Positions 1-64,000 of a stretch of 64,000 bases of DNA are shown here, in pieces. The notes under the pieces are model-generated. The model was not told where the DNA came from, made no database searches, and was given only the letters and a program-made list of their open reading frames with translations. Position 1 is the stretch's first letter; every line of letters starts with the position of its first letter. Both the position numbers and the translations under genes were made by a program. Source of the DNA: Euprymna scolopes (taxonomy: Eukaryota); assembly GCA_053919585.1 (NCBI GenBank), contig CM132824.1; one strand, 5' to 3'.

Positions 1-1
1 T

Positions 2-1261
2 TTTCGACAATTTTTTTATATTTGCTGAATATTTGGTCTCCTCAAGAATGTCGGTAATTGCATGTTGTATTTCATGCTCGTTAAGCTGTGAAATTTGTAA
101 AAAACGACCAATTTGGAAATGCGTGATTTTTCTTGCATTATCGAATTGTTCTGCTGAATTTGGGATGCAGAGAATTGGCACACCGTTGTACACACTCTCG
201 AATAACCCTTGCCGGCCACAATGGTAGATAAATAATTTGCTGCTTGGATGTGCCAAAGCATCGTTTTCAGAAAGTCCAGAATACATCAAAATGTTTTCGT
301 GCTGTTCTTCACTGTCGCATTTCCAAAATACTCGCCATTTTATATTTCGAAAAACAGACAGAAATAAAGAATGAATGAGAGAACCTGTTTTGAATTTTGA
401 TCCGAATGAGATTATGATAATACCATTATTGGCAGAGTCGAAGAATTCACTGATTGGAAATGATATAGGATCTGCTCTTTTTAACCGTAAGCATCCAACA
501 CGAATAAAATTGGGCATTACTGGCTCAGGAAAATCAAGAACCGTATCTGAACTCTCTATAAATAGGTCTGACATCTTTGGAAGATCTTCTTGGTCATTCC
601 AAGAGAGTTTGGGGGCAATATTGAATCCGTTGGACTGTGATATAGACCAATTAATCAAGAGCCGAGAGAAAAAATGGTATAGAAAATTACCAAGACGTTC
701 ATGAAATGGTATTTTCAGATGAAATGGTGAAAGGATATGCGGTAGAAAACTGTTTGTAATAGGATGACCAATTTCTAACCGGGAAATTTCACTTCCAAGA
801 CTGACAAATGGAATTGACAGATTGTAGGGAACAAGATAGAGACATTTGATAAAGAAAACGAATTCAACTATAGCCAAATCAAAACGCTCTTCTTGAAGTT
901 TCTTAAGTGAGCCTACATCTTTTTCAATGTGGGAGCAGATAATTTGACGAAGTTCACTCATTTTTTCGAGGGGTGTATCTTGTTTGTTTACCATGTTGAA
1001 AAAGGTGTTCATTTTGTCAACCATCTTATGTCCGTATCCGATGACGCGTGAAGTGTCTCCAAGCTGACTGGTATCGAAACCCCATGGTAAAAGAAAAACA
1101 ATTTCGTGACCACGTTTAACCAACTCTCTGCCGAGGGCGTCCATCTCTGTCACGTGGTTTTGAATAGCAATTGGCAATGCTAGGATCTTAATGCTTTCTG
1201 ATTCATCGATGCACACGTAACAAAGAAATGAGAGAAGACAAAGTAGCAGCCGATAATTCAT
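2..1261 (-). CDS. UDP-glycosyltransferase (UGT/GT1 family), 5' 420 codons; continues beyond the left window edge
   Basis: Manual translation from ATG 1261 gives 420 codons with no stop: signal peptide MNYRLLLCLLSFLCYVC, KILALPIAIQNHVTEMDALGRELVKRGHEI, FDLAIVE, PYNLSIPF, FHERLGN, IIISFGS, signature GLSENDALAHPSSKLFIYHCGRQGLFESVYNGVPILCIPNSAEQ, YSANIKKLSK. Colinear with the UGT at 23800. A polypyrimidine tract and acceptor (ttttacttcttacAG) lie 1 nt before the ATG. Confidence 0.95.
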   Translation of the reverse strand, partial: MNYRLLLCLLSFLCYVCIDESESIKILALPIAIQNHVTEMDALGRELVKRGHEIVFLLPWGFDTSQLGDTSRVIGYGHKMVDKMNTFFNMVNKQDTPLEKMSELRQIICSHIEKDVGSLKKLQEERFDLAIVEFVFFIKCLYLVPYNLSIPFVSLGSEISRLEIGHPITNSFLPHILSPFHLKIPFHERLGNFLYHFFSRLLINWSISQSNGFNIAPKLSWNDQEDLPKMSDLFIESSDTVLDFPEPVMPNFIRVGCLRLKRADPISFPISEFFDSANNGIIIISFGSKFKTGSLIHSLFLSVFRNIKWRVFWKCDSEEQHENILMYSGLSENDALAHPSSKLFIYHCGRQGLFESVYNGVPILCIPNSAEQFDNARKITHFQIGRFLQISQLNEHEIQHAITDILEETKYSANIKKLSK

Positions 1262-1262
1262 G

Positions 1263-1290
1263 CTGTAAGAAGTAAAATAAAAAAAAGACT
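1263..1290 (-). promoter_or_regulatory. Splice acceptor of a 5'-UTR intron of the left UGT
   Basis: Minus strand reads gtctttttttattttacttcttacAG|c ATG. Confidence 0.7.
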
Positions 1291-2057
1291 GACAGGTAAA
1301 ACATTTGTAAATTTAATTTACTGTTCAATTTGATAGGTGAAAATGTTAGATAAATGTGGTGAACGGCTTATCTCCCCTGCCTCCAGTATAATAATGGACT
1401 GCTCCTATTTATAAGCGATCTTATTTCCACTAACTTCTTTCATATATGCTGCATAAATATGTTAGGAATAAAACACGAAACAGAGAAGCAGTATTTTATT
1501 ATTGCTTAATATGTCCCTTAACTATTTCACACTAATCCCATCTCTATGCACATTTAACATGCATTTGTACTAATCTATTCTAAAAAAATGTCTAAGATTT
1601 AAGGCCTAAGCTTAAGGGGTCTTAATAATCTTGTTTAATTTATTTGTAATGACTAAGGAGCAAATTCATTGCAAATCTCAAATATTTGAATTTTTAAATG
1701 AGAGATTGTGCCCATAACATGCCATCCCATAAAAAAAATTAATTACTTAAAAGAAACTGAAAATTGTGGAACATTCGTTAGGCTTTATACCTATTGGATT
1801 CATCTGAATTTTTACAAAAGGTTTACACAGACTTTACATAAAACTAAATTAAACTGCATCTAATATTTTCATTAACTGTTTTTTCTTTTCGCAATAAACT
1901 TTTTTTATAAACATCAGCTTCCGAGTTGGTTTACCCACAGATCAGCACGAATCTGAATTATTAACGGTAAGAGAAGCATATAATCCACACGACAGAAATT
2001 AAAATGTGCTAATTTTGAAATAGACCAAGTGTGAAGCTTCTTCTTTAAAACTTACAC

Positions 2058-2160
2058 CACTATGAAAACTTATACCTTGTACTATGAAAACATATACCTT
2101 GTACTATGAAAACATATACTTTGTACTATGAAAACTTATACCTTACACTATGAAAATATG
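2058..2160. repeat. 22 bp minisatellite (actatgaaaacwtataccttgt), about 4.5 copies
   Basis: Direct tandem repetition visible. Confidence 0.9.
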
Positions 2161-2747
2161 CCTTACTGTTGTTTAAACAAGCAAAATATGCGACCAAACA
2201 ATTTAGACAAACAAAAATATGCAACCAGAGCAGAAGGTAATCCTGGAAACTTGTCTGAAAAAAAAAAAAAAGAAAATTCTAATACACAAAATTAAACACC
2301 GCCTATTTGCTTGCCAACATACACATACACGTTAGTAAATCTATGCACAAAACCGATAACTAGGTAATTGTCAGAAACTGCAACAAATGCTTATAAATAT
2401 CAAATAATCTACACATAAAACCTAACTACTACGACGAATGCAATTTTCTAGCATAGTAGATGATCTAATATTATGAATTTTTTGTCAGCTTTGTTCAAGA
2501 AACATAAAAAGTTTCGTAAGATAAATAATATTTAGCACAAGAAAAGAAAAAAATCATATAACTATAAGTTTTTTTTTTGTTTGTTTTTTTTTTTCAAAAA
2601 CATATTTAACTTTCCCAAATCAACCGATTGCTTTCTAATGAAATAATATTTCTTTTGAAAAATCCGGAATTTAAAGGAATTCAAATAGACTCTTCTTCAT
2701 TGTTTTGTTAAATATTAAGAAAGTATGGAAATAAATATGTAACTATC

Positions 2748-3620
2748 TTGAGCACGTGGTACAATGGGGAAAGGAGTGGCTGGTTACTTTTAATGCATCT
2801 AAAACCAAGCTTCTATCTTTATATCATTAACGTTCTGATCCCCATCTGCCATCAATTAAAATGAATGGCTCTCGTCTTCAGGAGGTCTCATGTTTTGACA
2901 AGCTTCTGGGCTTGACCTTTACTCCTGATCTTAAATGAAACACGTACATCAAATCCATTGCCAAGGCCACTAGAAAAATGGTGAGATCCTTCTATCAATC
3001 CAGTAGATATCTCACTGCTGATGCAATTCTCTATCTATATAAGAGCCAGGTACGTCCAAGGATGGAGTACTGTTACCACATCTAGGCAGGAGCTGCTAGA
3101 AAGGACATCCTGCCTTGATAAAGTTCAAAATAGACTTCGTAGCCTCGTAGGAGATGTCTTTTTCTCTTTCCTGCAACCTTTATCTCACAGAAGAGATGTT
3201 GCGAGTTTTTCTCTGCTTTATCGTTATTTTCATGGCAAGTGCTCGACTGAGCTTCAATCTATGGTCCTCCCTCGCCAAACTTTCACAAGAAACACTCGTC
3301 TAGCTGAAAACACCATCAATAATTCCCCCCCCCACTCTTTATCTGTGTCTAGACCTAAACGTAGATTCCATGAACAAAGCATCTTTCTTAGAACTGCACG
3401 CCTGTGGAACTGTCTTCCGTTTTCCTGCTTTCCAGCTGACTACAATCTGATTGTCTTCAAGTCCAACATAAACAAGTTCTGGAGGAGCCGTTCCACTAAA
3501 GTTAACAAATTTATCGAATTTTCATTACTAACGATTACTATATTGTCCAATTGACTACTGTACACTCTTAACCCTTACCCTCAAGTGGTCTCTGAGCCTT
3601 GATAAGTGGTGATTCCTATG

Positions 3621-3623
<3 letters not shown>
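2748..3623 (+). mobile_element. 5'-truncated, decayed CR1-group (Zenon-like) LINE
   Basis: Encodes VQWGKEWLVTFNASKT ... LQPLSHRRDVASFSLLYRYFHGKCS ... RTARLWN, homologous to the C-terminus of the 970 aa ORF. 3' UTR shared with the 49975-52430 copy; followed by (TA)n. Confidence 0.9.
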
Positions 3624-3657
<34 letters not shown>

Positions 3658-3659
3658 TG

Positions 3660-4165
3660 CCATGGGTGAATTGGGGGTCGAAACAGTTACAGAATTACTT
3701 AACAAAAGGCATGAAGAAGTCAGTTGACATCGTCCTCTGTAAGAAACCATGCACAACAAACTGGAATCAACACCATACAATCAGCCTAATGAGTCACATC
3801 GCTAACTTTTTTTTATGCGTGTAATCATGAACAAAATGAGAAACAAGATACTGCAAGAAGTAGCTGAAGCACAGTTTGGTTTCAGGGCCGATAAGTATAC
3901 AAGGAATGCAATCTTTGCATCGAAAACTTTTATAGAAAGATTTATAGTGTGTGCTTCGTAAACTACTCAAAGGTAGTTGACAGGGTACAACACACGGATT
4001 TGTTAACATCTATGAAAAGAATCTTAAAGCTCAGAAATATCTATTGAGAGTAGGAAGCAGTTATCAACGTTGATAATGATTGCAGCGACTATAGACCAGT
4101 CCACAAAGGAGCAAGACAAGAATGTGTTTTCTCGCCTGACATCTTCAACAATTATAGTGAAACTA
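3660..4165 (+). mobile_element. Decayed RTE-clade LINE reverse transcriptase fragment
   Basis: Frameshifted remnants HTISLMSHIA, EAQFGFR, RQECVFSPDIFN. Confidence 0.7.
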
Positions 4166-4320
4166 GACTGGGTGTCCGAGATTGCCCAGGTGTTTGGAGG
4201 TGCGTGTTGAGCAAAAACAAAAAAAAAGTGGTAGTAGGCAGGCAGGCTTGAACCCATACCGCTAAGGAGGAGAAGAATATGAAAAAAGAAAGTGACGTCT
4301 TTACCGTTGCGTCCATCGCC
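4166..4320 (-). mobile_element. tRNA-derived SINE-like element
   Basis: Minus strand has an A-box-like tggacgcaacgg and a B-box-like ggttcaagcc. Confidence 0.5.
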
Positions 4321-4374
4321 AAACCGAAAGTGGTGATGGTTTAGATTAGTCAATCAAAAAGAGGGGATGACTTT

Positions 4375-4607
4375 CGAAAAATATTAACGAAAAAGCGACC
4401 CTCTCCAATGCAATGTAGACAACAATGTATTGTGCATATAGGAATGTGAAGCTTCATCTTAGTACAACACAATAGTCACCAACTAGTGCAGTCGATTTGA
4501 TTGAAAAATGGATGATTTCACCGATTTCGATGACAATAAAACTATGGCAGTGTGAAACATTGTTGATCTTTATTCAATCTCGGGAAACGTCGGGTTTCCC
4601 TGCTTGT
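4375..4607 (+). mobile_element. Non-autonomous Helitron family A, 3' part (other copies about 12230-12835, 49700-49966, 61945-62354, 62870-63440)
   Basis: Shared internal sequence ctctacagtgcaatg...atttcaccgatttcgatgacaataaaa and a 3' hairpin ccgggcaacgtcggg followed by ctgCTAG-like end; the 12230 copy starts with a/TCtactattatataaa. Confidence 0.7.
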
Positions 4608-4615
4608 ATGTGTGA

Positions 4616-4666
<51 letters not shown>

Positions 4667-4988
4667 TGTCTTTTTAAATACTTTAAAAGATTGTCACTTT
4701 AAAACTTGTTTACTTATAAAAAAAACTTTTTTTCTCTAACAATAGGTCAAAGTAAACTTTAATGTCGCGTTTGCGAGATGTCCTATATATATATATATAA
4801 AGTAGGTTAAAAGCAGGCAATAATGTAGCTATGACCTCGATCCAGGCTTCTTATCAGCCTAAGGCAATTCAACAAGCCCATTTCACAGTTGAGCAAGTGT
4901 AAGCAAGATATGATATATATGATAGAATTATTTAAAGAATTTCTTACCAACAAATATTTTCCGAGTAATTTATTCAGCCTTGAAACGG

Positions 4989-5044
<56 letters not shown>

Positions 5045-6863
5045 ATAAAATAACCACAGGAATTCCCCTACGGACAAAATTATTGTAAGTTTGCAACAAC
5101 AGATGCCGCATACAAATTCAATACAGCTAGCCTCATGGTTACTATCTTACGTAGCTTTCAAACACCATTTCAGACACATTCAATCGTGATAATAAAATAC
5201 GTTGCATCCTACGAACAAACCATTACAATCGCAACATCGTTAGAGGAAGGAGTCTCTATTTTTCTGTCTTAATATTTAATCCTGCCATTGCTATCAGTAG
5301 AATTCTACACGTTCCACAGATTCTGTGATTAAACCGACTGTAACTGGCTCATACATACATAGATTTAACATAATCTAATTTGCAATTCATAATTCATAAA
5401 TCCTCCCTCGCCAAAGTCCGTCCATTCTGATTGGCTGAGCTCTAATAATTCTCATATTCTGGAATCCGGTCCTTCACTTTATAAACGAACGGTTACTAAC
5501 ATTAAAATATGGCATTACTAAAAAGACATTATTTCGCTTGGCGTCAAGTCCATTAAATGCATAGGTCATTTCAGTTATGTAAGATCGAAAAATACAAGAG
5601 AGAGAAAATCATTAAACGAACGTTCAATAACCAGTTTACTTGCTTTCTTTTACAAAGTTAAAACACACTATCCACTATAAGAATCTTCTTTGCGAATTTT
5701 AACATTATGCTTTCTTTTATATGTAAACATGACCCTAATTGGCGTTGCCAGATCATAATAAATATTTGAAGCCAAATCTTTCAGATAAAGGCCAAAAAGG
5801 ACCAAATTGATAACTGTAGCCAAATTGCCACAAACAAAAAAGCCAAATTGCCACAAAGAGTGTGTGCATAAATATATAAACATTTATGTATTTTTCAATC
5901 ATTGTTGTGATTTTTGTGTGCTTGTGTACATTGTTTTGAACCGATGCATTTCATTTATATTTATATATTGAACAGTTTAGCTCTGAAATATTTGCAGATA
6001 TATATATGATTGCTACTTCTTGACAGAAACTTTCTATCCTTTCAGATCGATGTAGAGCAAACCTGCTACACTCGTGCAAAATCATTCATAGAGGTGGCAG
6101 GGGAACTTGTCAGTATTTGGTGTTGTTTGTGATGGGACCTCATTATGCACATCTGAGAGTCTTGTCAAAACGGTTGCTAAATTAGAGATGTCACCAGAGA
6201 TATTATAGCAATACTTGTCTGATCTGGGAAGCAGCACAATCTTATAGTATTGTTGGTCATGCTTGAGATTGTGTGACCTCACATAGTTTACTAACGCGGC
6301 TTATATATTCAATAAATATTAATAAAATTTTATACCTACTATTTCATGCTTGTGCAATTATCAGTGCAAGAAGTAATAATCATTGCATGTCACGTGACTT
6401 GACCCAGACAATAAAACCAACCTTGGCTTTGTTGGCAAGTGTGCTTTCATGGTGGCCATCAATAATTAACATTTAAATGGAGGTGTATTAAGATACTTAT
6501 GAAGCTGTGTAAGCGGGATTGTCATAATAAAACAGTGATGAGAGTATTCAAACAATAAGAAAATTTGGAATGACGCAGCTAATTAACGGCTTTACTCTCA
6601 ATTCACCAAATAGGGCTTAACTTTAATCTTCTTAACAGAGTTTTATAACTCTAATATTATTCAACGTTGATAACATTTTATACTTACAGACACTTTCATG
6701 CTTACAAAATCATCATGATCATGGAAATGGTAATTAATGTTGGTCGGAAAATTCAAACACAGACAACAAAGTTGTAGCTAGCATTCTTTTCCCCTCAGTC
6801 ATCAGGAATTAACTAATATATATTTTAGTTAATTCCTGATGACTGAGGGGAAAAGAACTATAT

Positions 6864-7074
6864 NNNNNNNNNNNNNNNNNNNNNNNNNNNNNNNNNNNNN
6901 NNNNNNNNNNNNNNNNNNNNNNNNNNNNNNNNNNNNNNNNNNNNNNNNNNNNNNNNNNNNNNNNNNNNNNNNNNNNNNNNNNNNNNNNNNNNNNNNNNNN
7001 NNNNNNNNNNNNNNNNNNNNNNNNNNNNNNNNNNNNNNNNNNNNNNNNNNNNNNNNNNNNNNNNNNNNNNNNNN
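6864..7074. other. Assembly gap (further gaps at 41219-41503, 42107-42261, 60047-60184, 63821-63960)
   Basis: N runs. Confidence 1.
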
Positions 7075-7159
7075 TTTACGTGTGATATCTCCTATGATGG
7101 AATATTGCTGGCACATCTGAGAATGTTACATTTTGTTTAAAATAAACTAAATATGATGG

Positions 7160-7826
7160 TAAATTGTTTCTCAGTTTATTACAGCCCTTTTCTCACATCC
7201 ACATGTTGATAGTACTCCTCTACCTTAATGGTTTCGCCTGTATTCAAATAATTGTAATCTATGAAACCAGTCGCAAACCACCAAAAAGTCAATATGACCT
7301 TCTTTTGGTGCAAATCTGTATGCTGGAAGTGTCATGGAGCTTTGTCAGCGTTTAACCGCTGAGCTGAGCATCGACGATTGTTGTAAATAACCCACTTTTT
7401 ATCGCAAGTTACAACCCAGTCAAGAAACGGCTTGTTCTTATTGCATAAAAAAAGGAAAAATGACACTTGATAACTGTGTGTCTTTTGGTTGTTGTTCAAT
7501 TCGTGAGGCACACATTTATAAATTTTTTTTTCTTTCTAATCCCTCTCAAAAGGTTGGAAATTATCGTTTACGTTTTGTCTTATTCTGAAGCACGTTCTTG
7601 AAGCGTGGTGCATGAATTGATTCAACTAAGGCTCTTAATTGATCGTTGTCAATATACGATGGCCAACCACTACGCTCATCATGGTCACAAGTTTCTCAAA
7701 CCAATATTATGCTGTGCGTTCAGTAGTGGTTCTTGGGCCAAACGCTTCGTTGATATTGTGAGTTGTTTCAGCAGCTTTTTGGTCCAGCTTGAAATAAGAA
7801 AATTATACGAATTTACTTTTTTCCAT
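7160..7826 (-). mobile_element. Decayed mariner transposase fragment
   Basis: Frameshifted FKLDQKAAETTHNINEAFGP (N-terminal HTH) and PFLDWVVTCDKKW (first catalytic Asp motif, cf. VTGDEKW). Confidence 0.75.
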
Positions 7827-9184
7827 CTGGTATTCAATGTTCTGAAAAGAAAACGTAATTGTTTTAAAACGATTAGGTAGATCGAAAAAACGCACTTTAA
7901 AATGATACACAAAGTCTTCGCTAAATATCGATAAGCAAAAATAAATCCAGTGAAAATCCTAAAGGATAAACATAAAAATAAAAAGTATTTACTGTTTATA
8001 CGTTATCACCTTTCACACAAATTAAAACTGAGATAGTCCGATTAGAAAAGGATTGATTCATTTGATGTCGTTAAGGTAACAAAAAAAATCGATTTACTCA
8101 TTTTCAATTGAATCATTCCAAAATCAAATTATGTGATCTCATCGACTAAAACAATTTGGAATAAATATAAAATTGTTTTATTAATTTGAAGAATATTTAA
8201 CTGGCAATTATTTTTTTTTACCGTAAGTGACATACTTTATTTACCTAAAGTAAATGGAAATGACGATCATTTTCACAGAAGAGTTATTTTTGAAAATAAG
8301 TATTGACTCTAAAAGACACTTAGACTTAGGGTAAGTAATTTTTTTATTATTTTATTTATTTATTTTTTTTTTTTTTTTCAGTATTTGAGCTCCAACAACA
8401 ACGACAAGCGGCCATTTCTTCTCCTATATATAAAAACGCTTTGGACTAAATCTGAATTTGGAATGAAAATTCAAAACAGTTTATGAATTTTAAAGGTGGG
8501 TAGAAAATACAATTTTTTAAAGTTGTTTTTTTTTTTACCTAATTCCTTTTAACTAGGAACAAAAAACAAAATGTTGTATCCGTTCTGATACTACACTTTA
8601 TATGTTCTGTCTTCGGTCACTGAAAGAAAGTGACTATAACAATTTTAATTTTTGTCTAAATTCTAGAGTGCACTCTTTTGGAGAGCTGCATTTTCGTCAT
8701 AAAAAAGACCCCTCTCCCCCCCCCCCCAAAAAAAACGATCTAGTGTCTAACTGTCCTCGTGGGAATGCAAGTAAGTAAGGACTATTACATAAAAAAGAGA
8801 TTTTGGAATTTAATTAGTTTGCCATTGTTTGCTTATTAAATTATCATTTGCACCAAATGGTTATAAAGATTGAACCGGAGAGAATTGTCAACCAAGTGCT
8901 TTAATGGACTCCTGATGGAAAAATAAAGGATGATAAAAAATAAACGGGAAATATTTGAGTTATATATTTGTTTATTTTCCGAAATGTACGAAAAACAAAA
9001 CAAAAAAAACCCAAAAAAAACTAGGCACAAGGCCACTAAAAAATTGGAGGAGAGGTGTCTATGGTCATCCTCGTCACTGAACCTTCTATGCTTGATCTGA
9101 GCTAAAGTTCTCGTTCACCACAATTCGTCAAGTACACCGGAGTCGTCCTACTTAAGATTCCCAAATCAAATCCATTTATATATA

Positions 9185-9986
9185 TATATATATAAAGTGA
9201 AATTGTCTGTGTGTGTACATTTCCCTACCAAACTACTCTGTCAATTTTCAGTCTACAGACTCGAGATTTGACATAAGAGGTATTGAGATTTGGGGAAATC
9301 TTTTTAATCGGTTTTCAGTCAGAAATTTGGCTGTCAAATGGTCAAAGTTCAACGATTTGACCTTTAAAAACCCTACCAATTCCTCTGCCAATTTTGGGTT
9401 TAAACACTTGAAATTTTAGATTTTTTTACTTGGACATGGATCAAATTTTTTAATTTGATTTGAGCCCAATACAAATGTTAAGGGGTCAAAGTTAAAAACA
9501 ATTTGACCTTTGCGGTCTCTACCAAATTACTCAGCCAATTTTTGCTCTAAACATTTGAAATTTTACATAAAGCATATTCAGACATCGGGAAAGCTTTTTA
9601 ATGGGTTTTTGGCCAAAAATTTGGCTGCCAAGCGGTCAAAGTTCAAAAGATTTGAGCTTTGCGGTCTTTAGCAAACTATTAAGCCAATTTTGGGTCTAAA
9701 CATTTTAAATTTTACATAAAGGGTATTCAGACATGCAACAAGCTTTTTAATAAGTTTTTGGACGAAAATTTGGCTGCCAAGAGGTCAAAGTTGAAAGAGT
9801 TGATCTTTGCAGACTCTATAAAAAAAAAAAAAACCTCTTCCGCCAATTTTGGGTCTAAGCACTAGAAATTTTAGATGTAGGTTACCTGAAAATGAGTCAA
9901 ACGTTTTAGTGTTATATATATATATATATATATATATGCACATAAAGTACATAGGACCCGAGCAAAGCTGGGCTGAACTGCTTGTG
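9185..9986 (+). mobile_element. Non-autonomous Helitron-like element with internal tandem repeats of about 130-175 bp
   Basis: tatataaag...tgtctgtgtgtg start; repeated tttggctg...ggtcaaagtt...atttgacctt units; 3' hairpin cccgagcaaagctggg plus a degenerate CTAG. Related sequence recurs at 63961-64000. Confidence 0.65.
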
Positions 9987-10099
9987 TAAATATAAAATTT
10001 GAATAGAAATAAAATTATATAATATAATCGTATGTTTCTTTTATTGATGTGGAGTAGAGAAAGAAGTCCAAACAATAAAACAAAAAGGTGTGAGGACAC

Positions 10100-10975
10100 T
10101 CCCGACTCTCTCTAAATGGTAGACCACCCACTGTTTTCTGACTTGCTGAGGCTGAAAACAAGTAAGTCGATTTCTAAATGGGGCCCAAATTCTAAATGGG
10201 ATCTAAGAAAAAAGGGGCTTGGCTGAGGGTGTATAAAGATGCTCTAAGATCACTTATTGGGATGGCTAGGGATCTTGAAGATTTCCTATCAGGGATGGAG
10301 GGGACCATTCATTCGGCTAGCTAAGAAACTAATCTAAGCATTTATTTTAGGGGTCTGAAGTCTGGCAGGATATGAACTGTGCGTGCCATGCTTAGACAGG
10401 GAATACAAACTCCATCTTGGCACATCTTTATCCATCTTCAGTCAAAGGCCTTGCAGTATAATATTTTACATCTGATCTTTACCTTCAGAAGAAGGGGACC
10501 AGATCCTGATCAGCAAAAGATTAAATCTCGCGCTTCTCTTGCATTCTAGAACTCCATATCACTATTCTGGCCAGGGCCAGAATCACAAGAAACACCATTT
10601 GTCTCTCCCTGTCCCGTGCTGGCTCTGTGATGTTGATGACATAAGACCCGTCCAGTGGGCGAGGCTGCTCGGGATCGATGTGAGCCATCACTTCGTTGTA
10701 CTGTCTGAGTTTGTCTGTTGTACTGTTTGAGTCTGCTGGATTCGAAGAATACGTATTCTGGCATTTCCTCAGCTGGGGTCCTGCAATGGGGATACTAAGA
10801 CACCTTACTAGTTCAGCACTTTTCAATATGACATTGAGGGGCGTTTCAGGTCAATCGCCGGGTCAAGGAAAACTCTGGAAAAAAATTTGATTGCAATGGG
10901 AAGAAACTGGATGCTTCAGATCAAAACCAACGATATATTTTGGTTGCCTCATTCGTCACAGGACGCAGAGCTCCT
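10100..10975 (-). mobile_element. Decayed L1/Tx1-type LINE 3' fragment
   Basis: ORF 10521-10826 ends FLVILALARIVIWSSR, typical of the L1/Tx1 ORF2 C-terminus; composition differs from the flanks. Confidence 0.55.
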
Positions 10976-11958
10976 AAGTCTAAGGACATTATAAAACCAT
11001 AACATATTAAGGTATTTTAAATCTCTATTAAATTATTGGATGTAACTAACGTTCAAAATTTTCAGTATTCTCAAGGATTTTCTTAAATTTTATAACCAAT
11101 CAACTTAAATGCTTCCAAATTACTTTCAAATTTCGAAAGGTCAAAGAGTCCTTCATTTTTGTCAACTATTCAAAAAAGATTAAAATAGCTGACTTGTTTA
11201 TAAAGAAACTGAAAAGTATTCTGGTGGATTTAATTTTGTAAATATATATATAAATGTAATATTTGTATATATATCCGTTCCATCATACAAAAAAATTTTT
11301 CTGACAAATAAAAGAACTGGGAAACTAAATTTATTTCCATAATACGACGTGTTCTTTCTTTTTCCTTTCTTTCTTCTTTCGATACTAATTTATACGTTTT
11401 TTCTTTCCTATTGTTTTTACACTTTTCAGCTCTAGCCAACCCCTACCTCCTAACAAAAACAACAATAATGATAATATAAGAAAACATTTGAAAATTTTAC
11501 ATTAGAAAGGAAATGCAGCAAGCTCCTTCATCTGAAAATAATGCGGAAAAAAAAATTCAACTCGAAATAAAATAATAATGGTTTAAGACATGAATATTAA
11601 ATGCGAACACTAGCCAAGCATAATTTGAAGAAAAGGAACAATTGCCAATCGTATAGAGCGCCAATATCAAGGATTAGTAACAGGTCGTTACTCACTCGAG
11701 GAAGCTGGCTTTCGCCGCCACCCTAGCCTTGTGTCATACATGGCTAAAGTAGGATGCAAGTAAACAGCCAGGAAATACAAATAAATCAAAATAACATTCG
11801 AAACGTTGAAGTAAAAATTGAAAACAGAAAACTTGAAAACGACGTACCTTTAGCTGCGGATTCGACTTGTTGGTGAAAAAGAAAACAATCAACAAGAAAG
11901 AAAATTAGAACAGTGTAACATGATCAGTTTGTGTGTATCCATCTCACTGTCTGTAAGA

Positions 11959-12033
<75 letters not shown>

Positions 12034-12229
12034 CTGGTAGACGGGGAGATGGAAAAATAGTCCACGTTTTAATAACAAAAACCTGTATACTGAATAAATT
12101 AATCAGAGCGTGTCCCAAAAAAGAATTCAACATATTATCCTTTTTAAAGAGAATAATATGTTGAACTCTTTTTAAAGAGGATAATATGTTGAATTCTTTT
12201 TATTATGATTGAAACCGTGAAATAATCTT

Positions 12230-12835
12230 ATCTACTATTATATAAAAGGAACTTTGTTCGTTAGAGGCTTCAAACCGATTTTTTTTAAATTTCACACAAA
12301 TGTACCTTATGTGTCTGGGAGTGTTCCTAGAAAGGTTTTGTACCGCAATGCCTTCGATAATTATCGATAATTATCGATAATTTAAAAAAAAAATAAAAAA
12401 CATTAAAGATGGAACAGTCCGGTTTTGACCAAAATTACCACTTTTACACAATCTAACATCACAAGTGCATTTAAGAAGTTTTATCGCTGCACAAATGTGT
12501 CCGATGTATAAAATCAACAGTAGGTTGTTTTATATGGCAGGGGTGTGTTCGAAATGGATTTTTTGTCTAGAGCACAATTGAAGCATGATACTTGACTTTT
12601 GCATTTAAAAATGTCATTCTAACCATTATATATAATAATACTTTTATAAAATCAACTGTAAGTTCTCTACAGTGCAATGTATTATGGACTAAGTAGTGCG
12701 GCGACGAATATGAAACTTCTTCCAGGTGCACCAAATAGAAATCAATCGATTTCGACGACAATAAAATATGGAATGTTGAAATATTCGTTGATCCTTAAAT
12801 CCCGGGTAACGTCGATTCCAATTTCATTAATGAAA
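12230..12835 (+). mobile_element. Non-autonomous Helitron family A copy
   Basis: 5' atctactattatataaaag; long similarity to 62870-63440; 3' cccgggtaacgtcg hairpin remnant. Confidence 0.7.
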
Positions 12836-12867
12836 ACGTCCGAAAGAACACGGTCACAACATAAAAT

Positions 12868-12958
12868 GCTCATCTATACATTGTCCTGACCAGGCTCAAT
12901 ATTGCTTAACTTCGGTGATGTAACGGGAACCGGTGTGTCAATGTGATTATGCCGTATC
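12868..12958 (-). pseudogene. 5S rRNA pseudogene or 5S-derived SINE head
   Basis: Minus strand tacggcataatcacattgacacaccggttcccgttacatcaccgaagttaagcaatattgagcctggtcaggac matches the first ~90 nt of animal 5S rRNA, including box A (AGTTAAGC); 3' end missing. Confidence 0.85.
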
Positions 12959-13854
12959 TATTTCTAAGTATGATATAGCACTGGAATAAAATCTATAAAA
13001 AACTAGATATGTTGATTTTTTTTTTTTTTTTTTTTTGTATCTCACCGATAAATTATATAAAAAAAATAATACACATTGGTAAACATGTAAATAAATCAAT
13101 TTCTTTTCATGGGATAAAATTTTATGAATTGCGACCTTCATAAGGCTCTTTCTGGAAATTATTTTGCCGAGGAGTAATTTCACCATAAAAATTTGACGTA
13201 TTCAATTTTTTTTTTTTTTTTTTTTTGTTAACCCTGAGATTTTTAGCCAGATGTTTTTGCGTGGATTTTTAGGACAGTAATTGAATATCTGACATTGAAT
13301 ACGTTTATTAATACGTTTATTAATAATGTTCGATCAACTTATGGAAACTATTATTAAAATTTTTTGTAATTAGTTAGTAATTGAGTAATTTTGATTTTAA
13401 AGAAACAAACATTTTATCGTCAATTGAATTATTTTCAAATGGGTGAGAAGCAATATTATAATGAATTATTTTCAAATGGGGGAGTTAATTTAATCCCAAC
13501 CGAATAAAAAAGCTCAATACATAACAGAGAGTAGAGCTTATTATAAGAAAAAGGAAATTAAAACTGTAAGTTAAATTATATATTATATAATTGTTCGACT
13601 GAATACTCCAAAAAACAATTTACAAAATTTCAACTTACAGTTTTAATTTTCTTTCTTTTTTTATGTATGCATATTTCACAGAAGAACAATTCAATTCTTG
13701 TTTGTTTCTCTTGCAATCCATTGGGGGGGGGGTTATGTTCGAACGTTTAGTTCGAGTGTAAAAATATATGTTTTTTTAAATGCCCTGTAGGAAAATGTCT
13801 CCAAAAACAACACGTACATCGGCATGACTAGAACTAGTATCTCTCGCCGGCTTA

Positions 13855-14259
13855 TGTGGGTCAATTCGACGACAACATTATCTTTCGCTATGGCGATGTC
13901 AAATAGCTGCAACTAGCTCCGACTTTTTCTTGTGGGGATATCTTAAAGAAAGAGTCTATTGACAAATTTCAAACCCTGCAAGAATTGAAGGAAAACATCT
14001 GGGACGAAATAAGGAAGTTAAATCGCAGTCCAAATATTCTGCAATCTTTCATGACTGTTGTTTTGGAAAAAGCACAAATATGAAAATGGGCAACATTTAA
14101 GACATTATTTTTCATAAATTAAGATTGTTTGAACTTTGTATTTTTATTTAAAAATTTCCCTTTGTCTTAATCAGATTGTGTTAAAATTACAGAAAGATAT
14201 CGTCAAAAATAAAGAATCTATTTATGTTCAAAATCCTTCGGTGACTTTTGGACACCCTG
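13855..14259 (+). mobile_element. Tc1/mariner superfamily transposon 3' remnant
   Basis: DFFLWGYLKERVY...TLQELKENI motif; terminal ...ttttggacaccctg followed by TA. Confidence 0.8.
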
Positions 14260-15056
14260 TATATCTTTCGTTTTGTTCTCTTGATCTTACTAGATTCCAG
14301 GACAAGAATTCCTCTAGCCTGGTGGAGTACCCAGCATCTTGTTGTTACTTGAAGTAACATTGCTTGGAGAAGGTGCAACATTTCCTATAAAAGCCAGTGT
14401 TGATAAGCCATATCAAGGACATCTAATTTGGGTGGCAAATACTATGTGATGTTGAATATTGTTAGGGTTTACTTGTAGCAAACTATCCTCATGCCAGGTT
14501 GGCCTGACAAACCCCTATAGAGAAATTTTAGGCACTCTCCTCGAGTGTCTACTAGACATTCAAGTTCTTTCTCTCTCTCACACACACACCCGCATGCATC
14601 TTAAAATGTATCTAATCATACATCCACATACATTACGTTCGCACACTCATCTACACACATATGTTCCGACTAATCTGTTCAATTTAATTGAGGTGTCAAC
14701 ACGCCCAATGAGACAGATGTTAATACCAATGAGATTAGATGACTACACCCCTATGTTATAAGCCCCAGTTAGCATAAAAAAAACATATACACACACACAT
14801 ATACACACACATAGATCGATGCCTCCATCCAGTCTTAAAAGACAAAGAATACCCCCTGTAGGGGCAGTTGTACATGTAATTGTGAGGCAAGGGTTGCGCA
14901 ATCTCCAACCACACCCCTCCTGAATCGGCACTGTTTGAGTCCAGAGGCAAGGAGAAGTCCAGGACGACTGGAAACAATGCAGAGATAAGCAGTGTATGAA
15001 TTAAAATATGATATTTATGCGTATTTTATAACCAGGCAACACGGGGCGACCTGCTA

Positions 15057-15114
<58 letters not shown>

Positions 15115-15252
15115 TTCAGAATAGTTTTTATTTAACAATCAGTTGCCATGGAAACGTGAGATTGTAGGTTTACAAAATATTACTGGCAGTAATATTCTAT
15201 AAGTTATCCCATCTAAACAGGAATTGCTCGATATGCAAGATAGAGCAAATAA

Positions 15253-15425
15253 ATTAAATTGTAATTCAATGAATTTAAAAAAAACTCTCATTGAAATGAA
15301 ATGAAGTGGTTGAGTTTCATATCAAAGAATTTTTATTATTATTCTAAGCAAGACAAACTTGCTATGAAACTCAACCACTTCATTTCATTTCAATGAGAGT
15401 TTTTTTTAAATTCATTGAATTACAA

Positions 15426-15431
<6 letters not shown>
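15253..15431. repeat. Inverted repeat, 69 bp perfect arms, 41 bp spacer
   Basis: 15253-15321 is the reverse complement of 15363-15431. Confidence 0.9.
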
Positions 15432-15474
<43 letters not shown>

Positions 15475-15503
15475 GAAGTATAAGTTCTAAACTCACACAC
15501 TAG

Positions 15504-15536
<33 letters not shown>

Positions 15537-15540
<4 letters not shown>

Positions 15541-15679
15541 TGCGTGTTATCCATATACAACACTGCCTCGCTGCCCCACAGCCACCAGTGTGACTAAACA
15601 GGCAACTACCTTAAGTCAGGATTGAAACCCGACTGCCTATACGACGTCAAGGCTCCTAACCATTACGCTAATTGGCGGC
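15537..15679 (-). mobile_element. tRNA-derived SINE with (TA)n tail
   Basis: Minus strand A-box tagcgtaatgg and B-box ggtttcaatcc about 30 nt apart, then a unique body and (TA)n. Confidence 0.65.
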
Positions 15680-15864
15680 TTCTGAGCTAAGCGTGAATAA
15701 ACGATGTTTTGACTTCGTCCGAAATACCCAAGCTCGATTTGTTTACACAAAGAGCATCTCTCCATACGACAATGGTATTTCGTGTATCACTTCTCAATAT
15801 GCTCAACTCAAAATGAGGAACATTCAGGCACATATGTAGTTTGATAAAGCATAGTACGTTTTAT

Positions 15865-16385
15865 TTCAGTGTAGTAAAAACTCCTGGGAACATATACCCG
15901 AACGAACAGTTGGGAATGACAACTACACTATTCACTATGACTACATAATCCCTACTGCTACATATCTTGAAAACGCAGCTGTTAAACCAAATATAGTGAT
16001 TTGGGACAGAGCAAACAAAAAAGCGACCGTAATAGAGGTCAGTGTAGCCAATGATACAGGGCTTAACAGAGTTGAGAGGGAAAAGATAACAAAGTATCAA
16101 GGACTTATGTATGATATGAAACGAAATTGGAAATTAAAAGACGTTTCAATTATACCAGTCATCATAGGAGCAACTGGGCTTATGAAAAAGAACTTCAAAA
16201 AGTACATAGCAAGCATACCCGGTGAACCAAGTGCAAGTGAAATACAAACGATTGCACTGAAAGGGACGGCTAGAATCCTGAAAAGATCTCTTGGTTGGAC
16301 TCACTAAAATAGGGGTAAATGTCAGACATCTGGTTGGATTTCCCATCCCCTAGAAGAAAAAGTTTAAGAAAAATGAAAAAAAAAG
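15865..16385 (+). mobile_element. 3' fragment of an RLE-type (R4/Dong/NeSL-like) non-LTR retrotransposon
   Basis: WEHIPERTV...VKPNIVIWD...VIEVSV...EKITKYQGL...IIPVIIGATG is a PD-(D/E)xK restriction-like endonuclease domain; A-rich tail follows. Confidence 0.85.
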
Positions 16386-16439
16386 AGAGATCTAGAAACA
16401 AGAGCCACTGAACCAATATTCATCCATCTGGCCAGACAT

Positions 16440-16815
16440 TTTCAACAAGATTGTCTTGCAAATGTGACAAGAGCACCAAACAAGCGTTTCACAGATGTAG
16501 TCAAAAGAGCTATCTGCTACTGCTAAGCGGGGGGTAGTATACAATTCGGCACAATTGAATGTGTAAATATCTTCACTGGACCATTCCGCAAAAAATATAG
16601 TTCTTCAGTGTAACAGCGAATTCTGGAAATATGCAAAAAAAAAAAAGCAGCTGAAAATAAGTCATACGCCATTCGCTATGACTTAGAAAGCGGAACTTTT
16701 AAACCTGCCATAGTGATACAGGGCAAGAGGGATAAAGTAGCATCCGTAATTTAAGTCAATGTTCTAATGATGCTGGCTTAAACAGAGCTGAGAGAAGATA
16801 AGTAAATACCAAGGT
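16440..16815 (+). mobile_element. Second, more decayed RLE-type retrotransposon fragment
   Basis: RHN..CKYLHW remnant; aatgatgctggcttaaacagagctgagag...aaataccaagg parallels 16050-16102. Confidence 0.65.
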
Positions 16816-16984
16816 ATTTCGGTTGGAGTTTCTGAAGTAGCGAAAGAATGTCTGGCTTTTCCATCTTTTCACAATGACAATATACCCACCATTTATAAAA
16901 AGTTTGGAAAGTATTTTTTTATAGCCATGTAATTACTGATTACAGCAGTCGGTAATATGAACAAATTAAAATATATAAATTATT

Positions 16985-17437
16985 AAAAAAATCAACAAGC
17001 ATAAAAAACTAATTTTCACATTCTGATAAACGAATTATAGAAGGAATTTGCCGTTTTAAAAGCCCATAATACTTTGTCATATGACACGAAATTGAATAGT
17101 TTATTTCCAATTTATGCAGTGACCTCCAGTTAATTAAACTGATGTTTTGTAAAGTGTTTATTATTAAACATGGTAACTCAGATAATATTTTTCAATTATG
17201 ATTTATTTCCATATTTTCATGGTTTATTTATATTTGGAAAATTGATGGTTTCGTATATTTCGTTTATTTTATTAAAAACTAAAAATACTTACGCTTTTAT
17301 TGTTTCGATATTTGTTAAGTATTAGACATTTATATAATTTTTAGTTCTTAATTTTGAGGATGTTTCATGCCTCCTTCTATTATTAATTCGTTTATCAAAT
17401 GTGAAAGTTAGTTTTATTATGCTTATTAATTTTTTTA
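16985..17437. mobile_element. MITE-like element with about 60 bp imperfect TIRs
   Basis: aagcataaaaaactaattttcacattctgataaacgaatta...tagaagga is mirrored at 17373-17437. Confidence 0.6.
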
Positions 17438-17702
17438 GAAATTATAACTTGGGCTTTTTTGACTCTCGAGTGTGTATCCGTTGATATCTTATGTTTTTAT
17501 ATAGAGTGATGTGGTTCTCGGTTGATTGTGTCTGTGTCGGATATATACTCGAGCGTCAAAACAATCATAAGAATATTCTGTTGTCATAGCCGTAATATTA
17601 AGTAGGTACGTGCATTAGCCTATCCCAAAATATATAAACATTTTTACTCTTTCCTTCAATTAAAAATTCATCAAAATTCAAGAAATCAACCAAGTTTAAT
17701 GA

Positions 17703-18107
17703 ACTAGTGGGGGTGAAGACTAGCTTTGCCCGATCGTAAAACACGCTTAAATATGATATTTTAATTTGTCCAGATTTCGTATATATTGTTATAGAGTTGT
17801 GATTTCAAAAGTAAAAAAAAGTAATTGGTTAGAATTGAAACCAAAAGCAAAATTGTAGCGTTCAAAGCTGGTGACGTTACGAGTGTATCCACATGAGACG
17901 CATATGAATTGCTTAAAACATAAACTAAGATGAATATACAAAATGTATAACGATTTTTTCAATTTTGACTCGTTAACACTATTTTAACAGCTAAAGATCC
18001 ATAAAAAATCCAATCATTTGAGGCCCCTTCTGCAACTTTTTGTTTCGGAAGAGATGGAGTTTGAAAATATGGAGACAGACAGACGGACATATATTTATAT
18101 ATTAGAG
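17703..18107 (-). mobile_element. Non-autonomous Helitron (Lep1-like architecture)
   Basis: Minus strand 5' tctaatatataaata, (ctgt)n tract, 3' cgggcaaagc hairpin and CTAG|t end. Confidence 0.7.
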
Positions 18108-18140
18108 CAATCACAGAATATAATGAACTCATTATCTTTA

Positions 18141-18621
18141 TCTCTTATATAAATGGAAAATGTCTGTTTGTATGTCTGCTAAAAACTTTTGTCATCCACA
18201 TAGTACAGGCACAAAATCGGCATCGTTAGAAAGCGCAATCTTTCGGACAAAACATATCGAAAAATTGGAAAAACTTTTCCATTATTTCGTGTAGAAATTT
18301 CGCTTTGTTTGAAAGGGGATCAGATAAAAACCTTACTTTTGACACGGTTTGCAAACCGCGCTTGTGTTAACCGTTGTTATGTTCTTCCATTTTAAATAGC
18401 TAAATTTGTTATGTTATAGCATCTGTGTCCTCGTGGTTCCATCTATAAGGTGTTTGCTTACTAACTTGAGTTATGTGAGTTCATGCCTGGTACACGTCAT
18501 TTTTTTTATTCTTTTTTCCTTTTTTAATCTTTTTTTGTTTACGACCGAGCAACAATGTCACAATGTCCTCCCTCTCGCCGTCACAATTTTTTACAGCCCC
18601 CACCCACCCCGGCCAGCTAGT
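18141..18621 (+). mobile_element. Non-autonomous Helitron
   Basis: 5' atctcttatataaatgg, tgtctgtttgtatgtctg tract, 3' ...cccggccagCTAG|t. Confidence 0.6.
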
Positions 18622-19390
18622 TTTTTCTAAATCGTAGTGAAAATGTATTTTGTGTAAACAAAAAACAGGTTTGCTAAAGTTATAGTCTTAAGTACGAAAA
18701 AACAGCATTGATTTATTTTTTGTTTTTCTTATGAAAATAAAGCATCGTAGATGTTAACAATTACATTTTTAAAATATTTCCGGACCATTACGAAAAAAGC
18801 CTTTAAAGTCCGTGTTAATGAAATCGATATAATTCGAAGAAAATTAATTTCTCAGACTAACGATATTATCATTAAATTAAGCATTGTTTATTCAATATTT
18901 TCAGCCCAAAAAACAACAAAATAAAAAAGGGGTGCTTTCTTTGCGGCGCGTTTTATAGAGAAAGACAAAACAAGCTTTTAAAGTGATGAGTTAATGAACA
19001 CAAACGGTGCAGTATTTCGTTCATGCTTGATCAGTAAGCTATAATTTTCCAAATCCTACAGAACAAACTATCTCAGCAAATAAATAACCAAACGCAAATG
19101 GCAGGCAACTCATTTAGCATTTGGCTGATTCCTGAATTCTATAGCATTTCACCCAATCACAGTGTCTTAATGGTTGGAACAGCAGTAGCTGGTATACGAA
19201 ATGTGTAATGTTATCGATGTCGAGTGTGTTTTTCTACTCGGGTTGAGAGATGGTATTTTGTCAGTATACCGATGGTTAACCCATGACCAGAAGAACGATT
19301 TAAAGCAGGCAAAACAAGCCTTTCTTAGAGCTTTTGTGCAAGACCCTTTTGTTGCATTTGACAAGTTTATCCCTTCATTTGTGTCCTAGG

Positions 19391-20001
19391 GGAAAACTGG
19401 ATTTGGCACATCTAATTGAAGGAAACTGGATTTGGCACATCTAATTGAAGGAAACTGGATTTGGCACATCTAATTGAAGGAAACTGGTTTGGCACATCTA
19501 ATTGAAGGAAACTGGATTTGGCACATCTAATTGAAGGGAACTGGTTTGGCACATCTAATTGAAGGAAACTGGTTTGGCACATCTAATTGAAGGGAACTGG
19601 TTTGGCACATCTAATTGAAGGAAACTGGATTTGGCACATCTAATTGAAGGAAACTGGATTTGGCACATCTAATTGAAGGGAACTGGTTTGGCACATCTAA
19701 TTGAAGGAAACTGGATTTGGCACATCTAATTGAAGGAAACTGGATTTGGCACATCTAATTGAAGGAAACTGGATTTGGCACATCTAATTGAAGGGAACTG
19801 GATTTGGCACATCTAATTGAAGGGAACTGGATTTGGCACATCTAATTAAAGGAAACTGAATTTGGCACATCTAATTGAAGGAAACTAGATTTGGCACATC
19901 TAATTGAAGGGAACTGGATTTGGCACATCTAAATGAAGGAAACTGGATTTGGCACATCTAATTGAAGGGAACTGGATTTGGCACATCTAATTGAAGGAAA
20001 C
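19391..20001. repeat. 29 bp minisatellite ggaaactggatttggcacatctaattgaa, about 21 copies
   Basis: Head-to-tail near-identical units with no spacers. Confidence 0.97.
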
Positions 20002-21071
20002 CTGCTGACTGATGGCTCATTTGTGCTTTTGTGTCAGTACTCCCTGGTTTGATTAGACATGCATTCGGTTAGGCATGGATCCTCAAAGATGGAGCACGAG
20101 ATTTTGGAACAGATTCTTGCTAGGACTCGAGCTCTCATGACAGAAAAACTAGAGGTGAATGAAGTTGTTGCTGTACCAGTCGGGTGATTCAGAGTTTTTC
20201 TTCATGTGCCTGTTAACCCACCTTCGACCCCTGACTAACAGGACGCAGTCACAGTGCTGTGCCAAAAGTACACAGGTCCCAATAACTTTGCCAGAGACTG
20301 TTGACAGCCCAAGTTAAAGCGAGAAGAACACTTCCAGAGATGCACTGTTATTGGTGCCATCAACAAGGACATGTCGCATCAAGGTGTCCAGGAACTGAGG
20401 CAAAGGGTGAGAGGTCAAAACTACTCTCTCCACATAAATTAGTAGAAGTGCTTCTCATAATAAAAGTAAAAATCAGGTGGCTAGATCGGATAGTGTTAAT
20501 GGATTCTGGATGCTCCTCATCCATTGTAAGTTATTTTATCAACCCAAAGTACAGAAAAGGACTGAAATTCTGATGCAGACAGGAAATGCCTTCTAAGCCA
20601 CAGTGTTGGCAGCATAACTTTAACAGTGACCAACAGGAAACTCATCAAGACTGACATACTGGTGATAAACAGCCATTGGGATTCGTCCTCCTTTTTGGGA
20701 TGGACGTTATCAAGAAATTTAGCAGTATGCATATCACCGAAAGAGACAAGGTACAGTTAGCTGAGGTGGCTCTCACTCTAGGTCTGAAGATAGATCTGGA
20801 GCAGCCTGACTTTTGCATAGAATTCAATCAGGGCATCAAATCCTGGATGGTATTGTGAAAGTGGTTATCAGCCGCCAGAAAAATTATGCAACAGAATACT
20901 GGAGTATAACATCCCTGCAAAAATTTGTGCAGAATCTAGTAAAGAGCTACATTGATAATAGGTGGAATAGAAGAGAAATTTGGGCCCCTGATGGGCCTGA
21001 ACTCATTAATGTCAGTCATCCAGCAGAACAAACAAAAGGTAACTCGACTATCAGGAGTTAAATGAGCATTT

Positions 21072-21329
21072 CAATCCATTCATCGCTCATGTAGATATGT
21101 CAACCCATTCATTGCTCATGTAGATATGTCAACCCATTCATCGCTCATGTAGATATGTCAACCCATTCATTGCTCATGTAGATATGTCAACCCATTCATC
21201 GCTCATGTAGATATGTCAACCCATTCATTGCTCATGTAGATATGTCAACCCATTCATTGCTCATGTAGATATGTCAACCCATTCATCGCTCATGTAGATA
21301 TGTCAACCCATTCATCGCTCATGTAAATA
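21072..21329. repeat. 29 bp minisatellite caacccattcatygctcatgtagatatgt, about 9 copies
   Basis: Head-to-tail units. Confidence 0.97.
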
Positions 21330-21595
21330 TGGAACGTTGTGCACAATTACACCCAGGACCCACACGTTGTAGACTCAGTCGCAAAAGAGACAAAGAATAG
21401 AAAAGAGGAAAGAACTTTTGTTTTTCTTTTGTAACAACATTTATTTCCTAATTCTCTCATTACCATGATGACGTCATCATGTGATCATCTTCTCAAATGT
21501 GCTCTCTAATGTCGTCTACACTTTTTTCCCCCTTACCATGACGTCATTTCGCTCATGGTTCAGTATTTGCATATAGCTACTCATGCTTTGTTACA
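21330..21595 (-). mobile_element. Probable solo LTR inserted in the Gypsy RT region
   Basis: TG...CA ends (tggaac...gttaca), AATAAA on the minus strand near 21443, and the host RT sequence resumes at 21596 (gacatatgcatcaaagagttgcgagaatgg). TSD degenerate. Confidence 0.55.
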
Positions 21596-22230
21596 GACAT
21601 ATGCATCAAAGAGTTGCGAGAATGGCAGCAAGATCGAATATATCCGTGTTAGACCTTTGCAAGGTTTACCTTCAAGTATATGTGCACCAATCACTGTGGC
21701 CCTATCAAATCAAGGGACAAAGCATTGCCTTATTTGCATAGGATTCAGACTCAGTGTGGCACCGTCCATCATGCCAGCAGTTGTTATTGCTATTTTGATG
21801 AAGGACAAGCGCATACAGCAGAAACATCTCCCTATATTATGTGTATGTGGACGAGAGTGTTGTGCCAATGGTGCATGTGTAGGAGCATTTCTAAAGCTTC
21901 GGCCTCCTTAGCAAAGACCCGGAGAGGCTACAGCATGGTATATGAGTGTTTAGTTTACAAGTCTGAGAAAAGGATAATGCTCTGTATTTGGAGAAGAGGG
22001 AATAAAATCTCAGACATGTCTTGTGTTGTCATGTGACAATGTTATGTGGCAAGTTGGTTGGGCACCTTCCTGTTAGTGGTTGACTTTGTGTTGCCATGGC
22101 ATCAAGTGGAGAGTATCTGACGTCACCACTGGGTGGGATGACAAATTAAACGACACCTCAATGCTTAAGGAGGTTTTCATCAGAATGCAGGACGAAGGCT
22201 CGTTGTGAGGCCAATGATGCATCGACGTTC

Positions 22231-22450
22231 AAGATGTTAGCATATGAGTGAAGATGTTAGCATATGAGTGAAGATGTTAGCATATGAGTGAAGATGTTAG
22301 CATATGAGTGAAGATGTTAGCATATGAATGAAGATGTTAGCATATGAATGAAGATGTTAGCATATGGGTCAAGATGTTAGCATATGGGTCAAGATCTTAG
22401 CATATGGATCAAGATCTTAGCATATGGGTCAGGATCTTAGCATATGGGTC
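22231..22450. repeat. 20 bp minisatellite aagatgttagcatatgagtg, 11 copies
   Basis: Head-to-tail units with ordered variants. Confidence 0.97.
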
Positions 22451-23799
22451 ATTGCAAGCTTTCTTGCTACTGGCATGTTGGATGGGGCTGTAGTAGAGGA
22501 TGCTTGCTGTTTATGTCCAGAAAAACAACTCCCAATATATTAACCTTGTGGAACTTGATGCCATTATTAAAGGAATAAACTTGGCAATTGTTCACTGATT
22601 CTGTTTACATAAATAAATGGAATTCAGGTACTATTACCAGCAAGACCAGGGTGCGAACCAAAGCTACATTACATGCTCATTCAATGGTTGCTTGATATGG
22701 TAATAAAATTGGTGAAGGAATACATGCTGTCGATGAATGCCTCTTTGGTTAAAATAAGCCAAAACAAGGCGGGTCAATTTACAAGAGTGTCTCAGAGGTG
22801 GCTTGATGCAATCAAGTGGACATTGCGTCTGTGAAACCTGCCTACACTGCATTTGTGAGCTCAGTCAGGTTTTACCATTTCAAGACTGTTCACCAATAAA
22901 GTGCTCATCTTGGTATGAGACGGACAATTTGCAAAACAGATTGATACTTGGGTTTCTAAGGCTGCTGTGAAAACAATCATTAGAGAATGTGAAAAGTGTT
23001 AGTTGATTGATCTATCACCTATGCACTAGTCGGAGGATGCTTTAAATGTTAAACAAACATGGCACTGAGTATCGATGAATATTACCCATTGCAATGGGGC
23101 CCACTTTTTAACATTGATTGACTGCGGCTCTATGCAGTTTAACAAAATGTGAAAAGTGTAATCAACTAGTTAAAGATACTCTCCTATGAACAGGACCCAC
23201 TGACAGAGATTCAGAGATTCCTTTAGGAGCAGCTTGTTTAAAAGCTTCCGAAATCAATGGAGAATCCTACTTTGCTTGATGATGCCATTACCAGAGAAAT
23301 CAATGTCACAGACCCTATAATTTCAAATTTCTTATTATTTAAAACCCTATAATTTTAATTAAGATTCCTTCATAAGAATTGAAGTAGAATCAGCAAGACA
23401 AATGTTGCATTTATTTGTATTTGTTCATGTGGACAATTTCAGGCTATGATAAAGAGGGACAACCTGTATTTACCTTTTCCAGACACTGCTCTTCTATATA
23501 CTATTTGAATGGTTGTTCCTTACTTTGAATGGCTAATTTGTTACTGTAACATACACTGATGAGTTGTTAGTTTCATTACCATCTGAGCAATATTCTATCA
23601 CAGATGTAATACAGTTGCCAGTGAGCGAGCAGTTTGAAATGTTACATTTATTTTTTCTTGATTGATTATATAAATTGTTATTATTTTTGTGTCTATTGCA
23701 TTTAAATGTATTTTACAAATTTTGTCGAATAAGTTTAGCAGTTCATATAATCTATGTTTGATTATTTTTTTAAATTTCTTTTTCAGTTTTCCCGAAACG

Positions 23800-25317
23800 A
23801 TGTTTAGCTTTCCTTTTTGTATTTTCTTGGCAATTTGCAGTCTTTATTGCCAACAGCAAGTGCATGCGGCCAAAATCTTAGCCATCGCAATGCCACCTCA
23901 TAGTCATGTGGCCGAATCGAATGCAGTGGCTGTAGAATTGATGAAACGTGGTCACCAGGTCAAATTCTACTTGCCTGATGACCTGGATACCAGCAAATGT
24001 GCTCCAGACATCCCAAGTATAAGATATGGACAAAATACAATGTACCATGCAATAAAAATACTGGACAAGATCATGGAGTTAGCTTCGGAGGGAAGAAATT
24101 CACGTTTTCGTTTCATGCAAGCTGCAAGGAAGGCAGTTTGTACTCAATTGGTTAACGACACGACTGGCCTTAGTAAATTACGACAGGAAAACTTTGACTT
24201 TGCAATTGTTGATTATCTTTATTTTATAAAATGCTACTTGCTAATTCCATATAATTTATCGATTCCTTTTGCTGGTATCAGTTCAGTCATTATGCCATTG
24301 GACGATGGTCAGCCAATATCTACATCAGTGAGTCCGTCTGTCATGACACTATATACACCTAACATGGCTTACCATGAACGTGTGATCAACACTGTAACTC
24401 ACATTATGACCAATATTGCCACGTATTATTTCTTAGAGGCTTATGATTATTCTAAAATTGCACCAGGACTCAGCTGGAGAGAACTACAGGAACTTTCAAA
24501 AAAAGCTGAGATATATCTGGAAAATTCTGACGTAGTTCTTGGCTATCCTAAACTATTAATGCAAAATCTAATCCAAGTTGGTGGACTTACAGTAAAACCT
24601 CCAAAACCTTTACCAAAAAATATTCAGAAATTCTTTGACGAAGCAAAACATGGAGTCATCATCGTGTCATTTGGATCAACATTTAAGTTCAACGATAATT
24701 TGAAAAATATTTTTATGTCTGTATTTCAAAAACTGAAACAGAAAATTTTCTGGAAAGCTGACGAAGAAAAAGAAATAGGAAATGTTTTAATGACAAAATG
24801 GTTACCCCAAAACGATGCATTGGCCCACCCAAACACAAAACTCATAATTTATCATTGTGGTAATAATGGAATGTTCGAGAGTCTCTACCACGGCGTACCT
24901 TTAATTTGTGTCCCACAAGAAGTTGACCAGTTCACGAATTCACGTAAATTGGAATATTTAAAAATTGGTCGATTTTTCGACATTGCAGATCTGACCGAAG
25001 AATTACTACAAGAATGCATACTTGATGTCCTTGGTGACCCTAAATACACATCAAATATCAAACACTTATCAGAAATCTATCAAAGTCGACCAGAAACAGC
25101 AGCTGAACGAGCTGCATCGGCCATTGAACACGTGATCAAATATGGCGGAAAACATCTTCGCCTTGATCAAGTCGATTTGTCAACTTTTCAATTGTTGGCT
25201 GTTGACGTTTGGTTTACTATTTTTGTATTACTGATTGTTTTTATGAAAATTATTATTTTTATTTTTGTTTTTTGCAAACGTTTTGTGCAGTCGAAAATAA
25301 AAATTAAGCAAAATTAA
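23800..25317 (+). CDS. UDP-glycosyltransferase (UGT/GT1 family), 505 aa, single coding exon
   Basis: Signal peptide MFSFPFCIFLAICSL, catalytic His (PPHSH) and Asp (FDFAIVD), signature WLPQNDALAHPNTKLIIYHCGNNGMFESLYHGVPLICVPQEVDQ (24799-24930), C-terminal TM helix and KxKxx ER-retrieval tail (KIKQN). Acceptor tttctttttcAG at 23785-86; AATAAA at 25335 and 25355. Confidence 0.97.
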   Translation: MFSFPFCIFLAICSLYCQQQVHAAKILAIAMPPHSHVAESNAVAVELMKRGHQVKFYLPDDLDTSKCAPDIPSIRYGQNTMYHAIKILDKIMELASEGRNSRFRFMQAARKAVCTQLVNDTTGLSKLRQENFDFAIVDYLYFIKCYLLIPYNLSIPFAGISSVIMPLDDGQPISTSVSPSVMTLYTPNMAYHERVINTVTHIMTNIATYYFLEAYDYSKIAPGLSWRELQELSKKAEIYLENSDVVLGYPKLLMQNLIQVGGLTVKPPKPLPKNIQKFFDEAKHGVIIVSFGSTFKFNDNLKNIFMSVFQKLKQKIFWKADEEKEIGNVLMTKWLPQNDALAHPNTKLIIYHCGNNGMFESLYHGVPLICVPQEVDQFTNSRKLEYLKIGRFFDIADLTEELLQECILDVLGDPKYTSNIKHLSEIYQSRPETAAERAASAIEHVIKYGGKHLRLDQVDLSTFQLLAVDVWFTIFVLLIVFMKIIIFIFVFCKRFVQSKIKIKQN

Positions 25318-25879
25318 ATGAATTTATGTTCATTAATAAAATTCTTAATTGAAAAATAAAGAAAACCATTTGTCTAGTTTTTGTTTTATACGTTTTTATT
25401 CATCGTTTCATTTATTTACTAAGATTATTTTTCATCTCGATTCATAATTTGTAACGAAAAGAAATGAGAAAATGATTAAATTTAAAAAAATATCAAAAGT
25501 TCAAAATACAATTTTCGCCTGTTTTCTCTTCTTTTGTTCACCTCAACCAAAGCATATTTTGGTTGAAACAGAATAACAATATAGGATGTATCCGAAGTTG
25601 TTAAGCAGAATTACACATGAGAAACGGGAAGCAGTGAGGTATTGAGGGAGAAATTTTTAGTATCTAAAGGCTAATACAATTATTTTTGCTTCTAATCGGT
25701 TTGGTCAGAGAATGCTGTAAGTTTGTCAAAGCACATTCTGTAAGACAACTAATATTATATTGATGTGGCATGGGCTGGATCTTAGTAGACAGTACGAGTC
25801 CTATTGATTTAAAGACTCTTTTTTTTCACCTTGTCTGGAGAGTTAGTGAACCATTCACTTCAGATGTGGCAACCGTACT

Positions 25880-28800
25880 CCATGGATAGATTTTTTTTTA
25901 TGGAAAACACTCAATACAAGGCATGAAGCCATTTGATGTAAGAGACTTTGTTAGCTCTTTACATCAATGAAAGCTGATTATTGCAAAGACACGAGATGGA
26001 AGGAAAATAATGAGCAGGAAGAGTTTCACAACCTTGCAGTCCTTGGAAAGAAGCTATTGGAATAGGAAACTGCATTACAATAAGGTATTGAAAACAATGA
26101 CTTGATGGAGACTGCTGGACCAATGAGTCAAACAAGCTGGAACAAAGGAAGCAAGGAATAGATCAGACAATTCTAAGCAACATATGCCATAATAGTATCT
26201 GTAGAAAAGACTGAGACTAGCAACATTACGTCTGTGAGAGAGAGGTTGCAATAAAGAAGAAACTGTGGGCCAATCAAATTGCAAATACGTTTCTACAATT
26301 TATCAAGAACAAACAGGACAGAGATTCACCATCCCAAATATGACAACCATACTCCACACATGGTTTGATATTAGATTTGTAGAGATAGAAAATAGCTTTT
26401 GGTGTGAGAAAGTGTTTAGAGCGATAGAGAGAACCGATTTTATATGAAGCAGAAAGAGCAATGGGTTCAGTTTTAGAGTTAATTTCTTATCAAAAGTAAA
26501 GCTACCCATTAGAATCTCATGATGAAAATGGACACGCCTGTGGCTGAAGAACAATAGCTGAATCTTAACAGGATTAAATGAAACAAACAATTTCCTACAT
26601 CAATCCATAATTGAATCCAAATCTACTTCTAAATCAACTGCATATTTCAAATGATCTGAGAAAAATGGACGAGTAGCAACACCAGAATAGGTGGTGACAT
26701 CAGCATCAATATATTAATATATTAATATACTAATATACTAATACCGTAATACCTTTAACGTTTAATATGTGTCACGGTTTCCAGATTATAAATTATTTGA
26801 TTAGGCGATTCTATTAATTAAAAAGGAGGATAGAAGGTCATAGCATACTACGGACATGAAATTATGATATAGATACGTTACTTGAATGTCCGTAGTATGT
26901 TATCACCTTCTATCCTTTTTAAGCAACCGATCACGGAAGAAGCAATCTAAAAAAAAAAATGATGTTGCTTTATGAGCTGTACATGAAACTAAAATATATC
27001 TTCTTGGTCTTCTGGCTAGGATCTAAGGGTAGTATCTGTTCTGTCTAAAGAGTGTATAATGATATCGTGGGGTTTCTGTTCGCATCGGGTGTTCATTCAA
27101 TGGAAATATGTCACAGACTCTTATAAGGATATTGGAGATAAACCATAAAAACAAGATATATTCTAACACTACATTAACCGGATTACTTAGATAAATACTT
27201 TTATAGTTTAAAAAAAGGGTTACAATAATATTATGGGGTCTCTATTCAGGCTGGAAGTCCACAGAATGCTCAACATCGATATATTACATATGAAAGATGC
27301 TACTGTGGAATTTCCACAGGTCTTGCCAGTAAATGTTAATTTTCTGAATAATATTCTCTGGAAGGTTATTTATGTAGAGAAGAAACAGTGTTGGATCAAG
27401 AATAGAGCCCTGAGGAACACCGGCATTGATAGAAAAGAAAATGAAGATAGTCCAAAAGTTATTCGCGAGCTTGAATCAGAAATAAAATATCTAACAATGT
27501 TAAGAACTTTACAACAATACGATAACCTCCAAGTTTATGTGAAAGACTAGGATGCCACACTCTGTCAAATGCCTTTAAAATGTCAAGCGCAATGACCCTA
27601 CCCTCGCCTGAATTATCCATAAACTGACAGATCTGTTCAGTTACAACAGTTTATAGATCAGCTGTTAAATGAAAACCATGAAAGCCATACTGAACTAAAG
27701 AAGCACAGACTTTCCAGAAAATGAACAAGCCTGCTGTGGATCAATCTCTCAAAAACTTTACCAATAATATGGCAATATCTAGTTGGACTAAATTGATCAC
27801 CAGCACTTTTAAATATAGGGGCAATAGAGGACTCCTTCCAACAAGAAGGGAAACAGGACTGATACAAGCAGATTGAATACTTTCGAGAGGCTAGAAGAAA
27901 GTTCAGGTTTATAACGTTTTAAAACAACAAACAACAGGAATCAAATCAAGACTCGAAGCCTTAGATTGGGCAAGATCAGCAAGAATTCTAACAACCATCT
28001 TTGGAATGATAAGTACAAAATCAAGAGTTTGATCAGTCTTCAAAGGAAAATCTGGAAGAACAATACCAGAATCATCAGTAGAAGAATTGCCAACAAAAAG
28101 ATCAAATGACCTGAAGACCACTAAAAAGAGGAGAAACAGACTTGCCACTATTAATAACACTATTATAGATTCTCAAAAAATCGTGAGAGCAAACCATTTG
28201 AGATGAGATATTCATGAATCCTTTAAAAGTAGCTAGACAGCTTCAGAAATTGCTCTCTTGCTGGCATTGTAAGCTCTTCTGTAGGATTGTCTAGAAGCCT
28301 CAAACAATCCTGATGAAAGTAATAATTATAATGGCAGAAACACAAACAGTGAGGAGAAGAAGGTTTGGTTTGAAACTGACAATGCATTATCAATACTGTT
28401 GGATATCGCATCAACAACAGAACAATCGCTGTCAGGAGGAGAACGTTATAAAAAGACCAAATAGGAAGTGGGGTGCAGACAACCTCAAATAGATAAAGGA
28501 CATGAGATTCAACACTGAGACAAGAGGCAAATCACCCTCCACATGTAGATCATTGCTATCGATAGAAGAATCTAAATTTGTCTCACAAAGAACAAGAATA
28601 TGAGGATATTTGTGCAAAAAAAAAAAAAGAACTGAACATCAGGAAAGTTTGACCTGAGACCTCTGATATTACCATAAGAAATAGTAATTGTGGTGTGAAA
28701 CTGTAGAAGACACGATAAAATAAATAAATAAAAAGGAGATAAAAGTCGAATCACTTCCATAAAAAATAAATAAAGTCTGAAAGACACCCCACTACTAACA
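25880..28800 (-). mobile_element. Near full-length but heavily decayed CR1-group (Zenon-like) LINE, interrupted at about 26707-27328
   Basis: YGNIRGLRSNF, LCETNLDSSI, SCFPSCWK, LQPLSHRRNVASLSLFYRYY fragments in order. Confidence 0.9.
26998..27042 (+). pseudogene. U2 snRNA 5' fragment
   Basis: atcttcttggtcttctggctaggatctaagggtagtatctgttct aligns to U2 ATCGCTTCTCGGCCTTTTGGCTAAGATCAAGTGTAGTATCTGTTCT, including the branch-point pairing GTAGTA. Confidence 0.8.
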
Positions 28801-30329
28801 TTCAATACCCTGGATTTCAAACAGGCTAACTAAAACAATAAGCCCTTTAAGAGACCAATAGTGAAAGAAAGGCGTTACTAGGCTGGCTGACAAAAAGTTT
28901 GCCCCTAAACTCGCTATGAGGTTAACCGGAAACTGGTGTTTTTATCGGGACACTATCACTCTCCAATAAAGGCTAAAGATGGCCTTGTCCCCAACAGACA
29001 AAATACCTGAGTGACATTTCAGAAGATTCCGTGTCAAAAACGACCAAGAAATATATAATTCAGTGGGAAAGGGCCATAGAAAAAAAAAAAAAGAAAACTC
29101 ATGATTAATCATGCTTGTAGATACTGGCAAGTGTGAGTTTTCTAGCCTGGTAGAGGGAATCCAACTTTTATTAGATCTTCTATATATTTATTCAAATGCA
29201 TAATTCCTGTAAATGATAGACCGTGAAGGGCACTAAAAGCTATGGCAATCAGTGATTGGAAAAGTTTCTTAAAAAGGTTAAAGAAGCTTTATCTAGATAA
29301 TATAGGGTGCGAACATCAGACTGACAGTTATTTTCTAAGTATTCAAACATTGTTATGGATATATGCACATTTGACTTGCTCTCCTTCTGGGAATAAAGCA
29401 TAGTGTCATAAAAAAATGTTCATTTCAGACGCGATTTTAACAGGGAGGTCGTTTATGATGACCAAGAATAATAAAGGTCCACATGCTGACTCCTAGAACA
29501 TATTAATGCTGTGTTTGGTTGTGCGGCTCTGGATGTTGCTTTTAGCTAAGAAAGATCTTTTATTAAATATTCATCTAGTAATGCCCAACAAATTATTTTT
29601 TTTTTCTGAAAAAAACCTTCATGTCAGATTTTATCAAAAGTCTTTAATATATCAATTACTTATTCAACATATGGTATGTGCGTCATAGGTACCTGCAGCA
29701 GAACAAGATTGCCTCAATCCTTACTGTTGATATGATTACAGATGTACTGTAAGAAATTTCTTACTTGCACACTCAATTTCCTCCCTGCAGATGCAAATGA
29801 ATTCCACAAACAAAAGCCATACCTTTAAACTCCAACTTTATTCACAAGTAACAGCAATGAAAGTTCTTTGGTTCTAGTAAGTCCTTCGCAAAACGGTGGC
29901 TTGATTTGCCCGCATACGCATGGAGCCTTTAGTATGGATTCCTATTGTTGAAATGTTAGTTCTTTGTCCCTTTGGAGAACACGGCGGAATGATGGCGCCT
30001 ATAATCAGGCATAATGTGAGCCCCTTGGGACTCAAGAAGAAATAAGACCCAATATTTGGATAATAACATGACGAACAGTTTCTTGAATGCCGTCCTGGAT
30101 CTGAATAGGTTAAGCAAAATAAGTTGTCTCTGCTTATAGAGATATGTCCTTCGTTCACTGACTGTTTGGTGTCCATGAAAGAATTGTCTTGGCTCCCTAG
30201 AGAGAGAACCGCTGTGAGTCTATCCCGTTCCGTGTTTTTTTTTTAAACTGAAAAATAAATGCATGAATACAAAAAAGGCACCAAGTCAAATCACCTGACA
30301 CATTAAAATTTAAACCAATCACAGATCGG

Positions 30330-30900
30330 CTACTAGAGTTGTATGGCCGGCCTAAAAGAAAGATGGCGATTGTATGTGGAATTTCTCACAGTACTACCAC
30401 TAGATCGATTAATAATGCAATAATTTTGAGAGGCAATTCGTTGAATAGAGTTCTTTAAAAACCATACCACAGGCGTATTTTTCCAGCCACCAGGGAAGCA
30501 AGATTTGTCAAGGCATTTTATATACAGTTTGGAGAGTATGGTAGGTGGGTGGTCAGTAGAGCGTTTCTTTAGTAAGCTAGCAGGGATAAGATCTGTTTCA
30601 CATGCTCTAGAGGTGTCAAAGGTTGTTATAATATCCAAGACATGGGAAGGCCTGATGATCAGATTGTGTGGTTTCGATCCTTAGTGGGGAATTATGGAGG
30701 AAGTTATTTATGGAGCTTAAGACGAACAGCTGGGACAGGCAACATCATTATGATTGGATAGTGAGGGATTGTTGATTGCCCATTGTTTTCAACATTATTA
30801 TAGATATTCCAGAAATCATGAGTTCCTAATTTCTGCAACCCAACCCATCTTCCAGTAAACTCATCATACTTACTCTTATCAGTAACTAGAACACTCTTAC
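30330..30900 (-). mobile_element. Decayed CR1-group (Zenon-like) LINE fragment
   Basis: DTSRACETDLIPASLLKK...LSKLYIKCLDKSCFP matches the 970 aa ORF; gatttccag...gttcctaat region matches LGTRDFWKIY. Confidence 0.85.
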
Positions 30901-31299
30901 TACTTTGTTTTTTGATGCTGTAAATGTTTGTCTATTTGAAGCTGACTTATGGCAGTTGACTTGTTTGATATTTATACAAAATAAAAGCTGCGCAGGTCGA
31001 GTAGTGCTTACTCTGAAATTTTTGCATCAAACCAAATGCATTGGCAGTGACAAATTCAGTTACCTCTTTTTGTGTATTTTTCATCAGGGAGGGAAGGTTT
31101 TACTCCAAGGTACATCTCTTGTAAAATTTTCAAGCAGCACCTTAGTAATATCTTGTTGCTTTAAGTAACAGCACTTTAGTTTGGATCGTTTTTATACTTT
31201 ATAATGAGTCACCGCTTACCAAGGCCAAAGGCCACTCGAGTATATGGGTTAATTATATTGTCAGTAGGTCGAAGATTGGATATTTATGAATTGCAGAAA

Positions 31300-33600
31300 A
31301 AAATTCTTATTGTTTGTCTGCTTTATGTTCTGTGTGGTGGGTCGGCCATCTTCACGCCTTTTAATGCTGACAAAGTAAGGGAGATAACTTATCTCGATTT
31401 TATTTTGTAACAATTTCAAACATTTTTTTTTTTCCAAAAACAGCAAAAACAACAACAAAAATAATGATTGTCAAACTTTTTATTTACAAAAACAAATATG
31501 TTGTTGAGTGCATTTTTAATCGTATTATTTGAATTCATCGGACTACTGTTCTCATCTTGAGTGTGATTTTCACAACATTTCTGTCGATGTAATCTCTGAT
31601 CTTCTTCAGGTGTATTTTGTTGAACTCGGTAATGTTTTCATTAAGATTTTTTTTTTTAATTCAATTTATAACATTATATAATAAATTCTTAATGCTGCAA
31701 TATTTTAAGTTATAAATTTATTATATTTTTTACTAGAATATCTTGTCCTTTTATTTTCCAATTTAACAACTAGTTCTTTACTTTTCCATGTTTAAGCTTA
31801 ACCGTATTACTTTTCATGCTCGCATTTTTCTATTGTAATTCTAAATAAATTCTATATTTAAATATAAAAAATATATTATTGCAATGTTTTGTCTTCTATA
31901 CAATTCTGCATATTGGTAGTTCATTTGTTTAATAATTGACAGACTTCATCCGGATAATTATGAATTTCTTTAGTAAACAGTAGGTACATGCTTTAATCAG
32001 TATTTCTTAAGATACTAATTGAAAAAAAATGTATGTACATGACATTTGAATAAATAAATTATAAATTATAAAAAAAAATCCTTGAAAGATAAATATTAGT
32101 TTTCTATAATAATTGAAAAGATCATTAGTAAATTAAACTTCTTGAGTCTAATTTACTAATTCTTTTTGAAATTATTACAGAAAACTAATATTTATCTTTC
32201 AAGGATTTTTTAAAAATAATTTATTCAAATTTAGTTTTTCTTTTCGAGATAGGTTTTCAATTATAATTTTATTTTCGTGTATAAAAATACATTTACTTTG
32301 ACTTTAGGCTATTATCTTTCAAACACATTAAATGGAAACTAATAACAAAATATTGATAAGCTACTTTTTATAGCCATACAACTCAAGAATCTGTATGTCA
32401 GGAATCTGCATTTAATTTCAAACGGAACTCTTCATTTAATCCACGGAGTAGCATATTCTCGTCCCGTCAGCAAGGTAAAAAGTCCTAAGTAATTCCCAAT
32501 TGTCTTCTGAGTGTCACCCGCACAGAATCTTGAACTTCAACCTTCAGAAGAGTGTCACTGTAGAGAAACGTGCGACTTATCTAATTAGCACGTGTGCATA
32601 ATTCAACGGGTCGGTCGTGGAATGAAATGAATGAAGAAGGAAGAAACAAAAATGGCTGCCTTATCTCTTTATATGCCTGCAATGTGACCACCCGATATGC
32701 AAATGAGATGCTCCTGGTTGGAGATAAAAGAGGGTTGATTTTTTAGAGGGTCGTTCATTTTGAAGTTGGATTTTGAAGAAATAAGTTGAATTAGCAGATG
32801 TACGTTGGGAGTTGAGAGAAGGTGCGTTATGTGTACAGAAGTTGGAAGTTTGGACAAAAGTGTTAACCTTACCCAGGAAATTATTGGTGTGACGGGCGGA
32901 AAAAATAAAACTCAAGTTATTGAATTATAGTCCCCTACAATTGAATTGTACAAGTACTTTATCCATTACGCCACAATTCCGTGGTGTAAAGGATAAAATA
33001 TGATACTCAATGCGATTTTTTTAGAACTACTACAAAGTCATGGTTCATGGAACGGAGGCGTGCTATCATAGTGGATCAAATAAAGGGTCCTATTCGAAAT
33101 TGCATGCAGATTACCGAATTACACAGAAAGATTCCCGAGTTCGGCCAGATACACCTGAAAAGGTGGAGGTTATACTGTATGAAACATTGTAAAAATAACA
33201 CTCAAGATGAGACCAGTAGTCCGAGTAATCCAAATAATACAGACGATGACAATATTTGGCCCTTTTTCTCGCCGCCTTCACATCAATTCGACCATGCATC
33301 TCCTGTTAGATTCCTAACAATTTCCGTATTCCTCTTTCCGTGGGATCACAAATCGTCTTTTAAAATTGCAAAAGTTAATTAGTATTTTGCGGATTATTAA
33401 GACATTTAAATCTCAATGTAAAAATTGACATAAGTTCTTTCCATTACTTTGTCAACATTTAAAACGTGAACGAAAGAAGATCCGCATAAAAATTAGTAAA
33501 ATTGAATAAAAAAAAAAAAAACGCGTTTAAAGCAGTTAAATGGTTTTGTATGAATATTCTTTCGAGTTACTCCCCTTTGTAGACAAACAATTTTAAGAAT
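31300..33600. mobile_element. Putative TIR element with an internal palindrome and a decayed unrecognised ORF
   Basis: ttcacgccttttaatgctgacaaagtaagggagataacttat (about 31351-31392) is mirrored at about 33430-33470; attcttattgtttgtct is mirrored at about 33581-33600; palindrome at 32044-32230. Confidence 0.5.
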
Positions 33601-34061
33601 GTAAAGTTACTTCCCTTAGATCGCTCGAATATTCATATTTATTTATCACGTCACTTCGGAATTTTCGATTTTATTTTATAAATAATTTCGTTTCAATCTT
33701 TTGTGAATGTAATGAAACTTATCCATCCATCCACATCTATTGAATAAATTCTAAGAATGATGATAAAAAGTGAAGAGACGGTTGCAGAGGGCAGAAAGAA
33801 TGTGAAAGTGCCAATTGACTGTACAACTAACACGGTAGACACAAATACAAAAAAAAATAATAACAGCAATAACGAGGAAGAATGATAGACAGTAGAGACT
33901 GATGATTGTTTAAAGACGATGCATATCATGTTAGAGAAAGAATAGAAAAAAAAATAGTAAATTGTAGGTAATTTGGAGATCGTGTATTCAGGATCAGCCG
34001 GAACGAGACGGGATCAGTTATTGGAAACTGGTAGCTGGACATCAGTGGACCACTGGACGTC

Positions 34062-35128
34062 TAGGTGTATCAGAATTTTTGTAGGAATTTTTGACACCCC
34101 TAACACGAAACTGCGAATAAAATATAAAAAAAACTCGTAATTTCTCCTTTAAAAATGGGTTGTTTATTTTCTTTATGGATTATACTTCCAAAATAAACTA
34201 TTAAAGTTGTATAAAATGTAATAGAAATATTATTGTTTTACTTAAAAAAAAAACAGTTATGGAATTAATTGATTGTATCAGTTCAGTATTTTTCAATTTT
34301 TAAACTTTAAAAATCTATCAAAATTTTTCTATTGATTCTATTTTTACGATATTTTCAGGGTCGACGTGAAATTTTATGCTCTTTCCAATGGACCGAATAT
34401 AATATTTTAGACAAACGTTTTTTTTTTTATTCACGCCCCCCCCCCATTTTCAAATGTCTATTAAAAAGTAAATAATTAATTTACTCATCAAAGTTTTATA
34501 TATTACAAATTGAAGATAAAACATCAATAAATAATATATTCAAATTTAAAACAAAAAAAGTAGCGTTTTTTTAGAAATTTACCTTTAAAGTCCGAAGTTT
34601 AAAACCTTTTTTTTTTTTTTAACAAACCACGTTGTTTGTTTGTTTGCTTGTTTGTTTGGGTTTTTTTTTTAAGGAAACCTTGGTTCTTGCTCTTTTAATT
34701 GAAAAAAAAATTAGGGCTTGAATTACATTTTTCGAGGAGTTATAAGCTTGGAAAGACAGGGGATTGAATTAATTCACGCCTCCAATTTTGAAATGTCTAT
34801 TAAAAAGTAAATAATTAATTTACTCACCAAAGTGTTATATATCACAAATTGAAGATAAAACACCAATAAATAATATATTCAAATTTAAAACAAAAAAAGT
34901 AGTGTTTTTTTAGAAATTTACCTTTAAAGTCCGAAGTTTAAAACCTTTTTAAAAAAAAAACACGTTGTTTGTTTTGTTTTTTTTGGTTTTTTTTAATGAA
35001 ACCTTGGTCCTTTCTCCTTTAATTGAAAAGAAAATTAGGGCTTGAATTACATTTTTCGAGGAGTTATAAGTTTGGAAAGACAGGAGTGGAATTATTCAAT
35101 ATTTTTCACAAAATTTCTGACACACCTA
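34062..35128. mobile_element. Non-autonomous DNA transposon with TAG...CTA termini and 9 bp TSD (AcademH-like), copy 1
   Basis: TIR taggtgtatcagaa / ttctgacacaccta; flanks ctggacgtc / gtggacgtc (8/9); internal duplication of about 340 bp; homologous to 56329-57736. Confidence 0.85.
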
Positions 35129-35845
35129 GTGGACGTCAGTGGACATCAGTGGGCACTGGAACAAGGTGGCTGGACGTCAGTGGATTTTGGAACAGGCAAC
35201 TGGTCGTCAGTGGATGCTGGATTCTGGAAACTGGTAACTGGACGTCAGTGAACTCTGAAAACAGGAAACTGGTCGTCAGTAGGTACTGGAACAGATAGCT
35301 GGACGCCAGTAGGCCCTGGATACTAATAGCCGAACGTCAATAGATGTTGGAAGCCGCAGGAGATCGAAAGGTGCGGGAGACTGGAAGCTGCGGGAGGCGC
35401 TGGAGGGTGTAGGAGGCTGCAAAAGGCACTGGAAACTGTTAGTCCAGTCAATTTAATGCTAAAAATACCCCCCCCCATTCTAATATTTTATTTTTTTTAC
35501 AGTTTTATGTCAGATTGGTTCTACTATATATCATATTAAAAGTTGGACAAGATTCAAGCATTGGAAAGTTGTAAATTTTGAGGTTCAATATTTTCGACTT
35601 ATGATTCACTTTACGTTACATTTTAGAGCACTAACTCCGCCAAATTTCATGATGAATCAATAAATCTTGCATTTTAACCCCTGTTTTTAGGGTCAATCTT
35701 TCACATGAAATTGCAGTCAGTGATGTTGCTTCCCCCTTTATACCATATCTACGGTTACACCCCCATATGGAATGGTTGATTTTTGACCCGGTTCACATAG
35801 AGGCATATACTAATGCACTGTATGCATATATTTCCAGAGTAAAAC

Positions 35846-38800
35846 ATGAACTCAGCTAACCAAGAAACCTGTCCCTTGTGTGAACAAGATTTTAATGATG
35901 AACCGGCTGTGGTGATTCGAGAAAATGGCACCGAACGCATTAATCATGCAAGTATCGAAAGAGGCGTGAAAGTTCAGGTTAAAGCAGGAACTCAAGTTCA
36001 CAAAATGTGTTGGATAAACCACATCAACAAAAAATACATTGCTATTGCCTCCAGCAAGGATGATTCTATAATGCGGAATATCCCAAGACAATTCATGCCA
36101 GCTGAATCCACTAAACAACGAAAAAGTGGAAGATCAAAGGGTAGCGATCAGGATGAGGCATTCGGGCATGTTTTTGAGTTCTTGGAGGAAAATGATGAAG
36201 AACAGCTAACGATATCAGACCTTGTCACTAAAATGGGAGAATGCTTGCATGGTAGTAAATCCACGGCATACGGAAATCAGAACCTCAAAGAAAAGCTGCT
36301 CAGTTGATATGGAAACTCAATATTCTTGACTGACAGCCATAGTGGTGTCAAAAACATTGTGACATTTAGGGAAAAAAACCTGTGACATTCTTCGTGAATA
36401 CTACAATTCATCTCGGGGGGGATGATGAGGAAGCACAGAAACGAGCAATTCTCCAAACTGCAGCAAAACTCATCAAAGCTGATATCAAGACAACAGTTGT
36501 ATCAATGGAGGATATGTATCCAACAACTGAAGAACTAAAACTAGCAGCTGCATTAGATTTTATCTCATCAAGTTTGTGGTTCTTGTTGCAACATCTGTTT
36601 GTTGGGAAGGACACGTCTAGAAAGGTTGCTAGCATCAGACAAGCTGTTGTTCAAGCTGTGCGCCCAGGAACTGTTATTGTCCCTCTACAGCTTGATGTTG
36701 CAGTGCAAATGCACCACTTGTATAGATCACGATTCTTGATTGATAGTCTTTCAACCGTGGGATTTGCTTTATCATATCAAGAGGTACAAAGGTTTGAATT
36801 AAACACAGCATGTTCACTTGCTCCAGATGTGTTAGGCAGTGACATGGACAGTTTTAGTCAGACCCTGTTGTTTGCAGGAGACAATGTGGATCATAATATT
36901 ATAACATTGGATGGAAAGAGTACCTTCCATGGGATGGGAATGACTGCAGCCATTACACCTTGGAAGCAAGTCAGCCATATTACACCACGACAAAAAATGT
37001 CCAACTTGAAACTTCTCGAAATGATGAAAATCGATATTAAAGATTATCGCTTTTTAAAGCATGTCAATTGTTGCTTAGAATTTATGTCGGTCACATACAT
37101 ATCTGATATCTGTGATCGCAAATTGGACATTTTTTGGGAAATGTCTTTTCGCTTCTACAAAAGTACACCCAGTTGGCAAGGCATGATGCACCTGCTGCAT
37201 AAGGTTGGAAATATCCAGAAAATCTTTGATACAATTTCTTTCAACGATAGACGTGAACATGTATCCTGGCCACCCTAGATTACCTATTGTAGTTTATCGG
37301 CAAAACACAATATGCCGACTATCATAACTTTTGATCAACTGCTATTTTGGAAGGCGTCTGAAATCATGAACGCTGTTACAGATGATAGTCCAATCCTGCT
37401 GATGGATCAGTGTCTCACACGTCAGATTGTTGCCAAGATCATGGAGGATGATCCTGGTCTTCAGGACCAAGTGGAGGAACTTGAGCGATTGTACATTTTG
37501 ATGGGGATTTAGATTCATTAATGGAATCAGATTGCATAAACATAGTTCACAACACTGAGAAAAAGGATGAACTGTCAAGGACCTCCAAAACCAGCAAGCT
37601 ATGGATTAATTATCAGCACATGCTAAGTATAGTTAGGGCACTTGTTTCAGCTGATAGAATGGGATCTTGGGAGATGCATCTAAATGCTGTCTCAGCTTGC
37701 CTGCTAATATTAACGGCCACTGGCCATCTGAATTATTTGCAGTTGGCACGTCTGTATCTCGAGAAGATGTATGCATTGAAAGATGACAATCCTGTAGTGC
37801 ATCAGGAGTTCCAATCTGGGTTTTGTGTAATCTGACGCAGCAGCCAATACTAGGCTGGTCTTGGTTCAGATCTTGTGATCGAACAGACATTAATGCGCTC
37901 ACTCAAAAGCCAAGACGGGTTGAGGCGAGGGAGTAGAATGTTGAAGCACCAGAGAAATGTTTGGCCTATGTCATCTACTGTGTTATCTCTTTACAACGTT
38001 GCCATGCAACACCTTACTACAAGAACTTACATAACAAATAAAAAACCTAAGGAGTTGTCTGCCTCTCAGTTGAAAAAGAGATGAGATAGACCTCAGAAAG
38101 GTTGCAGCAAAACTAAACAGTGTTAAACCGTTTTCAACTGATGAATCATTACGAAATATCATCACAGGAATCAATGCCAATGAAGACGTCAATGAACATA
38201 ACCTCTTCAAAATCTGAACAGACATTGTTGGACAGGGTTATCTCCCTTACACTCCAATGAAACTATTGATGCCCTTTATCACTAGAGGGCGTAACAGTTT
38301 TTTACGGCGCATTTGTAAATAAAGCGAGTGGGAACGGCCGTTTTTGTTTTGACACGTGCTAACAGCTCATTCATCTGTAATATTTATTTTGTCTTGTGCG
38401 TTTTTATTCATGTGCAGTGTTAATGTTGATACACTTTAATTGTTAAAAAAATAGATGGACAATCGGTGTTTTCCTACTCTCACAAACGAAGTTTGAATGT
38501 AAAGATTCTAGCATCCAACAAGAACGTGAAAGTGTCTGCAGACGGGATTGGGAAGAAGTCAGGGTTACAACGAATCATCAAAATAGGAAAAACAATGATA
38601 GACTGTTCAAAAGTATTCTCTCAACCAAAGCAAACACAGGATGTCGTGGAAACCAATGGTTCTAAGGCAATGATATCACTGTTCAATGGAGATCAGAAGG
38701 ACTCGCTAGCATCGGTTAGATATAATATGCTCTGCAAAAAAGTTGCAAGGGCAAAGATCTTCATCAAGCCAGAACAACTCCCCCCAACTGCCTCTGTCTG

Positions 38801-39119
38801 TAGATTTCATTCTCTGCAGACCTACTACCAGATTATGGAATGGATGGGGTGTAGTGATGAAATGGCATCATCTGAATTGGGATGGAAGGTAGAAGGAGAC
38901 AAACTTGTTCCTGTGATGAGAGATAAAAGTGCTGCTCCAGATGAACTGATTCAGATGATTCATTGCAGTTGTTTGGAAGGATGCATTACCCTAAGGTGCA
39001 CCTGCAGAAAGCATAAACTAGAATGCACCAGTGCATGTGAACATTGCCAAGATGGCAACTGTCACAATATGAAAAGTGCTCCAATCATAGATGATGAGGA
39101 TGAGGAGGAAGAAGTGTGA
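35846..39119 (+). pseudogene. Academ transposase pseudogene with C-terminal Cys-rich (CXC) domain
   Basis: Fragmented frames carry GDNVDHNIITLDGKSTFHGMG, ITFDQLLFWKA, GHLNY...ARLYL, IEQTLMRSLKS, LPPT...FHSLQTYYQ...W...GW and CSC...C...CTC...CTSAC..C...C.N. Confidence 0.85.
38230..38438. mobile_element. About 209 bp insertion in the Academ ORF flanked by an ATTGTT direct repeat
   Basis: attgtt at 38224-29 and 38439-44; removing the insert rejoins DIV|KKIDGQSVFSY. Confidence 0.6.
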
Positions 39120-41835
39120 AAACTTTGAAGAAATACTGACTTATGTGAATGGGTGGGGGGTAACCATAGATATGGTATAAGGGGGAAAACAACATCACTG
39201 ACTACAATTTCATGTGAAAGACTGACCCTGAAAACAGGGGTAAAATACAAGATTTATTGATTCATCATGAAATTTGGCGGAGTTAGTGCTTTAAAATGTA
39301 ATGGAAAATGACTTGTAAGTCAAAAATATTGAACCTCAAAATTTATAACTTTCCCATGCTCGAATCGTGTCCAACTTTTAGTATGATACCAACCTGACAT
39401 AAAACTACAAAAAAATAAAATATTGCAATTTTTTTGTATCATTTCGTGTTTTGACTGGACTATGTAGGAAGCGCTGGAAGTTGCAGGAAGCCGAAATCTG
39501 CAGGAGGTGCTGGAGGCTGCAGGAGTGAGCTGGAACCGCTGGAGTGAGTTGGAGTTCGCTAGTTGTAGAAGGGAGTCTCAGAAGGCAGTCAGTAGTAGAG
39601 ACTGAAGTTTTCGTGTGGATATTTTGTTATAGTTATGTAGCGACATGCCAGAGACATTAAAATGATAAATAACGTTTCAGCTATACGCACATTTGCTGCA
39701 TACACCCACGCAAATTCTGTGGACATAAAATCTAAAACTCTGTCTCTTCACGCGGACGTATTTCAAGACAGTATCGCATGACACAGTGTTTACTTTTTAT
39801 CCAATTGGCGCTTATAGAAAATACTTATTAAATTTTTTTTTCTGATAGGCTTCTGGAGCCGGTCAAAGCGTATGAAAGGGACTGCATGCAAAATTCAACT
39901 CAGCTAAGGATGCAGTTGTACTGGTAAGCAACTCGCATTTGACTCCCTCGTGGTGGACGTAAAATCACTAACATGTCTTTGCGCGCATCATATAAATATC
40001 TAACAACCTTTTGTCACATCAGGCATCAGGAACTAATTAATGCAACAAATTTTATTTCGTTTTTTGTTCAAAAGAGAAAGAAACATTTTTTTTTCTGAAA
40101 AGAACTTCTGCCTCAGTCGGAGGAAGTTTTCTCTTTTCTCCTTTCATTACATTTTTTATTCCAGTCCTATCAGACTTTATTCAAGAAAAATATATAAAGT
40201 CCTCGCGACTATACATAGTTCTAAAAACATAGCATTTATTTCCAGAACACTCTTTCCAAGAACATTTCCACGTGTTGCTAAACAATGGACGTTTTAATCT
40301 TTTGCCCGCGTGTTGAATCGACACGTAAAAATACAACCACAATAAAAAAAAAAGATGATTTATTATTATTTCTTTCTGTTGTTAAATAAAATCACATTAT
40401 GAACTTTTAAATTTTTCTTCGTCTTAATCTCACTTCTGACATCTTTTTATTTTTTAAGGGTTGGGAAACATTTACCTATGCTCATGCCACGGCTGTGATA
40501 TTAGGCATCAGTGAATGTCGACCAAATAGCCTACAGTTAGTCTTGAAAAGGGCTGTTTGAATCGTCATAATAATTTGTGGTAATTAGCCTTGAAAAGGGC
40601 TGTTTAAATTACTTCTGCTAGTGCTGCTGCTGAGCTCGGACATCTTGACTGGGAGCATTTCGCATTTCGGTAAGCTTCCTGATTTGCTGAGAAAGAAATT
40701 TTTTTATGAAGGAATACTGATGTTACAGAAATGGCGCAGGAAAATTAACAAATGACTATTATTCATTTCTTGCGTAACTTCTTACGATCAAAACTGTTTT
40801 AGATTGACTTTCGGTTCGAAATTAAAAGTCTGTTGTTTTTGTTTAATTGTGAAAAGTTAAGTTTTACATGTGTCTTCCCTGGACTATGATACAAATAAAA
40901 CGGAAGTCATTAAGTACGCATGTGCAATACGATCACGTGTCTGTTTTTGGCAAAAAAAAAAAAACAAAACGTAGCCATTGTTTTTTTTTAAGTGGAAACA
41001 GGAATCTGACACATAACGCTACAGACCTATAATCACTTTTAGTTATGGAGATTAAATATTTATGAAATTTCAAGTGATAACAAAGTAGAATGAATACGCC
41101 ACGAGTACGTCTAGTACATACAGTGGAACTTCTAGATACGAAATTAATTGGCTCCGGTTTAGCTTTCGTATTTTGAAATTTTCCTATCCTGAACGACTCT
41201 ATGGAAACAGTCATTAAANNNNNNNNNNNNNNNNNNNNNNNNNNNNNNNNNNNNNNNNNNNNNNNNNNNNNNNNNNNNNNNNNNNNNNNNNNNNNNNNNN
41301 NNNNNNNNNNNNNNNNNNNNNNNNNNNNNNNNNNNNNNNNNNNNNNNNNNNNNNNNNNNNNNNNNNNNNNNNNNNNNNNNNNNNNNNNNNNNNNNNNNNN
41401 NNNNNNNNNNNNNNNNNNNNNNNNNNNNNNNNNNNNNNNNNNNNNNNNNNNNNNNNNNNNNNNNNNNNNNNNNNNNNNNNNNNNNNNNNNNNNNNNNNNN
41501 NNNGCCTTAAATAAATAAATAAAAAATGTTTGAAGCCAAATCTTTCAGCAAAAAAGGCCAAATTCAAAGACAAAACCACATTTTTTAGATAAAAAAGGCC
41601 AAAAAAGTCAAATTTTAACTTTTTCTTTAATAATTACTATTAAACAAATATTGTTGTACTTTTAAAATGTCCTGTATATTGTTTAAAATAAAATAAAATG
41701 TGTTTATTATTAAAAATCGAATCATCACAAAAATTAACTGTTCCCATAGTAACCAAAAGAGTTGTATAGGGAAATTAGTTCCTTTTGTTGTGAAAGGGGG
41801 TTAGAGACTATTGTCTCGAGCTTTATGCCGGAATA

Positions 41836-41877
<42 letters not shown>

Positions 41878-42485
41878 ACGCACGCGCACGGGTACGATGG
41901 AAATACTATACCAAAATAGATAGATAGATAGATAGATAGATAGAATTTAAAATAAAATAAAATATAGGTTTTATAAATTAAATTCAATAATCGAGAAAAT
42001 CTATTATGAATTAGTGTATCAACAAGGAATAAATAATAATGATATTCTATATAGTTAATTAGTTAATTTATCAATGTTGATGACGTTTTCATGATTTTTT
42101 AAAATTNNNNNNNNNNNNNNNNNNNNNNNNNNNNNNNNNNNNNNNNNNNNNNNNNNNNNNNNNNNNNNNNNNNNNNNNNNNNNNNNNNNNNNNNNNNNNN
42201 NNNNNNNNNNNNNNNNNNNNNNNNNNNNNNNNNNNNNNNNNNNNNNNNNNNNNNNNNNNNNCACAAGCCATCAAAGATTGCTTTTTGAGAACAACTTGTA
42301 GTTTTCCCTGAAGTCTGAGTGACAACAAGCCTCCCCTGATTTCCAGTACTCTCCACGTCTTGATAATCTTTGCTAAAGAATTTGCGTTATCGCAACAGTC
42401 TCTTACAATTATGACAATAATAACACGTGAGAAGAATATCAAAAGTTAATAGATATTTATAGAATACAACAGAATTTTAAAACAT

Positions 42486-42546
<61 letters not shown>

Positions 42547-43066
42547 AAAATAAATAGAAAATGAGGAAAATATATAATGAAGATAGAAAGAATATAAAAC
42601 ATAAAATAAAATGTTAAACCATGGGAAAAAATGGCTGACGCCGGCTTTGTTTACTGAATTCATATTTTTTCGTGCGTGTGTGGCGAATCGATGAGATCAA
42701 CTTATCCACGAGTCACATTCATAGATAAGATATCCGTCACAATTACTTTTTGTATTTTTACAACAACACTATTTTTTTGTTTCTATTCTTTGCCATGTGC
42801 CTGTGTGAATTTGTGTACGTGTGTGCGTGTTCTAATACATTTCAATACTAATATGTAGTTTTTTTACACTTGTAGTATTCTCTTTTCTACACACTGTTAT
42901 CCTCATGATGATGATGATGATGATGATGATGATTATTTTAATGTCTATTGTACATGCTGGCATGTTTGAACGGTTTTTAGGAATTGACTTCCAAACTAAC
43001 CTTCCTTTGGTCGGATCTTGAAATCAGTTTTTATAAGCTGTCCAATGTATGTTATGTAAAACAGAC

Positions 43067-43118
<52 letters not shown>

Positions 43119-43319
43119 CTATATAAGTAAAATTAAAAAGATTACGATATTTACACATTCATGTCAACATAAAAACGGGTAACATTATTTTATTATTAAC
43201 TCGAAAAATATCCCTCTCAGAACAGGTAAAATTAATTTCCCAAACAGAACAGTTTTGCATCGCTTTTATGTCCCTTTATTAAGATTAAAAATAAAGATAC
43301 AATGATATTTTTTTTAATT

Positions 43320-43570
43320 AGGAGTCACCACTTATCAAGACCCGAACGCCACTCAAGGATAAGGATTAATGAATGAAAGGTGATAATGTAGTACTCGTTA
43401 AGGGTGTAAATTGGTAGAACTTAATTATTTATAAGGACGACTCAACAAGAACTTGTTTAAAATGGATTTGAAGGCTACTATGTTGTATTGAACCAGGAAG
43501 CAGCCCATCAGAACAGTGTTCTACAAGTGGGCAATTATAGGAAAGAAGCTTTGTTCATGGAATTTGCGTT
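43320..43570 (-). mobile_element. 3' end fragment of the Zenon-like LINE subfamily seen at 2748 and 49975
   Basis: ggagtcaccacttatcaag...ccactcaagg is the reverse complement of the 3' UTRs at about 3580-3617 and 52380-52417. Confidence 0.8.
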
Positions 43571-43867
43571 TAGATTTAGGTACAGATAGAGAGTGGTGAA
43601 AATCGTATATATTGGTTGTAGCTAGTGTTTTACCAGATCTATTATTATTAGTTGTTAGAATGTCCGAACATTGCTAGACATCGAGTTAACTGTCAGGTGC
43701 ACTTCGTGATTAATTGGAATTAAAAAGAATACGTATTTTATGTAAAAAGGATTTCATAAATACTAACGAACAAAAATTTAATCATATTTAATCATATTTA
43801 ACCATCAACTATTCTTACAATACTACTAAATATTTTCAGTCAACAAGCTTTTGCCTGTTTAAAACGC

Positions 43868-44048
43868 TAAAAATCTAATGTATCAATGCTAAAAATCTAG
43901 TGTATTAATACTAATATATCTAGTGTATTAATACTAATATATCTAGTGTATTAATACTAAAAATCTAGTGTATTAGTACTAATATATTTAGTGTATTAAT
44001 GCTAATATATCTAGTGTATTAATACTAATATATCTAGTGTAGTAATAC
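43868..44048. repeat. 22-23 bp minisatellite ctaatatatctagtgtattaata, left part
   Basis: Same unit as 47879-48430, interrupted by the LINE. Confidence 0.95.
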
Positions 44049-47000
44049 TTTTTTTTTTTTTTTTTTTATTACATTTTCACCCCAAACAAGGCACATTGCC
44101 ACTTTGGTGTAGGGGGCTACTATCAGGGGAAACATCTACTGGGGTACTATGTAGGGATTAGGGCAGCGAGATGTTGGTTCACATTGCACTTGAACTTATG
44201 CATGTCAGTACAGTTGGGGAAGCAGTGACCTGGAATGGAATTCCAAAGTCTAGCAGTTCTGGGGAAGAAACTACTGGAGTAGAAAGATCTTTTACATCTA
44301 AGGATCTCTACAGTGTGGAGGTGGGATTTTGCAGCTTGTCGGGTCTGTCGAGGGTGTTCACGTCGTGGGGGCACAAGTGCTTGCAGTTCTTCAGAGCATT
44401 CACCATTATAATACTTGTAGAACAGGCAGAGGGATGCAACGTTTCGACGATGGGACAGGGGCTGAAGTTTAGATGCCAGTTTAGGGCCTATCAGATTTGC
44501 GACTCTCTTTTGAACCCTGTCAAGGAGCGAGAGACTAGTAGCCGATGCACCGGCCCAAATATGACAGCAATACTCCATACATGGGCGAATAGTGGCCTTA
44601 TAGAGGTACAGGATACTTTCGGGTGTTAAAAGTTTTCTAGCACGGTAGAGAGAGCCCACCTTCCTTGCAGCGGCCCTGGCAATGCCCTCGATGTAATTGT
44701 TCCAACTCATGTTTCCTGTGAACGTTAGGCCAAGGAGCTTGAATGACGTACTCTCAGATAAAGAGTCGTTGGCCATTGCTATAGGTGGTAGAGAAGGTTT
44801 CTTGTAATTATTGAATGAAACCAGTTTTGTCTTGGTGGCATTGAACGTTACCATCCATTTTTGTCCCCATTCCACTACTGATTGGAGGTCATCCTCTAGT
44901 GTATCTGCCATAACTTTAGATATATGTTCGTTTGTTTTCCTGTCGTGCCTGCTATAGAGTGTGGTGTCATCAGCATATATACCCATCTCAGAGGCAATCT
45001 TGTCGGGGAGGTCATTTATAAATATCAGGAACAGCAGAGGTCCAAGGATAGATCCTTGGGGCACTCCCGCATTTATATCATATTGTTTAGATGTACGACC
45101 GTCGAGGACAACCTGGATTTTTCTCTTATCTAAGAAGGATTTAATTATGTTAAGTATTCTACCAATGATACCGTAAGATCTAATCTTCCTGAGGAGACCC
45201 TCATGCCATACCCTGTCAAAAGCCTTAGATATATCTAGAGCTACCGCTCTGCCCTCTCCTGCTTTGTCCAGTGAATGGTATATGCGTTCAGAGATTACAG
45301 TTAGGATGTCTGCCGTGGAACGGGCTTGTCTAAATCCATATTGATGGTCGGTCAGAAGTTTAGCATCTGTAAGGTGCTGGACTAGAGCATGGTTAATTAA
45401 GGTCTCAAATATTTTGGCAAAAAGTGGGAGGAGGCTAATAGGTCGATAATTTAATGGGTCAGTTCTTTCGCCAGAATTCTTGAATACTGGTACTACAGAA
45501 GCAGTTTTCCAACAGCTCGGAAAGCAAGATTCATTAAGGCATTTGTTGTAGAGTTTGGAGAGAACTGGAGCTACTTCGGCTGAGCACTTTTTTAATAGCA
45601 CAGCTGGGATGAGGTCGGGTCCACATGCTTTGGAAGTGTCAAGGTTCTTTATGATAGCATGCACCTGAGCAGGGGTGATTTTCAGATCGTCTAGCGTGGC
45701 GTCTGTCCGCATAGGAAATTGAGGTAGGGGGTGGTTTAGAGGGTCCAGTGTGGAGTTTGAGGCAAACCGACTGGCAAGCATGTTAGCCTTCTCGGTTGCT
45801 GAGCAAAGAACCTCGTGATTGTTGTTTAGTGGGGGAATTGTTGATTGCCCATTATTTACTACACTGTTGTAGATTTTCCAGAAGTCACGAGTTCCTAGTT
45901 TTTGTGCTTCGATGCGTTTTTTAGTGGTTTCCGTAAATTCCCTCTTAGCTGTCGCTATTTCTTTCTTAACGTTACTTCTAGCTTCTATGTACTTCTGTCT
46001 GTTTGAACTGGACTTATGTCGATTAAACCTGCGGAATGCATGCTGCCTTTGAGCAATGGCAGTTGCGCAAGTCGAAGTAAACCATTGGGGAGAGTGGGGC
46101 TTGCTATAGAATTTCCGCATGGGAACATGCGCTTCGATTGCAGTTTTGAACCATTCAGTGGTCTCGGTTGCACACTGTTCAGCAGGAAGAGAAAAAATAT
46201 TTCCCCATGGGGCGTCTCTGATAAGATCTCTGATAGCTTCCCAGTCAGCCTTTTTATAATATCTCGTTGTTTTGAGCACTGGCTCTTCAGTTTTGGGTCT
46301 AGAGTTTAGGGCGATTTCAACCATTATCACCGCATGATCAGCGTTCCCAAGTGGGCTGTCGGCTTTCGTTACACAATCATCGGGAACTGTGGTCAAAAAC
46401 AGATCTAATAGTGATGCGTGTTGTTCTTCCTGATCAGGGAAGCGGGTTGGAAAAGTAACAATTTGCGATAGGGAGTGAGATACAGAGAAGCTATGAGTTG
46501 CGCTGCCTGCTGCATCTGTGTAAGTAGAGAATCCAAGCCAGTTTTTGTGATGGACATTAAAGTCGCCAAATACATGTACTTGGGCGCTAGTGTCGAAGGA
46601 GAGTGCTGTGTCTATGCTGTCAGATACTTTGTTTATTATGGTGCAGTCTTGGGTCGAGGGAGAGCGGTAGAGAAAGTAAAAGTAGCTAATGTTGTGTTGC
46701 ATGATTAGTCTAAAGCACATAAAGGCTTGATCATCCGTTTCTAGGTTTGTTTCTCTAGTCAAGGGAAGGGTATTACAGATGTAAACTCCAAGTCCGTGCA
46801 TATGTCTGTCAGAGTCCTTACGGCAGAGTGGGAGATATCCAGGCATGTTAAAGTAGTTAGAGGGGATGGAGGAGTGTAGGTTAGTCTCACTTAGTGCTAA
46901 GATATCCGGGGTATTTGTTAGGAGAAATGCTTCAACATCAGCTAAATTAGTTCTAAGCCCACGGATATTTGTGAATGCAAGCCTCAAGGGAGGAGGCAAG

Positions 47001-47878
47001 TTGGATTTGTTTGACCCTAAGCCTGGATTAAGCTTATTTTTAGATTGTACTGTCATCATGTTTTTTTAACGAGTTTCAGTTGGGTTAGGGGAAGCCGAAC
47101 AGGAGGTTATGTAGAATATCACACATGCATCACAAGTAGACCATCAGCTGACCCTCCATCAACTAGGACTGTGGCCTCAGGAAAGCCAACCGGGGATGAG
47201 TGCAGGGTCCCTTTCCATGCGCGCCATGGCACTGCAAACATCCCGATATTATTCAACTGCTGATGGAGCAGCCGCTCTAAGCGCTACCAAAGAGTTAGGG
47301 CCCTGTACTACCAGTCGGAAACAGCAGCCAGTAACTGTCAATCCGGTACCCTCAACCCATCGGAGGAAGGTCAACCCAATCTAATTGCTCAGGCATATGT
47401 GGTACTCAAGCATTCTCAAGTGCCCAGCTTTAGGGGTGGGGTGTGTCGGGAGTGGGGAAACGGCGTTCATTGCCCTAGACAAGAAACAAGATCTACCACT
47501 GGGTGTTTCTGTCGAATCACTGTGATAGTATCTCTGCGCCTGACTAATAGGCAAAGAAGGAGTATGGAAGCCGGGCGATAGGCAGGACCTATCTACTCCT
47601 TAAGCATTTTAGGTTTGCAAACTTGTAATTTGATTGAGTCACCAGCTCTAGGAAGGTTGTCATCCAAGACTGAAGAGGCCTCCCTCCTCTTTGGTTTGGT
47701 TTCAGAGTTTTCCTTCTCCTAGACGGATGATCTGGAAAGATCTACTGGGTCTGTCACCACTGAGAGGGTTTCCTCCGCGCATGGGTTCTAATCCAGGTAT
47801 TTCTGCGACCCCGCGTGGTTAGTTAATGTTATTGGGTTAGTTTGTAGAGGTTATATCTGCTAAAATAGTTACACTCCT
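44049..47878 (-). mobile_element. Apparently full-length single-ORF CR1-group (Zenon-like) LINE
   Basis: Poly(A) tail (T run 44049-44067) fused to AATAAA, 79 bp 3' UTR, intact ORF, about 820 nt leader; both flanks are the same minisatellite. Confidence 0.93.
44147..47059 (-). CDS. APE endonuclease - reverse transcriptase, 970 aa
   Basis: NIRGL, LSET, YRSP, GDFN, LDLFL, ADH (APE); YRPISLL, QYGFR, LDISKAFDRV, GVPQGSILGP, YADD, LLG (RT); uninterrupted frame. Confidence 0.98.
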   Translation of the reverse strand: MMTVQSKNKLNPGLGSNKSNLPPPLRLAFTNIRGLRTNLADVEAFLLTNTPDILALSETNLHSSIPSNYFNMPGYLPLCRKDSDRHMHGLGVYICNTLPLTRETNLETDDQAFMCFRLIMQHNISYFYFLYRSPSTQDCTIINKVSDSIDTALSFDTSAQVHVFGDFNVHHKNWLGFSTYTDAAGSATHSFSVSHSLSQIVTFPTRFPDQEEQHASLLDLFLTTVPDDCVTKADSPLGNADHAVIMVEIALNSRPKTEEPVLKTTRYYKKADWEAIRDLIRDAPWGNIFSLPAEQCATETTEWFKTAIEAHVPMRKFYSKPHSPQWFTSTCATAIAQRQHAFRRFNRHKSSSNRQKYIEARSNVKKEIATAKREFTETTKKRIEAQKLGTRDFWKIYNSVVNNGQSTIPPLNNNHEVLCSATEKANMLASRFASNSTLDPLNHPLPQFPMRTDATLDDLKITPAQVHAIIKNLDTSKACGPDLIPAVLLKKCSAEVAPVLSKLYNKCLNESCFPSCWKTASVVPVFKNSGERTDPLNYRPISLLPLFAKIFETLINHALVQHLTDAKLLTDHQYGFRQARSTADILTVISERIYHSLDKAGEGRAVALDISKAFDRVWHEGLLRKIRSYGIIGRILNIIKSFLDKRKIQVVLDGRTSKQYDINAGVPQGSILGPLLFLIFINDLPDKIASEMGIYADDTTLYSRHDRKTNEHISKVMADTLEDDLQSVVEWGQKWMVTFNATKTKLVSFNNYKKPSLPPIAMANDSLSESTSFKLLGLTFTGNMSWNNYIEGIARAAARKVGSLYRARKLLTPESILYLYKATIRPCMEYCCHIWAGASATSLSLLDRVQKRVANLIGPKLASKLQPLSHRRNVASLCLFYKYYNGECSEELQALVPPRREHPRQTRQAAKSHLHTVEILRCKRSFYSSSFFPRTARLWNSIPGHCFPNCTDMHKFKCNVNQHLAALIPT

Positions 47879-48430
47879 ACTAATATACCTAGTGTATTAA
47901 TACTAAAAATCTACACTCCTACTAATATATCTAGTGTATTAATACTAAAAATCTACCGTATTAATACTAATACATTTAGTGTATTAATACTAATATATCT
48001 AGTGTATCAATACTAAAAATCTAGTGTATTAATACTAATATATCTAGTGTATTAATACTAATATATCTAGTGTATTAATACTAAAAATCTACCGTATTAA
48101 TACTAATACATTTAGTGTATTAATACTAAAAATCTAGTGTATTAATACTAATATATCTAGTGTATTAATACTAAAAATCTACCGTATTAATACTAATATA
48201 TTTAGTGTATTAATACTAATATACTTAGTGCATTAATACTAATATATCTAGTGTATTAATACTAATATATTTAGTGTATTAATACTAATATACTTAGTGC
48301 ATTAATACTAATATATCTAGTGTATTAATACTAATATATCTAGTGTATTAATACTAATATATTTAGTGTATTAATACTAATATATTTAGTGTATTAATAC
48401 TAATATATTTAGTGTATTAATACTAATATA
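47879..48430. repeat. 22-23 bp minisatellite, right part (about 24 units)
   Basis: Tandem ctaatatatctagtgtattaata / ctaaaaatctagtgtattaata. Confidence 0.97.
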
Positions 48431-49098
48431 AGAAAGTTTGTGATAGTAGGAGTGGAGTGTCAGCTTCAGCCAGACAGATACCCAATCTCCATAATAAATT
48501 TTCCGGGATCGACAATGATTTTTGTATTTGTGTTTGATTGAAAGACTTTCTCTGTAATTCATCTAGACTTTTGTCGGGACATTATATACATAATTTGGGA
48601 AAGCAAATGAGACAGAAAAAAAGGCAGATTTTATTCTTGAAGCAGAAAACAAGCAACGCATGAGATACAGGACTCGTAATTTGATGAGGGTTTCAATAAC
48701 AAATTGTTAATTCTTCTTTTGGCTAACATGGTAGAAAAGCGTAGGTATCATTTGAAACTTAGTCGCACTATGCTTACTTACTAAACCGCAGGTGAGCGGT
48801 AGGTAGTTGAAATGTGTAGGTCTTGATGGTGGCGAGTGAGTGTGGGTGCGGATGGAATAAACTGAGAAGTTTTTTTTATGGTTTTGATGTTTGTCTAAAG
48901 AAAAATAGTCACTTGCAATGAAACTGAATCGTACACAAATGCCGGTGAACATTTTTTGCGTGTGTCATGAGCAACGCATAGTTTTAGATTATAAACACAA
49001 CTGTTTTAGCAGAGAGTAATCATTTTTGAAGAATTGCAAGACATCGATACGATAATCCACAGAAATAGAGAGAACATACTAGATATACAAATACTACG

Positions 49099-49160
<62 letters not shown>

Positions 49161-49974
49161 TATAATTGAAAAAATATATTTTACGAAAATGACATGTATA
49201 TATGTTATTTTTGTAAAGTAAGTTTTTTAATTATATTTCACACTTTGTGTATACAAATACTTTTTGTTTAGAAGTTCCATGTACGTTAAATATGACATCA
49301 GAGCACATATAAAAGAATAACAGTATTGTTACATTCCAAGATCCAAATATTTATTTTTCATGCAAATCAGCTTCTTTGTTTATATCTAGGAACATTTTTT
49401 GCAGATACATTTCGTTATGCAGAAATAAATGGTTATTATTATGTCAATAGCGCCTCTTTTCGTGCATATACTCTTCAAATAAATTAGAAATTCTTTGCTT
49501 AGATAGAAAAACAATGCATGACAATATGATGTCGCAGAACAAAAAAAAATCATAAATGATTCAACATCAGGTGTTTGTTCCGGCAGCCATCTTGGTTCGT
49601 ATTGTAAAGCTAGACAAGTTTTATTCAACGTATGAATGAAAGTTTTTGAAATATTTTTGTTATAGGGATAAAAGGGGGAATAACTCTAAATAAAGAAAGC
49701 AAGCCATTATATATAAAATAATTTCATATAATCAACAGTAGTTTCTCTGCAGTGCAATGCAGACTAATATTTATTGTGGACTAAGTCAATGCAAGGGGTA
49801 TGGAAACCTTCATCGAGGTGCACCACTATGGATCATCAATGCAGACAATTGATTCGATTAAAAAATGGGCAATTTCACTGATTTCGATGGGAATAAAAAT
49901 ATGAGAATGTGAATCATCCATTGATGATCATTTAATACCAGTCAACGTGTCATGTATCCCTGCTAGAATATCTG

Positions 49975-52430
49975 TGAAGACTTAAATATTCACAATGTGG
50001 AATGGTTAACCCACTCAAACAAGACAGATTATGAGGGGAGGTTGTGTCACGATTCCTCCATTGCACTGACGGTCAGTATGTTTCCTAGATCTTTTCTTCA
50101 CAACTTGCTCTGAGCTATGTTCATGTTCTGTTCTGTCTCCAGTGAGATCTTCTGACCACTCTGTTGTATCAGTTAAAATAAAAATGAAATGTAATAAGTC
50201 CTCAGACGTATCTCTCCATCGCACAGTATATCAATACTCTATGGCTGACTGAGATACTTCCGTTCATTTATATCAGATATACTTCTGCGTTTCATGTTTA
50301 AAAAGGATGTTTCCTCCATAGTATCAGACCTGACAGAATGCTTAATTGTAGGTATAGACCGTTTCATACCCTCAAAAAAATTCCAGAAAAAACCTTACGG
50401 CCAACTGTGGTTCTCTCCAGAATGTGCTGCTGCCATTGCGCACAGAAATCACTTTTTCCATTGCTTCCAACGTAAAAAAATGTACTGAGACTACTAAAGC
50501 CGCTTTCAGGACTGCCAGCAACCACTGTAAAAGAGTAATAAAGAACGTGAGAGAGTTGTATGCTCAGTCTGTCAAGTTCAAAGTAGCTGAGCAGCGGCTT
50601 GGTTCCCACCAGTTTTGGCAAATAGGAAACAGGATCCTGAACATAAACGTGTGTTCTATCCCATCATCAATGGATCTGATGTAATCTCGTCAGCATCAGA
50701 CAAAGCTAAACTCTTTGTCAAGAACTTTGCAGCTAATTCTACCCTATGCGACCAAAGCCCCCTACCCTGCCGTATTTCTTCCTGTATCAGAAAACACTCC
50801 ATGCGACATACAAATATATGTGTGTGATATTGCTAAGCTAATAATAACTTCGATTCCAATAAAGCAACTGGCTCTGACGGCATTCCAATTATAGTGCTGA
50901 AAAAGCTTTAACCAGAACTAGCTCCCATACTTACAAAGCTGTTTAAGCGTTGTCTTTAGGGAATTGCTTCCCAACATCCTTGAAAACCTCATCGGTATGC
51001 CCTATATTTAAGAATTCAGGTGATCAGTCACCTCCCTCTCAGTACAGACCAATAAGTCTCCTGTGCGTCATGAGTAAGTTACTTGAATCTGTGTTAAATA
51101 GAGAATTAGTCAACCACCTTTGCAGAAATAACCTTCTCAGTGACACACAATATGGTTTCCGTTCTGCTAGATCTACAGTTATATCTCATAGGGTTAGCGA
51201 AACTCTCGATGGAGGCTTCCTTTCTAGGTCAATTGCTCTTGACATATCAAAGGCCTTTGATAGGGTATGACATAAATGTCTACTTCACAAGATCTTCAGA
51301 TACGATATAGTTGGAAATGTCTTTTCAGTTATTAAATCATCTCTCTCTGATAGGTTCATAAAAGTAGTGGTTGATGGGCAGAAATCAGAAGCTCATAATA
51401 TCAATACTGGAGTTCATCAGGAGTCCATCTTGGGTTGAATTCTCTTCCTGATCTACATTAATGATCTTCCAAATCACATCCTAAGATCATTCGTATTATG
51501 GCAGAACATCAAAGGCAATAAACACCCAAGTTCTCTCTGATTCTCTCTCTTCTGATCTTGTGGTACAATGAGGAAAAAGTGGTTGGTTACTGTAATGCAT
51601 CTAAAACTAAGCTTCTATCTTTACATCATCAATGTTATGATCCCCACCTGGCATCAACTGAAATGAAATGCCCTCGTCTTGAAGAGGCTCCATGTTTTGA
51701 CAAGCTTCTGGGCATGGCCTTTACTCTTGATCTAAAATAGAACATGTACATCAAATCCGTTGCCAAGGTCGCTGGAAAAATAGTGGGATCCTTTTTACGA
51801 TCCAGTAGATATCTGCTTGCTGATGCAATTGTCTACCTATATAAGAGCCAGGTACGTACCAAGGATGGAGTATTGCTGTCTCATCTGGGCAGGAACTGCT
51901 AGGAAGACTTATCCTGCCTTGACAGAGTTCAGAATAGACTTCATAGCCTAGTGGGAGATGTCCTTTTCCCCTCTCTGCAACCTCTTTCTCACAGAAGAGA
52001 CATTGCGAGTCTGTCACTGTTTTATCGTTATTTTCATACAAAGTGCTCGTCTGAGCCCAAATCTATGGTCCCCGTCGCCAAACATTCACGAGAAACACTC
52101 GTCTGGCTGAAAACACTATCAAAAATTTCCCCCACTCTTTATCTGTGTTTAAACCTAAATGTAGATTCCATGAACAAAGCTTTTTCTTAGAACTGCACAC
52201 CTGTGAAACTCTCTTCCGTTTACCTGCTTTCCAACTGACTACAATATGGCCGTCTTCAAGTCCATTGTAAACAAGTTCTTGATGAACTGTTCCCCTTAAG
52301 TTATCCAATTTACCAAATTTACACTTCTAACGATTACTGTATTGTCTTTTTGACTACTGTCCACTATTTAGCCCTTATCCTCGAGTGGCCTCTGGGTCTT
52401 GATAAGTGATGATTCCCTTGTAAAAAAAAA
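49975..52430 (+). mobile_element. Decayed CR1-group (Zenon-like) LINE, 5'-truncated within APE
   Basis: WFSPECAAAIAHRN, YRPISLL, QYGFRSARST, LDISKAFDRV, LQPLSHRRDIASL; poly(A) at 52422-30. Confidence 0.92.
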
Positions 52431-52469
52431 GAATCCAAAAAGTCTTTCGAAAAAAAACGAAAACTTTTT

Positions 52470-52700
52470 CAAAGCACAAAATTTCCACTGATCCTTCGAT
52501 CTTCTTCAGTGTGAATGATAGAACACGAGTGCAGCGCGGGCAGGGCGGGTAGGGCTAACATCACGAGAAGAGCGGGTATAGCCAATGAGGTTAAGATGTA
52601 TCTGAATACGACCATCCCAATACTTTTGACTTGGAATGGTCAGCAACTTCTGTGGCCTTTATTCCAAACCAAGTCTTTCATAAAATAATGAAGTGGACAC
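52470..52700 (-). mobile_element. Penelope-like element remnant with a decayed minimal hammerhead motif
   Basis: GIKATEVADHSKSKVLGW resembles the GIY-YIG C-terminal part; followed by cacaCTGAAGA...GAAA...tgtg. Confidence 0.45.
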
Positions 52701-53019
52701 CCACGCACTATGTACACACTCACATATATATACTTGCATGTGCACCCATACATTACCACACGTACCTGTGCACACACAGACTACACACACACACGTTTAT
52801 AAACGTACATACACATACACATGGGGAATGATGAACAGATATAGACAGATAAGTGAGAAGTACTGACCAAAAGCTGGTAATTCCAATTGAACTCATTAAC
52901 TTACTATGGTTCTAGGTATGGGACGAGGTGAAAGGGTAACGTCTTCTTTGCTTGTCTGGATTTTATGTATGCCTTCCCGCTCACCCGTATGCACACACAC
53001 CCACGCACACGCGCGCGCA

Positions 53020-53060
<41 letters not shown>

Positions 53061-53307
53061 GCATATACATATTTACATCGCACACACGCACACATACACA
53101 TGTTACATGGACGCATATATACATATAGATATATACGTACACAGCCGCATGCCGACACGTGTAAATGTATACGCACACACACACACATACATACTATATA
53201 TTATACATATATATGTGTAAGTTATTAAAATGTCAGTTAAGCTACGTAGAATATTCCACGTTTCATTCTCGTGAGCATTCGTCAGGCTGATTTGATTTTC
53301 GGAAGTT

Positions 53308-53354
<47 letters not shown>

Positions 53355-53829
53355 GTGAGAGAGAGAGAGAGAGAGAGAGAGACGGGGGTGGAGGGGGGGA
53401 GAAACAAACTTCCGAAAATCAAAACAAAACCGAATTAAGACAAACATAGAGGTCGATATTCTATTGAATAAAGCCGTATTAACAATAAACAAATAAACTT
53501 TATTTATATTAACCTCTTACTGTAGATTCTAATGTCTAGCATTAATTGATATATACACACATGTATTATTTTTTTAAAAGTGATCGAAGAGTATTCTTCT
53601 TTATTGTCATTTATATTCATTTAATTTTATTTCGACTTTTGTTCAAACATAATAAAATATCAGTGAAAACCTCTTAAATTTGGGACTATTTGATATCTAA
53701 TGTTTCTCTGTCCATTTGTGTGTCCATAAAACTCTCCTTCCTTCTCTTCTTCCACACACATCCATGCTCGTACATGATGATTGCAACGTCTATTTAGTTT
53801 ACTCGTGCATACATACATAATGATTGCAA

Positions 53830-54430
53830 CGTCTTGTCAGACGAGTGCCACTCCCTCAGACACTTAGTCCATAAACCCAAAATTATTACACGCTTCCAGC
53901 ATTTCAAGCCTCCACGCGTCACCACTTTTCCATCGCCACAGGACCACTTTATAGACAAATGCCTGAGGGAGTATCTATACACAGATGATGTTACAGAATC
54001 TTAGCTTTGTACGACAGCTAAGTCTCTGTCTCGGTTCAAAATGTTGAGATCCAGCAACAAGCAAGAGCAAGATAGCCAGCAACAAGTTAAACTGCAGACC
54101 AGCTTAATGCGGGTACTGGTCTCCCGCTTTATGGTTCTTTAAATCAGAGATATGCTTCTCCTAGAAAGGTTGCCTTCACCACGGCTTATGGGAGCCCTCT
54201 CCACCCCCAGCACACACATGCATACACACAAACACACAGTGCTAGTTGGCCGTTGACCCAGAAAAAAGAGTTAATTCGCCCTTTGGAAGGTCTTGTTTTT
54301 AATCCTTCAGGGAGACTAGCCGCCCTCCTCACCAAACAAGTCTGGTGGGGGGAACCAGTTTAGTCGCCGGTGACTCGACCATGAGGCAGGTAGTACTGGG
54401 TTACATGGTACCAGTTGCATATGACATGAC
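53830..54430 (-). mobile_element. 5' UTR and APE N-terminal remnant of an RTE-like LINE
   Basis: ggcaacctttctaggagaagcatatctctga leader motif recalled from RTE elements; IKWSCGDG / GVALV remnants. Confidence 0.5.
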
Positions 54431-55758
54431 CTGACATACATACATACATACATACATACATACATACATACATAAAATGACAGGTATAAGGGAAAAGCAT
54501 TATTTTTAAATTAGAAGCTATGACGATAATTGGAAGCTAAATATGTCAGTCAGAACAATCAGAGATTAAAAACAATTGGTGCTGGAAGTAAAACTCAAAG
54601 TTAGACATATTGAAATGCTTAAACAAACAAAACAAAATGAAAAGAAAAAGCTTTATCCCGTATATTTTTAAAAGGGGCGGACTATAGTATATAGGGTTTG
54701 TGAGACGGGAATGGGTAACGCGTCCACATATACACCTGTGTATTTTTGTACACTCGTATGCGTACTCGGAAAATGAAATTAAATATATGGTTAATATATC
54801 TATATATATAAAAATGTAATTCTTGGTTCGTTCGTTATTAGTAGTCTAAATAACCACTGAACGGATGGCTTCCACATTTTATATATAATATGTTTACTGT
54901 ACCCATGCGTGTTTTTATATATCTCTTTTCAATTATAACATTATACTTAATTTTTCTTTAATAAATAGGTGGTTTTCTTTGTAACGATGGGCCATTTTTG
55001 TTTTATTTGGGGACATATCACACCCTGCCGTCACGTGACATCACTAAAAGGATATTTTGGTCTCACCAATACAGGTTGTGGTGGTCTCGCTTAATGTGAA
55101 CAGAATGTGTTTATTTTTGCTTTCATTATATAAATAAAAGCATTGTAATTTGTAACAATAAAACAAAATAAAATCATTTTTACAGAAACATTACGAAAAA
55201 GGCCCCTAAAGTCCGTAATAATGAATTCGATATAACTCGAAGCAAAATTAATTTCTCGCACTACCGATGCTATTTTTAGCACAAACAAGATGTTTTCTTT
55301 TTTTTATATTTAATTCAATATCTTAGGATTTTACTTTACTAATTATCTTTGAAATAGACCCAGAAACCTAATATTAATTTTTAAAAGGATTTTTATAATG
55401 AATTTATTTAACTTCAAAATTTAGCTGAATTGGTAAGATCGCCGTGAAAACATTTTTCACAACTTTTTTTTTTTCACGAGTACAAATATTTTTTTCCTTT
55501 AGGAAATTAAGTTTAGTCATTAATCTTTCAAATACAATCAAAAAGTTGTCGGAAACCTGCAATAAAAAAAAAAAAAATTTTAATCGTTTATTTTTGCCCG
55601 TACCTAAACACTAGATATTAGCCTATTTCAGTCATCTAAATTATTTAGTGTGAAATGAGTTTAGGAATTTATATCCAAACTTAAATATTATTTTTACTTA
55701 AATAAAAATAACGTCTAGTGTATTAATGTAAATGTTAGGTTAAATTTGCGGAGAATGC

Positions 55759-56292
55759 CCTACTTTACGGTTGTTGTAAAAATGGAACGGAAATTTAACT
55801 TTCGTTCCCTTTTAAATTCGGTACATTTTTACATTACGTCCAACTCATCGTTCACATTCGATATGTCAACTTTTACAGGTTTTCGGGTAAGCTGACAAGG
55901 TAAGGGGTGTTTATTCCGGAAGCCGTTCTTAACATGGGGAGGTTTGGGGTGTCTATTCCGAGAGCCGTTCTTAACATGGGTAGATTGAAGTGTTTATTCG
56001 TTGTAAACGTACCCGACAATCCAATGTGAACGGTAAGTTGGAGTTATGTAAAAAATACTAAAAAGATATACCAAACTGACTTTTTTCGTTTAAAAATGGA
56101 ATTATTATTTCGTTAATAACCTTTTTTCTTTTTCTTTTTAATATTTTGTGTTTTGTATGTATATAAAGTACAATTGTTGAATGTTATTCTTTTGGTTATA
56201 TTTGCTTGGGGGGCACAATTAAAAAAAAGATTAAAACGGAGCGAAATTTAAGTTTCTGTTGCAGTTTTACGACAACCGTTCCAATAAAGTGG
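55759..56292. mobile_element. MITE / foldback element with long interrupted TIRs
   Basis: acggttgttgtaaaa...aaatttaactttcg is mirrored at 56233-56279; an inner IR tccaact..cgttcacatt is mirrored at about 56023-56043; central 35 bp tandem. Confidence 0.7.
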
Positions 56293-56328
56293 ATTGACTT
56301 ACTAGGATTTGTATTAGAAGCTGAGCAC

Positions 56329-57736
56329 TAGGTGTATCAGAATTTTGGGGGAATTTTGGACACTCCTATCACGAAGCTGCGAATAAAATATTAAAAAAAC
56401 TTGTAATTTCTCTTTTAAAAGTGGGTTGTTTATTTCTTTATGGAATATGCTTCCAAAATAAACAATTAAAGTCGTTTGAAAAATAATAGAAATATTATTT
56501 TTATTAAAAAAAAATGTTTAGAAAGTGCCGGCGCGCCTTCATGCAGCCATTTTTTTACGTAATGAAATCAATAGAATTTTACGAGTTTATTTTTTTCAAT
56601 TTTTAAGAAATCTATCGAAATTTTTCTATTGGTTCAATTTTTACGATATTTTAAGGGTCAATGTGAAATTTTATGCTCTTTCCAATACACCGAATATAAT
56701 ATTTTAGACAAACGTTTTTATTTAAATTCACTTTTTTGAAATGTCTATTAAAATTTTAATAATTAATTTATGTACCAAATTCACTTTTTTGAAATGTCTA
56801 TTAAAATTTTAATAATTAATTTATGTACCAAAGTTTTATATATCACAAATTGAAGATAAAAGATCAATAAATAATATATTGTAAATTAAAACAAAAAAGA
56901 AGTGTTTTTTGGAAATTCACCTGTAAAGTCCAAAGTGTAAGACCTTCGTTTTTTTTAAAACAACGTTGATTTTTTTTTATTGGAAGCCTATGTTCTGCTT
57001 ATATTGTCCAGTAAGTAATGGACGATGACGACAATTTTTTCTATGCTTTCTTTTTTAGATATTTAAAAAAAAAATTCACTCGACAAAAAAAAGAATGAAA
57101 ATATAATATTCAAACATTTATATATTTATTTGAGAAAAGAAAAAAATTCCTCGAGTGTCTTTTTTTTTAGGCAAAATCTTGTAAGTAAAATTTGACTATT
57201 TGTAACCTATGGGAACACATATTTCTTCACGGACAAGGCTAGACGACTAACGCGAGCGTGTGGTTTTTACTTCCTTCTGTCCATCCGTAGTTCAAAACAA
57301 TTAAAAAAAAAATAATTCCTGTTTTCGATAAGCGTCATGGCGCCTTTTTCAAATAGGCGTTTAAAAATTCTTTTATTTAAAAACAAATGGATTTTAAAAT
57401 ATAAATATGGATAAATTCTTAACAATGAAGAATGGAGCTACACATTAATTAGTAATTTTTATAGGTAAATGATTGTTTGGAATTTTTATCGATTTTTATA
57501 ATCGACGTAAGTTTAATTTCGTTTATTTTCTTCAAATCTTTTTTAAAGAAAACCGACTTAAAAACAAATATTGCTATCAAACCTGTTATTTTTTAAATTT
57601 GGTCTTTGCTCCTTTAATTGAAAAAAAATTAGGGTTTGATATACATTTTTCAAGTAGTTTTAAGCTTGGAAAGATAGGAGGTCGAATTATTCAATATTTT
57701 TTCACGCATTCGTAAGGTCGGTTTCTGACACACTTA
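56329..57736. mobile_element. Non-autonomous TAG...CTA element (AcademH-like), copy 2, with an internal insertion of about 600 bp
   Basis: Perfect 9 bp TSD GCTGAGCAC at 56320-28 and 57737-45; TIR taggtgtatcagaa / ttctgacacactta. Confidence 0.9.
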
Positions 57737-60274
57737 GCTGAGCACTTATTAAATGTATTTAATTGTTGAATTTTTTTCATTTTGGTTAAATTTGTTAGTA
57801 TGCAATCGCTGATAGCCCACTCAAAAACTTGAACACAAGACGAAATTAAAAAGAATGGTACTCATGCAGAATTTGACCCGCCACCCCCTGATTCCAATTA
57901 TGGTTAGGGTGCGACCGACAATATCCGGATTCAACCGAGCGTTGTTCAAATGTTGAAACGCTAAATCAACATTTTATTTGTTTTTTTTTTACATAATTAA
58001 TTTATTAATTAATTTCTGTTTATTTTCTTAATATCTGTTGACAAAAAATAATTTGTACATTCTCTTGAAAAAAGCAAACTTTTTTCTACTTTCACCTATT
58101 TACAGTATTCATATAAAACATTCATCTTTTCTTTTCATAATAAAAATTCCGTTTTCAAAAAGAAACGTTTACTGTCAAATTTCTTTAAAAGAAAAGTGCA
58201 AGTTTTCCTGAAAAAACATTCCTCTAACAATTTATGGTAAAAATAAATCTTTTTTTGAGGAAAAATCCCCAACTTTTATTGATAAAAAAAAAATGCAAAA
58301 AATAATAAAAGTAAATAAACAATACAAAATGCAATTTTTCTTGAGGAATGTGTTCCATTTTAACAAACTGAGCCACAGCAACGCGTGGCCGGGTACAGCT
58401 AGTATATATATATATATATCCATATGTATATATTCGTATTCCTGTCTGTTTCTTTTTTTTGTTCACAATTTGATTAATATATACAAATGATTCCTTACTT
58501 TTACTCTTTACGTTTACTCTTTCATTCATTTCTATATATAGTATGATTCTTGCAAACCATATACAATTAAGAGATTATCTAATTTGCATATTACATTAAG
58601 AAAAATCGATGTTATTAAATAGCGGTAACTTTGTTAATGTTTTTAGCGAGAGAATTGTTTAAGTATTTTATTTAAAATTGTTATTTAATAAATTTTAAAC
58701 AATAAGTATGTTGATAACATACTTAATTTAATTTATTTAATATTATTATTCCAACATCGATTTTTTAAAAACGTTTCTTTTTTAGAGTTATTTGCCCCTA
58801 GAAACTTCGTACCATGAATAGTTTGTTTATTTAAACAAAAACTATTCAACAAATAAAATAATTTGATAATCTCAATAATTTTCTAGCTTGAAAAAATAAT
58901 TCCGTGTAGATAGAAAAATGCTTAACTTTTATTGTTTTTTTTTAAATATTCAAACAAAAAAATACTTACGAAAAAAAAAACTGAAAAGATTTCATTTGTT
59001 TGTTTTTTATTATTCTTTATAGAAATCGGTAAATTTTTACGATGTGACCCAGCGTCGTTTAACACCTAAAATAAATAAAGATCTACTGCCCCAACCTCTA
59101 AATTCCACAATTTACACTGTTTTTTCACGTTAATCTCATCGATTACAAACCTAACTTTCTAATTTAAAAAAAGGTGAATTTTTACGACGTGACCTAGCGT
59201 TGTTTAAACCCTAAAAAATGAAGATCTACTTTTGAGGGGCCCTAATACGTTTAAACAGCCTTTATAAATAATCTGAGAGAAGAAATTTTGAAAAAAATTA
59301 ACATTTTAGAGAAGGAATCACTTTTCTATATAAATTTAACATTAAATAAGTCTCCACTTTTTAGCCACCAAGAGTTCAACGAGACATGCCACCTCTAGCA
59401 TCTTTTCAAGTTTGGCGATCGAGGGGCGGGCAAAACATGACAAATACAATTTGTTTTTGAGGGGGGGCTTGAATTACATTTAAAACAAAAAATAACGATA
59501 AATTTAATTAATTTTTATGAGACAATTCTGTACTTTCCCTTAACAATTTTATAAAATAAAACGAACCCCAAGATATGACAAATTCAATTTTGGGGGTTCG
59601 GGGGAAGGGTTACATTAAAAACATAACATGGCGAAAAATTTCATTTAATTGTTTTTGGAATTTATTTTGGTAGATTTTCATTTTTTTAATGGGTTCTAAC
59701 TATTTGGCTATTTATTTATTAATTTATTTATTTTGCAATCGCACGGGTATCCGCTGCTATTTTTTATTGAAACAAAAGTTGTAATGATTGATATTTAATT
59801 AAATAATTGGGGAGGAGGTCTTTCCAGTGCTCAATATCAATAGAATAGTTTCTTCTCTTTGTATCCCTTCTATAGAAATATCTGGTGGAGAGGGTATCAC
59901 GTACTTTTTTTTGGGGGGGGGGGCAATTACATTTGCATGTTTTTATCTGTTTTTTGGAGTTGTTGTGGGGGTATCCACGTTGCCCATGTTGAAAATGATT
60001 AGTATAGCAGGTATGTTCTAAAAAAACTTAATGTCAACCAAGGCAANNNNNNNNNNNNNNNNNNNNNNNNNNNNNNNNNNNNNNNNNNNNNNNNNNNNNN
60101 NNNNNNNNNNNNNNNNNNNNNNNNNNNNNNNNNNNNNNNNNNNNNNNNNNNNNNNNNNNNNNNNNNNNNNNNNNNNNNNNNNNNTATATGGTTGACTATT
60201 TTAGAAAACTGATTTCATATAATGATAGAAGATGTATCGAGGATCAGGAAAGTGTATCGCAGAACGGTGGTTCG

Positions 60275-60620
60275 TAAAAATTGTGGGGTATGCGTTCGCG
60301 CCTAGCCCCCAAAGTATGGAAATAAAAAATGAAAACGTTGACAAAGGTTTTTGATATGGATGTATATAAGAATACTTTGATAAGTATGTTTCAACTTAAA
60401 TAAGGATGGTATAATAAAATTGTGGGGTCTGTGTTCGCGCCTATACTCCATGGAAATATGGTACAAACTTTAACAAAGGCTTTTCATATCTATTTGCGTA
60501 AGTATACTTTGATAATTATGTTTCAGTTTGAAGAAATATGGTATAATAAAATTATTGGGTGGTCGTTCGCGCCTGACTTCCATAGAATGTAAATATGTCA
60601 CAAAGTTTAACAAGTTTTTT
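60275..60620. repeat. Degenerate tandem repeat of about 135 bp, ~2.5 copies
   Basis: aaaattgtgggg...gttcgcgcct recurs at about 60278, 60416 and 60548. Confidence 0.8.
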
Positions 60621-61888
60621 AAAAGAGGTGAGGGTCCACAATAACACATTAACTTTAATCTTAATTCACGTTAGCTTTTATTTATTTGTGTTTTTGGGTT
60701 GAATCATATTGTGTCGAATAAATTCACCTCATAAATTCACGTTCTTATTAAAGTGAAAGCCAAAAAAAAAAAAGTCGGAACTTTAGACAATTCTCGACAC
60801 AATTTTGCATAACTCTGTTTTTCCTACTCCACTTGCACGTAGCACTCTTTCGAAAATAGATAAATAGATAAATAATACAAAATAAGAACGTTACTTGTTA
60901 TCGTGTCAAAAGAAGGAAAAAATCCTGCTCACGTGATTACGTGTCTTTTCAAAACATTTAAATAAACTTTTTATTTTTATTTATATATCTGTTTAAGCTT
61001 TTTTTGTCAGTGTAGTAGAAGGAATTCAGTTGATTACAACCCGTTCTGCGTGTTCTTTACATTACAATAGTAAAACCCTGAATCCGACGGCGCAATACTA
61101 CACCGTTCAATACTGTAAAACTGAAACGAAGCTGTTCTGCTAGAAAAGGGCGCCATTTCCTTCTTATTCATATTTATATCGATTCTTTGCTTTAAAAAAC
61201 TAAGTAATTACGTGTTTACTTTTTTTAATATCCCATTTTGCTGTTTCGGATTATTTTACTAAAGTAAGTAAAGCTTCATTATTTTTCAAAACTGTTTTTG
61301 TTTCTTTTTTTTTCGATATTTCGTCGATATTATTTAGTAAGAGTGTTTAGCAGAAAAGCCAACAAACGACTACCCGAAAAAATAAATATACAAGAAATAA
61401 ATGTTACCTTAGTCAATAAAAGTTCAGTTCATGTTTTTTTTTGTTTTGAAATAGTTTTTAATGCTCTTTACTTGAAATAATTTCAGCGAACCGAAATTAA
61501 AACGAAATTTGAGGCGATAACTACTTAAATGAATTTTTATATAAACTACACATACCATAATCGAATATTCCTCAAGCACAAAATAACGGAAAACATTAAA
61601 ATATGTTTATAAATATCCTTACGTTAACGGAACTCTCTTAAATTGTTAAAACAGAATGCTCAGGTGCCCCTCCTTCAAATTGAAAACGGGGCTCTCCATT
61701 TCAAAGTCGCTGCCATTTTGATTTTTTTAAACTGATTCGTGAATTAAAAAAAAAAAATTTTTCTTACAAACGACTTAAAAATGCAAATAAATGAACTTTT
61801 CTACCATAAAAGTAACTTCTATTGACTATGGTAACATTCATTTCTTGTATATTCATTTCTTGTAAGGAATTTTGTGTGTGTGTGTAAG

Positions 61889-61944
<56 letters not shown>

Positions 61945-61946
<2 letters not shown>

Positions 61947-62351
61947 TCGTTCCATATGGACCTGAAACAACTGGTTCGATTTTATGAAATTTTACACGAA
62001 GGTACTTTATGTTCCTGGCAGTGTTTTATATAGGTTTTGTATCGGAAAGTCTTAATTAATGCAAGCCATTATATAAAAATAATTTTATAAAATCAACACT
62101 AGGTTCTCTACAGTGCAATGCAGACTATGTTATATTGTGAACTAAGTTTGCGAGAGGCATGTAAAGCTTCCTTGAGATGCATCGCGATGGGTCCCCAATT
62201 AGAATTGGTTTTATTGAATAATGAGCGATGTCACCGATTTCGATGACAATAAAAATATGGGAGTGTTTGAATATATAGATAATGTTAGATAATCAACAGT
62301 GGATTCATTCGTTGAGTATCATTCAAGCCCGGGCAACATCGAGGAACCTTG

Positions 62352-62354
<3 letters not shown>
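61945..62354 (+). mobile_element. Non-autonomous Helitron family A copy
   Basis: Shared internal blocks with the 12230 copy; 3' cccgggcaacatcgagg...gcta end. Confidence 0.7.
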
Positions 62355-62422
<68 letters not shown>

Positions 62423-62634
62423 TTTGATATTTTGTGCTTGACTTCTATTTGTGACCTTGTGAGGGGCGCTAACAACAACAACAACAACAACAAACAAATG
62501 TATAAAATAAAATATTCTAAATCGTTTAAGAAACGTTCGTATGTCAAATATTTATTGCGCTTGAATTCTTGGCACGGATATAAATAATGTGCTAATTTTA
62601 TTTATCTCAACCTACTCTCTCTTTTGATATCATA

Positions 62635-62689
<55 letters not shown>

Positions 62690-62869
62690 GTATTGCCGAA
62701 TACTAGAATAGCAATTGTGAGGTTGTAACAATATTTATATCTTTTAACACAGGTGTTGGCAACCCATTCGGCCCGCAAGCTGGATCGTTTTAATGACGGG
62801 TTGCAGGCCGGACAAGATCCATTAATAAAAAATTAACGAAAAAATGAATGGAAAATTACATATATTACA

Positions 62870-63436
62870 CAAAGGTATCTGATGTGTCTGGAAATGTTCT
62901 TACGTAGGTTTTGTATCGGAATGCGACTACTAAGCATCGAAAATCGATAATCAAAACCATCTGATTCAAGAAAAAAGTCCGATTTTTACCAAAGTTAACA
63001 CTTTTATACAACCTAAAATCACAAGTGCATTTGAGAAGTTATATCACCGCACAAACAAAAAGGCACATTCTATAGAATCAACCGTAGAGTCTTTTATAAG
63101 ACAAGAGCGCGTTTCTTTTTAGAGCACAATTGAATCCTTATATTTGACTTTTGCATTTTATACTTTAAGTGAAGCTATTATTTACAGATAATTTTATAAA
63201 GCTAACAATATATTCTCTACAGTGCAATGTAGACTATTACTAAATCATAACGGGGATGGATGTGAATCTTCTTCCCAGTACACTGCGGAGTTGGATGGGG
63301 TGCCTAACTAAAGCAGGCAAACAATCGAGTTAATTAAAAATTGGGCGATTTCACCGATATCGATGACAATGAACGTATGGGAAGGTGAAATATTTGTTGA
63401 TTCTCTTGCAATCCCGGACAACGTCGGGTTTCCCTG

Positions 63437-63440
<4 letters not shown>
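62870..63440 (+). mobile_element. Non-autonomous Helitron family A copy
   Basis: Colinear with 12295-12835; ends cccggacaacgtcgggtttccctgcta followed by (TA)n. Confidence 0.75.
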
Positions 63441-63496
<56 letters not shown>

Positions 63497-64000
63497 CGTT
63501 TTTCTTTTGTGTGTATTGATATTCATATTAAAAATCCCCTTTTCTATTTATTTACAAGGTAAATACAATTTTGTTATATCTGGCTTGTGGAATTGCATTC
63601 ACTAGCAAACGATCTAGCTAATTTGCATATTCTTTTAAACATTCGTTTTAATTAATTCCCTATTAGTTTTTTCGGCTTTCTTATAGGAGGATCATCTTTA
63701 GTAAACTATTACGTGTAATTATATTCATGAAGATATTCTACTTGATTTATACTTGCATAATATTTGCGTAAAAAGTTTACAGGAAACACAAAATTGTTTC
63801 CATATATATTAGTATACGTANNNNNNNNNNNNNNNNNNNNNNNNNNNNNNNNNNNNNNNNNNNNNNNNNNNNNNNNNNNNNNNNNNNNNNNNNNNNNNNN
63901 NNNNNNNNNNNNNNNNNNNNNNNNNNNNNNNNNNNNNNNNNNNNNNNNNNNNNNNNNNNNACTCTGTCAATTTTCAGTCTACAGACTGGAAATTTGATAT

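What the first reader, a model, noticed from the sequence alone, without database searches (positions are those of the whole stretch)
2..1261. Hidden UGT with an intact frame but a rewired nucleotide-sugar pocket
Seen: 420 open codons absent from the ORF track. Relative to the paralog at 23800, WLPQ becomes GLSE, HCGNNG becomes HCGRQG, DQ becomes EQ, the dyad Asp (AIVD) becomes Glu (AIVE), VGG becomes VGC and SH becomes NH, while the catalytic His is kept. Established: in the GT1 signature (PSPG/UGT motif) the first aromatic residue stacks on uracil, the Gln lies near the nucleoside, and the HxGxN/S segment binds the diphosphate. Inference: an open frame at high divergence suggests selection, so clustered changes at donor contacts point to a different donor nucleotide or sugar, or to a non-catalytic ligand-binding or regulatory pseudoenzyme.
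Basis: partly seen in the sequence, partly recalled or inferred. Interest (0 to 1): 0.7.

Follow-up and report, generated by a model that had tools for sequence, protein, structure and literature searches.

The report
Conserved UGT lacking the uracil-stacking tryptophan
The open frame is a real, spliced and expressed UDP-glycosyltransferase-family gene, one of a small group kept intact in three related (probably squid or cuttlefish) lineages, that has lost the tryptophan every other sampled animal UGT uses to hold the uridine of its sugar donor; what it now does is untested.

Summary
The frame looked "hidden" only because it runs off the window edge.

Transcript contigs complete the protein at 501 aa, with a transmembrane helix and a KLKIH tail. 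They also show a canonical GT-AG 5'UTR intron of 10.6 kb, from exon 1 at 11848 to the acceptor at 1263.

Two other lineages carry intact orthologs at 64-65% identity. All keep G/E-L-S-E in place of W-L-P-Q. Trp is invariant in 119 of 119 other homologs sampled here.

Only W>G/E, P>S, Q>E, VGG>VGC/Y and SH>NH define the clade. AIVD>AIVE, DQ>EQ and N>R fall within normal family variation, and N>Q is specific to this species.

The catalytic His, the dyad acid, and PSPG positions His19, Glu27 and D/E43-Gln44 are all retained. The orthologs diverge no faster than their canonical neighbours.

This copy shows signs of relaxed constraint:
- More unique changes than its orthologs (75 against 47).
- pN/pS about 0.7, from only 11 variants.
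- One transcript contig with a frameshift.

Most likely it is a still-catalytic ER UGT with a remodelled uridine subsite. A pseudoenzyme is the main rival. It is a new variant of a known kind, of moderate interest.

The parts
1..1262 (-). Exon 2 as far as the window reaches. It holds one 5'UTR base (1262) plus codons 1-420 of the 501-codon CDS (ATG at 1261-1259). The last 81 codons, the stop and a 355-nt 3'UTR lie to the left of the window.
   Evidence: Translation. The full-length transcript contig L001 is identical over 1-1264. P0001 is 501 aa. AATAAA lies about 20 nt before the contig end.
1263..11847 (-). 5'UTR intron of 10,585 bp with canonical GT (11847-11846) and AG (1264-1263) ends. 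It contains an N run at 6864-7074, which was left unread.
   Evidence: RNA-run contigs X8 and X3 stop at 1264 and continue with letters that match 11848-11876 (table 7). The donor reads gtacgt. The acceptor reads ttacag|cATG. DNA run X5 is collinear through 1500.
11848..11876 (-). Non-coding exon 1 (5'UTR), minimum extent; the transcription start site is not determined. A (TA)n tract lies just upstream, at about 11965-12035.
   Evidence: There is an exact 19-mer match, with 0 matches expected by chance. The loose end of the X3 contig extends to 11876. Sequence.
146..277 (-). Equivalent of the 44-residue UGT/PSPG donor-binding signature (residues 329-372). Position 1 is Gly (canonical Trp), 3 is Ser (Pro), 4 is Glu (Gln) and 23 is Gln (Asn). 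Kept are 19 His, 24 Gly, 27 Glu, 43 Glu (D/E is allowed) and 44 Gln.
   Evidence: Gap-free alignment to the UGT2B17 and UGT2B15 C-domains. Motif table. Census of 119 homologs. Residue roles from review PMC10641439.
1154..1159 (-). Asn35-His36. The catalytic His is kept. The preceding Ser, present in 100 of 106 aligned homologs, is Asn throughout the clade.
863..865 (-). Glu133 at the dyad-acid position. It is Asp in the two orthologs, and Glu in 24 of 119 other homologs.
491..493 (-). Cys257, in VGC replacing VGG. It is Gly in 107 of 119 other homologs and C/C/C/Y within the clade. It sits at the boundary between the N and C domains.
478..482 (-). A5 run (T5 on the plus strand) in codons 260-262. 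One transcript contig (L002) has A4 here, which breaks the frame into 283-aa and 176-aa pieces.
   Evidence: This rests on a single Logan contig and was not verified with raw reads.
23800..25317 (+). Canonical paralog: a single-exon ORF with WLPQ, HCGNNG, DQ, SH, AIVD and VGG, in divergent orientation about 22.5 kb away.

Best explanation
The frame is the main coding exon of a genuine, polyadenylated, spliced gene for a type-I ER membrane protein of the animal UGT (GT1, GT-B fold) family. The protein has a signal peptide, a lumenal two-domain body, a transmembrane helix and a KxKxx tail. It belongs to a narrow subfamily, here called xLSE, found in three related lineages. By the closest named hits and an earlier scan note, these are probably decapodiform cephalopods. 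The subfamily arose by tandem duplication next to a canonical UGT. It went through a burst of change on its stem and has since evolved at the same pace as its canonical neighbour. The burst removed the uracil-stacking Trp and altered the neighbouring Pro and Gln (W-L-P-Q to G/E-L-S-E). It left intact the catalytic His/acid dyad and the residues that hold the diphosphate, ribose and sugar. My inferred mechanism, not shown here, is that the protein is still a glycosyltransferase whose uridine subsite is remodelled. It would either bind UDP-sugars differently or more weakly, or have a shifted nucleotide preference. In the species of this window the gene additionally shows mild relaxation of constraint.
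For: Shown. The ORF is intact and completed to 501 aa with a TM helix and KLKIH tail. RNA contigs from at least two studies, including polyA RNA-seq, join exon 1 (11848) to 1262 across a GT-AG intron, while a DNA run is collinear. Nineteen runs in nine studies hold the sequence, most at the exon-only share of 0.88-0.90. PF00201 scores 189 bits. The AF2 model has pLDDT 87.6 and pTM 0.83, and its Foldseek top hits are GT1 structures such as TuUGT202A2, YojK and OleI, at E about 1e-20. Orthologs P0002/P0010 and P0003 (64-65% identity) keep xLSE. P0003 lies on the same 220-kb contig as the ortholog of the canonical paralog. In the tree the xLSE clade has 100/100 support, a stem of 0.55 against 0.24-0.26 for the sister subfamilies, and similar terminal branches. 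Ortholog identity is 67/64/71% against 67/64/67% for the canonical subfamily, and the signature region is the best-conserved part at 77-89%. His36, the dyad D/E, His347, Glu355 and D/E371-Gln372 are invariant in the clade. Amino-acid polymorphism is similar to that of the sister UGT genes. Inferred: retention of the catalytic residues implies retained catalysis.
Against: Review PMC10641439 reports that mutating PSPG positions 1, 4, 19, 24 or 27 abolishes activity in plant UGTs. Within the clade the donor-contact positions 1 (G/E), 23 (Q/N/K) and 43 (E/D/E) vary, whereas they are invariant in the canonical subfamily. That is not what a newly fixed donor specificity would predict. This copy has 75 unique substitutions against 47 and 54 in its orthologs (p=0.011 and 0.064), concentrated in the C-domain at 29 against 15. 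There are 8 nonsynonymous and 3 synonymous polymorphisms, giving pN/pS 0.71, which excludes values of 0.2 or lower at p=0.045. One transcript contig carries a frameshift. No codon-level dN/dS between species could be computed, because DNA for the orthologs was not available.
Confidence: 0.5

Rival explanations
1. The protein is a non-catalytic UGT-like protein (pseudoenzyme). The fold, ER targeting and acceptor-side cleft are kept for binding a small ligand, or for modulating neighbouring active UGTs through hetero-oligomers. Nucleotide-sugar binding has been lost.
For: The Trp that is invariant in 119 of 119 other homologs is lost, together with Pro3 and Gln4. Mutations at these positions inactivate plant UGTs. 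The contact positions 1, 23 and 43 vary within the clade. The N-domain is more conserved than in the canonical subfamily (67/65/71 against 58/56/61%), and the C-domain less so (68/67/75 against 78/75/74%). The gene is tandemly linked to canonical UGTs.
Against: The catalytic His36, the dyad acid, His19, Glu27 and D/E43-Gln44 are all retained across the clade. The sister subfamily B shows that these residues can be lost in this family. The signature region remains the most conserved segment at 77-89%.
Confidence: 0.3
2. In this species the gene is sliding towards a pseudogene. The subfamily may function elsewhere, but the window's copy is under relaxed constraint and survives only as a transcribed open frame.
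For: The relative-rate excess is 75 against 47 unique changes (p=0.011), and the canonical neighbour shows none (59 against 47, not significant). Extra private changes sit at functional positions: dyad D>E and Asn23>Gln. pN/pS is 0.71, with nonsynonymous diversity close to 3'UTR diversity. There is an A5>A4 frameshift in contig L002.
Against: The ORF is intact in the reference, in a second DNA run and in 4 of 5 transcript contigs. Only 11 variants were counted. All amino-acid variants are conservative. Amino-acid diversity is similar in the sister UGT genes of the same and the second species. The frameshift rests on one assembled contig in a homopolymer.
Confidence: 0.15
3. The gene is a processed retrocopy, or the open frame arose by chance and has no function.
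For: The coding sequence has no introns.
Against: The canonical paralog and the orthologs are also single-coding-exon genes. This gene has its own spliced 5'UTR exon 10.6 kb upstream. Its position next to the canonical UGT is conserved in another species. The frame has stayed open in three lineages at about 35% divergence.
Confidence: 0.02

Closest known systems
Canonical animal ER UDP-glycosyltransferases (PF00201), e.g. human UGT2B7, 2B15 and 2B17 (C-domain structures 2O6L, 6IPB, 7YAN)
   Same: Both have a signal peptide, a GT-B lumenal body, a TM helix and a dilysine tail. The donor signature aligns without gaps. The catalytic His and acid, and signature positions His19, Gly24, Glu27 and D/E43-Gln44, are shared.
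   Different: Position 1 is Gly or Glu instead of Trp, position 3 is Ser instead of Pro, and position 4 is Glu instead of Gln. In addition VGG>VGC/Y and SH>NH. None of 119 sampled homologs lacks the Trp.
The neighbouring canonical paralog (window 23800-25317) and its orthologs P0013 and P0014
   Same: They share the gene cluster, the single-coding-exon structure, the length, and the rate of ortholog divergence.
   Different: The paralog keeps WLPQ, HCGNNG, DQ, SH and VGG. It is only 39% identical.
Tetranychus urticae UGT202A2 (6PNT, 8SFY with UDP-glucose), the best full-length solved structural match
   Same: A GT1 GT-B fold over about 450 aligned columns, with TM-score 0.64-0.74.
   Different: Sequence identity is 18-20%. 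UGT202A2 is a soluble enzyme. Its uridine contacts were not compared residue by residue here.
Enzymatically inactive UGT isoforms that modulate active UGTs (human alternative-splice variants; alternative isoforms are studied in PMC9609030)
   Same: They serve as a model for the pseudoenzyme rival: a UGT-fold protein that affects glucuronidation without catalysing it.
   Different: Those are splice products of active genes that lack the C-terminal parts. This is a separate, full-length, conserved gene. The mode of action of the human isoforms is from my own recollection and was not checked here.

Membership tests
Animal UGT superfamily (CAZy GT1; Pfam PF00201 UDPGT) | A significant match to the family profile | tested here: met
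   PF00201 scores 189 bits (E 2e-55) against a cutoff of 19.5. This is lower than the 218-260 bits of the canonical paralogs.
Animal UGT superfamily (CAZy GT1; Pfam PF00201 UDPGT) | A GT-B fold with two Rossmann-like domains | tested here: met
   The AF2 model has pLDDT 87.6 and pTM 0.83, with alternating strand and helix elements. All top Foldseek hits are GT1 glycosyltransferases at E about 1e-20.
Animal UGT superfamily (CAZy GT1; Pfam PF00201 UDPGT) | Type-I ER topology: N-terminal signal peptide, C-terminal TM helix and a cytosolic dilysine (KxKxx) tail | tested here: met
   P0001 has a hydrophobic N-terminus (residues 1-22), a helix at 463-500 in the model and the C-terminus ...KNKLKIH. 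No dedicated signal-peptide predictor was available.
Animal UGT superfamily (CAZy GT1; Pfam PF00201 UDPGT) | A catalytic His with its partner Asp (the dyad) | tested here: met
   His36 is kept in all clade members. The dyad position is Glu133 here and Asp in the orthologs, and Glu occurs in 24 of 119 other homologs.
Animal UGT superfamily (CAZy GT1; Pfam PF00201 UDPGT) | Signature position 1, the Trp that stacks on uracil | tested here: not met
   It is Gly329 here and G/G/E in the orthologs, against Trp in 119 of 119 other homologs. The residue's role is taken from PMC10641439.
Animal UGT superfamily (CAZy GT1; Pfam PF00201 UDPGT) | Signature position 4 Gln and position 27 Glu, which contact the ribose hydroxyls | tested here: inconclusive
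   Position 4 is Glu throughout the clade, against Gln in 113 and Leu in 6 of 119 others. Position 27 Glu is kept. A Glu could still hydrogen-bond to the ribose.
Animal UGT superfamily (CAZy GT1; Pfam PF00201 UDPGT) | Signature positions 19 His and 23/24 Asn-Gly(Ser), which contact the diphosphate | tested here: inconclusive
   His347 and Gly352 are kept. Position 23 is Gln here, Asn in P0002/P0010 and Lys in P0003.
Animal UGT superfamily (CAZy GT1; Pfam PF00201 UDPGT) | Signature positions 43/44 (D/E-Q), which contact the sugar | tested here: met
   The residues are Glu371-Gln372. E at position 43 occurs in 23 of 119 others, and the review names Asp or Glu as typical.
Animal UGT superfamily (CAZy GT1; Pfam PF00201 UDPGT) | UDP-sugar-dependent glycosyl transfer | not testable with these tools
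   This needs a recombinant enzyme assay.
Pseudoenzyme (catalytically dead paralog) | Loss of catalytic or cofactor-binding residues together with conservation of the fold and purifying selection | tested here: inconclusive
   One key donor contact (Trp1) and its neighbours are lost, but the catalytic His and acid and most donor contacts are kept. The fold and ortholog conservation are shown.
Pseudogene | A disrupted frame, no expression, or neutral evolution | tested here: not met
   The frame is intact, the mRNA is spliced and from polyA libraries, and the orthologs are intact. As caveats, pN/pS is 0.71 on 11 variants and one contig is frameshifted.

The most novel reading that the evidence does not exclude
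A lineage-restricted animal UGT subfamily has abandoned uridine recognition. Either it has moved to a non-UDP nucleotide-sugar or some other activated donor, or it has become a ligand-binding or regulatory pseudoenzyme. It has nonetheless been kept under selection next to its canonical parent in three lineages.
Probability: 0.35. Interest if true: 0.6.

Novelty: new variant of a known kind. Interest (0 to 1): 0.4.

Why it matters
The first Trp of the UGT/PSPG signature is treated as a near-universal uridine contact in GT1 enzymes. A conserved, expressed subfamily without it is therefore a natural experiment. It tests whether the contact is dispensable, replaceable, or a switch to another donor or to a non-catalytic role. 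It also gives a concrete target, with a canonical tandem paralog as a built-in control, in a UGT family reported as expanded in cuttlefish with expression in skin and retina (PMC13218726). No function was tested here, so the practical value for now is a correct gene model and a clear biochemical question.

Tried and rejected
- Between-species dN/dS. I used protein-level relative rates and within-species polymorphism instead.
- More clade members. A profile of five clade sequences searched against the 5.8-billion collection returned only the same three clusters. This is a word-seeded search, so more distant members could have been missed.
- The large representative search (search of protein representatives) was not run. 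The family was not in question, the operators flagged its cost, and 119 homologs already gave a motif census.
- The alternative 5' exon seen in L005/X12 was looked for in the window and not found in the readable letters. The N run inside the intron was left alone.
- Literature. I searched for W356 mutants of human UGT2B7 and for UGT pseudoenzymes. I found only a plant-UGT review with the residue roles and no report of a Trp-less animal UGT. Subscription papers are not covered.
- Tyr327 as a substitute stacking residue. It is invariant in the clade, two residues before the lost Trp. I considered it and do not rely on it, because human UGT2B enzymes have Tyr at the same position together with Trp, and model coordinates could not be measured.
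- The PROSITE UGT pattern recalled from memory was not used as a test, because the canonical paralog would itself appear to fail it.

Full report
**1. The observation**

The minus strand of window 2-1261 translates into 420 codons without a stop, starting at an ATG at 1261-1259. The frame is missing from the ORF list only because that tool omits ORFs that run off an end of the source. Pfam assigns it to PF00201 UDPGT, at 152 bits for the window part and 189 bits for the full protein, against a cutoff of 19.5.

It is 39% identical (E 2e-117) to the single-exon UGT at 23800-25317 on the plus strand. These two are the only UGT loci in the window.

**2. The gene is complete, spliced and expressed**

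The word search found an identical 501-aa protein, P0001, encoded on a 1,881-nt contig of a public run (L001). That contig continues the frame for 81 codons to the left of the window. It runs through a hydrophobic helix to a ...KNKLKIH end (KxKxx). A 355-nt 3'UTR follows, with AATAAA about 20 nt before the contig end.

The first 19 nt of L001 do not match the genome upstream of the ATG. They match window 11848-11866 on the minus strand exactly, with 0 matches expected by chance. That match is followed by gtacgt. The genome next to the ATG reads ttacag|cATG. Together these define a canonical GT-AG intron of 10,585 bp in the 5'UTR.

I laid contigs of four runs on window 1-1500:
- Two polyA RNA-seq runs and a third run from another study stop at 1264.
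- Two of these (X8, X3) continue into the exon-1 letters.
- A DNA run (X5) is collinear through 1500.
- X12 and L005 carry a different 5' exon that adds 13 residues before the signal peptide. It is not in the readable letters of the window.

Nineteen runs in nine studies hold the stretch. Most hold a share of 0.88-0.90, which equals the exon-only fraction of the query. Contig depths are not a measure of expression level, so I make no claim about level or tissue.

**3. Relatives**

Only two further clusters are close:
- P0002, P0010, P0011 and P0012, at 65% identity, from Logan RNA contigs of several runs.
- P0003, at 64% identity, on a 220,201-bp ENA contig.

A profile of the clade found nothing more. 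All members keep the non-canonical motif, as YSGLSEND, YPGLSEND or YSELSEND.

Searching with the canonical paralog found its orthologs P0013 (66%) and P0014 (63%). P0014 is on the same ENA contig as P0003. That contig also holds a second canonical copy and a UGT broken into three pieces. The tandem arrangement is therefore conserved.

The ML tree (IQ-TREE, PMSF) shows a well-supported ten-member clade made of three subfamilies, each with three lineages:

| Subfamily | Members | Stem length |
|---|---|---|
| A, canonical | paralog, P0013, P0014 | 0.24 |
| B | P0015, P0016, P0017 | 0.26 |
| C, xLSE | P0001, P0003, P0002/P0010 (100/100 support) | 0.55 |

Terminal branches are alike: P0001 is 0.31 and its canonical neighbour 0.28.

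The closest named proteins are molluscan at no more than 38% identity (chiton, gastropods, Octopus, Argonauta). An earlier scan note on another piece of this genome calls it a cephalopod. That note is an unverified lead, though it is consistent with these hits. I therefore read the three lineages as related cephalopods, probably decapodiforms, because the Octopus and Argonauta proteins fall outside the clade. This is inference.

**4. Which changes matter**

| Position | Other homologs | xLSE clade |
|---|---|---|
| Signature position 1 | Trp in 119 of 119 | G/G/G/E |
| Signature position 3 | Pro in 117 of 119 | Ser |
| Signature position 4 | Gln in 113, Leu in 6, never Glu | Glu |
| Second Gly of VGG | Gly in 107 of 119 | C/C/C/Y |
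| Ser before the catalytic His | Ser in 100 of 106 | Asn |

A scan for positions at least 85% conserved elsewhere but different in all clade members gave only six: 35, 235, 237, 257, 329 and 331.

The other listed changes are not clade-defining:
- The dyad position is Glu in 24 of 119 others. It is Asp in both orthologs.
- Position 43 is Glu in 23 of 119 others.
- The Arg in HCGR corresponds to a common Lys.
- Asn23>Gln is private to this species; the orthologs have Asn or Lys.

Kept throughout the clade are His36, the dyad acid, SFGS, His347 (position 19), Gly352 (24), Glu355 (27) and Gln372 (44).

A review of plant UGT structures gives the residue roles (PMC10641439). Trp1 stacks on uracil. 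Gln4 and Glu27 bind the ribose hydroxyls. His19 and residue 24 bind the phosphates. Positions 43 and 44 bind the sugar. Mutations at positions 1, 4, 19, 24 and 27 abolish activity.

The remodelling is therefore confined to the uridine end of the donor site, plus two positions near the cleft. It is not the whole pocket.

**5. Constraint**

*Between lineages.* The xLSE orthologs are 67/64/71% identical over the mature protein, against 67/64/67% for the canonical subfamily. The signature segment is the best-conserved part, at 77-89%. Three lineages at about 35% divergence all keep a roughly 500-codon frame. A truly decayed UGT in the same cluster of one species is in pieces. This argues for long-term purifying selection after a fast stem.

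*Within the clade.* The N-domain is relatively more conserved and the C-domain relatively less conserved than in the canonical subfamily. Contact positions 1, 23 and 43 vary.

*This species' copy.*
- Tajima relative-rate counts are 75 unique changes against 47 for P0002 (p=0.011) and 54 for P0003 (p=0.064). The excess is concentrated in the C-domain (29 against 15). The canonical neighbour shows none (59 against 47, not significant).
- Five transcript contigs and one DNA run give 8 nonsynonymous and 3 synonymous variable codons. That is pN/pS 0.71, which excludes 0.2 or lower at p=0.045 but not 0.3-1.
- All amino-acid variants are conservative.
- Three SNPs in about 340 nt of 3'UTR give a similar diversity.
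- One contig (L002) has A4 instead of A5 at window 478-482. This splits the frame at codons 260-262. It is a single assembled contig, and my one read-laying run was already spent, so it is unverified.

*Control.* Amino-acid diversity per site is similar in sister UGT genes. In the species I take to be this one (P0015's run is assigned to it only tentatively), it is 0.0093 against 0.0065 for subfamily B. In the second species it is 0.025 against 0.020 and 0.023. High protein polymorphism may be a property of the family.

**6. Fold**

AlphaFold2 with the 30-sequence alignment gives pLDDT 87.6 and pTM 0.83. The model has the strand-helix alternation of two Rossmann-like domains and a terminal helix at 463-500. 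Confidence in the signature region is 88-94.

Foldseek's best PDB matches are all GT1 enzymes: YojK, TuUGT202A2, OleI and UGT51, at E about 1e-20. By sequence, the best solved relatives are the C-domains of human UGT2B17 and UGT2B15 (E 2e-21), aligned without gaps through the signature. Model coordinates could not be inspected, so I make no statement about what fills the Trp site.

**7. Reading**

*Shown.* This is a real, expressed, full-length member of the UGT family. It belongs to a small conserved subfamily that lacks the otherwise invariant Trp.

*Inferred.* The catalytic dyad and the phosphate, ribose and sugar contacts are retained. The sister subfamily B shows that such residues can be lost in this family. 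On that basis I favour a still-active transferase with a remodelled uridine subsite (0.5). The rivals are a non-catalytic UGT-like protein (0.3) and ongoing decay of this species' copy (0.15).

A switch to a non-UDP donor is possible. I rate it below altered UDP binding, because ER-lumenal UGTs normally meet UDP-sugars (my own knowledge, not tested here) and because the replaced positions are not fixed to one new residue.

**8. Comparison and novelty**

The protein is a member of PF00201/GT1 by profile, fold, topology and catalytic residues. It fails one defining donor-contact feature, Trp1, and is ambiguous at two more.

I found no report of a Trp-less animal UGT in the searchable literature. 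UGT expansion in cuttlefish is reported at family level only (PMC13218726).

I class it as a new variant of a known kind, of moderate interest.

Noticed in passing
Not in the window: P0015 (L006:187-1701), P0016, P0017: Sister subfamily B has lost both the catalytic His (SH>SV/ST) and the dyad Asp (>N/T) in all three lineages. It keeps WLPQ, HCGNNG and DQ, high PF00201 scores (248-260 bits) and intact transcripts. It is a stronger pseudoenzyme or alternative-mechanism candidate than the gene under study. Several gastropod homologs (P0021, P0022, P0028, P0033) also lack the His.
   Followed up: partly
window 478-482 (L002:781-785): One transcript contig of the gene has a 1-bp deletion in an A5 run, which breaks the frame after the N-domain. 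It may be a segregating null allele or an assembly error.
   Followed up: partly
L005:1-93: An alternative first exon is spliced to the same acceptor and adds MDQKENYSQLAFS in frame ahead of the signal peptide. It is absent from the readable letters of the window. An N run at 6864-7074 lies inside the 5'UTR intron and was left unread.
   Followed up: partly
window 23800-25317: The canonical paralog has no entry at 90% identity or more in the protein collection. The Trp-less gene, in contrast, was assembled from many RNA runs. The canonical copy may be weakly expressed or restricted to particular tissues.
   Followed up: no
window 11965-12035: A long (TA)n microsatellite lies about 100 nt upstream of the known part of exon 1, in the presumed promoter region.
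   Followed up: no
window 44147-47059 (-): A 970-aa ORF with endonuclease and reverse-transcriptase domains (PF03372/PF14529 and PF00078), i.e. a LINE element.
   Followed up: partly
ENA contig of P0003 and P0014 (no DNA served): In the third species the UGT cluster holds two tandem canonical 505-aa genes 8.6 kb apart and a UGT broken into three ORF pieces (252, 125 and 127 aa). This shows what a decayed copy looks like in this family.
   Followed up: no
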